In this document: positions 1 to 45,701 of the stretch, one piece after another | How positions within the stretch are numbered: the first letter of the stretch is position 1 | Layout: every line of letters starts with the position of its first letter | NCBI GenBank assembly: GCA_048882485.1 | Contig: JBHLRP010000023.1 | Location: forward strand, 1-45,701 | Direction: 5' to 3' | Source of the DNA: Candidatus Thorarchaeota archaeon | Lineage (GTDB): Archaea; Asgardarchaeota; Thorarchaeia; Thorarchaeales; Thorarchaeaceae | Length of the DNA: 45,701 nt | Program-made: the position numbers and the translations under genes | The notes under the pieces: generated by a model | Told to the model about the DNA's origin: nothing | The model's input: the letters and a program-made list of their open reading frames with translations, nothing else | Databases searched by the model: none

Positions 1-79
1 AAAGAATTGTGGAGTAGGTTCTATTCAGAGGGGCGTTGGACTCACTAGGCTCTCCTATTTTATGGTGGCATTTGATTCT

Positions 80-1114
80 CTAAAATTCCATTCTTCGAAA
101 TTTCACGAACGCAATCACAGAGACCACAAGAATCATTCCACAACCTGCAAGGAACCATACAAGCTGCTTGGCCACATACTCCCTGTGTGCTAACCACTCA
201 TCTACTATATCATGTCCAGTGTTGCCCGAGAAGGTGTTGTTCTCCACAGTGTTGAATTCTGATTCATCATCTAGCCAGATGCCAATGTAGTTGTTGTTGC
301 AGGTGTTGTTGGCAATGGTGTTGGAGTCTGATGATTCGAGTGAGATGCCATGCTCCTCGTTGTTGCAGGTGTTGTTCGCCACGGTGTTGGAATCTGATTC
401 ATGGAGCTTGATGCCAATGTAGTTGTTGTTGCAGGTGTTGTTCTTCACGGTGTTGGAATCTGAGCCAGCTAGCCAGATGCCAAAATAGAAGCTGCTGTTG
501 CAGATGTTGTTCGTCACAATGTTGGATTCTGATTCTTTGAGAAGGATGCCACGGGAGTTGCTCCTACAAGTGTTGTTCGCTACGACGTTGTAAGCCGAGT
601 TGAAGAGAAAGATGCCTACAGAATTGTTTTTGCAAATGTTGTTGACTATCTTACCGTTGGTGACATTCTCCAAGTAGATTCCAACTGCATCCCATGCAGG
701 CATAGCAATAGGGTGATGTATATCACCAATAAGACTGCAGTTGCTTATAGTGAAGCTGACTCGCGTGTTCTCGATGCTTATGCAGTAACTCCTTTCCCCA
801 CTGAGGTCAATGTTCAACCCGTCAATTAAATACGGATTCTCAGGAAACCCATCACCAGGCCATCCCTCTCGCATAGCTGTGGCCGTAAAGTTGGCATCCC
901 CATCAATCGCTATGGTAGCATGTGGGGTGAGCTCTCCATCATCCCCAGATGGTAGTGGCAGCATCCAATAATACACTAGACCGCTTGTCATCAAGATGAA
1001 TGTTAGACTGACAGCCACTAAGATAGGATTGGGTTTCGAATACAGGTTCAACTTCTTCATAGGACCCGGAGGTGTCCTACAAACTCTTGAATCGTTCCTC
1101 ACATCTTGTCCCAC
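80..1114 (-). CDS. Membrane-anchored right-handed parallel beta-helix (NosD/CASH-like) protein, cassette 1
   Basis: N-terminal TM (ILVAVSLTFILMTSGLVYYW), ~22-aa repeats GIxLxxSxxNxVxNNTCNNN and a C-terminal TM with basic tail. The likely true start is the GTG at 1102, overlapping the upstream TGA. Confidence 0.85.
   Translation of the reverse strand: MGQDVRNDSRVCRTPPGPMKKLNLYSKPNPILVAVSLTFILMTSGLVYYWMLPLPSGDDGELTPHATIAIDGDANFTATAMREGWPGDGFPENPYLIDGLNIDLSGERSYCISIENTRVSFTISNCSLIGDIHHPIAMPAWDAVGIYLENVTNGKIVNNICKNNSVGIFLFNSAYNVVANNTCRSNSRGILLKESESNIVTNNICNSSFYFGIWLAGSDSNTVKNNTCNNNYIGIKLHESDSNTVANNTCNNEEHGISLESSDSNTIANNTCNNNYIGIWLDDESEFNTVENNTFSGNTGHDIVDEWLAHREYVAKQLVWFLAGCGMILVVSVIAFVKFRRMEF
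278..442. repeat. Intragenic direct repeat: identical 33-mer at 278-310 and 410-442 within 66-nt-period beta-helix coils
   Basis: GATGCCAATGTAGTTGTTGTTGCAGGTGTTGTT occurs twice, 132 nt apart. Confidence 0.8.
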
Positions 1115-1569
1115 TTGAGTCGCCTCCTGATGTTCTCAAACAGGTACACACCAAGCTCTGTTGGTGACATCTCTGGTTGGATACCGATCTCCCACTCCTC
1201 TGCCAGGGTGCGAAGGATCTCCTTGCACTCGTCCATCAAGTCACAGGTACCACAGTCTCCCTCGTGTACAAACCAATTATGAACACCCATCTTGGGAGAG
1301 TAGACGATGTATACTGGTGAGTCATATACGTGACAGAAGCCCTCAGCAATGCCGTATCGAGCACTCAGACGTTCTATCTTCACCCTGTTGACCGACGCGG
1401 CATGTTCTATGAGTTTCTTGATCCGAACCTCTGCTTTCTTCTGCTCTATACTCACATATGGCCTTGACATTCTCAGGTCCTTGGCGATATCTGACGGTCG
1501 GTCCTTCTGCCGCCTCCTAAGCCAGATGAGGTTCTGCTGCTTGGTTGGATATCGCAGAGTGTTGAACAT
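1099..1569 (-). CDS. HTH DNA-binding regulator with C-terminal Cys/His (putative metal-binding) domain, cassette 1
   Basis: HTH RPSDIAKDLRMSRPYVS, H-x2-D-CGTC-x5-C motif and a GAGGGG SD-like sequence. Full-length paralog of 3580..4050. Confidence 0.8.
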   Translation of the reverse strand: MFNTLRYPTKQQNLIWLRRRQKDRPSDIAKDLRMSRPYVSIEQKKAEVRIKKLIEHAASVNRVKIERLSARYGIAEGFCHVYDSPVYIVYSPKMGVHNWFVHEGDCGTCDLMDECKEILRTLAEEWEIGIQPEMSPTELGVYLFENIRRRLKWDKM

Positions 1570-1586
1570 TGTTTCCCCTCTATCAG

Positions 1587-1627
1587 TTAAACAGTTTCGT
1601 TTAACATAATTAAATGAATTTATTTAA
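1587..1627. promoter_or_regulatory. Tandem palindromic operator TTAA-N10-TTAA-N5-TTAA-N10-TTAA upstream of regulator 1
   Basis: Inverted repeats GTTAAAC-N6-GTTTAAC and TTAAAT-N6-ATTTAA. They lie between a minus-strand TTATTA TATA-like box (~1636-1642) and the start codon. Confidence 0.7.
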
Positions 1628-1713
1628 CTACTTGCTAATAAGTCCATCGGTCATTTCTGCACGAATACCAGAGCAAAAAGAAGATGGAGAAAGGAGGTTT
1701 GAATACTCCTTAT

Positions 1714-2508
1714 TCATCTTCGTCTAAGGAAAACGATTACTAACACAATGACGACTACTGCTATTCCAATACCTGCTATGATGAGCATAGTGGTCATGAC
1801 ACCATTAGGAGGCGGGGTCGTTCCATCGGTTGGAGTAGTTGTAGGGGTCGGTATTGTGTAGCCTGGGTCATCACTGACAATGAGGTTGTCTATGGCACAA
1901 CCAGTTGCATTATTGCTATAGATTTGGAGATACGCAGAACTTGTTATACCGGTGTAATCAAAAGAAGCTCTGAGAGTTCCATTGATGCAGACCTCGATGT
2001 GACTTTCACTTGTCCTGTTTACTTTGATATGGTGCCATCCTGGTACGGTATCCATAATCCCGTCTCTGATAATCGAACCAGAAGTTCCCCATTCCCGCCA
2101 GACGATAAACCTATCTAGGAAAAATCCAGCAGAAACATGACTATTGTTTGTTGCTCCTGCCCACGAAACGGTTCCGTTAGATAAGAACTGAACATAGAAA
2201 GCTCCATAATAACCGTCTGGGACATACATATCGAAAATCCAACTCCCTACATTCACAGTACTATCAATTCTGGCAATGTTAACATCATCATCAAGTACTT
2301 CCAACACGCCTGATATAGCGGAGAAGTCGCCATCTATCATGACCTGTGAAGTAGTATTCTCATATCCGTATAATGTCCAACCAGGTAGGTTAGGATCGCT
2401 GAAGTCGTCTTCCCACATTACGGCAGCATTAGTTGTGGTTGTGCATGTTGAAATACAAAGCACCATCATAGCCAATCCTGCAATTAGTTGTATCCATCTT
2501 GTTTTCAT
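1714..2508 (-). CDS. Secreted, C-terminally anchored beta-sandwich (LamG/ConA-like) surface protein
   Basis: Signal peptide, WEDDFSD..GW start, GWHHIKV and IDNLIV strands typical of ConA-like folds, Thr/Pro linker, then TM + RRR. Confidence 0.65.
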   Translation of the reverse strand: MKTRWIQLIAGLAMMVLCISTCTTTTNAAVMWEDDFSDPNLPGWTLYGYENTTSQVMIDGDFSAISGVLEVLDDDVNIARIDSTVNVGSWIFDMYVPDGYYGAFYVQFLSNGTVSWAGATNNSHVSAGFFLDRFIVWREWGTSGSIIRDGIMDTVPGWHHIKVNRTSESHIEVCINGTLRASFDYTGITSSAYLQIYSNNATGCAIDNLIVSDDPGYTIPTPTTTPTDGTTPPPNGVMTTMLIIAGIGIAVVVIVLVIVFLRRR

Positions 2509-2530
2509 TCAATTACCCTCCAATCCCTTT

Positions 2531-3595
2531 TTAGTAGTATTTTCTTCTTCCTGACAACATTCTCCATGCTGCACCCAGTATTATGATTCCTGAGAATCCA
2601 ACAAACAGGAAACCTATAGGATTAAACTCCTCGGTTCCAGCCTCCCCAGTTCCAGCCTCCTCGGTGATATACACCCCGAAGATATCATGTTCGGTGTTGC
2701 CCAAGCAGGTGTTGTCAGCAACGATGTTGGATAGGTCGCCGGAATAGATACCGATCCTGCTGTAGTTGCAGGTGTTAGCGGATATAGTATTGTTATTGCT
2801 GGTGGAAGGGCACGAAGAGTCTACGCAGATGCCACATTCGGTGTTGCTGTTGCAGGCGTTGTTTGCCACGGTGTTGTACACTGAGGAGTCGAGGTAGATG
2901 CCATGTTCAGTGTTGTTGTTGCAGGTGTTGTTCGCTATTGTGCTACTCGATGAATGCGTCAGCTCGATGCCGTGTCCAGTGTTGTTGTTGCAGGTGTTGT
3001 TGACTATATCACAGTTGCCGACAGCCATTGTGCCGATTCCACCTCCATTGTTTGAGCAGTTGTTTTTCGCCACGGTGATATACTCTGAGAAACAGAATAC
3101 GATGCCAACACGGTTGTTGCTACAGGTATTGCTGACTAGCTCGCCGTTGGTGACATTCTCTAGGAAGATTCCAAATTCCTCAGCACCAGTGAGATTACAG
3201 TTGCTAATGACGAAGCTAACTCGCGTATTGCTGATGCTTATGCATCGATTGTATGATCCACCAAAGCCAATAACCAACCCCTCAATTATGAACGGGTTTC
3301 CAGGAGACCCATCACCTAGCCATCCCTCTAGCAGAGCTGTGGCTGAGAAGTTGGCATCCCCATCGATTGCTATGGCACTATGTGGAGTTCTTACAACATA
3401 GTTTCTCTTTTCCCAAGGTTCTAGAAACACTGGGAGAGGTTGCATCAAATAATAGACAAGACCGGTTGTAGTCATGATGAGTGTTAAACTCACAGCCATG
3501 AAGATAGTTCTAGGTTTCAAATGTTGGTTCAGACTCTTCTTGGAACCTGAAGGTATCTGGCAAAATCTTGAGTCGTTCCTCACATCTTGTCCCAT
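2531..3595 (-). CDS. Membrane-anchored beta-helix (NosD/CASH-like) protein, cassette 2
   Basis: Paralog of 80..1114 (shared RNDSR.C, TM, AIAIDGDANF, NNTCNNN repeats, C-terminal TM). The likely start is the GTG at 3583, overlapping the regulator stop. Confidence 0.85.
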   Translation of the reverse strand: MGQDVRNDSRFCQIPSGSKKSLNQHLKPRTIFMAVSLTLIMTTTGLVYYLMQPLPVFLEPWEKRNYVVRTPHSAIAIDGDANFSATALLEGWLGDGSPGNPFIIEGLVIGFGGSYNRCISISNTRVSFVISNCNLTGAEEFGIFLENVTNGELVSNTCSNNRVGIVFCFSEYITVAKNNCSNNGGGIGTMAVGNCDIVNNTCNNNTGHGIELTHSSSSTIANNTCNNNTEHGIYLDSSVYNTVANNACNSNTECGICVDSSCPSTSNNNTISANTCNYSRIGIYSGDLSNIVADNTCLGNTEHDIFGVYITEEAGTGEAGTEEFNPIGFLFVGFSGIIILGAAWRMLSGRRKYY

Positions 3596-4050
3596 TTGAG
3601 TCGTCCCCTGATGATGTTAAACAGATACTCACTGAGCTCTGTTGGAGACATGTTTGGCGGCGCATGGATCTCCCACTCTTCCGCTAATGTGTGGAGGGCC
3701 TCCTTGCATTGAGCCTCTATGTCACAGGTGCCACAGTTTCCTATGTGGTCATACCAGCTCAGTACACCAATTTCGGGGGAGTAGGTGATGTATGTCCGAG
3801 AGTCATTTGCATGACAGTACCCCTCCGCAATGCCATATTGAGTGCTCATTCGTCTTATCTTCACTCGGTTGACTGATGCAGTGTGTTCAATGAGCTTCTT
3901 GATTCGAGCCTCGGCTCTCTTCTGTTCCATGGTGACAAAGGGCCGCGATACTTTCAGGTCCTTGGCGATATCTGTCGGTCGGTCCTTCCGACGACGTCTG
4001 AGCCAGATGATTCCCTGTTGTTTGGTCGGGTACCGTAGAGTGTTGAACAT
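3580..4050 (-). CDS. HTH regulator with Cys/His domain, cassette 2
   Basis: Same length (156 aa) and motifs as 1099..1569 (MFNTLRYPTKQQ, DIAKDL, CGTCD, LAEEWEI, RLKWDKM). Confidence 0.8.
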   Translation of the reverse strand: MFNTLRYPTKQQGIIWLRRRRKDRPTDIAKDLKVSRPFVTMEQKRAEARIKKLIEHTASVNRVKIRRMSTQYGIAEGYCHANDSRTYITYSPEIGVLSWYDHIGNCGTCDIEAQCKEALHTLAEEWEIHAPPNMSPTELSEYLFNIIRGRLKWDKM

Positions 4051-4066
4051 TAATCTCCCTCTTCAT

Positions 4067-4107
4067 TTAACCAGTCATAGTTAAATGATTTAACAAGAAT
4101 ATGTTAA
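4067..4107. promoter_or_regulatory. Tandem palindromic operator TTAA-N10-TTAA-N5-TTAA-N10-TTAA upstream of regulator 2
   Basis: CATTTAAC-N8-GTTAAATG and TTAACA-N6-TGTTAA, with the same TTAA spacing as 1587-1627. A TTATTA box lies upstream on the minus strand. Confidence 0.7.
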
Positions 4108-4252
4108 CAACTTAGTAATAAGTTCATCGGTGTTCTAGAGTTCACTACACACCAAGACTAGCAAACACGAAGATCTCCCAGTAGAGCGGAGTGGAATCCT
4201 GCAAACAGACATTTATCCTAGTCAATGATGAACGCATTCGAGGGTAGGCGTT

Positions 4253-4903
4253 TTGATAAGAAAAGTTGCGAAGGCTCTGATATACCTGACATACTATAAC
4301 ATCTGCCTCCTGATTTTTGCGAGTGGTATTTACCTAAACATAATCACATTGGTCGCCATCGCTCTAGACCAGATTGTCGTTTTTGCAGATATAATGATAC
4401 GACCCTCAACACCATTGGAAGATGCTGACACCACAACTAAGTTGGTAGGCCTTCTATTATTGGTACATCCATTCTTTCTGGGCATTCTCTTCTATGAGCA
4501 TCTCTTTCTGACCTCGACATTTTTAATCGCTCTCGACGCTCCCGTTATCTCTTACATTGGTATCATTGTCTATATTGTGGGAGGGATACTTGTTCTACGG
4601 AGTAGAATCCAGCTCGGAAGGTATGGGGATGGGACTCCTGCATTGAAGGAAGACCACCACCTCTTGCCCGAGGGAATCTACAGCCACATCCGTCATCCAT
4701 TATACTCAGGAGGAATGCTAGGACGTATTGGGCTTGGTCTATCATTTCGAGGCTACTTGGGCACAATCGTGTTCGTATTGGTCTATTTCATAATATTCAG
4801 AAAGAGAATGGAGATTGAGGAACAATCATTGCTATCTGAGTTCGGAGAAGAGTATGAGGAATATATGAAACGAACCAAACGTTTCTTCCCTTGCATCTAT
4901 TAA
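4253..4903 (+). CDS. Isoprenylcysteine carboxyl methyltransferase / PEMT family membrane methyltransferase
   Basis: Multi-TM protein with the family motifs GIYSHIRHPLYSG, EEQSL..EFGEEYEEY and KRFFP. Confidence 0.85.
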   Translation: MIRKVAKALIYLTYYNICLLIFASGIYLNIITLVAIALDQIVVFADIMIRPSTPLEDADTTTKLVGLLLLVHPFFLGILFYEHLFLTSTFLIALDAPVISYIGIIVYIVGGILVLRSRIQLGRYGDGTPALKEDHHLLPEGIYSHIRHPLYSGGMLGRIGLGLSFRGYLGTIVFVLVYFIIFRKRMEIEEQSLLSEFGEEYEEYMKRTKRFFPCIY

Positions 4904-4928
4904 TCTCAGGAGTAGATTCTCATTTCTG

Positions 4929-6782
4929 TCAGATCGTTCCTCGTCGCCGGAGCGCATAGACAGCAACGACAATCAATATCGCTCCGCCGCCGACCAACCC
5001 AATGACTATTGTGTTACTCGACCATCTTACCGAGAAGACTGAGTCAGACACATCCTCTGCGGTGAGTCCGGAGGCCCCTCTGGCGATAACACGTATGAGA
5101 TACTGATCTGTTTCTGGTAATCCCCTGGCATCCCATGCAATTGAAGTGCTATCATAGGTACTGATTATCACATTCCATGTTTCTCCAGCATCTGTGGAAT
5201 AGAAGACATCATATGAAACAATAAGACCCCAGGACTCAACAGAGTCAGTCCATGTGATCTCATAATCTCCACCAATTGTTTCACCACCATTTGGAGTGAG
5301 GACTGTCGGGGCTGACAGGGTGTGGCTTTTGACTTCATACATCGCATTGGTCGTGTACTCTGAAATCAGTCCATCAGTACATTGTGCAGCAATTCTGATT
5401 CTGCATTCAGTACTCTCCAAGAAATCTGATGAATTCCAGTTCAGATTTGTATCAATCAGCCCGTGAACAAGTTCAATCCACGAAGATCCTCCATCTGCCG
5501 AAGCTGATACATTGTAGATAACATCGTGTCCAAATGTGTCGCTAGAAACACTCCAAGCAATCTGAATCTGCCCCCAGAATCTCTCTCCATCCAACGTTTC
5601 GTTCGGATAGATCAATCTTGGCTTTGTGAGGATATGCATCAAGTCCGTCAGGAAAACCCTGATATACGGTTCAGAATCGCTCTGTCCCACACCAAATGGA
5701 TACGCGTGGTCAACAATATCATTCTCATCATCATCTGGCCAAGTCCATGCATCATAATAATTCCCAATGACATCGTTGTTGGAACCGGAAATATCTAGAT
5801 AGGTAGCAGCTTCCACAAATCCAAGATTGTTCTCTATTAGATTGTTCTGCGTGACGTAGTTGTTATCTGATTGAATGCGAAGCCCCTGCATCTGACTTCT
5901 GTGGAACGTGTTTGAAATGATGTCTGAAGAATCTCCAGACAAATCAAGAGAATAAGAACCGCTCTCGTGCACAACATTGTCCTTGATTACACAAGTCGCG
6001 GATGCTTCAATTGAGATACCATCTGATAGACTGAAGCCTACGAGATTCCTTTCCAGTCTACATCTAGGCGAGTTTCCAAGCTTGATGCCGCTCATGCCGC
6101 TTGTGACTGTATTGAGAGTTATATTATTCTCAGAGGAATCTCGTAGACGAATACCATCATGCAAGAGATCGCTTACAACATTGTCAGAGATCGAGCAGTT
6201 ATTCGTATAGTCTGCAAGAATACCCCATCCGTTCACACTATCAATCGTGTTGTTCGAGTATTCACAATATTCTGAACCTAGAGAATACAATCCCGCGGAA
6301 TCTGGACCGCTAATGTCTTGGATTGTGTTATTTGTCACTATAACATCATCTGACTCGGTCACGAGTATACCAGAACTCTGCGAGTCTTGGATTGTATTAT
6401 TCCAGACCTTGGCATTTGTCACATTATCCAGAAGAATTCCCATTGCGCCTCCAACTAAAAGGCATCCCCGAACCTCAAAGAATACTGTTGAGTTCCCTAT
6501 TTGAATTGGGGAGGTCCCTGCAGTGGTGATATTCAATCCCTTGACTATATAGGGGTCGCTCACTGAACCATTGCCATCCCAAGAGTTAGCAGAAGCCTGA
6601 TCTGCGAAGTCGCTGTCATTGGAAATATGGATAGGAGGTGCTTCATCATAGGCGGGAACGAAGCCTCTTGATACATCCCGACTCTGTCTACTGCTATGGC
6701 TGTCGAAGTAACACCATGTCGCTGTTAGTGGACATACAACGAGTAGAGTTAGGCAGAATAGGATTGCTGCTATCCTTCGCAT
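4929..6782 (-). CDS. Surface protein: beta-helix (NosD-like) + two Ig/Fn3-like domains + C-terminal TM
   Basis: Signal peptide, GNGSVSDPYIV cap, beta-helix repeats, PN(GG)E..I.W..Y..S.DGG..W domains, then TM + RRR. Confidence 0.8.
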   Translation of the reverse strand: MRRIAAILFCLTLLVVCPLTATWCYFDSHSSRQSRDVSRGFVPAYDEAPPIHISNDSDFADQASANSWDGNGSVSDPYIVKGLNITTAGTSPIQIGNSTVFFEVRGCLLVGGAMGILLDNVTNAKVWNNTIQDSQSSGILVTESDDVIVTNNTIQDISGPDSAGLYSLGSEYCEYSNNTIDSVNGWGILADYTNNCSISDNVVSDLLHDGIRLRDSSENNITLNTVTSGMSGIKLGNSPRCRLERNLVGFSLSDGISIEASATCVIKDNVVHESGSYSLDLSGDSSDIISNTFHRSQMQGLRIQSDNNYVTQNNLIENNLGFVEAATYLDISGSNNDVIGNYYDAWTWPDDDENDIVDHAYPFGVGQSDSEPYIRVFLTDLMHILTKPRLIYPNETLDGERFWGQIQIAWSVSSDTFGHDVIYNVSASADGGSSWIELVHGLIDTNLNWNSSDFLESTECRIRIAAQCTDGLISEYTTNAMYEVKSHTLSAPTVLTPNGGETIGGDYEITWTDSVESWGLIVSYDVFYSTDAGETWNVIISTYDSTSIAWDARGLPETDQYLIRVIARGASGLTAEDVSDSVFSVRWSSNTIVIGLVGGGAILIVVAVYALRRRGTI

Positions 6783-6818
6783 CGATTATCAGTTCTCCTT
6801 GATTTGTCGTTCGTCTCT

Positions 6819-8642
6819 TCAGGTCTTGCTTGTCCTCTTCTTCTTCAGAATAATCACTACAACTATCGCTACCGCAACACCTGTAATCCCCCCTCCAATC
6901 AAGAGCGGAGTCAAGTCTGGTCCTCCTGTTGGTGTCGTGGGTGTAGTTGTCACATGCTGAATCGAAAATAACACAGAGATGGCTTCAGATGATAATCCCC
7001 CGTCTGCCGAAGCAACAATCTTTACGACATAGGTGTCATCTTCTTCAAGTTGAGAGACGTCCCACTGATAGCTCGTACCAGTCAAACCGGAAGCTAGATC
7101 ATTCCAATCATAGCCTCCAGTCGATGAATATTGTATAGAATAACTCACAATCCATCCCCAAGAATCTACAACAGCATCCCATTCGATCGTGAGACTTCTA
7201 TCGAATGGGCCAGAATTAGCTGGCGACCTGATAGTGACCTCTGACAAAGCATGCGGTATCAATGAGAATTCCGCATCAGAGTCGTCTGTTACATTCAGGC
7301 CCTCTGAACATTCAGCAATTACTCGAATTAGATAATGACCCGTCTTCAATTCAGCAGTCGTGTCCCACTCGTATTGAGTGGTAGTCAGATTCCCGACTAT
7401 CTTTTCCCAATCGACGCCTGAGTTACTAGAAACATAGATCGAATAATTGACCTCATGACTCTCTGAATCATAACTTGGAATCCACTGTATGGTGGCAGAG
7501 TCTGTAATTACCTCTCCACCATTCGGATATAGTACTCTAATTGGTGTGAGGAAGTGGACCACGGATGCGTTTGCAGGCTTGGTCAATGGAAATGGGTCCT
7601 CATTCATTGCAGCTCCTTCAAGCGCATAGGGAAAGTCCACAATCTGGTCAGAATTTGCATCAGGAGTTGTCCAATCACTCCAGTAATTGTACTGAACAGT
7701 CACAGAGGCGTCATCAAGCGCTTGAGAAGTCCCGCCAATATTGTTGCCTTTGAATGCGTTCCACTTTATCGTGTTATTGCCTGATGATGCTTCCACGTAG
7801 AACGCATGTTCTGTAGAGTTTTCGACAGTGTTGACAAGAATGTTGTTTCCACTTGCATTATGAGAAAGATGTATACCACATGTATTAGGATTCAGGTCAG
7901 CTGGATCAAAGATTCGATTGAAGGCGATATTGTTCAAAGTGGACTGATTGGATATCCACATCGCATTGTCGTTGCCAAACAGCAAATTCTCGAAGACCTG
8001 ACAACTATTTGTGTTCCTGAGCCAGATACCCAGTTCATCATTATACACTGTATTATTCCAAATCTCGAGATGTGTCGAATAATTGGCCCAGATGCCATTG
8101 TAGGTGTTTTGATACACCTCGTTATTCCGAATTCTTACATCCGTTGAGCCGTTAATTCTGATTCCACTCTGAGATGTATTGCAGACCTCGTTGAGTGTGA
8201 TGTTTATGCTCTGACAATCTTTGTCCAAGAATATCCCGTGTCTGTTATTGACCACAGTATTGTTGTACACTAGCCCATTCTTCGCGTTTCGTATATAGAT
8301 TGCATCCAATGATGAGGTTATACTATCAAGGTAGTTGTTCTGGATTACAAAGAACGCTTCAGTATTCTCAATTACTATCAATTCGAAGTTGCTGTCAGTG
8401 ATATTGTAGCCCTCTATTCTGTATGGTGTGCCTTTATCTCCCGTCCCGGGAAATCCATAACTGCTGAAGTCGGCATCACTAAGGATGGCGATTGGTCCTC
8501 TATTTGCATATGAACTCTGAAATCCACTGTTCTCATTCGTCATCTGAAGAGATTCTCCTACAGAGGGAATCTCCGAAGACACAGTACAGTTTATTATCAT
8601 AGATAATAGAAGAGCTAGACCAATCCACGCGAACCTTCTCAA
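6819..8642 (-). CDS. Surface protein: beta-helix + two Ig/Fn3-like domains + Thr linker + TM (paralog of 4929..6782)
   Basis: Same architecture (GTGDKGTPYRI cap, NYWSDW, VLYPNGGE, TTTPTTP, TM KKKR). TTG start with GAGGAGG SD. Confidence 0.8.
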   Translation of the reverse strand: MRRFAWIGLALLLSMIINCTVSSEIPSVGESLQMTNENSGFQSSYANRGPIAILSDADFSSYGFPGTGDKGTPYRIEGYNITDSNFELIVIENTEAFFVIQNNYLDSITSSLDAIYIRNAKNGLVYNNTVVNNRHGIFLDKDCQSINITLNEVCNTSQSGIRINGSTDVRIRNNEVYQNTYNGIWANYSTHLEIWNNTVYNDELGIWLRNTNSCQVFENLLFGNDNAMWISNQSTLNNIAFNRIFDPADLNPNTCGIHLSHNASGNNILVNTVENSTEHAFYVEASSGNNTIKWNAFKGNNIGGTSQALDDASVTVQYNYWSDWTTPDANSDQIVDFPYALEGAAMNEDPFPLTKPANASVVHFLTPIRVLYPNGGEVITDSATIQWIPSYDSESHEVNYSIYVSSNSGVDWEKIVGNLTTTQYEWDTTAELKTGHYLIRVIAECSEGLNVTDDSDAEFSLIPHALSEVTIRSPANSGPFDRSLTIEWDAVVDSWGWIVSYSIQYSSTGGYDWNDLASGLTGTSYQWDVSQLEEDDTYVVKIVASADGGLSSEAISVLFSIQHVTTTPTTPTGGPDLTPLLIGGGITGVAVAIVVVIILKKKRTSKT

Positions 8643-8920
8643 TTCAATCCTCCTCAGGAATGATTAGAACCCAAGTGGTATACTCTCCAAGTCTTTTAAG
8701 ACTGATGACTGTTCGATTGAATCAGTCAGTATCGCAATCGACACGCTCTCCACTCTTTAAAGAGGAGGCGATTTACCCCCCCATGTTGTGATTCGATTTC
8801 GTTCTGGAAAGGTTGGAGGTATTATTTCTTGTATCATGTTTCTGATTCTACGAACTACTCTCTTACTGACTTCATGATGGCTATTGCATGGCTCCTTGCT
8901 TGAGGAAGGCTTCAGCGATT

Positions 8921-11900
8921 CTATCCTTTATCTTCTAGCCTTTTTCGTCTAAATGTGTATACGATGCCAACAACTGCAACACCTGCAAGTAAAACCCCAA
9001 GGATAAGATACGTGTAGATCGATAGTGGTATCTGATATGGTTGACCTGCTATTCCAAATAGTGATAGATGCGTCACCTGGGCCCAAACGTATCCAGCGTA
9101 GCTTTCACCATAGACTTCTACGTCCGTAGTATTCACACCTGTTCCAAGAACCCAGTCCAACTCCTCTGTGAGTTTGATCCACATGTCTGTAGTCTCATCA
9201 AACATATAGAGCGATAGTGTCGTTTCATTGACATCTTCAGGGTCTGCGAACAGTCCATTGGAATTCATATCGAGGTCTGCCGCTCTGTAGTACAACCTGA
9301 TAGTGGCTTCCTGAAGAATATCTGTACCCGCCTCTGGAGTGGTGAGAACGACTTCGAGGTACTTGCCAATTGCGATATCATTCCCTACCAGACCGCTCTC
9401 GATTGTCAACTGCTGTGGGGTGTCAGAGTGATCGTAGCGAGCTAACTGGATAATTGGTGAAGACAACTCTACCAGGGCAATTGAAACGATGGAATCAGTT
9501 GTCTTTACTATGTCTATGTCATCTAATCGGAAGTAGTACGAGTATGTCCAGTTATGAAAGACCTCGGCGACGTTATAGTCTATGAGAATTGATTTAGGCA
9601 GGATCGTGACATCTCTACCTCGCAGTATCTGAATTACTTTATAGACATCAGATTTTGCTGCCTCGGAGAGCATGACCACGGTCTGATTATCATCCCAGAC
9701 ACTATAACGAACGGCTATCTCGTGAGAATCGGCTTCCATCATATCGGCAAGTTTGCTCCCGGTGTCAGCAAGAAGGTCGTGCGCAACTCCGCAGACTCCT
9801 TCGCTCTCTGCATCAGGTTTCCCAATAAGTACAATATACCTGCTATCTGTGTAGGACTCCAACAACTCATCAACAGTGACCACGATCACATCTGCATATT
9901 TCTCAAGTTCCGCTATGAAAACCAGACTTGAAATCTCCTGTGCCGGGTCATAGGCAACGACGATGGTTCCACCGAATCCCGCAAAGGTGTCTGGATCTTC
10001 TCCATCTGGTACTCCATCCCAATCAGAATCATGTGACCATGGATTGCTGCCTAATCCTAGTTCTTCTCCATCGAGAACGCCATCGGCATCAGTATCATTG
10101 TGGAGGTAGTCTAGCCACAGCTCAATCTCAAGTCCGTCTTCAACACCATCTCCGTCTGTGTCATTGGAGGTAGCGCTCGTTCCAATCACAGCCTCATCGC
10201 CATCAAGAACGTTATCTCCATCAGAATCCGCGTTTAGTGGATCAGAACCATTCTGGAACTCCAATCCATCAAACCAGAAGTCGCCATCTGAATCTTGGTG
10301 GAGGAGGCTGGTCGCGTGTTGATATTCGAGGGCATCAGGTGCTCCATCTCCATCCGTATCCCCACTATTGGGGTTTGAATTGAGTTGGAATTCAATGAGG
10401 TCAGACAGAGTATCTCCATCCGAATCAGTCACAGAGGGATCGCTGCCAAAATGAAGTTCAATCCCGTCTCCGAGTAGATCTCCGTCCGAGTCCCACAGAG
10501 TCAAGTTTGGTCCTAAGCTACTTGAGAAGCTGAGACTCAATGATTGTGAGAATCCATAGTGCATGGAATACATTGGTGGCACATACGGTATCTCTGGATA
10601 TGTTTGAAGCCACCATTCCTCGTGGTCCGAAGCGCCATCCGAGTCTGTATCTGGCGTGTTTGGATTAGACCCCAAGGTGTATTCAGTGTGATCTGAGAGT
10701 CCATCAAAGTCTGTATCGCTCAATCTGGGATCGCTGGTGACATAGAATGTCAGGCTCTCGGTAGCACTGAACTCCACGTAGATCTCCCATCCTTCGACCT
10801 CTTCGGTATTGGTCAGGCCGTCATCGTCCCAATCAGGATTGGAGTCCATGATGAAGGAGCTTGCCGGCCCTACGTTCTGCGAGAACTTCCAAATCCTTGA
10901 GGTTGAGGGTGGAGTTCCACGTTCGACGGTATCGAGAATGAAGATGTTCTTGTTAGAATCAACTGTGACTGCGATTGGCTGGGTGAAGTTCGCTGTCCCA
11001 TTCCCATACAGGGTGAACGACTTATGTTCAAGTCCATTTGAGTCGAACTTTCTAAGACATGGTCCTTCAGTCGTGTTCCCGAGGACATACACATAGCCAT
11101 CTGAGTCCACATCAATATCTTCCACCGTTACGAACCCATCAGGAAGAGTTGTCAGATACGCTCCATCTGACATTCGGAACTTAGCGACCCTTGTATAGTC
11201 ATAATGCCATGGTTCCGCTTTCTCGCCAATGTATACGTAACCATTTGCAGAGTCGACCGCAATGGCCAATGGATGGTCAAAATCCTCCGGCCCTGGGGTA
11301 CCAGTACACCAGGAACCCCATGTTGTGAGTAGCGCTCCCGACGAATCGTGAACTTCTATTGGATCTAGAAGAGGACCTGGATAACCAAGGATATGTCCTT
11401 CTGTGTACACACATTCGTAATTCGTCATAAAGATGGTTCCTGCCGAATTGATATCTAAGTCAGACTTATGATACGGGACAGTAGCATATAGATCGGGTTC
11501 ATTATAGAATGGCATCACCGCCTTTGTTTCGGGTGTGTAGGTCCCTGGGTTCAGTATTGAACCGTCCAGGTTGAATCGCAAGAGAATGAGATTCCAGTCC
11601 CACCTGTATGTCCAAGCATAGAGCCAGTCGTTTGCTGTGTCAACCTCAAGCTCAAATACGCTGCCATCGATCTCCCAACTATCACCTGAGGTGAAGTATG
11701 AGGTGTCAGGTAGAATCATCTCTGTAAGATTTGGATAGAACTTCTTGATTTCGTCATAGTAGTCATCGCCGAAGCTGGAAGCGTAGACATATCCATATTC
11801 ATCAACAGCAATGTCCTCTACCACACGAGCCATCAGTTCTGGATTTGCAAATTCAACATACTGTCCATCCCAGCCCCAAGCAAATGTCTCTATGTCGCAG

Positions 11901-14900
11901 CTGGTTTCGTAGGACGCCATAGAAATGATTCTTGGACCCAGCACATCTGCAACAGCGTCACCATTCGTGTCGTTCGTTCTTGGATTGGTATTGCTGTAGT
12001 ATTCGTCGAGATCATTGATGCCATCTCCATCGGCATCAATGTGAATGGGATCAGAGGTCACACGAATTGAAAATGGGAGAGAAACATTGTCCATATAGTC
12101 AAAATCTATCACCCATCCTGCAACCTCGATGTAGTCATTCAAGCCATCTTTATCAGAATCTGAGTCTGTTGCATTTGTTCCATAGATGACCTCATAGAAA
12201 TCAAGCAGACCATCACCGTCAGAATCATACGAGGAGGGGTCCGTGCTGCTCTGTTGCACCTCATAAGCATCATTCAGCTTATCGCCATCAGAGTCATAGT
12301 CATACCTTGACGAAACTCCTGATTCCGCGTCGTTCTTGAGGCCATCTCCATCGAAGTCATTTGAAACGATGCCCCTCCAATTCATAAAATCATCAATATT
12401 GCCAGGAAGAACATCGAAGTAGAGTCTAGTGTAATATGGCTCAAATCCCGATTGAGTGCTTTGGAGTATGCTGATGATTTCGTCATTATGATAGCACTCG
12501 AATTCTCCAAACCATTCGTGGTACCACCTGTTCCAGATTTTATACCATGATGTCAGTCCTATTGCCACAGGCAGGTTTGGCATTGCATGTGATAACACAA
12601 AGGATTCAGTTTGTAGATACTGCGCTTGAATCCATGCAGGATTATCAGAGAATCTCGTATCCGGAGGAATATAGTATTCTGTGGTACCTGGGACTTGTAT
12701 TGAAGAGAATATACCCCCTATGGGATCTTCGTAGTTCACAGACAGAAAGAAACTGGGCCAGCACATGCTTTCTGCAAGTCGACCTGCCACATCAGTTCCA
12801 TTTGCGTTTGCTCTACCAATCATTGTGGTTACAATGGTCACTACATCACTCACGTCGAGTCCATTCTTGTCTAAGTCTTGGTAGGATACATCGATGTCTG
12901 AGATGTAGGCCGCAGGCCACATGAACACAGACCGCTTTTGCTCCCCAAAGATGAAGTTGATGAAGAATTCCTTGATCAAATCACCAAGCCCGAGATTCTT
13001 TCCTCCAATCCATCCTAGCAACTCATCTACGAGACTGAAGATTGCAAAGACTCCTCCTGTAAGAACAGACAGATAGAATGTCAATTGGGGTCCAATGACT
13101 GCATCATATAGAAACGTGATGATTCCCCACGTAGCACCATATTCCCTACCTCCACTGCCTCCTATTGCCTCAGCAATTTCAATACCAGCCCAAATAGTCA
13201 GTCCTAGCATAACTGCATACGTCAGGACTTGAATCACTACACCTGCCTTTGACATGCCCTTGAATCGTCCTGTGCATTCCGTTGCGGCGACAGCTCGATC
13301 AGCCAATGCCTGAGCTGTCTTTTCGCCAATTGACAGTTTGTCAAAGTAATATCTCAGTTTGAGGAATACTCTGGGTATTTGTTTCAAGAACATTAGTCCA
13401 GATTTGATATAGAAGTTAACAGAATCCTTCACTGAAGTAATATCACTAATCTCGGCATCGGGTAGACTTACATCTGTTCCATCAACAACTGTGACAACTT
13501 CGACTACTGAAAACCACTTGATAGATGAGATGAGCAGATGATAGTTCACATCATCATCTGTAGTCCAACCAGTCACTTCATTTGCGAACTCATCGAGTGA
13601 TAACGGCTGAAAACTTGTTGTGTTGTATATGTTCATCTTCAGCATCTTTGAAGTAGTAGTACCCAGTGAAGAGAAATCGATTGAGAATGAGGTGGCAACG
13701 GGTAAGTCTGATAGGTCAACTATCTTGTGTTCATTGTCATTTACGATGGTTATTGGCAGAACTCGATTGGAACTGAGGTTCAGAAGCGCACGGGGCAGCA
13801 TTCTATTGCTCATTGATTGAAATGCAACATACTTGCTTTCGAACGATTCAATGGTACTATTCACATCAGCCCCATTGCTAGAAAGAATTGCAGGCATGTC
13901 TGAGATTGAAGTCGTTGTATTTCTCAGGTGCATGTATTCTAGAAGTAAAGTAGAGCCAATCGTGATGTTCCTATCTTCATGATAGAAAATGCCAACATCC
14001 GAGTTATACCACTCCTCAAGATTGATCCCAGAAAAGCAATACTGCTCTTCATAGGTTGCAAGATGTATTGGCTCGCTTGCTGGACTAAGGTCATAGATGT
14101 CAAAGTTGGTCTCCTGAGTACCATTAGCATAGAGCACTCCATCAGAACCAACTGACACATAATATTGGCCCTGTTTCAAGGAGAGGGAGGTACCGTCAAT
14201 ACTATATTCGAATATTGCAGATTCGCTGATATCAGTCCCATTGAAATAAAGAGTACCCGCTGGTGAAACAGTGAGTATAGGTCCATTGACTAATCGTAAT
14301 GCAACCTGACTGTTTTCTAGTTCAATCCATTGAATTGCAGCGTCATTCATTTCACTGGAATTTGCCACAGCTTTGGCATCCGCTCCAATTGTCACATACT
14401 TACCAATATCTGGCGCTCTCAATGCCTTAGGGATGAAGTCTGAATTGCCATTAACTCTCCAAATCAGCTCAGCATCGAATGAGATCCCTGAAGTCCCTGG
14501 ATTTGGGTAATATATTCTACCACTCAACGCCACTACATCATTCCTTTCAGTTATCGGATTGAGTCTGATGAACATTCCATTGGATGTTTCAACAATTCCT
14601 TGCTCTTGCATGGAGCTTGCATCGGGTAAATCTGAAGTAGTGACATTCAACAGAGGTATGACCGTGACATCATCCTTGGAGTCGTCCAAATCTCTCATGA
14701 TGCCCTCATTGTCATTTGGCCAGTTCCATGTCTGAGCGAGTAATCTCAGGTGTTCTGGATTGTCAGGAATAATCTGAAGATCGATGTAAACCGGCTTCCC
14801 GTTGGTAGCAATATCAAAATGAAATGAGGCACCAGTTGTGGAACTGGCATAGGGACTTAGGTCAATTGCATCGTTCACACCATCCCCATCATTGTCAAAA

Positions 14901-15412
14901 TCCCAGCCATTCTTGATGCCATCTCCATCTGAGTCTACATGAACTCCATCACAGACATTATCCCCATCGACATCGACTTCGAATTTATCTACGAACCCAT
15001 CATCGTTTGAATCAGGATTCAATGGATCTAGGTCATTGTACACTTCAAAATCATCACTCAACAAATCTCCATCAGTGTCATTATCATAACGATTAGTAGC
15101 AATAACAGATTCAACGATATCTGGAATTGTATCACCGTCTGAATCCGTCATGTGCGAGGGTGGCGTTGCGGAAATTAATTCCATGACGAGCTCACCCAAT
15201 GAAACTGGTGTTTTGGGATCTGCGATATCTGATAGAATGTTGTGATACTCAGGAGCATTTCCAAATGAGAAATCTAATTCTTGGGAATCAGGAATCTCAG
15301 GAAATTGCATGTCTGCAATTCTCGACACATCCACGCAAACAAGAAGCCCGATGACTAATATCGTGACTCCTATCATAGCTTTCCTTTTCATATTAGCCAC
15401 CAACCCAACCAA
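8921..15412 (-). CDS. Giant (2163 aa) multidomain surface protein with TSP3-like Ca-binding repeats, fascin-like beta-trefoil, hydrophobic helical region, NHL propeller and C-terminal TM
   Basis: Many DxDGDGxxDxxE repeats, NHL-like P..IAVD repeats, a signal peptide and a TM + RRKR tail. The likely start is the ATG of MKRK at 15391. Confidence 0.8.
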   Translation of the reverse strand: MVGLVANMKRKAMIGVTILVIGLLVCVDVSRIADMQFPEIPDSQELDFSFGNAPEYHNILSDIADPKTPVSLGELVMELISATPPSHMTDSDGDTIPDIVESVIATNRYDNDTDGDLLSDDFEVYNDLDPLNPDSNDDGFVDKFEVDVDGDNVCDGVHVDSDGDGIKNGWDFDNDGDGVNDAIDLSPYASSTTGASFHFDIATNGKPVYIDLQIIPDNPEHLRLLAQTWNWPNDNEGIMRDLDDSKDDVTVIPLLNVTTSDLPDASSMQEQGIVETSNGMFIRLNPITERNDVVALSGRIYYPNPGTSGISFDAELIWRVNGNSDFIPKALRAPDIGKYVTIGADAKAVANSSEMNDAAIQWIELENSQVALRLVNGPILTVSPAGTLYFNGTDISESAIFEYSIDGTSLSLKQGQYYVSVGSDGVLYANGTQETNFDIYDLSPASEPIHLATYEEQYCFSGINLEEWYNSDVGIFYHEDRNITIGSTLLLEYMHLRNTTTSISDMPAILSSNGADVNSTIESFESKYVAFQSMSNRMLPRALLNLSSNRVLPITIVNDNEHKIVDLSDLPVATSFSIDFSSLGTTTSKMLKMNIYNTTSFQPLSLDEFANEVTGWTTDDDVNYHLLISSIKWFSVVEVVTVVDGTDVSLPDAEISDITSVKDSVNFYIKSGLMFLKQIPRVFLKLRYYFDKLSIGEKTAQALADRAVAATECTGRFKGMSKAGVVIQVLTYAVMLGLTIWAGIEIAEAIGGSGGREYGATWGIITFLYDAVIGPQLTFYLSVLTGGVFAIFSLVDELLGWIGGKNLGLGDLIKEFFINFIFGEQKRSVFMWPAAYISDIDVSYQDLDKNGLDVSDVVTIVTTMIGRANANGTDVAGRLAESMCWPSFFLSVNYEDPIGGIFSSIQVPGTTEYYIPPDTRFSDNPAWIQAQYLQTESFVLSHAMPNLPVAIGLTSWYKIWNRWYHEWFGEFECYHNDEIISILQSTQSGFEPYYTRLYFDVLPGNIDDFMNWRGIVSNDFDGDGLKNDAESGVSSRYDYDSDGDKLNDAYEVQQSSTDPSSYDSDGDGLLDFYEVIYGTNATDSDSDKDGLNDYIEVAGWVIDFDYMDNVSLPFSIRVTSDPIHIDADGDGINDLDEYYSNTNPRTNDTNGDAVADVLGPRIISMASYETSCDIETFAWGWDGQYVEFANPELMARVVEDIAVDEYGYVYASSFGDDYYDEIKKFYPNLTEMILPDTSYFTSGDSWEIDGSVFELEVDTANDWLYAWTYRWDWNLILLRFNLDGSILNPGTYTPETKAVMPFYNEPDLYATVPYHKSDLDINSAGTIFMTNYECVYTEGHILGYPGPLLDPIEVHDSSGALLTTWGSWCTGTPGPEDFDHPLAIAVDSANGYVYIGEKAEPWHYDYTRVAKFRMSDGAYLTTLPDGFVTVEDIDVDSDGYVYVLGNTTEGPCLRKFDSNGLEHKSFTLYGNGTANFTQPIAVTVDSNKNIFILDTVERGTPPSTSRIWKFSQNVGPASSFIMDSNPDWDDDGLTNTEEVEGWEIYVEFSATESLTFYVTSDPRLSDTDFDGLSDHTEYTLGSNPNTPDTDSDGASDHEEWWLQTYPEIPYVPPMYSMHYGFSQSLSLSFSSSLGPNLTLWDSDGDLLGDGIELHFGSDPSVTDSDGDTLSDLIEFQLNSNPNSGDTDGDGAPDALEYQHATSLLHQDSDGDFWFDGLEFQNGSDPLNADSDGDNVLDGDEAVIGTSATSNDTDGDGVEDGLEIELWLDYLHNDTDADGVLDGEELGLGSNPWSHDSDWDGVPDGEDPDTFAGFGGTIVVAYDPAQEISSLVFIAELEKYADVIVVTVDELLESYTDSRYIVLIGKPDAESEGVCGVAHDLLADTGSKLADMMEADSHEIAVRYSVWDDNQTVVMLSEAAKSDVYKVIQILRGRDVTILPKSILIDYNVAEVFHNWTYSYYFRLDDIDIVKTTDSIVSIALVELSSPIIQLARYDHSDTPQQLTIESGLVGNDIAIGKYLEVVLTTPEAGTDILQEATIRLYYRAADLDMNSNGLFADPEDVNETTLSLYMFDETTDMWIKLTEELDWVLGTGVNTTDVEVYGESYAGYVWAQVTHLSLFGIAGQPYQIPLSIYTYLILGVLLAGVAVVGIVYTFRRKRLEDKG

Positions 15413-15710
15413 CGCGAGTACCCGGGTGTATTCAGCGAAATGACACTCAGAGAGTTATTTCGGAGTTAGAATTGACCACCTAATCCTTGAGATAAACATG
15501 TTGTCCGTTGAAATGTTTCTTAAATGTGGGTTGTTACGCTGATTTTCTTCTCTCATCAAAATTGGCAAGCAGAAGAACAAGACTGGCTCTAGCAGATAGA
15601 TAAAGGAGGCTCAGTAGGAATGGATTATGCCCTAAGATCCTGTGCCCTCAAGAATGTCAACACATGCGGCATCTTCATGAAGATGATAGTATAGACTGAA
15701 TTGGAAAAAT

Positions 15711-15899
15711 CTATCCGCGTACTCGGACACCATGGACCTTTTTGTGCGCCCAAGCATACTGACGAAGTCTAGCTGAAGCACCATAACCACAAGCTGCACA
15801 CTTCTTGTGCCTGACATGGTACGACCTTCTACCGCATCTTCTACATCGTATATGGTGTGGATTGTTTTTCTTACCTCTTGCGGGTGTACCCTTTCCCAT
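15711..15899 (-). CDS. rpl37e: 50S ribosomal protein L37e
   Basis: [21 protein letters not shown] and CAACGYG zinc-finger signature. Confidence 0.97.
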
Positions 15900-15904
15900 G
15901 AAGT

Positions 15905-16171
15905 CTACTCCTTCTTCTTCCTGCCCTGTTTGGGCGGTGGTGACACAATGATGACGTTGTCGCCTCTGACAATCACATTAGCGACCTGCGTCACAGTCTG
16001 CTCACCAGTTTCGGCATCGATTGAGACCTCTTCTGCATCTTCCAATACGAGATTTAGATGCTGATCAAAGCCACGCAGACGACCCTTGATCTGTTTCCTG
16101 CCTTTTAGCTCAACAAGCACTTGTGCTCCAATCGAGTTCTGTAGGAGTTCCATAGGTCGACCTGCATTCAT
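15905..16171 (-). CDS. lsm: Sm-like (Lsm/SmAP) protein
   Basis: Sm1 ([28 protein letters not shown]) and Sm2 ([13 protein letters not shown]) motifs in the conserved lsm-rpl37e pair. Start moved to the ATG at 16171, after a GGTGAGG SD. Confidence 0.95.
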
Positions 16172-16334
16172 TAGCCTCACCATTGTAGAAGAAACGTCAT
16201 GTGGCCTTGGGCCTGTGACGTTCGCGCTAGTTTTCGGACTTGGCTTAAAAACATGACGATGGAGCTTTTCGTTTTTTCGCCTTCCAGAAGTCAATTCGCA
16301 GCCTTGAAAAGGACTAATGGTCTTCATCAGCAAA

Positions 16335-16841
16335 ATGCCGAAGATAGAACGCATAAAGAAACGCCATTTGCTGAAGAAGCGTGCTCAGCGGGAATATACG
16401 GACCGCATAGAGAAGGAATTGGGTGCGCAGCCAGCAAGTCTTGATCCCAAGGTGAAGCTTGAGGAAGGAGTCCTCGATACAGGGGACCATATCATTCTCT
16501 ATGAAGGTGAGATAATCTTCTTCGAGGACGAAGGCAGACTTCTCCCTACACTCCATGCTCTACTGCGAGGAGTAATCAAGATTCCCACAGTCACTGTCGA
16601 CATGGGTGCGGTTAGATTCGTTGTCAATGGCGCAGACATTATGCGTCCAGGAATCACAAAGATAGACGATGGAATTGCATCAGGGTCAGTGGTCGCGATA
16701 GTTGACGAACGACATGGCAAACCTCTGGCTGTTGGAATATCGAAGATGTCCACAGAGGAGTTGAGAGCGGCATCTGAGGGAAAAGTGATTATGTCGAAAC
16801 ATCATGTCAATGATGCATTATGGGATTTTGGCAAAAGCTAG
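16335..16841 (+). CDS. PUA-domain RNA-binding protein (DUF1947 / MCT-1/Tma20-like)
   Basis: LLPTL, VTVDMGAVRFVVNGADIMRPGI and HHVNDALW motifs. Confidence 0.92.
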   Translation: MPKIERIKKRHLLKKRAQREYTDRIEKELGAQPASLDPKVKLEEGVLDTGDHIILYEGEIIFFEDEGRLLPTLHALLRGVIKIPTVTVDMGAVRFVVNGADIMRPGITKIDDGIASGSVVAIVDERHGKPLAVGISKMSTEELRAASEGKVIMSKHHVNDALWDFGKS

Positions 16842-19522
16842 TCGTCGTCATCAAATCGCGCTTTGAGATGTTCTAGAGCTGATTTGTAGACAATCTTGGC
16901 TAAATCAGGGTCCAGCCCGCAATTCTTGGCAAACCGGTCTCTGGCGAATCCCGACTTTTTCGCGTCAATATCTCTTCTCACTATATCATTGATTGATCTA
17001 TAGCCGCAATCGAACAGAGTCCTGATCTCGGTTCTGGATAGATGTCTGACCAAAGAAGCGTCTATAGATATCAAAAGGTGGAAGATGTCTGAACCAGCAA
17101 GGTCCTGTCTTACTCCATACCGGAGTTGATTACTAAAGAGTTCGAATCGTCGAGCCAGCTTCCTTCTCCTTGTAGTGTGCAAGAACTCGCTGATACTCCA
17201 TGAGATATTGCTAGAGATGTTCACAAGCGCTTCAAGGTCTCCTTCGCCGATGTCGCTTCCAATGGACTGCCTGCCATCCGAAGCATCCTTTGCAGCCGCC
17301 TCGGTGAGTGCAATTGCGTCCTCTACACTCATTTCGTCAAGCCATCTATACAGAACCGATTTCTTGTAATCATCCCGACGCTGTTTGAACCTGATATACC
17401 TCTCATCTGGTGGATCGAGTTCAGCCAACTTGAGTTCTATATCCGTTGGAATCAGGGCTCTAGGACGGATTCCTTGAGGTAGTCTGAATCGCAGAAGCAT
17501 CTCAATAAACTCAGATTGGTCCGTGTCAGGTCGCATGTCATTCAGAGTTTCTCTTATCGCTAGAAATTCGAGAATGTTCAGCCCGGCACCAACTGCGGCC
17601 TTTGCTTCCTTGCTTATCTTGAATTTGCCATCTTTAGCATCAAGAACCTCTTGCTTAACCAGCCAGTCGAACAACTGCAGAAACATCTCTGTCATGTTCT
17701 CTGCATAGCCTTCATCTACTTGCCCTCTGAAGGTTGCTTCAGCAAACTTGAGGAATCTGGAGAGGGCATCTTCGCGAGTGAATGCTCTCCCTTTGACAGC
17801 CTCCCTCATCATCAGGCTCGCAATAAGTGCTGGATGAAGCTCGCCTGGACGAAGCGGGTCGATGGGTCGATGCAGAAGCGTTTCCTTGAGTGTTTCAACA
17901 TCTCTGAACTGCATTGTTGGCCCATCATACATCAAATAGACTCTTCCCCCGTGCTTGGAGAGATAATATTCGCCGATTCTTCCTGCGATCTGAAGGTATC
18001 GTGACCTAGAAACCAAGAAGTACATCCCCGTTCCGAAGGCAATCATGACACAATCAAATGGGAAGCTAATTCCTGACGTGATGCCTGTAGTGGATACAAC
18101 CGTCTTGACCGTTCCATTCTTGATGCTCCCCTCCAATCGCTCACGCACATCAACATCCAATCCTGCATGATGAAATGCAACGCCATGGACAAGAGTCATC
18201 ATCAGTCTTGAGCTAACTGGCAAGTCCTTCTCCGGTCCTAGTATCAAAGAGATAGTGGAGTCTGAAATTGGTCTAGGATGTACCTGTGCCATGTATTCTG
18301 CTATGCCCTCGGCTGCATCACGTGTTCCTACAACAATGAGCACTGCACGCTCTCGGTAATCTTCCATATGTTCGATTATTGCGTTGATAGGTGAATCTGT
18401 CTTGAAGGTGCTGCGCTGAGTTCCATCGCTGCTCTCGATGACCATACCTTCTTCCTCTTCACTAACGATGAACTCATCTGGAGTCAGACGCACACTTGGC
18501 CTAAATACGGTGGCGTCAAGCCAGTCTGCAATCTCGCTGGTTCTGCCAAACCGGGAGGACAATGTGATTAGCTGCGTTCTGTCTTTCAATTGGGTGATTA
18601 GGCAGTCCAGCTTGGTGCTTCTATCCATTCCGAGACTATGTGGCTCCTTTCTGATTACTGCAGAGTCAAGTTCGGTAAGCTCGTCAATCACAGCGAGTCC
18701 AATTTCATCAGTCCAGGATTTCCCCTCCAAAACAGCAGAGAGGGATGACTCAAGGACTGACACAATTAGCCCGGCGTTTAGCAGGTCCGAATCTGTTGCT
18801 CTATGAGACCCGTCGTGCCTTACAACGGAGTATCCAAGGTTCTCAAACAACTCTCGGTATTCATCGATGACCTGAGTGTTCAATGAAGTATATGGAGTCA
18901 GATATAGACATTTCACTCCTCTTTGAAGCCTGATTAGAATGGCAATCATTGCGAGGAAGGTCTTCCCAGAACCTGGAGGCATCTGAATTACGAGGTTGCT
19001 ATCAACAGCTCCAACCTCTTTCAGAAACTTCTCTTGTGCAGGCAACAGTCTTGTGAAGTTCTTATGTTTCAGGAGGACTTTCGCGGCCTTCTGGATCTCT
19101 GTATCAATGGCCGTTGGACCCCGCATTCCGGCGATTGCAGAGAGTGCGAGGCGTCCTTCATGAGTGATTGTGAATCTTCTATTCTTCCTTCCTCTTTCAC
19201 CAATAGTATTGACAAAGCCAACTTTGGCGAGCTTGTTCATTGTTTCATACAATGTTCCGCCAGAAACAAATCGCTGACGTTTCTCTTGATAGTCTGCCTC
19301 CTCCTGAGACTTGCCGCCAGCTGGGCTCGGATCTGGCTTGTGGAATCCTTTCAGTTCTAGTACGCCGTCGACTATGCCATCCCATCCGAGACTTGGAATT
19401 ATATCACCCGTCTTAGGACTCAAGACCTGCAGTATCTCTACTGCGTATCTGTTGCCTAGAGCTTTGAGCTGCTCTTGTAGCTTTGCTACTCGCTCATCAT
19501 CCAGACTCTGTTTAGACATCAC
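16838..19522 (-). CDS. Ski2/Hel308-like SF2 helicase with N-terminal winged-helix domain
   Basis: Q motif LLPAQ, Walker A PPGSGKT, Walker B IDEL, GVAFHHAGL and QIAGRIG. N-terminus is ArsR/PadR-like (LKALGN..ILQVL; LYETMNKL..GFV..FTITHEG). Confidence 0.85.
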   Translation of the reverse strand: MMSKQSLDDERVAKLQEQLKALGNRYAVEILQVLSPKTGDIIPSLGWDGIVDGVLELKGFHKPDPSPAGGKSQEEADYQEKRQRFVSGGTLYETMNKLAKVGFVNTIGERGRKNRRFTITHEGRLALSAIAGMRGPTAIDTEIQKAAKVLLKHKNFTRLLPAQEKFLKEVGAVDSNLVIQMPPGSGKTFLAMIAILIRLQRGVKCLYLTPYTSLNTQVIDEYRELFENLGYSVVRHDGSHRATDSDLLNAGLIVSVLESSLSAVLEGKSWTDEIGLAVIDELTELDSAVIRKEPHSLGMDRSTKLDCLITQLKDRTQLITLSSRFGRTSEIADWLDATVFRPSVRLTPDEFIVSEEEEGMVIESSDGTQRSTFKTDSPINAIIEHMEDYRERAVLIVVGTRDAAEGIAEYMAQVHPRPISDSTISLILGPEKDLPVSSRLMMTLVHGVAFHHAGLDVDVRERLEGSIKNGTVKTVVSTTGITSGISFPFDCVMIAFGTGMYFLVSRSRYLQIAGRIGEYYLSKHGGRVYLMYDGPTMQFRDVETLKETLLHRPIDPLRPGELHPALIASLMMREAVKGRAFTREDALSRFLKFAEATFRGQVDEGYAENMTEMFLQLFDWLVKQEVLDAKDGKFKISKEAKAAVGAGLNILEFLAIRETLNDMRPDTDQSEFIEMLLRFRLPQGIRPRALIPTDIELKLAELDPPDERYIRFKQRRDDYKKSVLYRWLDEMSVEDAIALTEAAAKDASDGRQSIGSDIGEGDLEALVNISSNISWSISEFLHTTRRRKLARRFELFSNQLRYGVRQDLAGSDIFHLLISIDASLVRHLSRTEIRTLFDCGYRSINDIVRRDIDAKKSGFARDRFAKNCGLDPDLAKIVYKSALEHLKARFDDDD

Positions 19523-19639
19523 TATTACTCATTGATGCCGAGAGGGAGTATAAATGTTGTTCACCAAAGACGGGGCGTCATAATACTCGGTCTTTTCTTA
19601 GTATGATTATCCCATGCAATAGACATGAGGTGAATCAAG

Positions 19640-20041
19640 TTGAGATTCTTGTCTAGACTCAAGAGTAAGGATGTCACAACCCCAACTGAGACCGAGACCA
19701 AGCCGAAATATCCTGGGCTCGGAATCTTCTCTCCTGTTATGGATAACTCAGAAATTGACCCGACACGCGACTGCAGAAGACTAGCTGAATTGGAGTCCAT
19801 TTTTGTCAGGTCAAAACGCCTCGCCTCTCTTGAAGACGTACCATATATTGTGAATCAGATTCGCCAAGGGAACATAGTACTGCTTGATATATCTCGGCTA
19901 AGTGACGGAAAAGAAAAGACACACCTCGAACTAAAACGAATCATAGAGCGAGTTCGAGGAGAAACTCGTATCTATCAGGCTGATATTGCTTTGGTCAATG
20001 ATACATGCGTAATTGTCGCTCCATCATTTGTCAAGCTCTAA
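19640..20041 (+). CDS. sepF: Cell division protein SepF
   Basis: SLEDV..IV.QIRQGNIVLLDI and DIALV...VIVAPSFVKL match the archaeal SepF core. N-terminus is amphipathic. Confidence 0.8.
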   Translation: MRFLSRLKSKDVTTPTETETKPKYPGLGIFSPVMDNSEIDPTRDCRRLAELESIFVRSKRLASLEDVPYIVNQIRQGNIVLLDISRLSDGKEKTHLELKRIIERVRGETRIYQADIALVNDTCVIVAPSFVKL

Positions 20042-20043
20042 TG

Positions 20044-21957
20044 CTATCGGAGCTTGATGCTCTCCGTGACGCTGAGGGCCTTGGTATCGATATTTAGAGC
20101 CTTATGAACGGTTGATGCCAGATTCAGGCATTTCGTTGCCTCTCCATGGCAGGTGAGGACTCTTTCTGGAGCAGGATTAACACGTTTCACGAAATTGAGG
20201 ATCTGTTTCCTGTCTGAGTGCCCAGAGAATCCCTCGACAGTAGCCACCTCCAGATTTACTGGAACTATGACCTGTTGTCCATCGCGATTTCTCATCGGAA
20301 TCTCTTTCCAGCCTTTCTGGATTCTACTACCAAGCGTCTGAGGGCTCTGATAGCTCACAAAGCATAGCGTATTCTTTTCATCAGGTGCCAGTAGTCTGAA
20401 GTACTCAACACTTGGTCCTCCTGCCAACATTCCAGACGTGGCCATTATGACACAAGGCTCTCCTTCCACTATCTCCTCGCGCTGCTCATGGCTGTCAACT
20501 TGCACGAATATCTCGTTGAGGAATGGATTGATTCCTTGGTGAAAGATCATCTCACGGATTTTCTTGCTTAGCGCTTCTGGGTGAGTAGTGTGTATCGCCG
20601 TCGCCTGGGCAATCATTCCCTCGATGTATACTGGTATCTTAGGAATCCGTTTCTTTGTTACAAGGTCTTCCAAGACCAACATGATTTCCTGTGCCCGACC
20701 CACTGCAAGGACTGGAATCAGGACTTTGCCGCCTCGTTCTACCGTTCTTTTGATGATTGATGCAAACTTGCGTTCCACTTCCTGCCGTGGTGGCATCTTG
20801 TCTGTCGGATGGCCATATGTGCTCTCGACTATGAGGGTTTCAAGGCGCGGAAACGTAAAGGTAGCAGGCTCAAGCAATCGTGTTCGCCCAAACTTGAAGT
20901 CACCTGTGTAGGCCAGGTTGTACTGGCCGTCTCCAATGTGAAGGTGGACAATTGCAGAACCAAGAATGTGTCCTGCATTATGGAGGGTGAGTCGCACATC
21001 AGGTGCTATGTCAGTGACTTCACCATAGTTCAATGTCACTGTGTGAAGGATTGCCTCCTTGACATCTCTATCTCGATAGGGTCTAAGCTTTCCTTCTCTC
21101 TCAGCTACGTCAAGATAGTCTAGCTGGAGAAGCGTGGCTAGATTCAGAGTGGGTGCAGTCATATAGACTGGTCCCCTGTAGCCATACTTGTAGAGAAAGG
21201 GGACCATTCCACAATGGTCAAGGTGAGCGTGAGTGACTATTACCGCGTCCAGCTCATCGAGATTGAATTCGGGCATATCCAGACGTGGATAAGCTTTACT
21301 TGGTGTCCCAACATTCACACCGCACTCGATGAGTATGTTACTCTCTGATGTCTGCAAGAACATACTCTGTCTACCGACCTCTTTGAAGCCACCAAATGCA
21401 GTGAGTCGAATCCATCCATTGTTCAACAGAGGGGGGCGATGGATTCTCCTTCCGATATCTCTGAAAATCTTGTTTCGGTAGGCTGCCTCTGACTGAACTA
21501 TGTAGCGAATCTGTTTGATAAGTTTGCTTTCAATAGGAGGCGTTCTCATGACGCTTGGTCGCCAGAATGTTCTTCTTGTTATCTCTCGGAGAGTAGAACC
21601 ACTCCTGCCAATTACAAGTCCAGGTTTTTGTGCCTCAATGATGACCTCGCCTCTTGATACATCGAAGTCAATCGATGTGATTTCAGCATCTGCAGGCACC
21701 AGATTCTTGATCGCCTCTTCTGCCTCTTCATGGCCTACTCTGACTTCTGGAGCAGACCTGACAACAAGACGTTTTCGCATCTTGCGGGCCAAAGCCTTGA
21801 TCTTATCTCCATCATCCAAGAGAATCTTGGGCGCTTTTGAGTAGATGGCAATTTCAGGCCCTTCATACTCAACGGAAGTCACCGCTGCTGAACGGGGGAG
21901 TGCTTTCTTAACACTCTCTCGAATATCGACATGTTCTGTTTTTTCGGCAGAAGTCAT
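20044..21957 (-). CDS. fttA: beta-CASP ribonuclease aCPSF1 (transcription termination factor FttA)
   Basis: Two N-terminal KH domains (EGPEI, KPGLVIGRSG), THAHLDH, AGHILGS, GFSGHSD and HGE; 637 aa. Confidence 0.95.
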   Translation of the reverse strand: MTSAEKTEHVDIRESVKKALPRSAAVTSVEYEGPEIAIYSKAPKILLDDGDKIKALARKMRKRLVVRSAPEVRVGHEEAEEAIKNLVPADAEITSIDFDVSRGEVIIEAQKPGLVIGRSGSTLREITRRTFWRPSVMRTPPIESKLIKQIRYIVQSEAAYRNKIFRDIGRRIHRPPLLNNGWIRLTAFGGFKEVGRQSMFLQTSESNILIECGVNVGTPSKAYPRLDMPEFNLDELDAVIVTHAHLDHCGMVPFLYKYGYRGPVYMTAPTLNLATLLQLDYLDVAEREGKLRPYRDRDVKEAILHTVTLNYGEVTDIAPDVRLTLHNAGHILGSAIVHLHIGDGQYNLAYTGDFKFGRTRLLEPATFTFPRLETLIVESTYGHPTDKMPPRQEVERKFASIIKRTVERGGKVLIPVLAVGRAQEIMLVLEDLVTKKRIPKIPVYIEGMIAQATAIHTTHPEALSKKIREMIFHQGINPFLNEIFVQVDSHEQREEIVEGEPCVIMATSGMLAGGPSVEYFRLLAPDEKNTLCFVSYQSPQTLGSRIQKGWKEIPMRNRDGQQVIVPVNLEVATVEGFSGHSDRKQILNFVKRVNPAPERVLTCHGEATKCLNLASTVHKALNIDTKALSVTESIKLR

Positions 21958-22070
21958 TCTAAAGTCACTTCACAAATACTCCCTTTTGGCTACTGAAACA
22001 TCCAGTGCCCAAAGGGGGACACTGTTTCACCAGTGTTGTTCGCACGGTGCGAACCATACAAACTCAGTCA

Positions 22071-22712
22071 CTATTTCTTCCAAATCTTCAGGATTTTCTC
22101 TGCAGGCAGTTCCTGGTACCCATCTTTGTCTATTACGCTGACAAGAATGTTGTTTCCTGTGGCAGCATCTCTCTCTATAGCAAAGGCGATTGCGCGCACA
22201 GCCAGTTCGATGGCTTTTGCCTTGGGGAGATTCTCCTTGTATTCTGCTTCTAGAACACCGAGTGCAACTGGGGAGCCCGAACCTGTGGCTACGTACTTGT
22301 CGGTAAGCACAGAGCCAATGAAGTCATGATAGTAGACCTGTGAGCCGTCCTCATCAAAGCCTCCCACAACACAGCCTAACATGTAGTAGCCGCGTCCTGA
22401 GAACAGAATGTTGCTCAATAGACGAGTCAAGGCCTTCACTCGCATCGGTCGACCGCGCTGAATCTCAAATAGCTTGGCTTCTGCCTTAAGCAGATCCATG
22501 ATATTCTGCGCATCGGCTACCGACCCTGCGATTGTAGCACCAATTCGGTCGGTTATCTTGTAAATCTTCTTTGCAGTCTTATTAGCGATTAGAAAGCCCA
22601 TTGTGGCTCTCGTATCGCTAGCCAGGACTGTGCAGTCCTTGGCCGTTAGACCTACAGTTGTGGTTCCGGTTTTCAGTTGATCAGGTGCCTGCGTTGGTTG
22701 TTCCATGTTCAT
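22071..22712 (-). CDS. psmB: Proteasome beta subunit
   Basis: Propeptide + KTG|TTTVG, GSVADAQ, ATGSGS and RDAATG; adjacent to aCPSF1 as usual in archaea. Confidence 0.96.
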   Translation of the reverse strand: MNMEQPTQAPDQLKTGTTTVGLTAKDCTVLASDTRATMGFLIANKTAKKIYKITDRIGATIAGSVADAQNIMDLLKAEAKLFEIQRGRPMRVKALTRLLSNILFSGRGYYMLGCVVGGFDEDGSQVYYHDFIGSVLTDKYVATGSGSPVALGVLEAEYKENLPKAKAIELAVRAIAFAIERDAATGNNILVSVIDKDGYQELPAEKILKIWKK

Positions 22713-22808
22713 TGAACTCCCTGTATGCAGATTAAAGCAGGAGAACTAGTGACAGAATCGAGGTTCGAATTTCTTTTTAAAAACGTTTCTAAGTGGTGTA
22801 AAAGCGGC

Positions 22809-23630
22809 CTAACCACTAGATGCGTCCTCTCTTGGTGGAGGTTCGGGTCGCTCATAGGTCACAACCATCTTCACTTTCTCAGCATTGGGGATGACCTTCA
22901 AGGCATCCATTGCGACGCCAATCTCAGCATATTGGAAGTCCTGGATGTAGCGTGATTCCTTTGGAAACTCGATTGTAATGGTCTTCCCTTTTATTGTCAC
23001 CGAATACTTGTCTGGAGGCACCCCTGGGAGTCTTCTCTTGAGAACAGCCATGATCTTGTCGTTCGGGTCGCTGACTATTCCCTTTACCGTCACGTCGAAT
23101 ACAAGGGTCTTTCCAGCCAATGGCGGATTGAAATCGAGTATCGCAGTCCTCCCCAGAACTTGGGTTATGACTCCCTGCTCTCTCCCTACTGTGACCCTCT
23201 CGCCCTTTTGAATCCGGACTCCCTGTTTCTCAAGACGCATCTTCGCAATCTTCTTCACAAGTGAGGGGTCTCGCTTTCCCGCACCGCGCTCTGGAGGGAC
23301 GCTTATTGTCTTATTCTCATCGACCTTCATGCCAACTAACGCTTCTTCAATGGCCTCTAGCAACCAGTTTGAACCAACAGCCACAAGGATTGGCTCATAG
23401 CGGTCCTTTTCGCTGTAAAGATTTTCTGCTTTTGCGACCTCCTCAAGCGTAAGATCGAAGATCATGCCGTCATCCTTAGTTCTCGCGACATAGTCTACGT
23501 ATATCAGACTGCCTTCCTTGACAGTAGATTCCTTCTTCTTCGGAGCAGATTTTTTGGCAGTCTTCTTTGGTGCCGCTTTCTTTTTGGTGGCCTTCTTGGC
23601 TGCTGTCTTCTTAGGCTTCTTCTCAGACAT
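22809..23630 (-). CDS. Long-type archaeal FKBP peptidyl-prolyl isomerase with Lys/Ala-rich N-terminal extension
   Basis: VDYV, IFDLT, IEEALVGM and DFNPPLAGKTLVFDV motifs plus a C-terminal domain. Confidence 0.9.
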   Translation of the reverse strand: MSEKKPKKTAAKKATKKKAAPKKTAKKSAPKKKESTVKEGSLIYVDYVARTKDDGMIFDLTLEEVAKAENLYSEKDRYEPILVAVGSNWLLEAIEEALVGMKVDENKTISVPPERGAGKRDPSLVKKIAKMRLEKQGVRIQKGERVTVGREQGVITQVLGRTAILDFNPPLAGKTLVFDVTVKGIVSDPNDKIMAVLKRRLPGVPPDKYSVTIKGKTITIEFPKESRYIQDFQYAEIGVAMDALKVIPNAEKVKMVVTYERPEPPPREDASSG

Positions 23631-23696
23631 GCAAATCCCTCTCGCTTCTCTCGCCAGTGGATATGGGTTTCATAAAAAGGTGTCCGTGCGGTCCTC

Positions 23697-24281
23697 TCAT
23701 ACGGTTCCACGCAATACACGTATTGATTCAAAGAACAGTTTCGCTTCTGCTATAATATTGACCTGAAGTCCCTGCGATCTCATGAAGTCTGAAACACGCT
23801 TGATATCTGCCAGACTTGATACAACAACGTAGATTCGTCCATTCTCTTCAAGATGCGAGATTGCCTGAAGGATGAACCTCTCAGTGAGTTCCACCCCACT
23901 ACTGCCTCCCACAAGCGCATGGTCCATGTCCGTCACGACCCTGTCCTGAGGAAGGTAGGGTGGATTGAATGCGATGACAGAGAATCTTGCATCTTTTGCT
24001 ATAGCGCCAAGAAGATCAGACTGAATGACGATGCACGGTATATCCACCAAATTGCCCTTCAGGTTCCGGTGCGTGTTCCTGACAGCTTCTAATGACAGAT
24101 CAGTCGCTACCACCGTCTTGGCGACTTCGGCAGCAGCCACAGAAATCAGGCCCGCTCCACATCCAACTTCCAGGAATGTATCATCACGCATCAGTTCTAT
24201 AGCATCTAGCAGAAGGTAGGTGTCTTCAGAAGGTGGATAAACACCTTCGTCTATCTCTACCATCTTGTCATTGTACTTCAA
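23697..24281 (-). CDS. HemK2/Mtq2-family N5-glutamine methyltransferase
   Basis: VYPPSEDTYLL, LEVGCGAG and FNPPYLP. Confidence 0.92.
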   Translation of the reverse strand: MKYNDKMVEIDEGVYPPSEDTYLLLDAIELMRDDTFLEVGCGAGLISVAAAEVAKTVVATDLSLEAVRNTHRNLKGNLVDIPCIVIQSDLLGAIAKDARFSVIAFNPPYLPQDRVVTDMDHALVGGSSGVELTERFILQAISHLEENGRIYVVVSSLADIKRVSDFMRSQGLQVNIIAEAKLFFESIRVLRGTV

Positions 24282-25156
24282 CCGGTATTCCCTCTTGGGT
24301 CTGGGATTTGGCCTTCCTCTATCAAATCAAGGATTATGTCAGCCAAGATGATGATTTTCTCCTGATTCAGCACTCTGAGTCGTTCTGTGCCCTCCACAGT
24401 CCCTGCTGTCCTTCCAATGATGTCGTCAGCCAATTTTCTTTCTAGTTTCAAGTTCTTCATCCAAATTCTGAGGGCTTTTCTGAGCACCTTGTTTGGGTAG
24501 GAATAGATGCCGTGAACCAGCCAGAACAGTATCCTTTTGTCCTGAGCAAAGGAGCCCTCTTGACGGACTTCCACTCTCACAACCGTTGAATCGACAGCAG
24601 GAATTGGGTAGAAATCAGTTGCTGGGACTTGCATTACCTCTTTTATACTGGCCAAATATTGAGCATCAACTGAGAGTCTAGAGTAGTTGGAACTCCCAGG
24701 CTCTGCAATCAGTCTCTGAGCAAACTCACTCTGATACATGAGAATTGCAAACTCAAACTTGACCTCCTCCAGCAGTCTGAATGTAATCGGCGAAGAGATG
24801 CTATACGGAAGATTCGATACCACTCTGTCAACCTCAGGAAGGTCCACTGTGAGTGCATCGCCTTGGATGATATCGACATTTGAGTAGTTTACCAATATTT
24901 CTCGAAGTGCTAGGACTAGTCTTTTGTCAACTTCAACGACATAGACTTTGCCTGCACTTTCTGCTAGTCTCTCAGACAACATACCAAGGCCACCACCGAT
25001 CTCAAGGACAGTAGTGTCTGAGTCAAGATTGGCACTCTCAATGATTTTTAGAGATGTGGCAGGATTGACCAAGAAGCTTTGACCTAGATTCTTATCTGGA
25101 GTGACGTTGAATTTGCGAAGAAGAGAGCGGATGCGTTCTTCGGTCAGGAGTCTCAC
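24278..25156 (-). CDS. rsmA: 16S rRNA m6,2A dimethyltransferase KsgA/Dim1
   Basis: LGQSFL, LEIGGGLG, VSNLPYSISS, YSRLSV and FYPIPAVDS. The likely GTG start at 25156 overlaps the DUF655 stop. Confidence 0.95.
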   Translation of the reverse strand: MRLLTEERIRSLLRKFNVTPDKNLGQSFLVNPATSLKIIESANLDSDTTVLEIGGGLGMLSERLAESAGKVYVVEVDKRLVLALREILVNYSNVDIIQGDALTVDLPEVDRVVSNLPYSISSPITFRLLEEVKFEFAILMYQSEFAQRLIAEPGSSNYSRLSVDAQYLASIKEVMQVPATDFYPIPAVDSTVVRVEVRQEGSFAQDKRILFWLVHGIYSYPNKVLRKALRIWMKNLKLERKLADDIIGRTAGTVEGTERLRVLNQEKIIILADIILDLIEEGQIPDPRGNTG

Positions 25157-25749
25157 CTGGGTCGTTCTCTTTCGTCGTCGCGTCTGGGAGGCCTTACAAA
25201 CAGCCAACGTTTGACGTCCTCTTTGAGTTCGTCGATGATCCTAGCCGTGAGTACCTTCTTCGGGTTCTGAAGCTTGGTTCTGGCAGCTATATCTTCAAAA
25301 CTCTTGAACGGTTCTTTTTTCCTCTCATCCAACAGTGCCCACATCAATGTCTGACCGATTCCTGGCAATAGCTGAAGGGAATGGAGTCTTGTGGTTATGG
25401 GTGCCGCTTCGTTGAAGAATTGGACATACTTGTGTTCATGTTTGGTCACGATAATCTCCACAACCAGAGGAAGTTCAGATTCACTCTCCGGCGCTAAGTC
25501 CTCATAGAAGATTCGACGTTTTATGTGATCTATCTTGCTTCGTGTGTCCCTCTCGATAGAAAGACGTTCTTGAGGATGAAGGTTAGCTCCCCGATGTGGC
25601 ACCATTTCCAACAGTGTGAAGAATGACTCGCCTACTCCTTGTACAATAGTTTCACTTCTGGGCCTAGAGTCGCGGAGATACATTTTCGGAGAAACGACTG
25701 ACAAGACATATGCATGTGTTTCAAATGTTCTGTCTTGTTGTCCTTCCAT
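25153..25749 (-). CDS. DUF655 putative nucleic-acid-binding protein
   Basis: QGVGE.FFTLLE, FFNEA.PITTRLHSLQLLPGIG and PFKSFEDI; sits in the conserved rpoF-DUF655-ksgA order. Confidence 0.92.
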   Translation of the reverse strand: MEGQQDRTFETHAYVLSVVSPKMYLRDSRPRSETIVQGVGESFFTLLEMVPHRGANLHPQERLSIERDTRSKIDHIKRRIFYEDLAPESESELPLVVEIIVTKHEHKYVQFFNEAAPITTRLHSLQLLPGIGQTLMWALLDERKKEPFKSFEDIAARTKLQNPKKVLTARIIDELKEDVKRWLFVRPPRRDDERERPR

Positions 25750-25852
25750 TTCATTTCACATCCGGCTCTGTGAGGCCACATCATTATGCAATAGTCTGTT
25801 CTGAACGGATAAAAAGTGTTACTTCAAGGTGATTGAGGAACCGCGAAAGGAG

Positions 25853-26188
25853 TTAAGATACAATTTTCTTTACAATGTCCACTATCTCGCCGATTTGCTC
25901 ATCAGTTATATCAGTGGACCTCGCATCCAAGATGGTTCTCATTTCTTCAGGAGTTGTGGGGGCAATATTCACCACCTGGACGGCCTGTGCCCGAGTAAGA
26001 TTGAAGCTCTTCATCAGACGGACCAGGAGCTTATCTGCAACCGCTGGAGCCATCTTTGAGAAACCAGAGGCATGCTCTAGAGTGATATTCTGTTGGAAAG
26101 ACAGTTCACTCTCTTTTGCCCTCTGTGAGAGCAGCTTCTTCACCCTCGGAAGAGTGACCTCCTCCTCACTGACAATTTCCTTGGGCAT
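25853..26188 (-). CDS. rpoF: RNA polymerase subunit Rpo4 (RpoF)
   Basis: ELSFQQ..LEHA..FSK and AVQVVNIAPTT.EE.R.I; synteny with rpl21e. Confidence 0.92.
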   Translation of the reverse strand: MPKEIVSEEEVTLPRVKKLLSQRAKESELSFQQNITLEHASGFSKMAPAVADKLLVRLMKSFNLTRAQAVQVVNIAPTTPEEMRTILDARSTDITDEQIGEIVDIVKKIVS

Positions 26189-26194
26189 CTTCCA

Positions 26195-26491
26195 TCAACC
26201 TCTACTTGGTTGGAGATGATCGGGTCGGATGATGAGAGTCCTTGTCGAATTGCCGAGCTTGACGTCGACAATGATTCCTCGACCCCGCTTTCCCATGACC
26301 ACGCCGGTTCTCCCATGATATCTGCGATGCGGCATACCTTTGTGCACACTAGGATTGATGACTATGTCTACACGTTGGCCTACCTCATAATCAACGAGCA
26401 ATCCGCTCAGCGAGCTAATCCCGCGCTGCCGCACTCTCTTGCTCATCAGACTTCGCGTTCTAGCACGGTAGCCGTGACTCTTTTTGACCAT
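26195..26491 (-). CDS. rpl21e: 50S ribosomal protein L21e
   Basis: SHGYRARTR and INPSVHKGMPHRRYHGRTG. Confidence 0.97.
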   Translation of the reverse strand: MVKKSHGYRARTRSLMSKRVRQRGISSLSGLLVDYEVGQRVDIVINPSVHKGMPHRRYHGRTGVVMGKRGRGIIVDVKLGNSTRTLIIRPDHLQPSRG

Positions 26492-26585
26492 GGGACATCA
26501 TCTTACTGAAATCTGTACCTCGGCACACCTGAAGTCAACTGGTCACCCGAGGTCCAGCATCTCCTCTAGGGTCGCCACTTAAGGA

Positions 26586-27953
26586 TTATGGTCTGTTTCC
26601 TTCATAAATCGCTGTTACATTGAGTTCGGTGCACTCGCAAGCGGTTCCCAATTTCTCTGTCAGTGATGGGACTGTTCTGCCATTGTCTCCAGAAATCAGC
26701 TCCTTGACATAGGTCCCACCTTGGACCTTAAAGAAGCCTTCAAGCAGTTTCTTCTTTGTCCTCTTAAGGCGCACCTCATAGATGTGTTTCCTTCTAACCA
26801 AGTCACTTCTTCTATGAGCAACTCTATTTGGAGTGCGCTGTTCAATATCTATTCCACTGAGTGCCTTCACCGCCTTTTGCAATGCTTTGGATGTCACATC
26901 TTCCTCAGTTTGTATGATCGCTGAATACTCTTTCACATTTTCAGAGGCTTCATCCTTTATTTTCTGAGCTCTCTTCCGTGTAGTTATTTTGAGGTCCACA
27001 ACTTCCACAATGCCACTTGCCTTCTTGTTTATGTCTTTAGCCAGCAATTGCAGATTAGGGGCTCGAACAAGTGGCTCAGAAATCTCGACTACAAAGGGCC
27101 GTCCATCACCTAGCATTAGAACATCGATGTCTTCTCTTCCCGCGGCATGAACCTTGAACTTTGTACCTTGAGCAGCCTGTTGTGTGGGTTCTCCTATGTA
27201 TTCAGATATCGAGTCTGGATACTTTCTTCCAGTTCCACCACATTCCTCGCAACCCTTTCCTCGACACTCCCCGCAATCCCATCTGCTCTGAGGAACACCT
27301 CGTTTCAATTTCCTATATCTGCCTTGGATGAAGATTGGATTTCTATTGACCTCTATTATATCATCATCCATTTTGTACACAATGACAATGTCAGGACTCT
27401 TGAAATCTACTGGCCGCTTCAGAAGGTCTTGTAGAATCTTCCCCAGCTCTCTATTCACATCAGCCTTCAAGGCCTCGCCATGCAGCAAGCCAAACGCCCC
27501 TCTAATCTCATCTTGACGCTCATCTAGACCGATGGATGCAACGCACCCTACTAGGAAAGAGTTGAACTCTATCCCATCAATAGCAATTCTAGCCTTCTCT
27601 GCAATGTCAGGCAATTTGTCAAAGATGGAGATTCCATCAACTGAACACAGATGGCATGAAGTCTGCTCCTTGTATTCAAGGGCTCTCTGTGTTGCAAGAA
27701 CCTTGGCAGGTTCAAACATGCCGTTCCCGGCGAGAATGCCGATCAATTCTTCTCCCATTTGCTTATTGCCGGATTTGAGGTCCTCATCCGCCATCATGGA
27801 GAGAGTCAGCTTGATTGCAGCACCTCGCTCCTCGTTTGACGTATGTGTGCTCAGCCAGGCGAACTGACGCCCTAGGCAGTGATTGCAGATCGCATAGCTC
27901 TCAAGTAATCTCTTGGATGTCCCAAGAATGCTCCGATCATATGGCTCATCCAT
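26586..27953 (-). CDS. pus10: tRNA pseudouridine(54/55) synthase Pus10
   Basis: CNHCLGRQFA, GRYRKL.RG.PQ..W, AGREDIDV.MLG.GRPFV, QRTP.RV.HRR and GGTYVKELISGD.GRT.PS. Confidence 0.96.
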   Translation of the reverse strand: MDEPYDRSILGTSKRLLESYAICNHCLGRQFAWLSTHTSNEERGAAIKLTLSMMADEDLKSGNKQMGEELIGILAGNGMFEPAKVLATQRALEYKEQTSCHLCSVDGISIFDKLPDIAEKARIAIDGIEFNSFLVGCVASIGLDERQDEIRGAFGLLHGEALKADVNRELGKILQDLLKRPVDFKSPDIVIVYKMDDDIIEVNRNPIFIQGRYRKLKRGVPQSRWDCGECRGKGCEECGGTGRKYPDSISEYIGEPTQQAAQGTKFKVHAAGREDIDVLMLGDGRPFVVEISEPLVRAPNLQLLAKDINKKASGIVEVVDLKITTRKRAQKIKDEASENVKEYSAIIQTEEDVTSKALQKAVKALSGIDIEQRTPNRVAHRRSDLVRRKHIYEVRLKRTKKKLLEGFFKVQGGTYVKELISGDNGRTVPSLTEKLGTACECTELNVTAIYEGNRP

Positions 27954-28014
27954 TCGTACGGACCTCGGCTTGCAGAATTGAGGTCTGCCGCGCTCATAAA
28001 GGTGTTCTAACAGC

Positions 28015-29226
28015 CTAGAAGAGGGGATTTATGAATCTGGCTGCTTTGAGACCGGCAAGTATTGTCAGAGGATTTGAAAGAAGTCGAAGAATGACTCTGC
28101 GCTGCATGTCCATGTCGCCCACTCGTCTTATAGTTTCAACCAGTCCATATTGCCCTGCATCTCTGACTAGAGAATCCAGACCTTTGTCTGTGAATGAAGA
28201 GAGAATTTTCTGTGTCATGTACATGGTCCTGAGTTCTTTCAGCAGGAGCGACCTCCACGATGTTTCATACTCGCTGAGGTCTATGTTGGAGTGATTCTGA
28301 TCCGACAAGGCATCTGCAACTATTCTACCAGCTACATTGGCAGCCATTGCTCCTACAACAACTCCTCCGCCGGTAGTTGGCTTGACCATTCCTGCGGCAT
28401 CTCCAACCACAAGAAAATTGTCCCTCACTGTCCTCTTAATGGGCATTCCAACAAGAACAACACCCCCTAGAGTTCGCTGTATAGATGCATGCTTCAATCG
28501 TTCTTTCATGGTTGGATGATGCCGCATTGCAGTCATTAGCCGACTTTTTGCTAGATTCTTCGCTGCGAGGCCCACCCTAGCTCTTCCATCCCCTAGCGGA
28601 ATAATCCATGCAAAGAATCCGGGTGCTGTTGTGCGACCATAGTACATCTCTACTAAATCATCATCAATGTCTGCACCTGAGACTTCGACTTGAAAAGCTG
28701 GATATTTGCTAGAGCGTGGCACTACAGGCAATTCCGCTTGCTTGGAAATCTGGCATCGTGAGCCCTCCGCATTAATTACCACCAATGAGGAGATATCACT
28801 CATTTCATCCCCGCTCACCTGAACACCAGCTATTCTCCCATTTTTCCGCCGAATACGTTTCACCTTTGTACTGGTGATGATACTGACGCCTGCATCAATG
28901 GCCCGATTTGCCAACCATCGATCGAACCTTCTTCTGTCAATCACAAGTGCCTCACGCTTTCCCCTCTCAACATAGATATGATGACCTGATGGTGAGAATA
29001 TCCGTGCACCTATGACATGGTTCTGAATCACATCCTCTGGAGGGTGAAGCTCTAGAGAATCTAAACCTGACACACTTAGAAGGCCTGCACAATGATCTGG
29101 TTCTCCGACAGTTTCATGCTCTTCCACCACGAGAACTCGGTGATTGTTAGACGCCACTCTATGAGCTGAAACGAGCCCTGATGGACCGCCGCCTACTACA
29201 ATTGCATCATATTCAGAATGATTCAT
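28015..29226 (-). CDS. Geranylgeranyl reductase family FAD oxidoreductase
   Basis: GGGPSG, CAG, DRRRFD, APG.FAWIIP and VGDAAG.VKPTTGGG. Confidence 0.9.
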   Translation of the reverse strand: MNHSEYDAIVVGGGPSGLVSAHRVASNNHRVLVVEEHETVGEPDHCAGLLSVSGLDSLELHPPEDVIQNHVIGARIFSPSGHHIYVERGKREALVIDRRRFDRWLANRAIDAGVSIITSTKVKRIRRKNGRIAGVQVSGDEMSDISSLVVINAEGSRCQISKQAELPVVPRSSKYPAFQVEVSGADIDDDLVEMYYGRTTAPGFFAWIIPLGDGRARVGLAAKNLAKSRLMTAMRHHPTMKERLKHASIQRTLGGVVLVGMPIKRTVRDNFLVVGDAAGMVKPTTGGGVVVGAMAANVAGRIVADALSDQNHSNIDLSEYETSWRSLLLKELRTMYMTQKILSSFTDKGLDSLVRDAGQYGLVETIRRVGDMDMQRRVILRLLSNPLTILAGLKAARFINPLF

Positions 29227-29305
29227 CTTCTATACTACAACATATGACACCCTTTTTATCTCTCTCCAAGGGATGAGATGTCGCTGCAAACAGAAGGCAT
29301 CTGTC

Positions 29306-29674
29306 ATGAGTCTACGGAAATTCAAGTTCAAGCAAGTCATAGCTGTGCGAACCGACCTAGGAATGAGTAAGGGCAAGCTAGCGGTTCAAGTCGCTCATGG
29401 TGCTGTAAGTGCCTCGGAAAGAGTTCGTGTCACTCACCAACACATATGGAAGGCTTGGTTTACTGAAGGGCAGAAGAAGGTCGCTGTGAAGGTGGCATCA
29501 GAGGAGGAACTTCTTGATCTACGAAGAATAGCTGTGGACTTAGGTTTGCCATTTGCATTGATTCGAGATGCGGGGATGACCGAGCTACCCCCGGGAACGA
29601 CTACAGTCATCGCAGTAGGTCCTGGATCTGCAGAGAAGATAGACAGACTGACTGGTGACCTGAAATTGCTATGA
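29306..29674 (+). CDS. pth2: Peptidyl-tRNA hydrolase Pth2
   Basis: KQVI.VRTDLGMSKGKLAVQVAH, GQKKV, DAG.TE..PGT.T and TG.LKLL. Confidence 0.96.
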   Translation: MSLRKFKFKQVIAVRTDLGMSKGKLAVQVAHGAVSASERVRVTHQHIWKAWFTEGQKKVAVKVASEEELLDLRRIAVDLGLPFALIRDAGMTELPPGTTTVIAVGPGSAEKIDRLTGDLKLL

Positions 29675-29691
29675 GGAGAGGATAGGTCTCC

Positions 29692-31029
29692 GTGAGAACG
29701 ACGCATGATTTAGAGGCGTCAATTGGGATGGAACTCTATAGCACAAGCACTCCTGGAGTTGGAGGTAGACTCAAGGTTCGATTTGAGGACTTCATCGTTG
29801 AAGAGATTACAAATGATGGACGATTGGTCACAGTCAAAGAGTGGTCCGATGAAACTCCAGTACCGCAAATCCCTGAAAAGAAATCAAAGTTCATCCGATT
29901 TGATATGCAGAAGATGGGTCTTTCAACCATGGATGTCGCCACTATTCTTGCAGCAGAACTTGGCTTACCCCAGCATCTTGTCACATACGCCGGCTTAAAG
30001 GACAAGCGAGCAATCACAGCACAGCAAATGGCTGTTCCTTTCAGATCAGCTGAGCGACTAGTGAGCACAAGACTATCTCGCATCGAGATACGCAACTTAG
30101 AATCTGTGCGGCATCCTGTGCAGATTGGGGATCTTTTGGGAAACCGCTTCAGAATTCGCCTCTCTGATATTGACGCCGACTGCGACCAAGCAATGGCAAC
30201 TGTTGATTCCCTGACAAAACAGCCCCTGCTCAACTACTTTGGTGTCCAGAGATTTGGGGTGACTCGACCTTTCACTCACTTGGTTGGTAAGGCACTTGTG
30301 AGGGATGACTTTGAAGAAGCAGCGAGACTCATGCTTTCAGTGACCAGCGAGTATGAATCGGAGGAGATCACTGAAGCCAGACGCAAGTTGGCTGATGACC
30401 TATCACCGAATGAACGCATTCTTGCTGCATTTCCAGAGGATTTGAGATATGAACGTGATGTGATGAAATTCCTCATGAAGCATCCCGGTGAATTCGAGCG
30501 GGCAATCCTAAGGATACCCTCGCGTGTCCTTACCATCTTTGTTCATTCATTTCAGTCCTACCTGTTCAATCGTCTGATAAGCCAGCGAGCTGAATCCTCC
30601 CTCCCCCTCGACCTTCCCGTGCCGGGAGACTTCCTCATTAAACTTGATGAGCCGCATTCTGGTCGTGATTCGTGGCTCTTTGTAACAGAAAAGAACCACG
30701 AGGAGAGAGTTAAGCTTGTCCAGTCTGGTGAATATGGAATCTCAGCTCCGCTCCCCGGATATTCAACAAAAACGCCTCCGTCCTCCCAGACAGATATGTT
30801 GAGGAAATTGATGCTGGAGGAAGATGTACGATTTCAGGATTTCCGAAAACCAAAGAGTAAGGCAATTGATTCAGCTGGAGGATATCATCTTCTTTCAATC
30901 ATGCTAAAGGAAATCAGAGGAGAATGTGAAGAGGACGAGCTGGTCTTGCATTTCCAGTTGAGAAAAGGATCCTATGCAACAGTAGTGATGCGTGACATTA
31001 TGAAGAATGACCCTGTTCACAGAGTCTGA
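29692..31029 (+). CDS. truD: tRNA pseudouridine(13) synthase TruD
   Basis: EDFIVEE, YAGLKDKRAIT.Q, GDLLGNRF, NYFG.QRFG, QSYLFN and F.L.KGSYAT. Confidence 0.96.
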   Translation: MRTTHDLEASIGMELYSTSTPGVGGRLKVRFEDFIVEEITNDGRLVTVKEWSDETPVPQIPEKKSKFIRFDMQKMGLSTMDVATILAAELGLPQHLVTYAGLKDKRAITAQQMAVPFRSAERLVSTRLSRIEIRNLESVRHPVQIGDLLGNRFRIRLSDIDADCDQAMATVDSLTKQPLLNYFGVQRFGVTRPFTHLVGKALVRDDFEEAARLMLSVTSEYESEEITEARRKLADDLSPNERILAAFPEDLRYERDVMKFLMKHPGEFERAILRIPSRVLTIFVHSFQSYLFNRLISQRAESSLPLDLPVPGDFLIKLDEPHSGRDSWLFVTEKNHEERVKLVQSGEYGISAPLPGYSTKTPPSSQTDMLRKLMLEEDVRFQDFRKPKSKAIDSAGGYHLLSIMLKEIRGECEEDELVLHFQLRKGSYATVVMRDIMKNDPVHRV

Positions 31030-31030
31030 G

Positions 31031-31618
31031 TCACCGTCTGCGGCCCTTTCCGGCGAATTCCCTCATCTTCTCTTCGAAGATTTCATCACTGGAATCTTCC
31101 TCTTTCTCGATTCTCTCATCCTGATATTGAAAGAGAACAGACTCTCCCATCACCGCGGAAACTATCTTTCTGAGGTCCTCTTTTGAATATGCGATGCGAT
31201 CCCGATCTTCTGGTTTCAACATCACAATACTCTCCTTTGTTCCTCCGGGGAGATATAGGCTGTTGACACCCACCTCCAATGCTGGTTCTATCAGCTTTCT
31301 CACTATCTTTCGAAGCTTTATAGGTGCTTCAAAGACCATTACTTCTCCATGAGTTTCAACTAACTCGTTCATGAGTCTCTCTGCGGCAATAAGGACCTCT
31401 TTGTTCTTCTTCTTGACTACCAGTATAAGACGCTCATCTGTCTTTATCGCTCTGAGAAGATTCAGATCATCAAGTCTAGGATACTCCTTGGACTTGTCTA
31501 GAAGCCACTTGGAAAACTCAATGTCAAACTCCGTGATCTCGCCTCTGTCTAATCTCTGCTGGCAACTTGGACACAACATGTCCGACTCAATATCAAACAC
31601 ACAGACTGCCAGTTTCAT
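31031..31618 (-). CDS. Archaeal NusA-like/KH-related protein with N-terminal Zn-binding motif
   Basis: C-x2-D-x5-LCPSCQ N-terminus and GVN..YLPGG; next to alba. Start moved to MKLAVC. Confidence 0.65.
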   Translation of the reverse strand: MKLAVCVFDIESDMLCPSCQQRLDRGEITEFDIEFSKWLLDKSKEYPRLDDLNLLRAIKTDERLILVVKKKNKEVLIAAERLMNELVETHGEVMVFEAPIKLRKIVRKLIEPALEVGVNSLYLPGGTKESIVMLKPEDRDRIAYSKEDLRKIVSAVMGESVLFQYQDERIEKEEDSSDEIFEEKMREFAGKGRRR

Positions 31619-31692
31619 GTTCTTGTCTTCACCCCATGAAGCCGCAACAATGACTGGGCTTCTGGGTGAGGACCACAATATGTTCCAGATCA

Positions 31693-32019
31693 CTACTTAG
31701 TGAGTGTGATATCAATGGTTGAGACGTTCAAGTCGCTTCCCTTGTCCGTCTGAACGGTGGTTGTATCAATCTCAATGCTCTTGACTTTGAGTTCGGAGAT
31801 GAACCTGTGCCGTGTTATCTCGGCGACATCAACAGCGCGGCTTATTAGCCGACCTCTTGCCTTAATTACGACTTCCTCGGCACCCTTGTTGAACAAAGTC
31901 ACGCAGGCTAGGACGTAGGACATCACATTCTTGTTACCTACTAGTATCACCGAGTCACCGTGACTCTGATCGCCCGACTTATCGTCGGTCTTCTTTGCTG
32001 TCACCCGAAGCCTCTCCAC
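31693..32019 (-). CDS. albA: DNA/RNA-binding protein Alba
   Basis: [28 protein letters not shown] and VSTIDI. The start may be the GTG at 32004. Confidence 0.95.
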
Positions 32020-32204
32020 CTGCTACGATTTGCTAAGGTATAGGGTATAGCACGTATCGAGGCCCAACTGATATAGATTTCGATTTACTGAGCGAAAAGG
32101 CTGACACAGTTAATATCTGAAAATATCCATTGCTAATCCATACGGTGAATAATACGCAAGCCTTTTCTTGACACCATCACGGCTCGTCATGGATGTTAGA
32201 ATAA

Positions 32205-33470
32205 ATGACACAGCTTACGTTTCTTGGTTCCTGTAGAGAGATTGGACGGTCAGGGTTCTATCTTGAGAATAAGGATGAGAGTATGATTGTTGATTACGGG
32301 GCGAAACTCTCTTCACCTCCAGAATTCCCTGATATGGTTCCACTTGACAATCTGCAGGGAATCAGTCTTACTCATGCCCATCTTGATCATTCCGGAGGCA
32401 TTCCACTGGTCCTATCCCAAACCGAAGCTTCCCTCTTCTGCACACCAGCCACACGAGACCTGACTCTTCTGCTTCTGCGCGACATGTACAACATCTCAAA
32501 GGGAAGACTGCCTTATACTCGAAAAGACATTCCACTTGTGAGAAGACAATGCCAAGCGACTGCTTATGAGGAAACCATCCCGCTTGGTCATCACTTCGAA
32601 ATGACATTGTTCAATGCCGGTCACATTCCAGGTAGTTCGATGGTGTCTGTTAGAGTAAATGGGAAGAGGGTGCTCTTCACTGGGGACGTCAATTCCACAG
32701 AGTCGCAACTGAATCTGGGGGCTAGGAAGAACCTTCCCAAACATGACATCGTTGTTACAGAGAGCACCTACGCTAGAAGAACGAATCCTGAGAGGGCGGA
32801 GATTGAGCAGGCACTGGTTGATACTGTTATTGAAACAATGGAACGAGGAGGTACAGTATTAATTCCCGCCTTTGCTGTGGGTCGCAGTCAAGAGATGATG
32901 TGCATTCTAGAACGCAACAGCATTCCTCAGAAGTATCCGATATACATAGATGGAATGGCTCGCAAGGTCAATGAGATTCTGACCAGGCATCCTGAATATC
33001 TTCAAAGCCCTCAGTCATTCAGCCGAGCAGTGGGAAGGACTCGCATCATTCATGATAACAATGAACGAACAAAGGCTACTAGAAGGGGAGGCATAATCAT
33101 TTCCCCAGCTGGAATGCTGAAGGGTGGTGCATCACATCTGTACTTCAAGATGCTTTATGATGATCCAAAGAACTCAATCGTATTGGTCAGCTTTCAGATT
33201 CCAGGCACTCCAGGTGCAGAACTGGTAAAATCTGGAAGAGTGACGGTTGGGAGTCGTGAGTTCGAGGTCTCTGCTGATGTCAGAATGCACCATCTCTCAT
33301 CGCACGCTGACTCGAAAGGGTTGTTGGACCTCCTGACAAGGATTCCTGGTGATCCTGAGTTCTACATAGTTCATGGAGAGTCCGAATCTTGTGACAAGCT
33401 TGAATCTCTTCTTGAAAAGAAGGGACGAAAAGCACATATCCCAGAAGTAAATGAGATGGTCGAGATTTAA
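32205..33470 (+). CDS. MBL-fold beta-CASP ribonuclease (aCPSF2-like, no KH domains)
   Basis: FLG..EIGRS, THAHLDHSG, AGHIPGS, FTGD, ESTY, PAFAVGRSQE, SSHAD and VHGE. Confidence 0.92.
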   Translation: MTQLTFLGSCREIGRSGFYLENKDESMIVDYGAKLSSPPEFPDMVPLDNLQGISLTHAHLDHSGGIPLVLSQTEASLFCTPATRDLTLLLLRDMYNISKGRLPYTRKDIPLVRRQCQATAYEETIPLGHHFEMTLFNAGHIPGSSMVSVRVNGKRVLFTGDVNSTESQLNLGARKNLPKHDIVVTESTYARRTNPERAEIEQALVDTVIETMERGGTVLIPAFAVGRSQEMMCILERNSIPQKYPIYIDGMARKVNEILTRHPEYLQSPQSFSRAVGRTRIIHDNNERTKATRRGGIIISPAGMLKGGASHLYFKMLYDDPKNSIVLVSFQIPGTPGAELVKSGRVTVGSREFEVSADVRMHHLSSHADSKGLLDLLTRIPGDPEFYIVHGESESCDKLESLLEKKGRKAHIPEVNEMVEI

Positions 33471-33682
33471 GCCTCTTCAGGTTCAGGGCGAGCCTCAACT
33501 ATCTGGCACTTCACACGAGTCAAGACTTCCTCGGCCTGTTGTGGCTCTAGAATTATCGTGTAGAGATATTTGGCTGTTCGGAGTTTCAGCTTGACTTGAC
33601 CTGGCCCTCTCTTCACTCTGCACTCTTGGGCATCTTCGGTCATCTCGAGGAATCTCTCTACGTCATAGATTTGTTTTGGCAT
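33467..33682 (-). CDS. rpl38e: 50S ribosomal protein L38e
   Basis: MPKQI....FL and RVK....VKLKLRT.KYLYT match the L38e signature. Confidence 0.88.
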   Translation of the reverse strand: MPKQIYDVERFLEMTEDAQECRVKRGPGQVKLKLRTAKYLYTIILEPQQAEEVLTRVKCQIVEARPEPEEA

Positions 33683-33753
33683 TCTTGAGCCTCCGCAACA
33701 ACCACTCCGAAGTTCAACTCGTTATAAGAGTGACGGATTGGCATCAGAGAAGA

Positions 33754-33865
33754 TGGTGGGCCGGGGGCGACTCGAACGCCCGATCTGCGGTCCTACTGAA
33801 TATAGTAACTCAACAGGATTTCCGCCGTGTGAAGGCGGCATCATAGCCGACTAGATCACCGGCCC
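33754..33865 (-). tRNA. tRNA-Val(CAC) with encoded CCA and a 35-nt intron at position 45/46 (33785-33819)
   Basis: Acceptor GGGCCGG/CCGGCCC-A-CCA, anticodon arm CCGCC-TT-CAC-AC-GGCGG and T arm GGGCG-TTCGAGT-CGCCC. The insert in the variable loop forms a bulge-helix-bulge-like motif. Confidence 0.93.
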
Positions 33866-33919
33866 GGGCACGCGCTGTCTGGATAATAATTTGGATATAA
33901 GAATGATGGATGGCCGGCT

Positions 33920-33926
33920 AAAAAAA
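33920..33926 (-). terminator. Oligo-T (T7) archaeal terminator after the 56-aa ORF
   Basis: The A7 run on + is T7 on -, 14 nt after the stop and upstream of the tRNA promoter. Confidence 0.5.
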
Positions 33927-33940
33927 TGGCTTTTGCTCTT

Positions 33941-34111
33941 CTAGGGTGCAGATCTCTTATCATAAACATATACGCTGTATCTTTTGCCACCATTGTTTCT
34001 CAGTATATGCGCAGTAACTGTTTCTCCGAAGACGACCGTACCATCACGACTCTCTACATTTGGTATTCTGAGGGTGGCATCTTTCAGATGTATTTCATGG
34101 CTTCTCAACAT
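33941..34111 (-). CDS. Unannotated small protein, 56 aa (MLRSHEIHLKDATLRIPNVESRDGTVVFGETVTAHILRNNGGKRYSVYVYDKRSAP)
   Basis: AAGGAGG SD 4 nt before the ATG, an upstream TATA-like TTATTTAT and a downstream T7 tract. Below the size cutoff of the ORF track. Confidence 0.65.
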   Translation of the reverse strand: MLRSHEIHLKDATLRIPNVESRDGTVVFGETVTAHILRNNGGKRYSVYVYDKRSAP

Positions 34112-34203
34112 ATCGCCTCCTTTTCATTAAAGATGGTGTTGAAACTCCGACACTCGAATCGACAAACTTCCATCACCTTTCTAGCAGACATATTGAACTC
34201 CGC

Positions 34204-34220
34204 ATGTAATAGTATTACAT
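34204..34220. promoter_or_regulatory. Palindrome ATGTAAT-AGT-ATTACAT adjacent to a TATA-like box
   Basis: Perfect 7-bp inverted repeat with an extra ATTACAT half-site at 34221-34227. Confidence 0.5.
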
Positions 34221-34346
34221 ATTACATAAATAAGTATTACGGTAGAATGAGACCTAGTCGTAGAGTCACTAAAATGTTACAAAAACGCTCCCAGATGCAA
34301 GGAAATCCCTGCTGGACCAAGAATTGGTGTCCCTGATCTAGCGGAT

Positions 34347-34505
34347 CTACTTACGTGCACGTCGCTTGGGTCTGAGGTCTTTTGTCTTGCACTTCCTGCA
34401 CTTCTTCGCCTTCAACGGATTGGTTGCTCCACAATATCGGCATACTGACTTGTAGAGCAAGTAGTGCTGTGCAAGCCTGCGTTTCTCAATGTCAGCAACT
34501 GGCAT
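34347..34505 (-). CDS. rpl40e: 50S ribosomal protein L40e (not ubiquitin-fused)
   Basis: [16 protein letters not shown]...LRPK. Start moved to MPVAD. Confidence 0.95.
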
Positions 34506-34605
34506 TTTCTCAGACCTCAATTCATTGCGGCACACAGAGAGTCCTGTGAGCCCACTCCCGCTTTCCTGCTGAGTTGGGTTTTAAAAGCTTGTGCTCTGGC
34601 TGACG

Positions 34606-35475
34606 CTAGAGCACATCCTTCAGAAGCTTCGCAATATCACTAGGCTTCTCAGCCACAGGAACTCCAGCATTGGAGAACGCCTCAATCTTCGCTGCAGCCG
34701 TGCCAGAACTCCCGCTTATGATTGCACCTGCATGTCCCATTCTCTTTCCTGGTGGTGCTGTTCTTCCTGCAATGAACGCAACTGCAGGTTTCTTCACATG
34801 CTTCTTGATATAGGCTGCTGCACGTTCCTCTGCATCGCCACCTATCTCTCCGACTAACACCATGGCGTCAGTTCCAGCATCTTTGTTGAACATCTCCACA
34901 GCCTCTATTGTAGTCAGACCCACGCAGGGGTCTCCTCCCAACCCGATTGCAGTCGAGATACCGATACCTGCGTTTGTCATCCCAGCAGCTATCTCATATG
35001 TCAGTGTGCCGCTCCGGGACATGAGGCCCACTCTGCCCCCCGAGAAGACATGTCCTGGCATTATCCCAAGTTTCTGCTTGGCACTAGGTGTAATGATACC
35101 TGGTGTGTTGGGTCCAATTACGGTGATGCCCTTTCGCTTTGCAGCATGTATCACTCTCATCTCATCAAGTACAGGAACATGTTCTGTGATTACCACGACT
35201 GGATTCAAATCTGCTGCAATTGCTTCTTGTGCTGCATCTCCTGCGAAGGGTGCTGGAACAAAGATCACCGAAGCAGTGGCTCCTTGCGCATCCTTTGCAG
35301 TCTTGACACTGTCATATACTGGGATTCCATGCACTTCATCCCCCTTCTTGCCTGGGGTGACTCCCGCAACAATCTTCGTACCATATTTCAACATGGCTTC
35401 AGAATGGAAGGTGCCCTGTGAGCCTGTTATTCCCTGAATAATGACTCTAGTGTCCTCGTCAACCAATACGACCAT
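34606..35475 (-). CDS. sucD: Succinyl-CoA synthetase alpha subunit
   Basis: QGITG, GVTPGK, IGPNTPG, SRSGTLTYE, GEIGG and RMGHAGAI. Confidence 0.97.
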   Translation of the reverse strand: MVVLVDEDTRVIIQGITGSQGTFHSEAMLKYGTKIVAGVTPGKKGDEVHGIPVYDSVKTAKDAQGATASVIFVPAPFAGDAAQEAIAADLNPVVVITEHVPVLDEMRVIHAAKRKGITVIGPNTPGIITPSAKQKLGIMPGHVFSGGRVGLMSRSGTLTYEIAAGMTNAGIGISTAIGLGGDPCVGLTTIEAVEMFNKDAGTDAMVLVGEIGGDAEERAAAYIKKHVKKPAVAFIAGRTAPPGKRMGHAGAIISGSSGTAAAKIEAFSNAGVPVAEKPSDIAKLLKDVL

Positions 35476-36621
35476 CTAGGCTCCCTCCTTGACCAAGCTT
35501 ACGACCTTTTGAGCTGCATCTTCCATAGTCTTCAGGAATGGGATTCCGGCCTGTCTGAGCATTTCCTGCCCCTCCTCTTCATTGGTGCCTACCATCCTTA
35601 TGACCAACGGCACTTTGATGTCACCATCCCTCTTTGCAGCCAAAATGCCACTGGCGACCTCATCACACCTGGTTATTCCGCCCATGATGTTGACCAGTAT
35701 TGCCTTCACTTTGTCATACTTCATGGCAATCTCTATTCCTTTCTCGACCCTCTCTGCATCTGCCCCGCCTCCAAGGTCTAGAAAGGTGCTAGCTGTACCA
35801 CCATAGAGTGATACTGCATCCAATGTTGCCATGGTTAGCCCTGCGCCATTACAGATGCATGCAATGTCCCCTTCCAACTCAACGTAAGCCATTCCTTCCT
35901 GAGTGGCTGCTCGTTCCCTTTCGTTCTGTTCCATAGGTTCTCTCTTGAGGCTCTCTATCAGCTTCTTGTGTCTGTAAAGCGCATTATCATCAATGTTCAA
36001 CCTTGCATCTGCTGCAAGGAATCGGCCATCTTTGGTGAGAATCAGAGGATTGATCTCGGTCAACTCTACATCTCGATCTCTCACTATCTGCCAAAGCTTG
36101 AGAAAGAATCCTGCTACTTTGCTGATACTCTTTCCAGTAAAACCCATTGCTATTGCTATCTCACGGGCTTCAAAGGGCTGGAGACCAAAATCAGGTTCAA
36201 CATGATGCTTGATGATCTTCTCAGGACTCTCTTCTGCAAGCTCCTCGATTGACATTCCACCTGCGCCACTTCCTATGACGACATACTTGCGTTCATTCCT
36301 GTCGACGGTTATCCCTGCATAAATCTCCTGCTGAATGTCTAGCATCTCCTCAATCAAGACTGCCTCAACAGGCAAATCGTTGATTTTCATCTTCAGTATC
36401 TCTTCAGCGTGCTTAGCTGCTTCTTCAGGCGTGTCCGCAAATTTGATTCCTCCCGCCTTGCCTCTCTTCCCGGCAAGAACCTGTGCCTTTACAACAACAG
36501 GCTTGCCGACCTCAGCAGCTTGCTTCTTCGCCTCATCTGGGGTTCTGGCCAATCCACCAGGTGGCATAGGCATACCAAAGGCTCGAAAGACATCTTTTGC
36601 CTCATGTTCGAACAACTTCAT
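35476..36621 (-). CDS. sucC: Succinyl-CoA synthetase beta subunit
   Basis: MKLFEHEAK, KAQVLAG.RGKAGG, EINPL, NGAGL.MAT.D and GGITRCD. Confidence 0.97.
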   Translation of the reverse strand: MKLFEHEAKDVFRAFGMPMPPGGLARTPDEAKKQAAEVGKPVVVKAQVLAGKRGKAGGIKFADTPEEAAKHAEEILKMKINDLPVEAVLIEEMLDIQQEIYAGITVDRNERKYVVIGSGAGGMSIEELAEESPEKIIKHHVEPDFGLQPFEAREIAIAMGFTGKSISKVAGFFLKLWQIVRDRDVELTEINPLILTKDGRFLAADARLNIDDNALYRHKKLIESLKREPMEQNERERAATQEGMAYVELEGDIACICNGAGLTMATLDAVSLYGGTASTFLDLGGGADAERVEKGIEIAMKYDKVKAILVNIMGGITRCDEVASGILAAKRDGDIKVPLVIRMVGTNEEEGQEMLRQAGIPFLKTMEDAAQKVVSLVKEGA

Positions 36622-36693
36622 GGATATTCACCGGGATGCGAAGGATACTAACCCTCCAACTGGAGCCCCGCTCGATGTTCCCACCGTAAAAAG

Positions 36694-38910
36694 CTATCTG
36701 ATTGCACCTATGAGTGTTCGAAGATTGTCCTCCATCGCAATGCTATCTTTCTTCAGTTTGTCCTTCCGTTTTTCTCCCATTAGTCCTAGTAAAATCATGT
36801 TGATGTAGTCGAGCTCCTCGATGCAGTTCTCGACGATTCCTGGCATCTCATTCTTATCACACACAAGGTCTTCAATATTCTCAGCTGGTAGCGCATCTAT
36901 AATCCGACTAAGAACTTCTCTCGGTAGATTGCTTCTTGCTTTAGCGACGCTGAGGAGGATGTCCTTGAGATTCTCCTTACGCTCGGATATTGCCCTCATG
37001 ACCCGTTTGGCGTCAGGCACAGGAACTCCAAGATAGGTTGCATTCTCTCCTAGTTCCGTGCATCTGATTGTCTTCTTGACACGCTGAACAAGTCCAGCTC
37101 TCTCAAGATCACCAATTACCTCGAGCCCTCGAAGTGCCTGTTCAATGACGCTAGATGCGTATTGCTTGGTAACTTCCTCTTTCAAAGCATATTTTGCGAA
37201 TTTCACGAGATGTTTGCAGAGTCTATGTCTTCGTATGCCTTGATACTTCCATGATTCGCATGAGCAAGACACCCCATCAGATGCCTTCAGGGATACATAG
37301 TGCCACATCTCTCTACTCCCACTATGAATTAATCCTTCAATCTTGGATGGATTCAAGGACACGACCTTGACATTCTCATCTGGGATTTCTTCTGCCCGCT
37401 TTTCAGTAGATCTAGTCGTCCTCAATGAAACCAATTGCTCCACAGTAGTGTCATCAGAAGTTAAGGTGCCATCCTGAATAGGGCCCGTCATTCGGTTACT
37501 TGCAGCCCAAAAAGTCCGATTGATTATGGAGAAGGGGTCTACTGGTTGTTCAGAGCTTCCACATAGCTGGCCGAGAACCAGGTCCTGGACGTTCTCTGTA
37601 TCATCCATGACACTGTCTACCTCACCCTCTCTAGGGCTTATGTTACCTTTTGAATCGGTGACAAAGTATTTCGCTAGAATGCGCGTTTTTTCCTCTTTAC
37701 TGTCTACAACCACCACTCCGAACGCTTCGTTGTCTATTCCTCGTCTACCAGCTGATTGTAGTACATCATTGAATTGCCATTCTGAAAGCATTGTGACACT
37801 ATCTTCGTGGGAAAGGTCTTTCCCTAACTCTTGCATGAACACGCCCATCAGAAAGACCACCGTGGCCTTTAGCCCACTGGCAATTGCGAAGCGCATTGGC
37901 ATCACGATGACAGGGAGAAGTCCATCTTCCCATGCCTCTGAGATTTTCCTTCTTTGTGTTCTTGATACTCCCTCATGAAAGAAAGCAACACCTTGTGATA
38001 CAGTAGAGCCTAATTTTGATGTCATCTCGCATTCTCGATATGACTTTGAAACATCCAGAGACAGTTCCCTGAGATCGTCACGATGTTCTGGCGTGAGTCT
38101 GAGGTCCAGTGCTGCATCCTCACCTCCGCTTTTGCCTGACAAGCGAACCGCCAGATCTTCTGAAGTAGGAGCGTTTGCACAAAGAATCATGACCTGTCCT
38201 CTTTGATAGTGCACAAACTCAGTAAGGTCTGCGAGTGATTCATTTACGCTGTCAAATGACTTTACGCTGAAGATTAGTTTGACCTCAGCCTTTTGGTCGA
38301 TGATAGCAGTGGCATTAAGCCAGTTTGCTAGCTCTCCTATGTCAGCCACAGGCGGAGAGATCGCGATGTACTGGATGGGCTTGCCTATTCCCATCAATGC
38401 AACAAGAACCGTTTCAAGCGTGGCACCAAGGCCAGGTTGCCCAATAAGATCGAGTCGGTCAATCAACACTGCGACTACATTCTCAAGTGCATCCGGGGCG
38501 GTTCTAAGAGCGATATCCATTGCCCGATATGTTGATACAACTACTCTGCCACTCTGCCAGTCTTCTTGTATGGCGTCCCTTCTTCTAATGATGACGGCTG
38601 ATTCAATCCCAAGTCGACGACATTTGTGGCCAATGGAATTATACTTCATTTCTGCTTGATGCGGATTGGGGCATAGAACCACTACCCGTGCCCGATAGTC
38701 TGAAGCCACTCTATTTAGAATCGCTATCTCAGCTATCTGATATGCTTCGTCATAGTCGTAAGTGGCAAGTATCTGATTGCCATCCCGCATTATGCCTTTG
38801 TTCACTGAATCGAGCTGAAACTCCGTGAGCCTATCAAAACCCCGTTTGCGCAATAGCTCTAGGACTCGTGGTGCCACCTGTGCAAGCTCAAGCTCTCGGA
38901 GCGTGCTCAC
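36694..38910 (-). CDS. Inactivated Ski2/Hel308-like helicase with inserted SWIM zinc finger
   Basis: Q motif (GFDRLTEFQ), GVAFFHEG and AGRRGID are retained. Walker A is replaced by TYDYDEAY and Walker B by IDRLD. SWIM motif CSC-x13-CKH. Confidence 0.75.
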   Translation of the reverse strand: MSTLRELELAQVAPRVLELLRKRGFDRLTEFQLDSVNKGIMRDGNQILATYDYDEAYQIAEIAILNRVASDYRARVVVLCPNPHQAEMKYNSIGHKCRRLGIESAVIIRRRDAIQEDWQSGRVVVSTYRAMDIALRTAPDALENVVAVLIDRLDLIGQPGLGATLETVLVALMGIGKPIQYIAISPPVADIGELANWLNATAIIDQKAEVKLIFSVKSFDSVNESLADLTEFVHYQRGQVMILCANAPTSEDLAVRLSGKSGGEDAALDLRLTPEHRDDLRELSLDVSKSYRECEMTSKLGSTVSQGVAFFHEGVSRTQRRKISEAWEDGLLPVIVMPMRFAIASGLKATVVFLMGVFMQELGKDLSHEDSVTMLSEWQFNDVLQSAGRRGIDNEAFGVVVVDSKEEKTRILAKYFVTDSKGNISPREGEVDSVMDDTENVQDLVLGQLCGSSEQPVDPFSIINRTFWAASNRMTGPIQDGTLTSDDTTVEQLVSLRTTRSTEKRAEEIPDENVKVVSLNPSKIEGLIHSGSREMWHYVSLKASDGVSCSCESWKYQGIRRHRLCKHLVKFAKYALKEEVTKQYASSVIEQALRGLEVIGDLERAGLVQRVKKTIRCTELGENATYLGVPVPDAKRVMRAISERKENLKDILLSVAKARSNLPREVLSRIIDALPAENIEDLVCDKNEMPGIVENCIEELDYINMILLGLMGEKRKDKLKKDSIAMEDNLRTLIGAIR

Positions 38911-39166
38911 TATGTCCTACCCCGTCATCTCAAACATACATTCATTCTATGAACTGCTATCTTATCCTATTAATTATTAGGCTTATAAAGTCCAGTAAAC
39001 AGGGTCATTGAGCATTCAAGGAGAATGATATTTCCCCTCAATCTGTCCAAACCTTGTCATATGGGACACATACATAGTCTCAAAAGCAGCTGAAAGTCTG
39101 GTTTCCTTGACAACTAAGTCAATTACAGCTACGACTAACTTCACCCTTCAAACTGAGGTAAATGGA

Positions 39167-39907
39167 ATGGCGTTTGTCGCTACACGAGATTCAACATTTG
39201 AGATAATCCTGAAGGACGGCTTCAAGGTTGAGCCTGGCTCAACTTTTGTCTGTGGTTTCCACGGGCTTGGAGAAGTTGGCTTCCTAAGTACTGCTCATCT
39301 TACCCGAGCACTCGACGCTGAGAGAGTAGGCTTCATCAAGAGCGATATGCTGCCTCTCTTCGTTTCTATGGAGAACGAACGTCTGGTTCTGCCTTTCGAA
39401 CTATACTGGTATGCTAAGAAGAAGCTTGTATTTCTTGTTCCAAGATTTCAACCCCACAGCTCGGAACAATGGGGGTGGATTGATCGCCTAGCTGAGTGGA
39501 TCACAGCCAACAAGTTCTCTGAGTCACTCTTGCTTGGTGGTTTAGATGCCAGTTTCAAAGAGGATGAAGAGGAAATGCGTTGTGTTCCAACCAGTGCATA
39601 TGGTGACCAACTTGAGAAGTGGTCTGTACCAATACTTGAAGAAGGCCTCTTTGTAGCAGGACCGCTAGCACTCCTGCTAGCAGAACTCGAGATGCGAGAA
39701 CAGGCTGCACTTGGTCTGCTGACTTATGCTACTCGTGGTCGACCAGACCCGAAGTCTGCTGCAACCATGCTGGAGAAAATCAATGAAGTCTATGGCGTTG
39801 AGGCTAATGTAGAAGAGCTACTCAAGGAATCGAGAGAGATCGAACGCCTTGAGAAGATGCGACAGTCAATTGAGGCATCTGACCGCTCGAGTGACATGTT
39901 TGTCTAG
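39167..39907 (+). CDS. PAC2-family proteasome assembly chaperone
   Basis: GFHGLGEVG.L...HL, PFELY, LGGLD, AGPLALLL, PDPKSAA and a short acidic C-terminal tail. Confidence 0.88.
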   Translation: MAFVATRDSTFEIILKDGFKVEPGSTFVCGFHGLGEVGFLSTAHLTRALDAERVGFIKSDMLPLFVSMENERLVLPFELYWYAKKKLVFLVPRFQPHSSEQWGWIDRLAEWITANKFSESLLLGGLDASFKEDEEEMRCVPTSAYGDQLEKWSVPILEEGLFVAGPLALLLAELEMREQAALGLLTYATRGRPDPKSAATMLEKINEVYGVEANVEELLKESREIERLEKMRQSIEASDRSSDMFV

Positions 39908-40443
39908 GCGCCTCTAAGATACGCTCCGATGTCTACAAGGTTCTTGGCAACTAGACGGTCTCTTGCAAGACGTTTCAGCTTATTCCCATCCACAGACAAT
40001 GCTGCAAGTCCCAAGACCTCGTTATCCTTGTTGAGCACAATCACTCGTTGACCACGTTTCAGATGTGAGTCTAGTTTGAAGACTGATTCCTTGAGAATAC
40101 TTCGGCCATAAGAGAATGCTTCCGCACCCTGACGTGAAACTACAAGCTTGCGGTCTGTGACTTCAGCAAGCGCATCTAAGATCTGCAGACTGAGTCTGAA
40201 CCCTTTCTTAGTCATATCCCCTATTCGGATGCCAAGTGAATGAATCTCATAGTTCGCCACTAGTTCATCGAGTTCAGTCATCCACTCCATTGGGATGAGA
40301 TAGAATGACTTGGTTTCCCCCCGTGCTAGAGTCACCGGAGCTCGGTCACCAAGTAGTGCCTTACTCACGCCCTCTCCAAACTCGCTATCGAGCTGTTCTA
40401 TCAGCTCATTCCATTCAACAGGGTCTACTAGCTCAGGCTTCAT
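39904..40443 (-). CDS. NIP7-like PUA-domain ribosome biogenesis protein
   Basis: SLGI.IG, F.LSL, AEAFSYGRSI, V.V.N...E.LG and KNLVDIGAYLR. Confidence 0.8.
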   Translation of the reverse strand: MKPELVDPVEWNELIEQLDSEFGEGVSKALLGDRAPVTLARGETKSFYLIPMEWMTELDELVANYEIHSLGIRIGDMTKKGFRLSLQILDALAEVTDRKLVVSRQGAEAFSYGRSILKESVFKLDSHLKRGQRVIVLNKDNEVLGLAALSVDGNKLKRLARDRLVAKNLVDIGAYLRGA

Positions 40444-40500
40444 TCTCAATCACATTTCTGCAGGAAAGACGGCCCTTGCCACTTATGGAGATGTCGGAAT

Positions 40501-42147
40501 TCAGTTTTCAGGGATTGATAGTCGTTTCGCACCAACGAAGACCACAATGGCTCCCACTAATAGGAGAGGTACAGTATTCACTAAGAGTCCCATAGGTATG
40601 TTTCTCTCGGTTATCATGATTATAACCCCCCAAATCATAGTGAATATAGAAGACAGCATGATGATTATTACGGTGAGTCCAGTATTGATCATGAACGCGC
40701 TGCTCTTGACATCCTCGTATGCAGGATTGTTCGCCGTGATTCCAGTGGCTATGAGAATCGCACCACAAAGCATTGAATACACGTAGACGAGCATGGCAAG
40801 AAACACCACCACGTCCAATACTAGGATGACTGTGACAGCTGTAGTGGATATCAATGCGATTGGAATTGCGAAAAGTATGTGTGAAACGACCCTAGCTCTG
40901 ACGAACTTAAACGCTCCATTTGGAGACCCTTTTAGTATCCAGAGCTGGTCCTTCGAGTCAAGAAAGCCAATTCCCCCGAAGGCAACCCCGCCAAGAATAC
41001 TCAACATCATCCCTGTTATGAGGGTGGCCATCATAGGAACGAATAGAGGGTCACCAACAACACCGCCCAATCCGCTGAAGTTCATGATGAAAGGTAGCAG
41101 AATTGAGAGGAAGATTCCATATCCCAATCTTGAAAGGTTTTGGGCCTTTCTTCCAAAGTCTTTCAATGATGTGACAACCAATACCCCAAAGGATCCCGAT
41201 ATAACGCTCTTTATCCCTCGAAGGAACAGATTGTCGCGTCCAACTGTGGTGACAACTTCTGTTCTCGCTCCTGCTTGGATAGTGAAGAGTCGATCTGAGG
41301 CAGCAAACCCAATTCCCAACATGAAGATTGAGAATGCTACCATCAATAGAAAATCAATGGCTGGACCAAAGTGGAGTATGCTTTCAAAGGCTAAGATGGT
41401 GGACTGCGACAGACCTATCCCATTGAAGTATATGGCAGTCCATGTGACTAAATCTGCACCCCATGTTGAGGGAAGAATGAGAAAGACATCCATTCCCATG
41501 ACCTCAGCAAGAGGTCCTGCGAAATACATGATCCCATACATTGGGACTATAATGATGGCTGCAACAACCATACTGAGGGCCTTGGCTATGTCATTTCCTC
41601 TTGAAGACTCTCCAAGTTTTGCTTGGATTGCAGTGGATATCACATTTGAGAACCACAACGTGGCTAGTGCTGTGATATACAACACACCATACATTAACGC
41701 CTGACCAATAAGAGTGACCTGATACACTATTGCAAAAGGCGAGATGAGCACTGGAGCAAGGATGAGTACTAGGATTCCATAGCTCGGTAACTTACCGACG
41801 AACATACCAATCAGCATGTCGCGAGTATTGACATTGTTGCTCAACATAATCTCCCATTGTCCTATCCTGATTTCCTGCAAGGCAGAGGAAATGGGATAGA
41901 TTAACACAATAATCCAGAGAAGTAGCATTACCGACCTCATGAGCCCAGGAAATGCCACCGCTAGAATGAGCTGGATCTCAGCAGCAAACAGATCTACAAA
42001 TGAGGACATAATTGCGGGGGCAATTAGAAGCGCCCAAACTAAAGCAAAGGCCAGAATGAGCAACGAAACTGTCTTCCTTCTTCTATGAAATCTTGATGTT
42101 GCAACTAAAAACTCGGTCTTGGCTATTGCAAGCCAGTTTTTCCGCAC
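40501..42147 (-). CDS. ABC-2 type transporter permease
   Basis: ~12 TM segments in two halves, IAKTEF N-terminus, adjacent to the ATPase. Confidence 0.82.
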   Translation of the reverse strand: MRKNWLAIAKTEFLVATSRFHRRRKTVSLLILAFALVWALLIAPAIMSSFVDLFAAEIQLILAVAFPGLMRSVMLLLWIIVLIYPISSALQEIRIGQWEIMLSNNVNTRDMLIGMFVGKLPSYGILVLILAPVLISPFAIVYQVTLIGQALMYGVLYITALATLWFSNVISTAIQAKLGESSRGNDIAKALSMVVAAIIIVPMYGIMYFAGPLAEVMGMDVFLILPSTWGADLVTWTAIYFNGIGLSQSTILAFESILHFGPAIDFLLMVAFSIFMLGIGFAASDRLFTIQAGARTEVVTTVGRDNLFLRGIKSVISGSFGVLVVTSLKDFGRKAQNLSRLGYGIFLSILLPFIMNFSGLGGVVGDPLFVPMMATLITGMMLSILGGVAFGGIGFLDSKDQLWILKGSPNGAFKFVRARVVSHILFAIPIALISTTAVTVILVLDVVVFLAMLVYVYSMLCGAILIATGITANNPAYEDVKSSAFMINTGLTVIIIMLSSIFTMIWGVIIMITERNIPMGLLVNTVPLLLVGAIVVFVGAKRLSIPEN

Positions 42148-42148
42148 A

Positions 42149-42922
42149 TCACTGCCTCCACGACAAGAGTGACTCCCTGTCCACCTCTCCTCCTACGATT
42201 TTGAGGTATGCTTCTTCAAGATCAGAAGCCTCCACGTTCTTGATTATCTCCTTTGGAGTTCCTAGGGTTGTGAGAATGCCTTCGTTTAGAATACCGATGA
42301 TTTCGCATACATCCTCAGCAAAGTCAGTCATGTGGGTGCAGATGAAGAAGGTGGTTTCAGTTTCTTTTGCCATAGCAAGTATCATTTCCTTTACAAGCGC
42401 ACTCGCAGCAGGGTCCAATCTGGATGTGGGTTCATCAAGGAAGACCAATTGTGGTTCATGGAGAATGGTTGACGCGACTAACACTTTCTGCTTCATCCCT
42501 GAAGAGTAGCTCTCAAGCAGGTCGTTCTGCCTTCCTTCTAGTCCAAGAATACCTAGAAGGCTGTCAATCCTGTTCTTCAACACTTCACCACTAATGTCAT
42601 TCAGGGCACCTATGAACTCGAGGAATTCGACCGCAGACAGCTTCGAATACAGACCAGGGGCCTCAGGAAGTAGTCCTGTAACCGCTTTGATCTCATCTCT
42701 CTGCCTGTTAACATCGTATCCACACACAGATGCCAGTCCAGCACTGGGCTTAAGGAGTCCGGACAGGATTCTTACCGTCGTTGTCTTGCCTGCTCCATTT
42801 GGGCCCAAGAATCCAAAGGTACTCCCCTTCCTGACCTCTAAATCCAGGTCCTTGAGAGCTTGAATAGTCCCGAAGTTCTTTGAAAGGCCCTCGGTTCTTA
42901 TGTCAATTCCATCACTCGCCAT
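42149..42922 (-). CDS. ABC transporter ATP-binding protein
   Basis: GPNGAGKTT, YSSGMKQK, FLDEPTS.LDP and TH switch. Confidence 0.95.
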   Translation of the reverse strand: MASDGIDIRTEGLSKNFGTIQALKDLDLEVRKGSTFGFLGPNGAGKTTTVRILSGLLKPSAGLASVCGYDVNRQRDEIKAVTGLLPEAPGLYSKLSAVEFLEFIGALNDISGEVLKNRIDSLLGILGLEGRQNDLLESYSSGMKQKVLVASTILHEPQLVFLDEPTSRLDPAASALVKEMILAMAKETETTFFICTHMTDFAEDVCEIIGILNEGILTTLGTPKEIIKNVEASDLEEAYLKIVGGEVDRESLLSWRQ

Positions 42923-42998
42923 GACACTCCACACCTAGCCTTGAGGTAACTTGGAATTTTCTCCTAAAAAGCTAGAGCTTCATAGCAGCTGGAAACCC

Positions 42999-43964
42999 CT
43001 ATTCTTTCTCCATTTTGCATATGAAGAAGCCCTCTGTTCCATGAAGATGGGGCAGGAATCTTCTTGTCAGAGTCATTGACTCACTCAATTCAACCCCATA
43101 TGGTCGTGTGTATCCCGGAGAGCCGAACTCAAGCGTTATGGGGACTACTCTCGTATCCGGATGCCTGCCAAGAACCTCGTCAACTATGTACTCGTTCTCC
43201 TCCGGTGCAATGGAACATGTAGAATAGACCATAGTCCCACCGGAAGGTAGCGCGTTCACTGCAGCCTCCAGAAGCTCATCCTCCCTGGTCGCACAGAATC
43301 GAATGTCAGCCATAGATGTACTCGTCTTTCTCGTGGGGTCCAGTGGAATGAGACCTTCTCCTGAACAAGGTGAATCAAGTAGGATCTTATCAGGTATTTG
43401 CTCTAGTCTGCCGAGTTTCCTAGCATCACCGCGAAGGACTATGGCATTGCTCACCCCACAACGCTGAATATTGCTCTCCAGGCTCTTTATACGTTGACGG
43501 TCCTGTTCTATGGCAATCACAGTTCCAGTGTTTTCCATCAATTGCGCAATATGCGTGGTTTTGCCACCTGGAGCGGCAGCTACGTCTATGACCGTTTCTC
43601 CAGGTTGGGGGTCCAGGACTTTAGTCACAGTCATGGATGGCACTCCTTGAACGTAATAGTAACCGAGCATATGCTCAAAGAGGGACCCAGGAGCGCCCTC
43701 GAAGTCCATCCAGAAGCCATCATCTAACCAATCCACGGCTCTCAGTGTTACCTGTTTGAGCCGGAGGCGTTTTTGAAGTGAATCAGAATCAATCTTGAGC
43801 GTGTTGACCCTCACAGAGGTCGTTATCTGCTCCTCACAAGCCTCGATGAACTGAATGGTTTCCTCTTCGCCCCACAATGCCAAGTAGCGTTCAATCATGT
43901 ACGGCAGATAGCCATATTGCTCTGCAATCTCCTTTGCTCTCTGGCGGAGTTGCTTACTAGCCAT
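42999..43964 (-). CDS. RsmB/NOP2/NSUN-family RNA m5C methyltransferase
   Basis: RVNTLK, DVAAAPGGKTTH, LLDSPCSGEG, VYSTCS..PEENE and GFFIC. Confidence 0.95.
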   Translation of the reverse strand: MASKQLRQRAKEIAEQYGYLPYMIERYLALWGEEETIQFIEACEEQITTSVRVNTLKIDSDSLQKRLRLKQVTLRAVDWLDDGFWMDFEGAPGSLFEHMLGYYYVQGVPSMTVTKVLDPQPGETVIDVAAAPGGKTTHIAQLMENTGTVIAIEQDRQRIKSLESNIQRCGVSNAIVLRGDARKLGRLEQIPDKILLDSPCSGEGLIPLDPTRKTSTSMADIRFCATREDELLEAAVNALPSGGTMVYSTCSIAPEENEYIVDEVLGRHPDTRVVPITLEFGSPGYTRPYGVELSESMTLTRRFLPHLHGTEGFFICKMEKE

Positions 43965-43968
43965 TCCA

Positions 43969-45219
43969 TCACACTTCTTCCAATGCTCTCTTTAGCTCAT
44001 CAACCCTAGGACCAATGAGTGTGACCGGTGGTGTTAATCGATCTGGAGTGCCAAGGTCCTTGAACCCTGAGCCCGTAATAGGAACGACCACAGAGTCTGA
44101 TCTATCAATAACACCTTCCTTCAAAAGAACGTCTAGACCCCCCAAAGCTGCGACTCCACTTGGTTCAGCGAACACACCTTCCAGTTTCCCTAGAAGTACA
44201 AGATATTTCCCAATGAGGGAGTCCTCGACTGCCACTGCTTTTCCGTCTGCCAGATTGAGGTATTTTAGAGCAGCGTCACCATCCCATGGAAACGGATCGG
44301 CGAGTCCTCCTGCAATAGTCTCATTGGAATCCCAAGGCAAAATGTTCAATGGGTCTTGACTCTCTTTGAATGCTCTTACAATGGGTGCACAACCCTCTGG
44401 CTGGACCACAACAGGTCTGGGAAGTCTGTCGATAAGCCCCATCTGTTGAAATTCCCAAAGGCCCTTCATTGTTCCTGCTGCCAGCCCTCCACTTCCTGTA
44501 GGGAAGAGAATCCAATCAGGAGGATTCCATGATAGCTGCTCGGCAATCTCATAGCCAAGTGATTTTGTACCCTCAAACTGGAAACAGTTGAATGGTCCGA
44601 ATGATGGAGAGGGTGTCCATCCAAGCTCACTGCATGCAGCCTTGAGGAGCGTAGTTGTTGGGTCAACACCCTCCTCTACTTTGCGAACTCTGAATACACG
44701 GGCCCCTAATGTTCTCAGATGAATGAGTTTACCTGCAGGAGCACCCTCTGGAACAAATACTACTGCTCTGAGTCCTGCTCTTGCCGCATATGTTGACATT
44801 GCAGCGGCAGCATTGCCAGAAGATGCTGCAGAAACAGTCTGAGCACCATCTTCTGCTGCACGACTCACACCTACACATATTGGCCTATCCTTGAAAGAAC
44901 CAGAAGGACATAATGTTTCCAGCTTCAGGTAAAGCCTCTGCAGCCCCAGTTCCTTGCCAAGCCTTTTGCTCTGCACAAGGGGCGTGTCACCCTCACCAAG
45001 TGTTACAATGCTCTCCTTCTTTCTGAGAGGCATCAAGTCGAAGTACTTCCAGAGGCCTCCTCTTGTGCTCTCCAATTGAGTTTTCGAGAAAGAATCCTTG
45101 ATAGCCTCGAGATCAACAGTGATGTCGATTCTACCACCACATCCATCGTTGGGTGGGACATTTCCATCGTTGTATTCCTTGCCACATTTTGCACACTTGT
45201 ATTTCACGACTCTTGACAT
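43969..45219 (-). CDS. thrC: Threonine synthase (PLP fold type II)
   Basis: TLGEGDTPL, PSGSFKDR, ASSGNAAA, EGTKS..YEI.EQL, PTGSGG, EPS and TGSGFKD. Confidence 0.9.
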   Translation of the reverse strand: MSRVVKYKCAKCGKEYNDGNVPPNDGCGGRIDITVDLEAIKDSFSKTQLESTRGGLWKYFDLMPLRKKESIVTLGEGDTPLVQSKRLGKELGLQRLYLKLETLCPSGSFKDRPICVGVSRAAEDGAQTVSAASSGNAAAAMSTYAARAGLRAVVFVPEGAPAGKLIHLRTLGARVFRVRKVEEGVDPTTTLLKAACSELGWTPSPSFGPFNCFQFEGTKSLGYEIAEQLSWNPPDWILFPTGSGGLAAGTMKGLWEFQQMGLIDRLPRPVVVQPEGCAPIVRAFKESQDPLNILPWDSNETIAGGLADPFPWDGDAALKYLNLADGKAVAVEDSLIGKYLVLLGKLEGVFAEPSGVAALGGLDVLLKEGVIDRSDSVVVPITGSGFKDLGTPDRLTPPVTLIGPRVDELKRALEEV

Positions 45220-45340
45220 GGGGGCAACCCATTCCAGTGGAATCTATCTCCCGTTATGTGGATTGTGGCAACTTATGTGAATATGAAAGCGAGGAGAAAC
45301 ACCTAATTCGGAGATATGATGATGCAGATAATGAGGCACA

Positions 45341-45701
45341 ATGAGCGAGAGTAGATTCGAGGTCGAAGTGAAGATCACCCTGGAAGAGTCTGAGCAGCTC
45401 GAGGCGGCTCTTCTCAAGATTGGTGCGCGAAAACTCAACACTGAAACCCAAGTCGATGCATACTTCGATCATCCCTGCAGGTCTTTTCCAGAAACTGATG
45501 AGGCAATACGAATCAGGCGTCGACAGCCACATACAGATGATCATCAAGTAGTAACGGATGATAGACCTCTCAATGAGATGACATACAAGGGCCCGAAGGT
45601 CGATCCTCTCTCAAAGACCAGAGCCGAGTTATCAGTGGGGCTCGACGACTCCAGAGAGGCTGGATTGATACTGACCCAACTTGGGTTCAAAGCTATTGCG
45701 A
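45341..45701 (+). CDS. cyaB: Class IV adenylate cyclase / CYTH family protein (truncated by window end)
   Basis: Manual translation MSESRFEVEVK...QVDAYFDHPCRSF.ETDEAIRIR...TYKGPKVD..SKTR.E carries the ExExK CYTH signature. Absent from the ORF track because there is no stop. Confidence 0.9.
   Translation, partial: MSESRFEVEVKITLEESEQLEAALLKIGARKLNTETQVDAYFDHPCRSFPETDEAIRIRRRQPHTDDHQVVTDDRPLNEMTYKGPKVDPLSKTRAELSVGLDDSREAGLILTQLGFKAIA

Follow-up and report, generated by a model that had tools for sequence, protein, structure and literature searches.

Two tandem cassettes lie on the minus strand of a 45.7-kb stretch of Thorarchaeota DNA (the window), running from 4108 to 2531 and from 1628 to 80 as determined by analysis of its open reading frames, and each consists of an operator built from GTTAA repeats, a gene encoding a 156-aa regulator, and an overlapping gene encoding a membrane partner. 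The frames match an earlier description of this region (the original prediction), according to which the same unit is present twice. Pairwise comparison indicated that the two regulators are 71% identical (E 1e-87) and the two partners 50% identical (E 2e-90), bearing out the further claim that the partners have diverged more than the regulators. The features, all on the minus strand, are as follows:

4116..4121, minus strand: TTATTA (TATA-like) of cassette 2, immediately 5' of the operator array, invariant among orthologs
4067..4108, minus strand: operator array of cassette 2, five GTTAA/TTAAC sites, including the 9-nt inverted repeat TCATTTAAC/GTTAAATGA
3580..4050, minus strand: regulator 2 (reg2), 156 aa; sigma4/LuxR-type HTH, long helix, domain of four strands and two helices
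2531..3595, minus strand: partner 2 (bh2), 354 aa; 29-aa cytoplasmic tail, transmembrane segment (TM), beta-helix ectodomain, second TM
1714..2508, minus strand: third gene of cassette 2, 264 aa; signal peptide, beta-rich domain, Thr/Pro linker, C-terminal TM
1636..1641, minus strand: TTATTA (TATA-like) of cassette 1, invariant
1586..1628, minus strand: operator array of cassette 1, three GTTAA/TTAAC sites, including the perfect inverted repeat GTTAAAC-N6-GTTTAAC
1099..1569, minus strand: regulator 1 (reg1), 156 aa
1123..1128, minus strand: AGGAGG Shine-Dalgarno sequence within the 3' end of regulator 1, 8 nt ahead of the partner 1 GTG (1112-1114)
80..1114, minus strand: partner 1 (bh1), 344 aa; tail, TM, NosD-like beta-helix ectodomain, second TM

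The predicted overlap between regulator and partner genes is real, but its supposed extent of 4 nt, through the sequence ATGTGA, is not. ATGTGA is the last regulator codon plus the stop codon, and the partner start that is kept across orthologs, which AGGAGG precedes by 8 nt, lies 12 nt upstream of the ATGTGA start (GTG at 1114, ATG at 3595), so that the overlap is 16 nt. The third gene of cassette 2 begins 22 nt past the end of partner 2, and its homologs trail beta-helix partners in at least seven other loci (L003, L018, L019, L020, L038, L042, and L043); that its product resembles ConA-like structures we treat as a lead only. Because the contig ends 79 nt downstream of partner 1, any third gene of cassette 1 would be cut off.

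Alignment of eight orthologous upstream regions revealed TTATTA as an invariant block, which from its sequence may be a promoter element, and placed the operator between this TATA-like box and the start codon. The TTAA cores occupy fixed positions across orthologs and the spacers vary. The window contains 28 GTTAA/TTAAC sites in total, and the cassette 2 array is the sole stretch in it with at least 4 sites per 100 nt. Genome-wide, we observed 3 clusters of at least 4 sites within 90 nt (0.06 expected), two of which are located upstream of regulators of the same family. The GTTAA arrays are thus enriched far beyond chance and are conserved as footprints. An operator downstream of the TATA-like box and ahead of the start codon is in the position usual for archaeal repressors, not for activators.

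The regulator and its cysteine cluster

The HTH of the regulator is of the sigma-70-region-4/LuxR type and is closest, in the first ~55 residues only, to that of the Tfx-family protein EnfR (superposition on 8hno_A: Z 9.1, rmsd 1.9 Å, 52 residues, 31% identity); it also superposes on sigma region 4 and LuxR-type domains. The Tfx model TIGR00721 aligns with residues 10-62, and we rejected full Tfx membership because the scores, 16.5 and 16.3 bits, fall below the cut-off of 60.25. PF14601 (TFX_C) has no match in the regulators at E<=0.1, and a full-length Foldseek alignment to 8hnp has an rmsd of 13 Å. Neither profile nor structure comparison found any likeness to ArsR, and sigma region 2 (Sigma70_r2) has no match in the 156-aa protein, which has one HTH. 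In the AF2 model of regulator 1 (pLDDT 90) the C-terminal domain is formed by four consecutive strands followed by two helices, and no solved structure matches it clearly; structural look-alikes over the whole length belong to Bathyarchaeota/Methanobacteriota clusters.

Both regulators contain the cysteine and histidine cluster originally noted (C-H / H-x3-CGTC-x5-C), as C79-H80 and H102-x3-C106-G-T-C109-x5-C115:

1333-1335, minus strand: C79 of regulator 1
1225-1266, minus strand: codons 102-115 of regulator 1, Cys3(His) site
3706-3747, minus strand: codons 102-115 of regulator 2, Cys3(His) site

H102, C106, C109, and C115 are invariant in 32 regulator sequences. H102 is substituted in some distant regulators; over the family, the invariant C-x2-C-x5-C core is usually, not always, preceded by H-x3. 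The spacing H-x3-C-x2-C-x5-C is the same as that of PF10588 (NADH-G_4Fe-4S_3, a NuoG-type His-ligated 4Fe-4S site), which matches the regulator weakly and below its cut-off (13.3 bits against 27, E 0.063). The regulator might be by itself a sensor of redox, oxygen, NO, or metal through a Cys3(His) site holding Zn or 4Fe-4S, with the membrane protein as its regulated product. Such a sensor would be in keeping with the PF10588-like spacing and with the invariance of the cluster across Thor subfamilies A and B. It would also suit the operator arrays, which are essentially confined to the family's own operons and fit plain autoregulation of a surface-protein operon.

Membrane partners across archaeal genomes

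The window's partners are N-in, two-TM proteins with a basic tail of ~30 aa (6 K+R), a TM at about residues 31-49, and a second TM near the C-terminus:

1025-1114, minus strand: partner 1 tail, with the invariant Cys12 at 1079-1081
3560-3562, minus strand: invariant Cys12 of partner 2

Their ectodomains match NosD/Beta_helix (PF05048, E 1e-31 and 2e-21) and the generic parallel beta-helix repeats of TIGR03804 (E 1.5e-36), and that of partner 1 carries 11 N-x-S/T sequons. We rejected an identity with NosD itself (TIGR04247 scores of 65 and 48 bits, cut-off 300), and no nos genes are adjacent to the partners. A profile search of the partners found no matches to RskA, zf-HC2, or RsgI_N.

The original prediction had named, as the observation that would speak against it, regulator homologs that are usually not followed by a tail/TM gene. 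The homologs do not show this pattern. Among 118 distinct regulators from Asgard and TACK genomes and metagenomes, we found a TM-containing gene directly downstream on the same strand of 108, in two archaeal phyla, with about 6 lacking a same-strand partner (L080, L106, L109, L112, L115, and L120). The spacing ranges from -34 to +20 nt, a few miscalled starts aside; the two genes overlap by 1-34 nt in 75 of the 108 pairs, and in most other pairs the gap is at most 20 nt. Of the 87 genomes belonging to the window's class, 76 carry the regulator family; for the whole phylum the figure is 109 of 301, and for a second phylum 22 of 401. A single Thorarchaeota genome can have as many as 8 copies of the cassette. 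TACK genomes carry the family too (one locus record is titled Nitrososphaerota), and it is not Asgard-specific.

What these partners share is confined to the tail. In an alignment of 35 diverse partner N-termini Cys12 is the only invariant column, and a pre-TM motif, [C/I/L/V]-[P/R/Q/K]-x-P, is the only feature common to about 30 unrelated partner groups. Among distant pairs, which retain the motif, NYCPHP precedes an 8-TM protein, GWCPMT an SdpI-family protein, and NFCRLG a bPH_5 protein; further tails read FCRIPP, WCRRP, and PVCLKHP. The post-TM regions, by contrast, fall into 31 groups unrelated by BLAST, among them propeller, bPH, SdpI-like, and multi-TM bundle bodies. Since an ectodomain of the beta-helix, the propeller-like, or another type can accompany regulators that share 88-94% identity and have similar tails, regulator plus tail forms a conserved module and the remainder is exchangeable. 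Many partners are multi-TM proteins without an ectodomain, so no single ligand class can fit all, whether the polysaccharide or the metal originally suggested.

Could the pairing be a coincidental operon with variable surface or membrane genes, the tail reflecting a reading-frame overlap or a recombination hotspot? The 16-nt overlap does constrain the first 5 codons of Thor-type partners, and conserved regulator K/R-W codons generate the partner ATG/GTG. However, the invariant Cys, at codon 12-20, lies beyond the overlap and is encoded by either Cys codon (TGT 43, TGC 32), and the tail motif persists in lineages with a 4-nt overlap or none, which makes coincidence very improbable. A regulator sensing alone fares somewhat better, but we still consider it unlikely. 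It would have to assign the tail motif some other shared purpose, such as insertion, topology, or modification, and it offers no reason for a short cytoplasmic motif, strictly adjacent to this regulator family, to be the sole constant over about 30 unrelated partner bodies in two phyla, or for ectodomains to be exchanged while the unit of regulator and tail stays the same.

The relation between the tail Cys and the regulator cluster bears on the same question. Both are present in 73 pairs. One clade of 9 pairs has lost the cluster and has tails of the form W-[L/I/V/F]-P-x-x-P; that these regulators are still paired, with the tail motif kept, is again unexplained if the regulator senses alone. 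No intact cluster-less regulator among the pairs examined is accompanied by a tail Cys, the single cluster-less row with one (L119) being a gene broken by TGA. Subfamily B (24 pairs, bPH_2 partners) retains the cluster and has V-I-[R/K]-P-P in place of the tail Cys, which favors a regulator sensing alone and means that a metal site shared by the two proteins cannot be universal. Cluster and tail Cys were lost together in a single evolutionary event, and the 2-3 state changes on the tree are too few for any test of a link; adjacent, co-inherited genes would be expected to show correlated conservation even without contact.

A putative regulator–tail signaling unit

We predicted the complex of the regulator, Zn, and partner tail residues 1-32, alongside 3 controls. 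The score was 0.35 (runs of 0.28, 0.35, and 0.41), with 0.02 for the best of the 3 controls; the runs share at least 87% of contacts, and the partner pLDDT is at least 44. The 0.35 mark is attained by 58 of 80 solved complexes and by 2 of 110 mismatched pairs, and with a score at 0.60 or under by 7 of the 80 and by both mismatches. The modeling thus lends weak support to a regulator-tail contact. Of the earlier proposal that the membrane protein tethers or controls the HTH protein, the pairing and the conserved tail speak in favor, and for binding itself the predicted score (0.35 against 0.02) gives weak support.

We think it probable that the regulator is an autorepressor controlled by binding of the partner's cytoplasmic tail, possibly via a shared metal site. 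Each cassette would then be a self-contained, autoregulated two-protein signaling unit; units of the beta-helix type comprise three genes. The 156-aa regulator, in which a long helix comes after the HTH as it does in Tfx/EnfR, would act as a dimeric-type DNA-binding repressor on the GTTAA array located downstream of the TATA-like box and ahead of its own start codon. In its alpha/beta domain, the C-x2-C-x5-C site, usually after H-x3, may bind Zn or an Fe-S cluster; the basic tail would dock on the regulator, probably at or near this site, and the tail Cys could be an extra or exchangeable ligand. The variable body would set the state of the regulator, held at the membrane or free for DNA, with the direction of control (sequestration or release) and the sensed signals both conjectural. 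We regard as possible, if doubtful, a more specific version: a pan-archaeal (Asgard, TACK, and probably methanogen) system in which a sigma4-like factor is clasped via an intermolecular metal site of three regulator Cys, with or without His, and one tail Cys, and in which the factor is released or captured in response to redox state, to loss of the metal, or to a conformational signal sent by the exchangeable sensor body.

The same comparative evidence would suit a membrane-tethered active complex, a 'co-component' pair like ToxR/ToxS or VtrA/VtrC, in which the tail recruits the regulator and DNA is bound at the membrane for activation or repression; it does not separate active tethering from sequestration. 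Membrane-located archaeal regulators are known (ArnR, PMC6396743; survey PMC10269533). Yet the operator is in the position of a repressor's, not an activator's, and no true regulator-partner fusion was seen among the loci examined, a 581-aa candidate (L081) being an artefact that reads through an N run (it contains XXXX). We judge active tethering distinctly unlikely.

Relation to known systems

To our knowledge, archaea have been thought to lack a counterpart of bacterial ECF sigma/anti-sigma transmembrane sensing. Known archaeal options are a few two-component systems and one-component, membrane-bound regulators. By analogy, the cassette resembles the regulator/membrane-sensor pairs of bacteria and may be their archaeal counterpart, since anti-sigma and RsgI systems follow the same modular plan as a constant tail motif with swapped bodies. 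The sigma/anti-sigma-like logic originally suggested survives as this shared pattern but not as membership, there being no sigma region 2 and no anti-sigma domain. As in ECF sigma/transmembrane anti-sigma systems (including the zinc-binding ZAS type), the genes for regulator and membrane protein are co-transcribed, often translationally coupled, and (here, as proposed) autoregulated; the partner has a conserved cytoplasmic N-terminal module, a TM, and a highly variable extracytoplasmic domain; and the system includes a sigma region 4 fold in the regulator and, somewhere, an H-x3-C-x2-C motif. However, the ECF anti-sigma module is a ~80-aa helical domain, often with H-x3-C-x2-C, whereas here it is a ~15-45-aa peptide with one invariant Cys, and H-x3-C-x2-C is in the regulator rather than in the membrane protein as in ZAS anti-sigmas. 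No homology is detectable outside the HTH, and there is no sigma region 2 or RNA-polymerase-core logic; archaeal transcription initiation uses TBP/TFB. SigI-RsgI of cellulolytic clostridia likewise has multiple paralogous pairs per genome, swapped ectodomains (there of the carbohydrate-binding type), and tandem cassettes, but the regulator here is a small Tfx-like protein, and a profile search found no RsgI_N or SigI domains in the cassette proteins.

In Bacillus subtilis the autorepressor SdpR is sequestered at the membrane by its operon partner SdpI, and archaeal regulator-SdpI operons have been mentioned as well (PMC2910880). That two-gene autoregulated operon, whose membrane protein controls its own repressor, resembles what we propose. 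SdpR is nonetheless ArsR-type and the regulator here sigma4/Tfx-like with a metal domain; SdpI differs from the window's beta-helix partners, and the docking element proposed here is an N-terminal tail. An SdpI/DUF1648-family partner (PF13630) with a Cys-Pro tail occurs in one distant pair only.

We know of no membrane partner described for Tfx or EnfR. EnfR (TON_1525, PDB 8hno) is a dimeric repressor that acts on a pseudo-palindrome, and its authors postulate an as yet unidentified antirepressor (PMC10570040). Both it and the regulator are archaeal proteins of ~150 aa. EnfR binds inverted repeats in the region of its own promoter, and the same is expected of the regulator, but the C-terminal topology is beta4-alpha2 with a Cys cluster in our model and beta-alpha-alpha-beta-beta without one in EnfR (PMC10570040). 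ArnR/ArnR1 of Sulfolobus, one-component regulators (survey PMC10269533), also control transcription from the archaeal membrane, but they combine DNA-binding domain and TM in one polypeptide, whereas here there are always two genes.

Literature searches yielded no description of the cassette family, which also has no Pfam model, consistent with the original statement that no archaeal family with such a layout had been described. The pairing rule (regulator, overlapping start, Cys-Pro tail, TM, exchangeable body) holds over more than 100 loci in two phyla, and this regularity, with up to 8 copies per genome, points to a dedicated, modular, and rapidly diversifying signaling family. It provides a way into the regulation of variable surface proteins in Asgard archaea, one testable through peptide-regulator binding, metal content, and the GTTAA operator, and suggests a candidate for the 'missing antirepressor' logic of the related Tfx/EnfR regulators. 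If the metal-clasp version were true, the cassette would amount to an archaeal functional equivalent of sigma/anti-sigma signaling that uses a free-standing sigma4-type domain as its building block, and it might be relevant to how sigma4/anti-sigma contacts arose.

Two regulator-partner cassettes at the start of contig C23

The window forms the initial 45.7 kb of C23, one of the 157 contigs in an assembly totalling 3.96 Mb. Its nearest named protein relatives come from Candidatus Thorarchaeota MAGs, and sediment metagenomes contain DNA near-identical to it. The minus-strand ORFs of both cassettes agree exactly with the original prediction; they encode two HTH regulators (reg1 and reg2), their beta-helix membrane partners (bh1 and bh2) and, in cassette 2, a third protein, and lie beside the last two genes in this list:

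80-1114, minus strand: bh1, ORF of 344 aa
1099-1569, minus strand: reg1, ORF of 156 aa
1714-2508, minus strand: third gene of cassette 2, ORF of 264 aa
2531-3595, minus strand: bh2, ORF of 354 aa
3580-4050, minus strand: reg2, ORF of 156 aa
4253-4903, plus strand, divergent from reg2: PEMT/ICMT-family membrane methyltransferase (PF04191, E 1e-10; PF04140, E 3e-8)
4929-6782, minus strand: surface protein of 617 aa (signal peptide, NosD-like beta-helix, BNR-like repeats, C-terminal TM)

The regulators are 71% identical to each other and the partners 50%. Both partners begin with a basic tail of 30 residues followed by a TM at ~31-49, continue as a parallel beta-helix ectodomain (PF05048, E 1e-31 and 2e-21; PF13229) in which N-x-S/T sequons are abundant, and finish with a second TM and a short basic end. 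We ruled out a NosD function for these proteins, as the ectodomain score falls far under the NosD equivalog cut-off. The bh1 ectodomain shares 32% identity (E 2e-18) with the beta-helix in the nearby 617-aa surface protein, which is free-standing; this likeness suggests that ordinary surface proteins were the source of the sensor ectodomain. Genes for more large surface proteins lie beyond the 617-aa ORF, at 6819-8642 and 8921-15412. A polysaccharide is a reasonable candidate ligand of the beta-helix partners, in that it suits this ectodomain class.

The product of the third gene gave no match to Pfam or NCBIfam. Its language-model look-alikes include ConA-like 3-keto-disaccharide-hydrolase/LamG clusters (0.89-0.91), which serve as a lead only, and what it shares with several further surface proteins encoded in the genome is just its C-terminal Thr/Pro linker and TM anchor. 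We also considered the methyltransferase as a system component and rejected it because a single same-genus array (locus L042) is the only place where its homologs adjoin the cassette; it is probably unrelated to the regulator and partner.

The partner gene was originally proposed to start within an ATGTGA overlapping the regulator's stop codon. That sequence is indeed present, the regulator's 3′ end reading ...AAG/AAA TGG GAC AAG ATG TGA, but the partner start kept among orthologs is instead a GTG or ATG arising from the regulator's K-W codons. Use of this start gives an overlap of 16 nt, with AGGAGG located 8 nt before it in copy 1. At window positions 1111-1116 and 3592-3597 the near-invariant K/R-W codons (AAG/AAA TGG) yield the partner start in the +2 frame, and W153 may owe its conservation partly to this overlapping start codon.

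Regulator fold, metal site and operator

The AF2 model of the regulator (pLDDT 90) contains three helices in its N-terminal half (10-20, 25-32 and 36-60) and, in its C-terminal half, four consecutive strands (63-100) followed by two helices (112-125 and 136-151). The segment 5-56 can be superposed on EnfR, a repressor of the Tfx family (8hno; Z 9.1, rmsd 1.9 A, 31% identity), as well as on LuxR/GerE domains and a sigma region 4. The Tfx model itself matches weakly and N-terminally only (16.5 bits; cut-off 60.25), no TFX_C match was found in the regulator, and the C-terminal topology of EnfR is unlike that of the regulator model. The regulator is therefore Tfx-like in its DNA-binding half and stands outside the Tfx family.

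Modelled alone, the C-terminal domain again reaches pLDDT 90; it had no Foldseek match to solved structures at E<=0.001, and none of 48,161 chains aligned convincingly with VIA-align (top Z just 3.9). This outcome speaks neither for a new fold nor for a known one. Whole-length structural look-alikes (TM 0.88-0.92) fall in three ESM-Atlas clusters, chiefly from Bathyarchaeota and Methanobacteriota, and searching 1.84 billion representatives exhaustively with a profile returned only 167 clusters. H102, C106, C109 and C115 are among the residues invariant in 32 Thor sequences, and G95, W99, C106, C109 and C115 are invariant in the wider family. The H-x3-C-x2-C-x5-C spacing is identical to that of His-ligated 4Fe-4S sites (the PF10588 match has an E of only 0.063), and Zn at the Cys cluster and a His-ligated 4Fe-4S are equally possible.

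Each of reg1 and reg2 is preceded by an invariant TTATTA and then by three to five GTTAA/TTAAC sites, among which there are local dyads. Such sites are rare (n=28 in the window; 0.06 per 100 nt genome-wide), and the whole genome has just three clusters of at least 4 within 90 nt, where 0.06 would be expected; two of the three stand upstream of regulators of this family. The third cluster (4 sites; G000:C43:9671-9699, in the same genome) is located immediately 5′ of a 96-aa ORF (9692-9982) from outside the family, and could be an additional target of these regulators or a chance occurrence. In orthologous operators the positions of the TTAA cores are fixed and the spacers variable; the operators of more distant subfamilies contain the direct repeat AGTTGCATGAAATCGGTTAA, whose first copy touches TTTATA. 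The GTTAA array is flanked by the start codon on one side and a TATA-like box on the other, and the interval between these two elements is the usual site for archaeal repressors. The best-supported reading is thus that the regulator would act as an autorepressor on the array.

Distribution of the family and its membrane partners

The genome encodes five family members, two of them in the window; the others are:

Contig C5: member with a beta-helix partner and a 264-aa-gene homolog downstream
Contig C39: member followed by a DUF5122-like propeller protein
Contig C13: divergent member followed by two bPH_2 membrane proteins

Of the 87 genomes in the window's class, 76 carry family members, at most 8 per genome. 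For the phylum the figure is 109 of 301, most of them in three families, and no member was found in the 68 genomes of family f9 or the 28 of f5. A second phylum, entered through a record titled Nitrososphaerota, has the family in 22 of 401 genomes. Other genera too have tandem pairs with a spacing of ~3.1 kb (G044:C7, G067:C78, G057:C151 and G052:C36), indicating that the duplication in the window is old. Three members (G052:C36:4311-4775, G025:C43:10061-10516 and G181:C154:24786-25247) carry an in-frame stop (TAG, TGA, TAA), which suggests pseudogenised copies or sequencing errors in an expanding family.

Among 118 distinct regulators inspected, 108 are followed directly 3′, on the same strand, by a TM-containing gene; 75 overlap it by 1-34 nt and most others lie within +20 nt. 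The ten outside this count include L010, an ambiguous case, L104, which sits at a contig end, and two that do have partners (L019, whose partner is under the TM threshold, and L031, N-masked), so that ~6 of the 118 truly have no same-strand partner. An apparent regulator-partner fusion (L081; G146:C8:127112-128857, about 581-592 aa) was discarded as Rosetta-stone evidence because its frame crosses an N run and is an artefact.

By BLAST, the partner regions past the first TM sort into 31 mutually unrelated groups, spanning beta-helix, propeller-like, bPH_2 and bPH_5, SdpI/DUF1648, and 2-, 4-, 6- and 8-TM proteins; the pre-TM tail is the sole element common to the partners. Cys is the only invariant column in 35 aligned tails, is encoded by both Cys codons, and occurs in contexts including R-[V/I]-C-[P/R/Q]-x-P-P, A-C-R-[I/L]-P, W-C-[R/P]-x-P and P-V-C-L-K-x-P. 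Subfamily B has V-I-[R/K]-P-P at this place, and in one TACK clade the tail reads G-W-[L/I/V/F]-P-x-x-P. Regulators that are 88-94% identical have partners with similar tails yet unrelated ectodomains, which argues that regulator and tail form one conserved module and that the sensor body is exchangeable.

Subfamily B regulators (L005:1354-3383 and 23 similar loci), of which most Thor genomes have a single copy, are 166-218 aa long; their HTH region contains an insertion and residue 79 is D. Downstream come one or two membrane proteins of the bPH_2 (YdbS/YdbT-like) type whose tail reads G-K-V-I-[R/K]-P-P-x-E...S-G-K-x-F-[R/K]-P, and in the window's own genome an ABC-transporter ATPase is divergent from the locus.

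The tail Cys, the metal site and the proposed control

Table. Regulator Cys cluster and partner tail Cys in regulator-partner pairs
Cluster present, tail Cys present: 73 pairs
Cluster present, tail Cys absent: 24 pairs (subfamily B)
Cluster absent, tail Cys absent: 10 pairs (nine from the W-x-P clade)
Cluster absent, tail Cys present: 1 pair (gene interrupted by TGA)

Co-variation of cluster and tail Cys involves only 2-3 state changes on the tree; as a class pattern of few independent events, it fits a tail Cys that may act at the regulator's metal site. C79 was rejected as the residue partnering the tail Cys: first counts gave 52 pairs with C and a tail Cys and 21 with D and none, and exceptions were then found with N, S or H at 79 and a tail Cys (L052, L055; P0144, P0126, P0135; f22 genomes).

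Nine loci of the second phylum (L099, L101, L108, L110, L111, L113, L114, L122 and L123) have lost C-x2-C-x5-C (WYWHDNPEE...). Varied membrane proteins still follow in this cluster-less clade, with a 4-nt overlap, and their G-W-[L/I/V/F]-P-x-x-P tails place a hydrophobic residue where other subfamilies have Cys.

Prediction of a complex from the regulator alignment, Zn and tail residues 1-32 gave a score of 0.35 (runs 0.28/0.35/0.41) against 0.02 for the top of three controls, with at least 87% of contacts common to the runs and partner pLDDT of at least 44. In the benchmark, 58 of 80 solved complexes and 2 of 110 mismatches reach the score mark, and those reaching it with a score of 0.60 or under comprise only 7 of the 80 and both mismatches. 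The prediction thus nudges the odds towards docking of the tail on the regulator, as weak support.

Translational coupling would supply regulator and partner in fixed proportion, the partner's cytoplasmic tail would dock and set regulator activity, and the partner's variable body would supply the signal; the direction in which control runs, the identity of the metal and the ligands are what we infer. The same control logic is found in ECF sigma/anti-sigma and SigI/RsgI pairs, and the proposed system is especially like SdpR/SdpI, in which a repressor is sequestered by a membrane protein of its own operon (PMC2910880). One distant family member is paired with an SdpI-family protein carrying a Cys-Pro tail. 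The authors of the EnfR study independently argued that Tfx-type regulators have no effector domain and may therefore need an antirepressor (PMC10570040), and the archaeal membrane-linked regulators known so far are one-component proteins (PMC6396743; PMC10269533). Our full-text search of the literature found no description of this family or layout. Taken together, the general kind of system, in which a co-encoded membrane protein controls a regulator, is already known; what is new is the family, its proposed peptide-tail docking element, its predicted metal domain and the archaeal setting.
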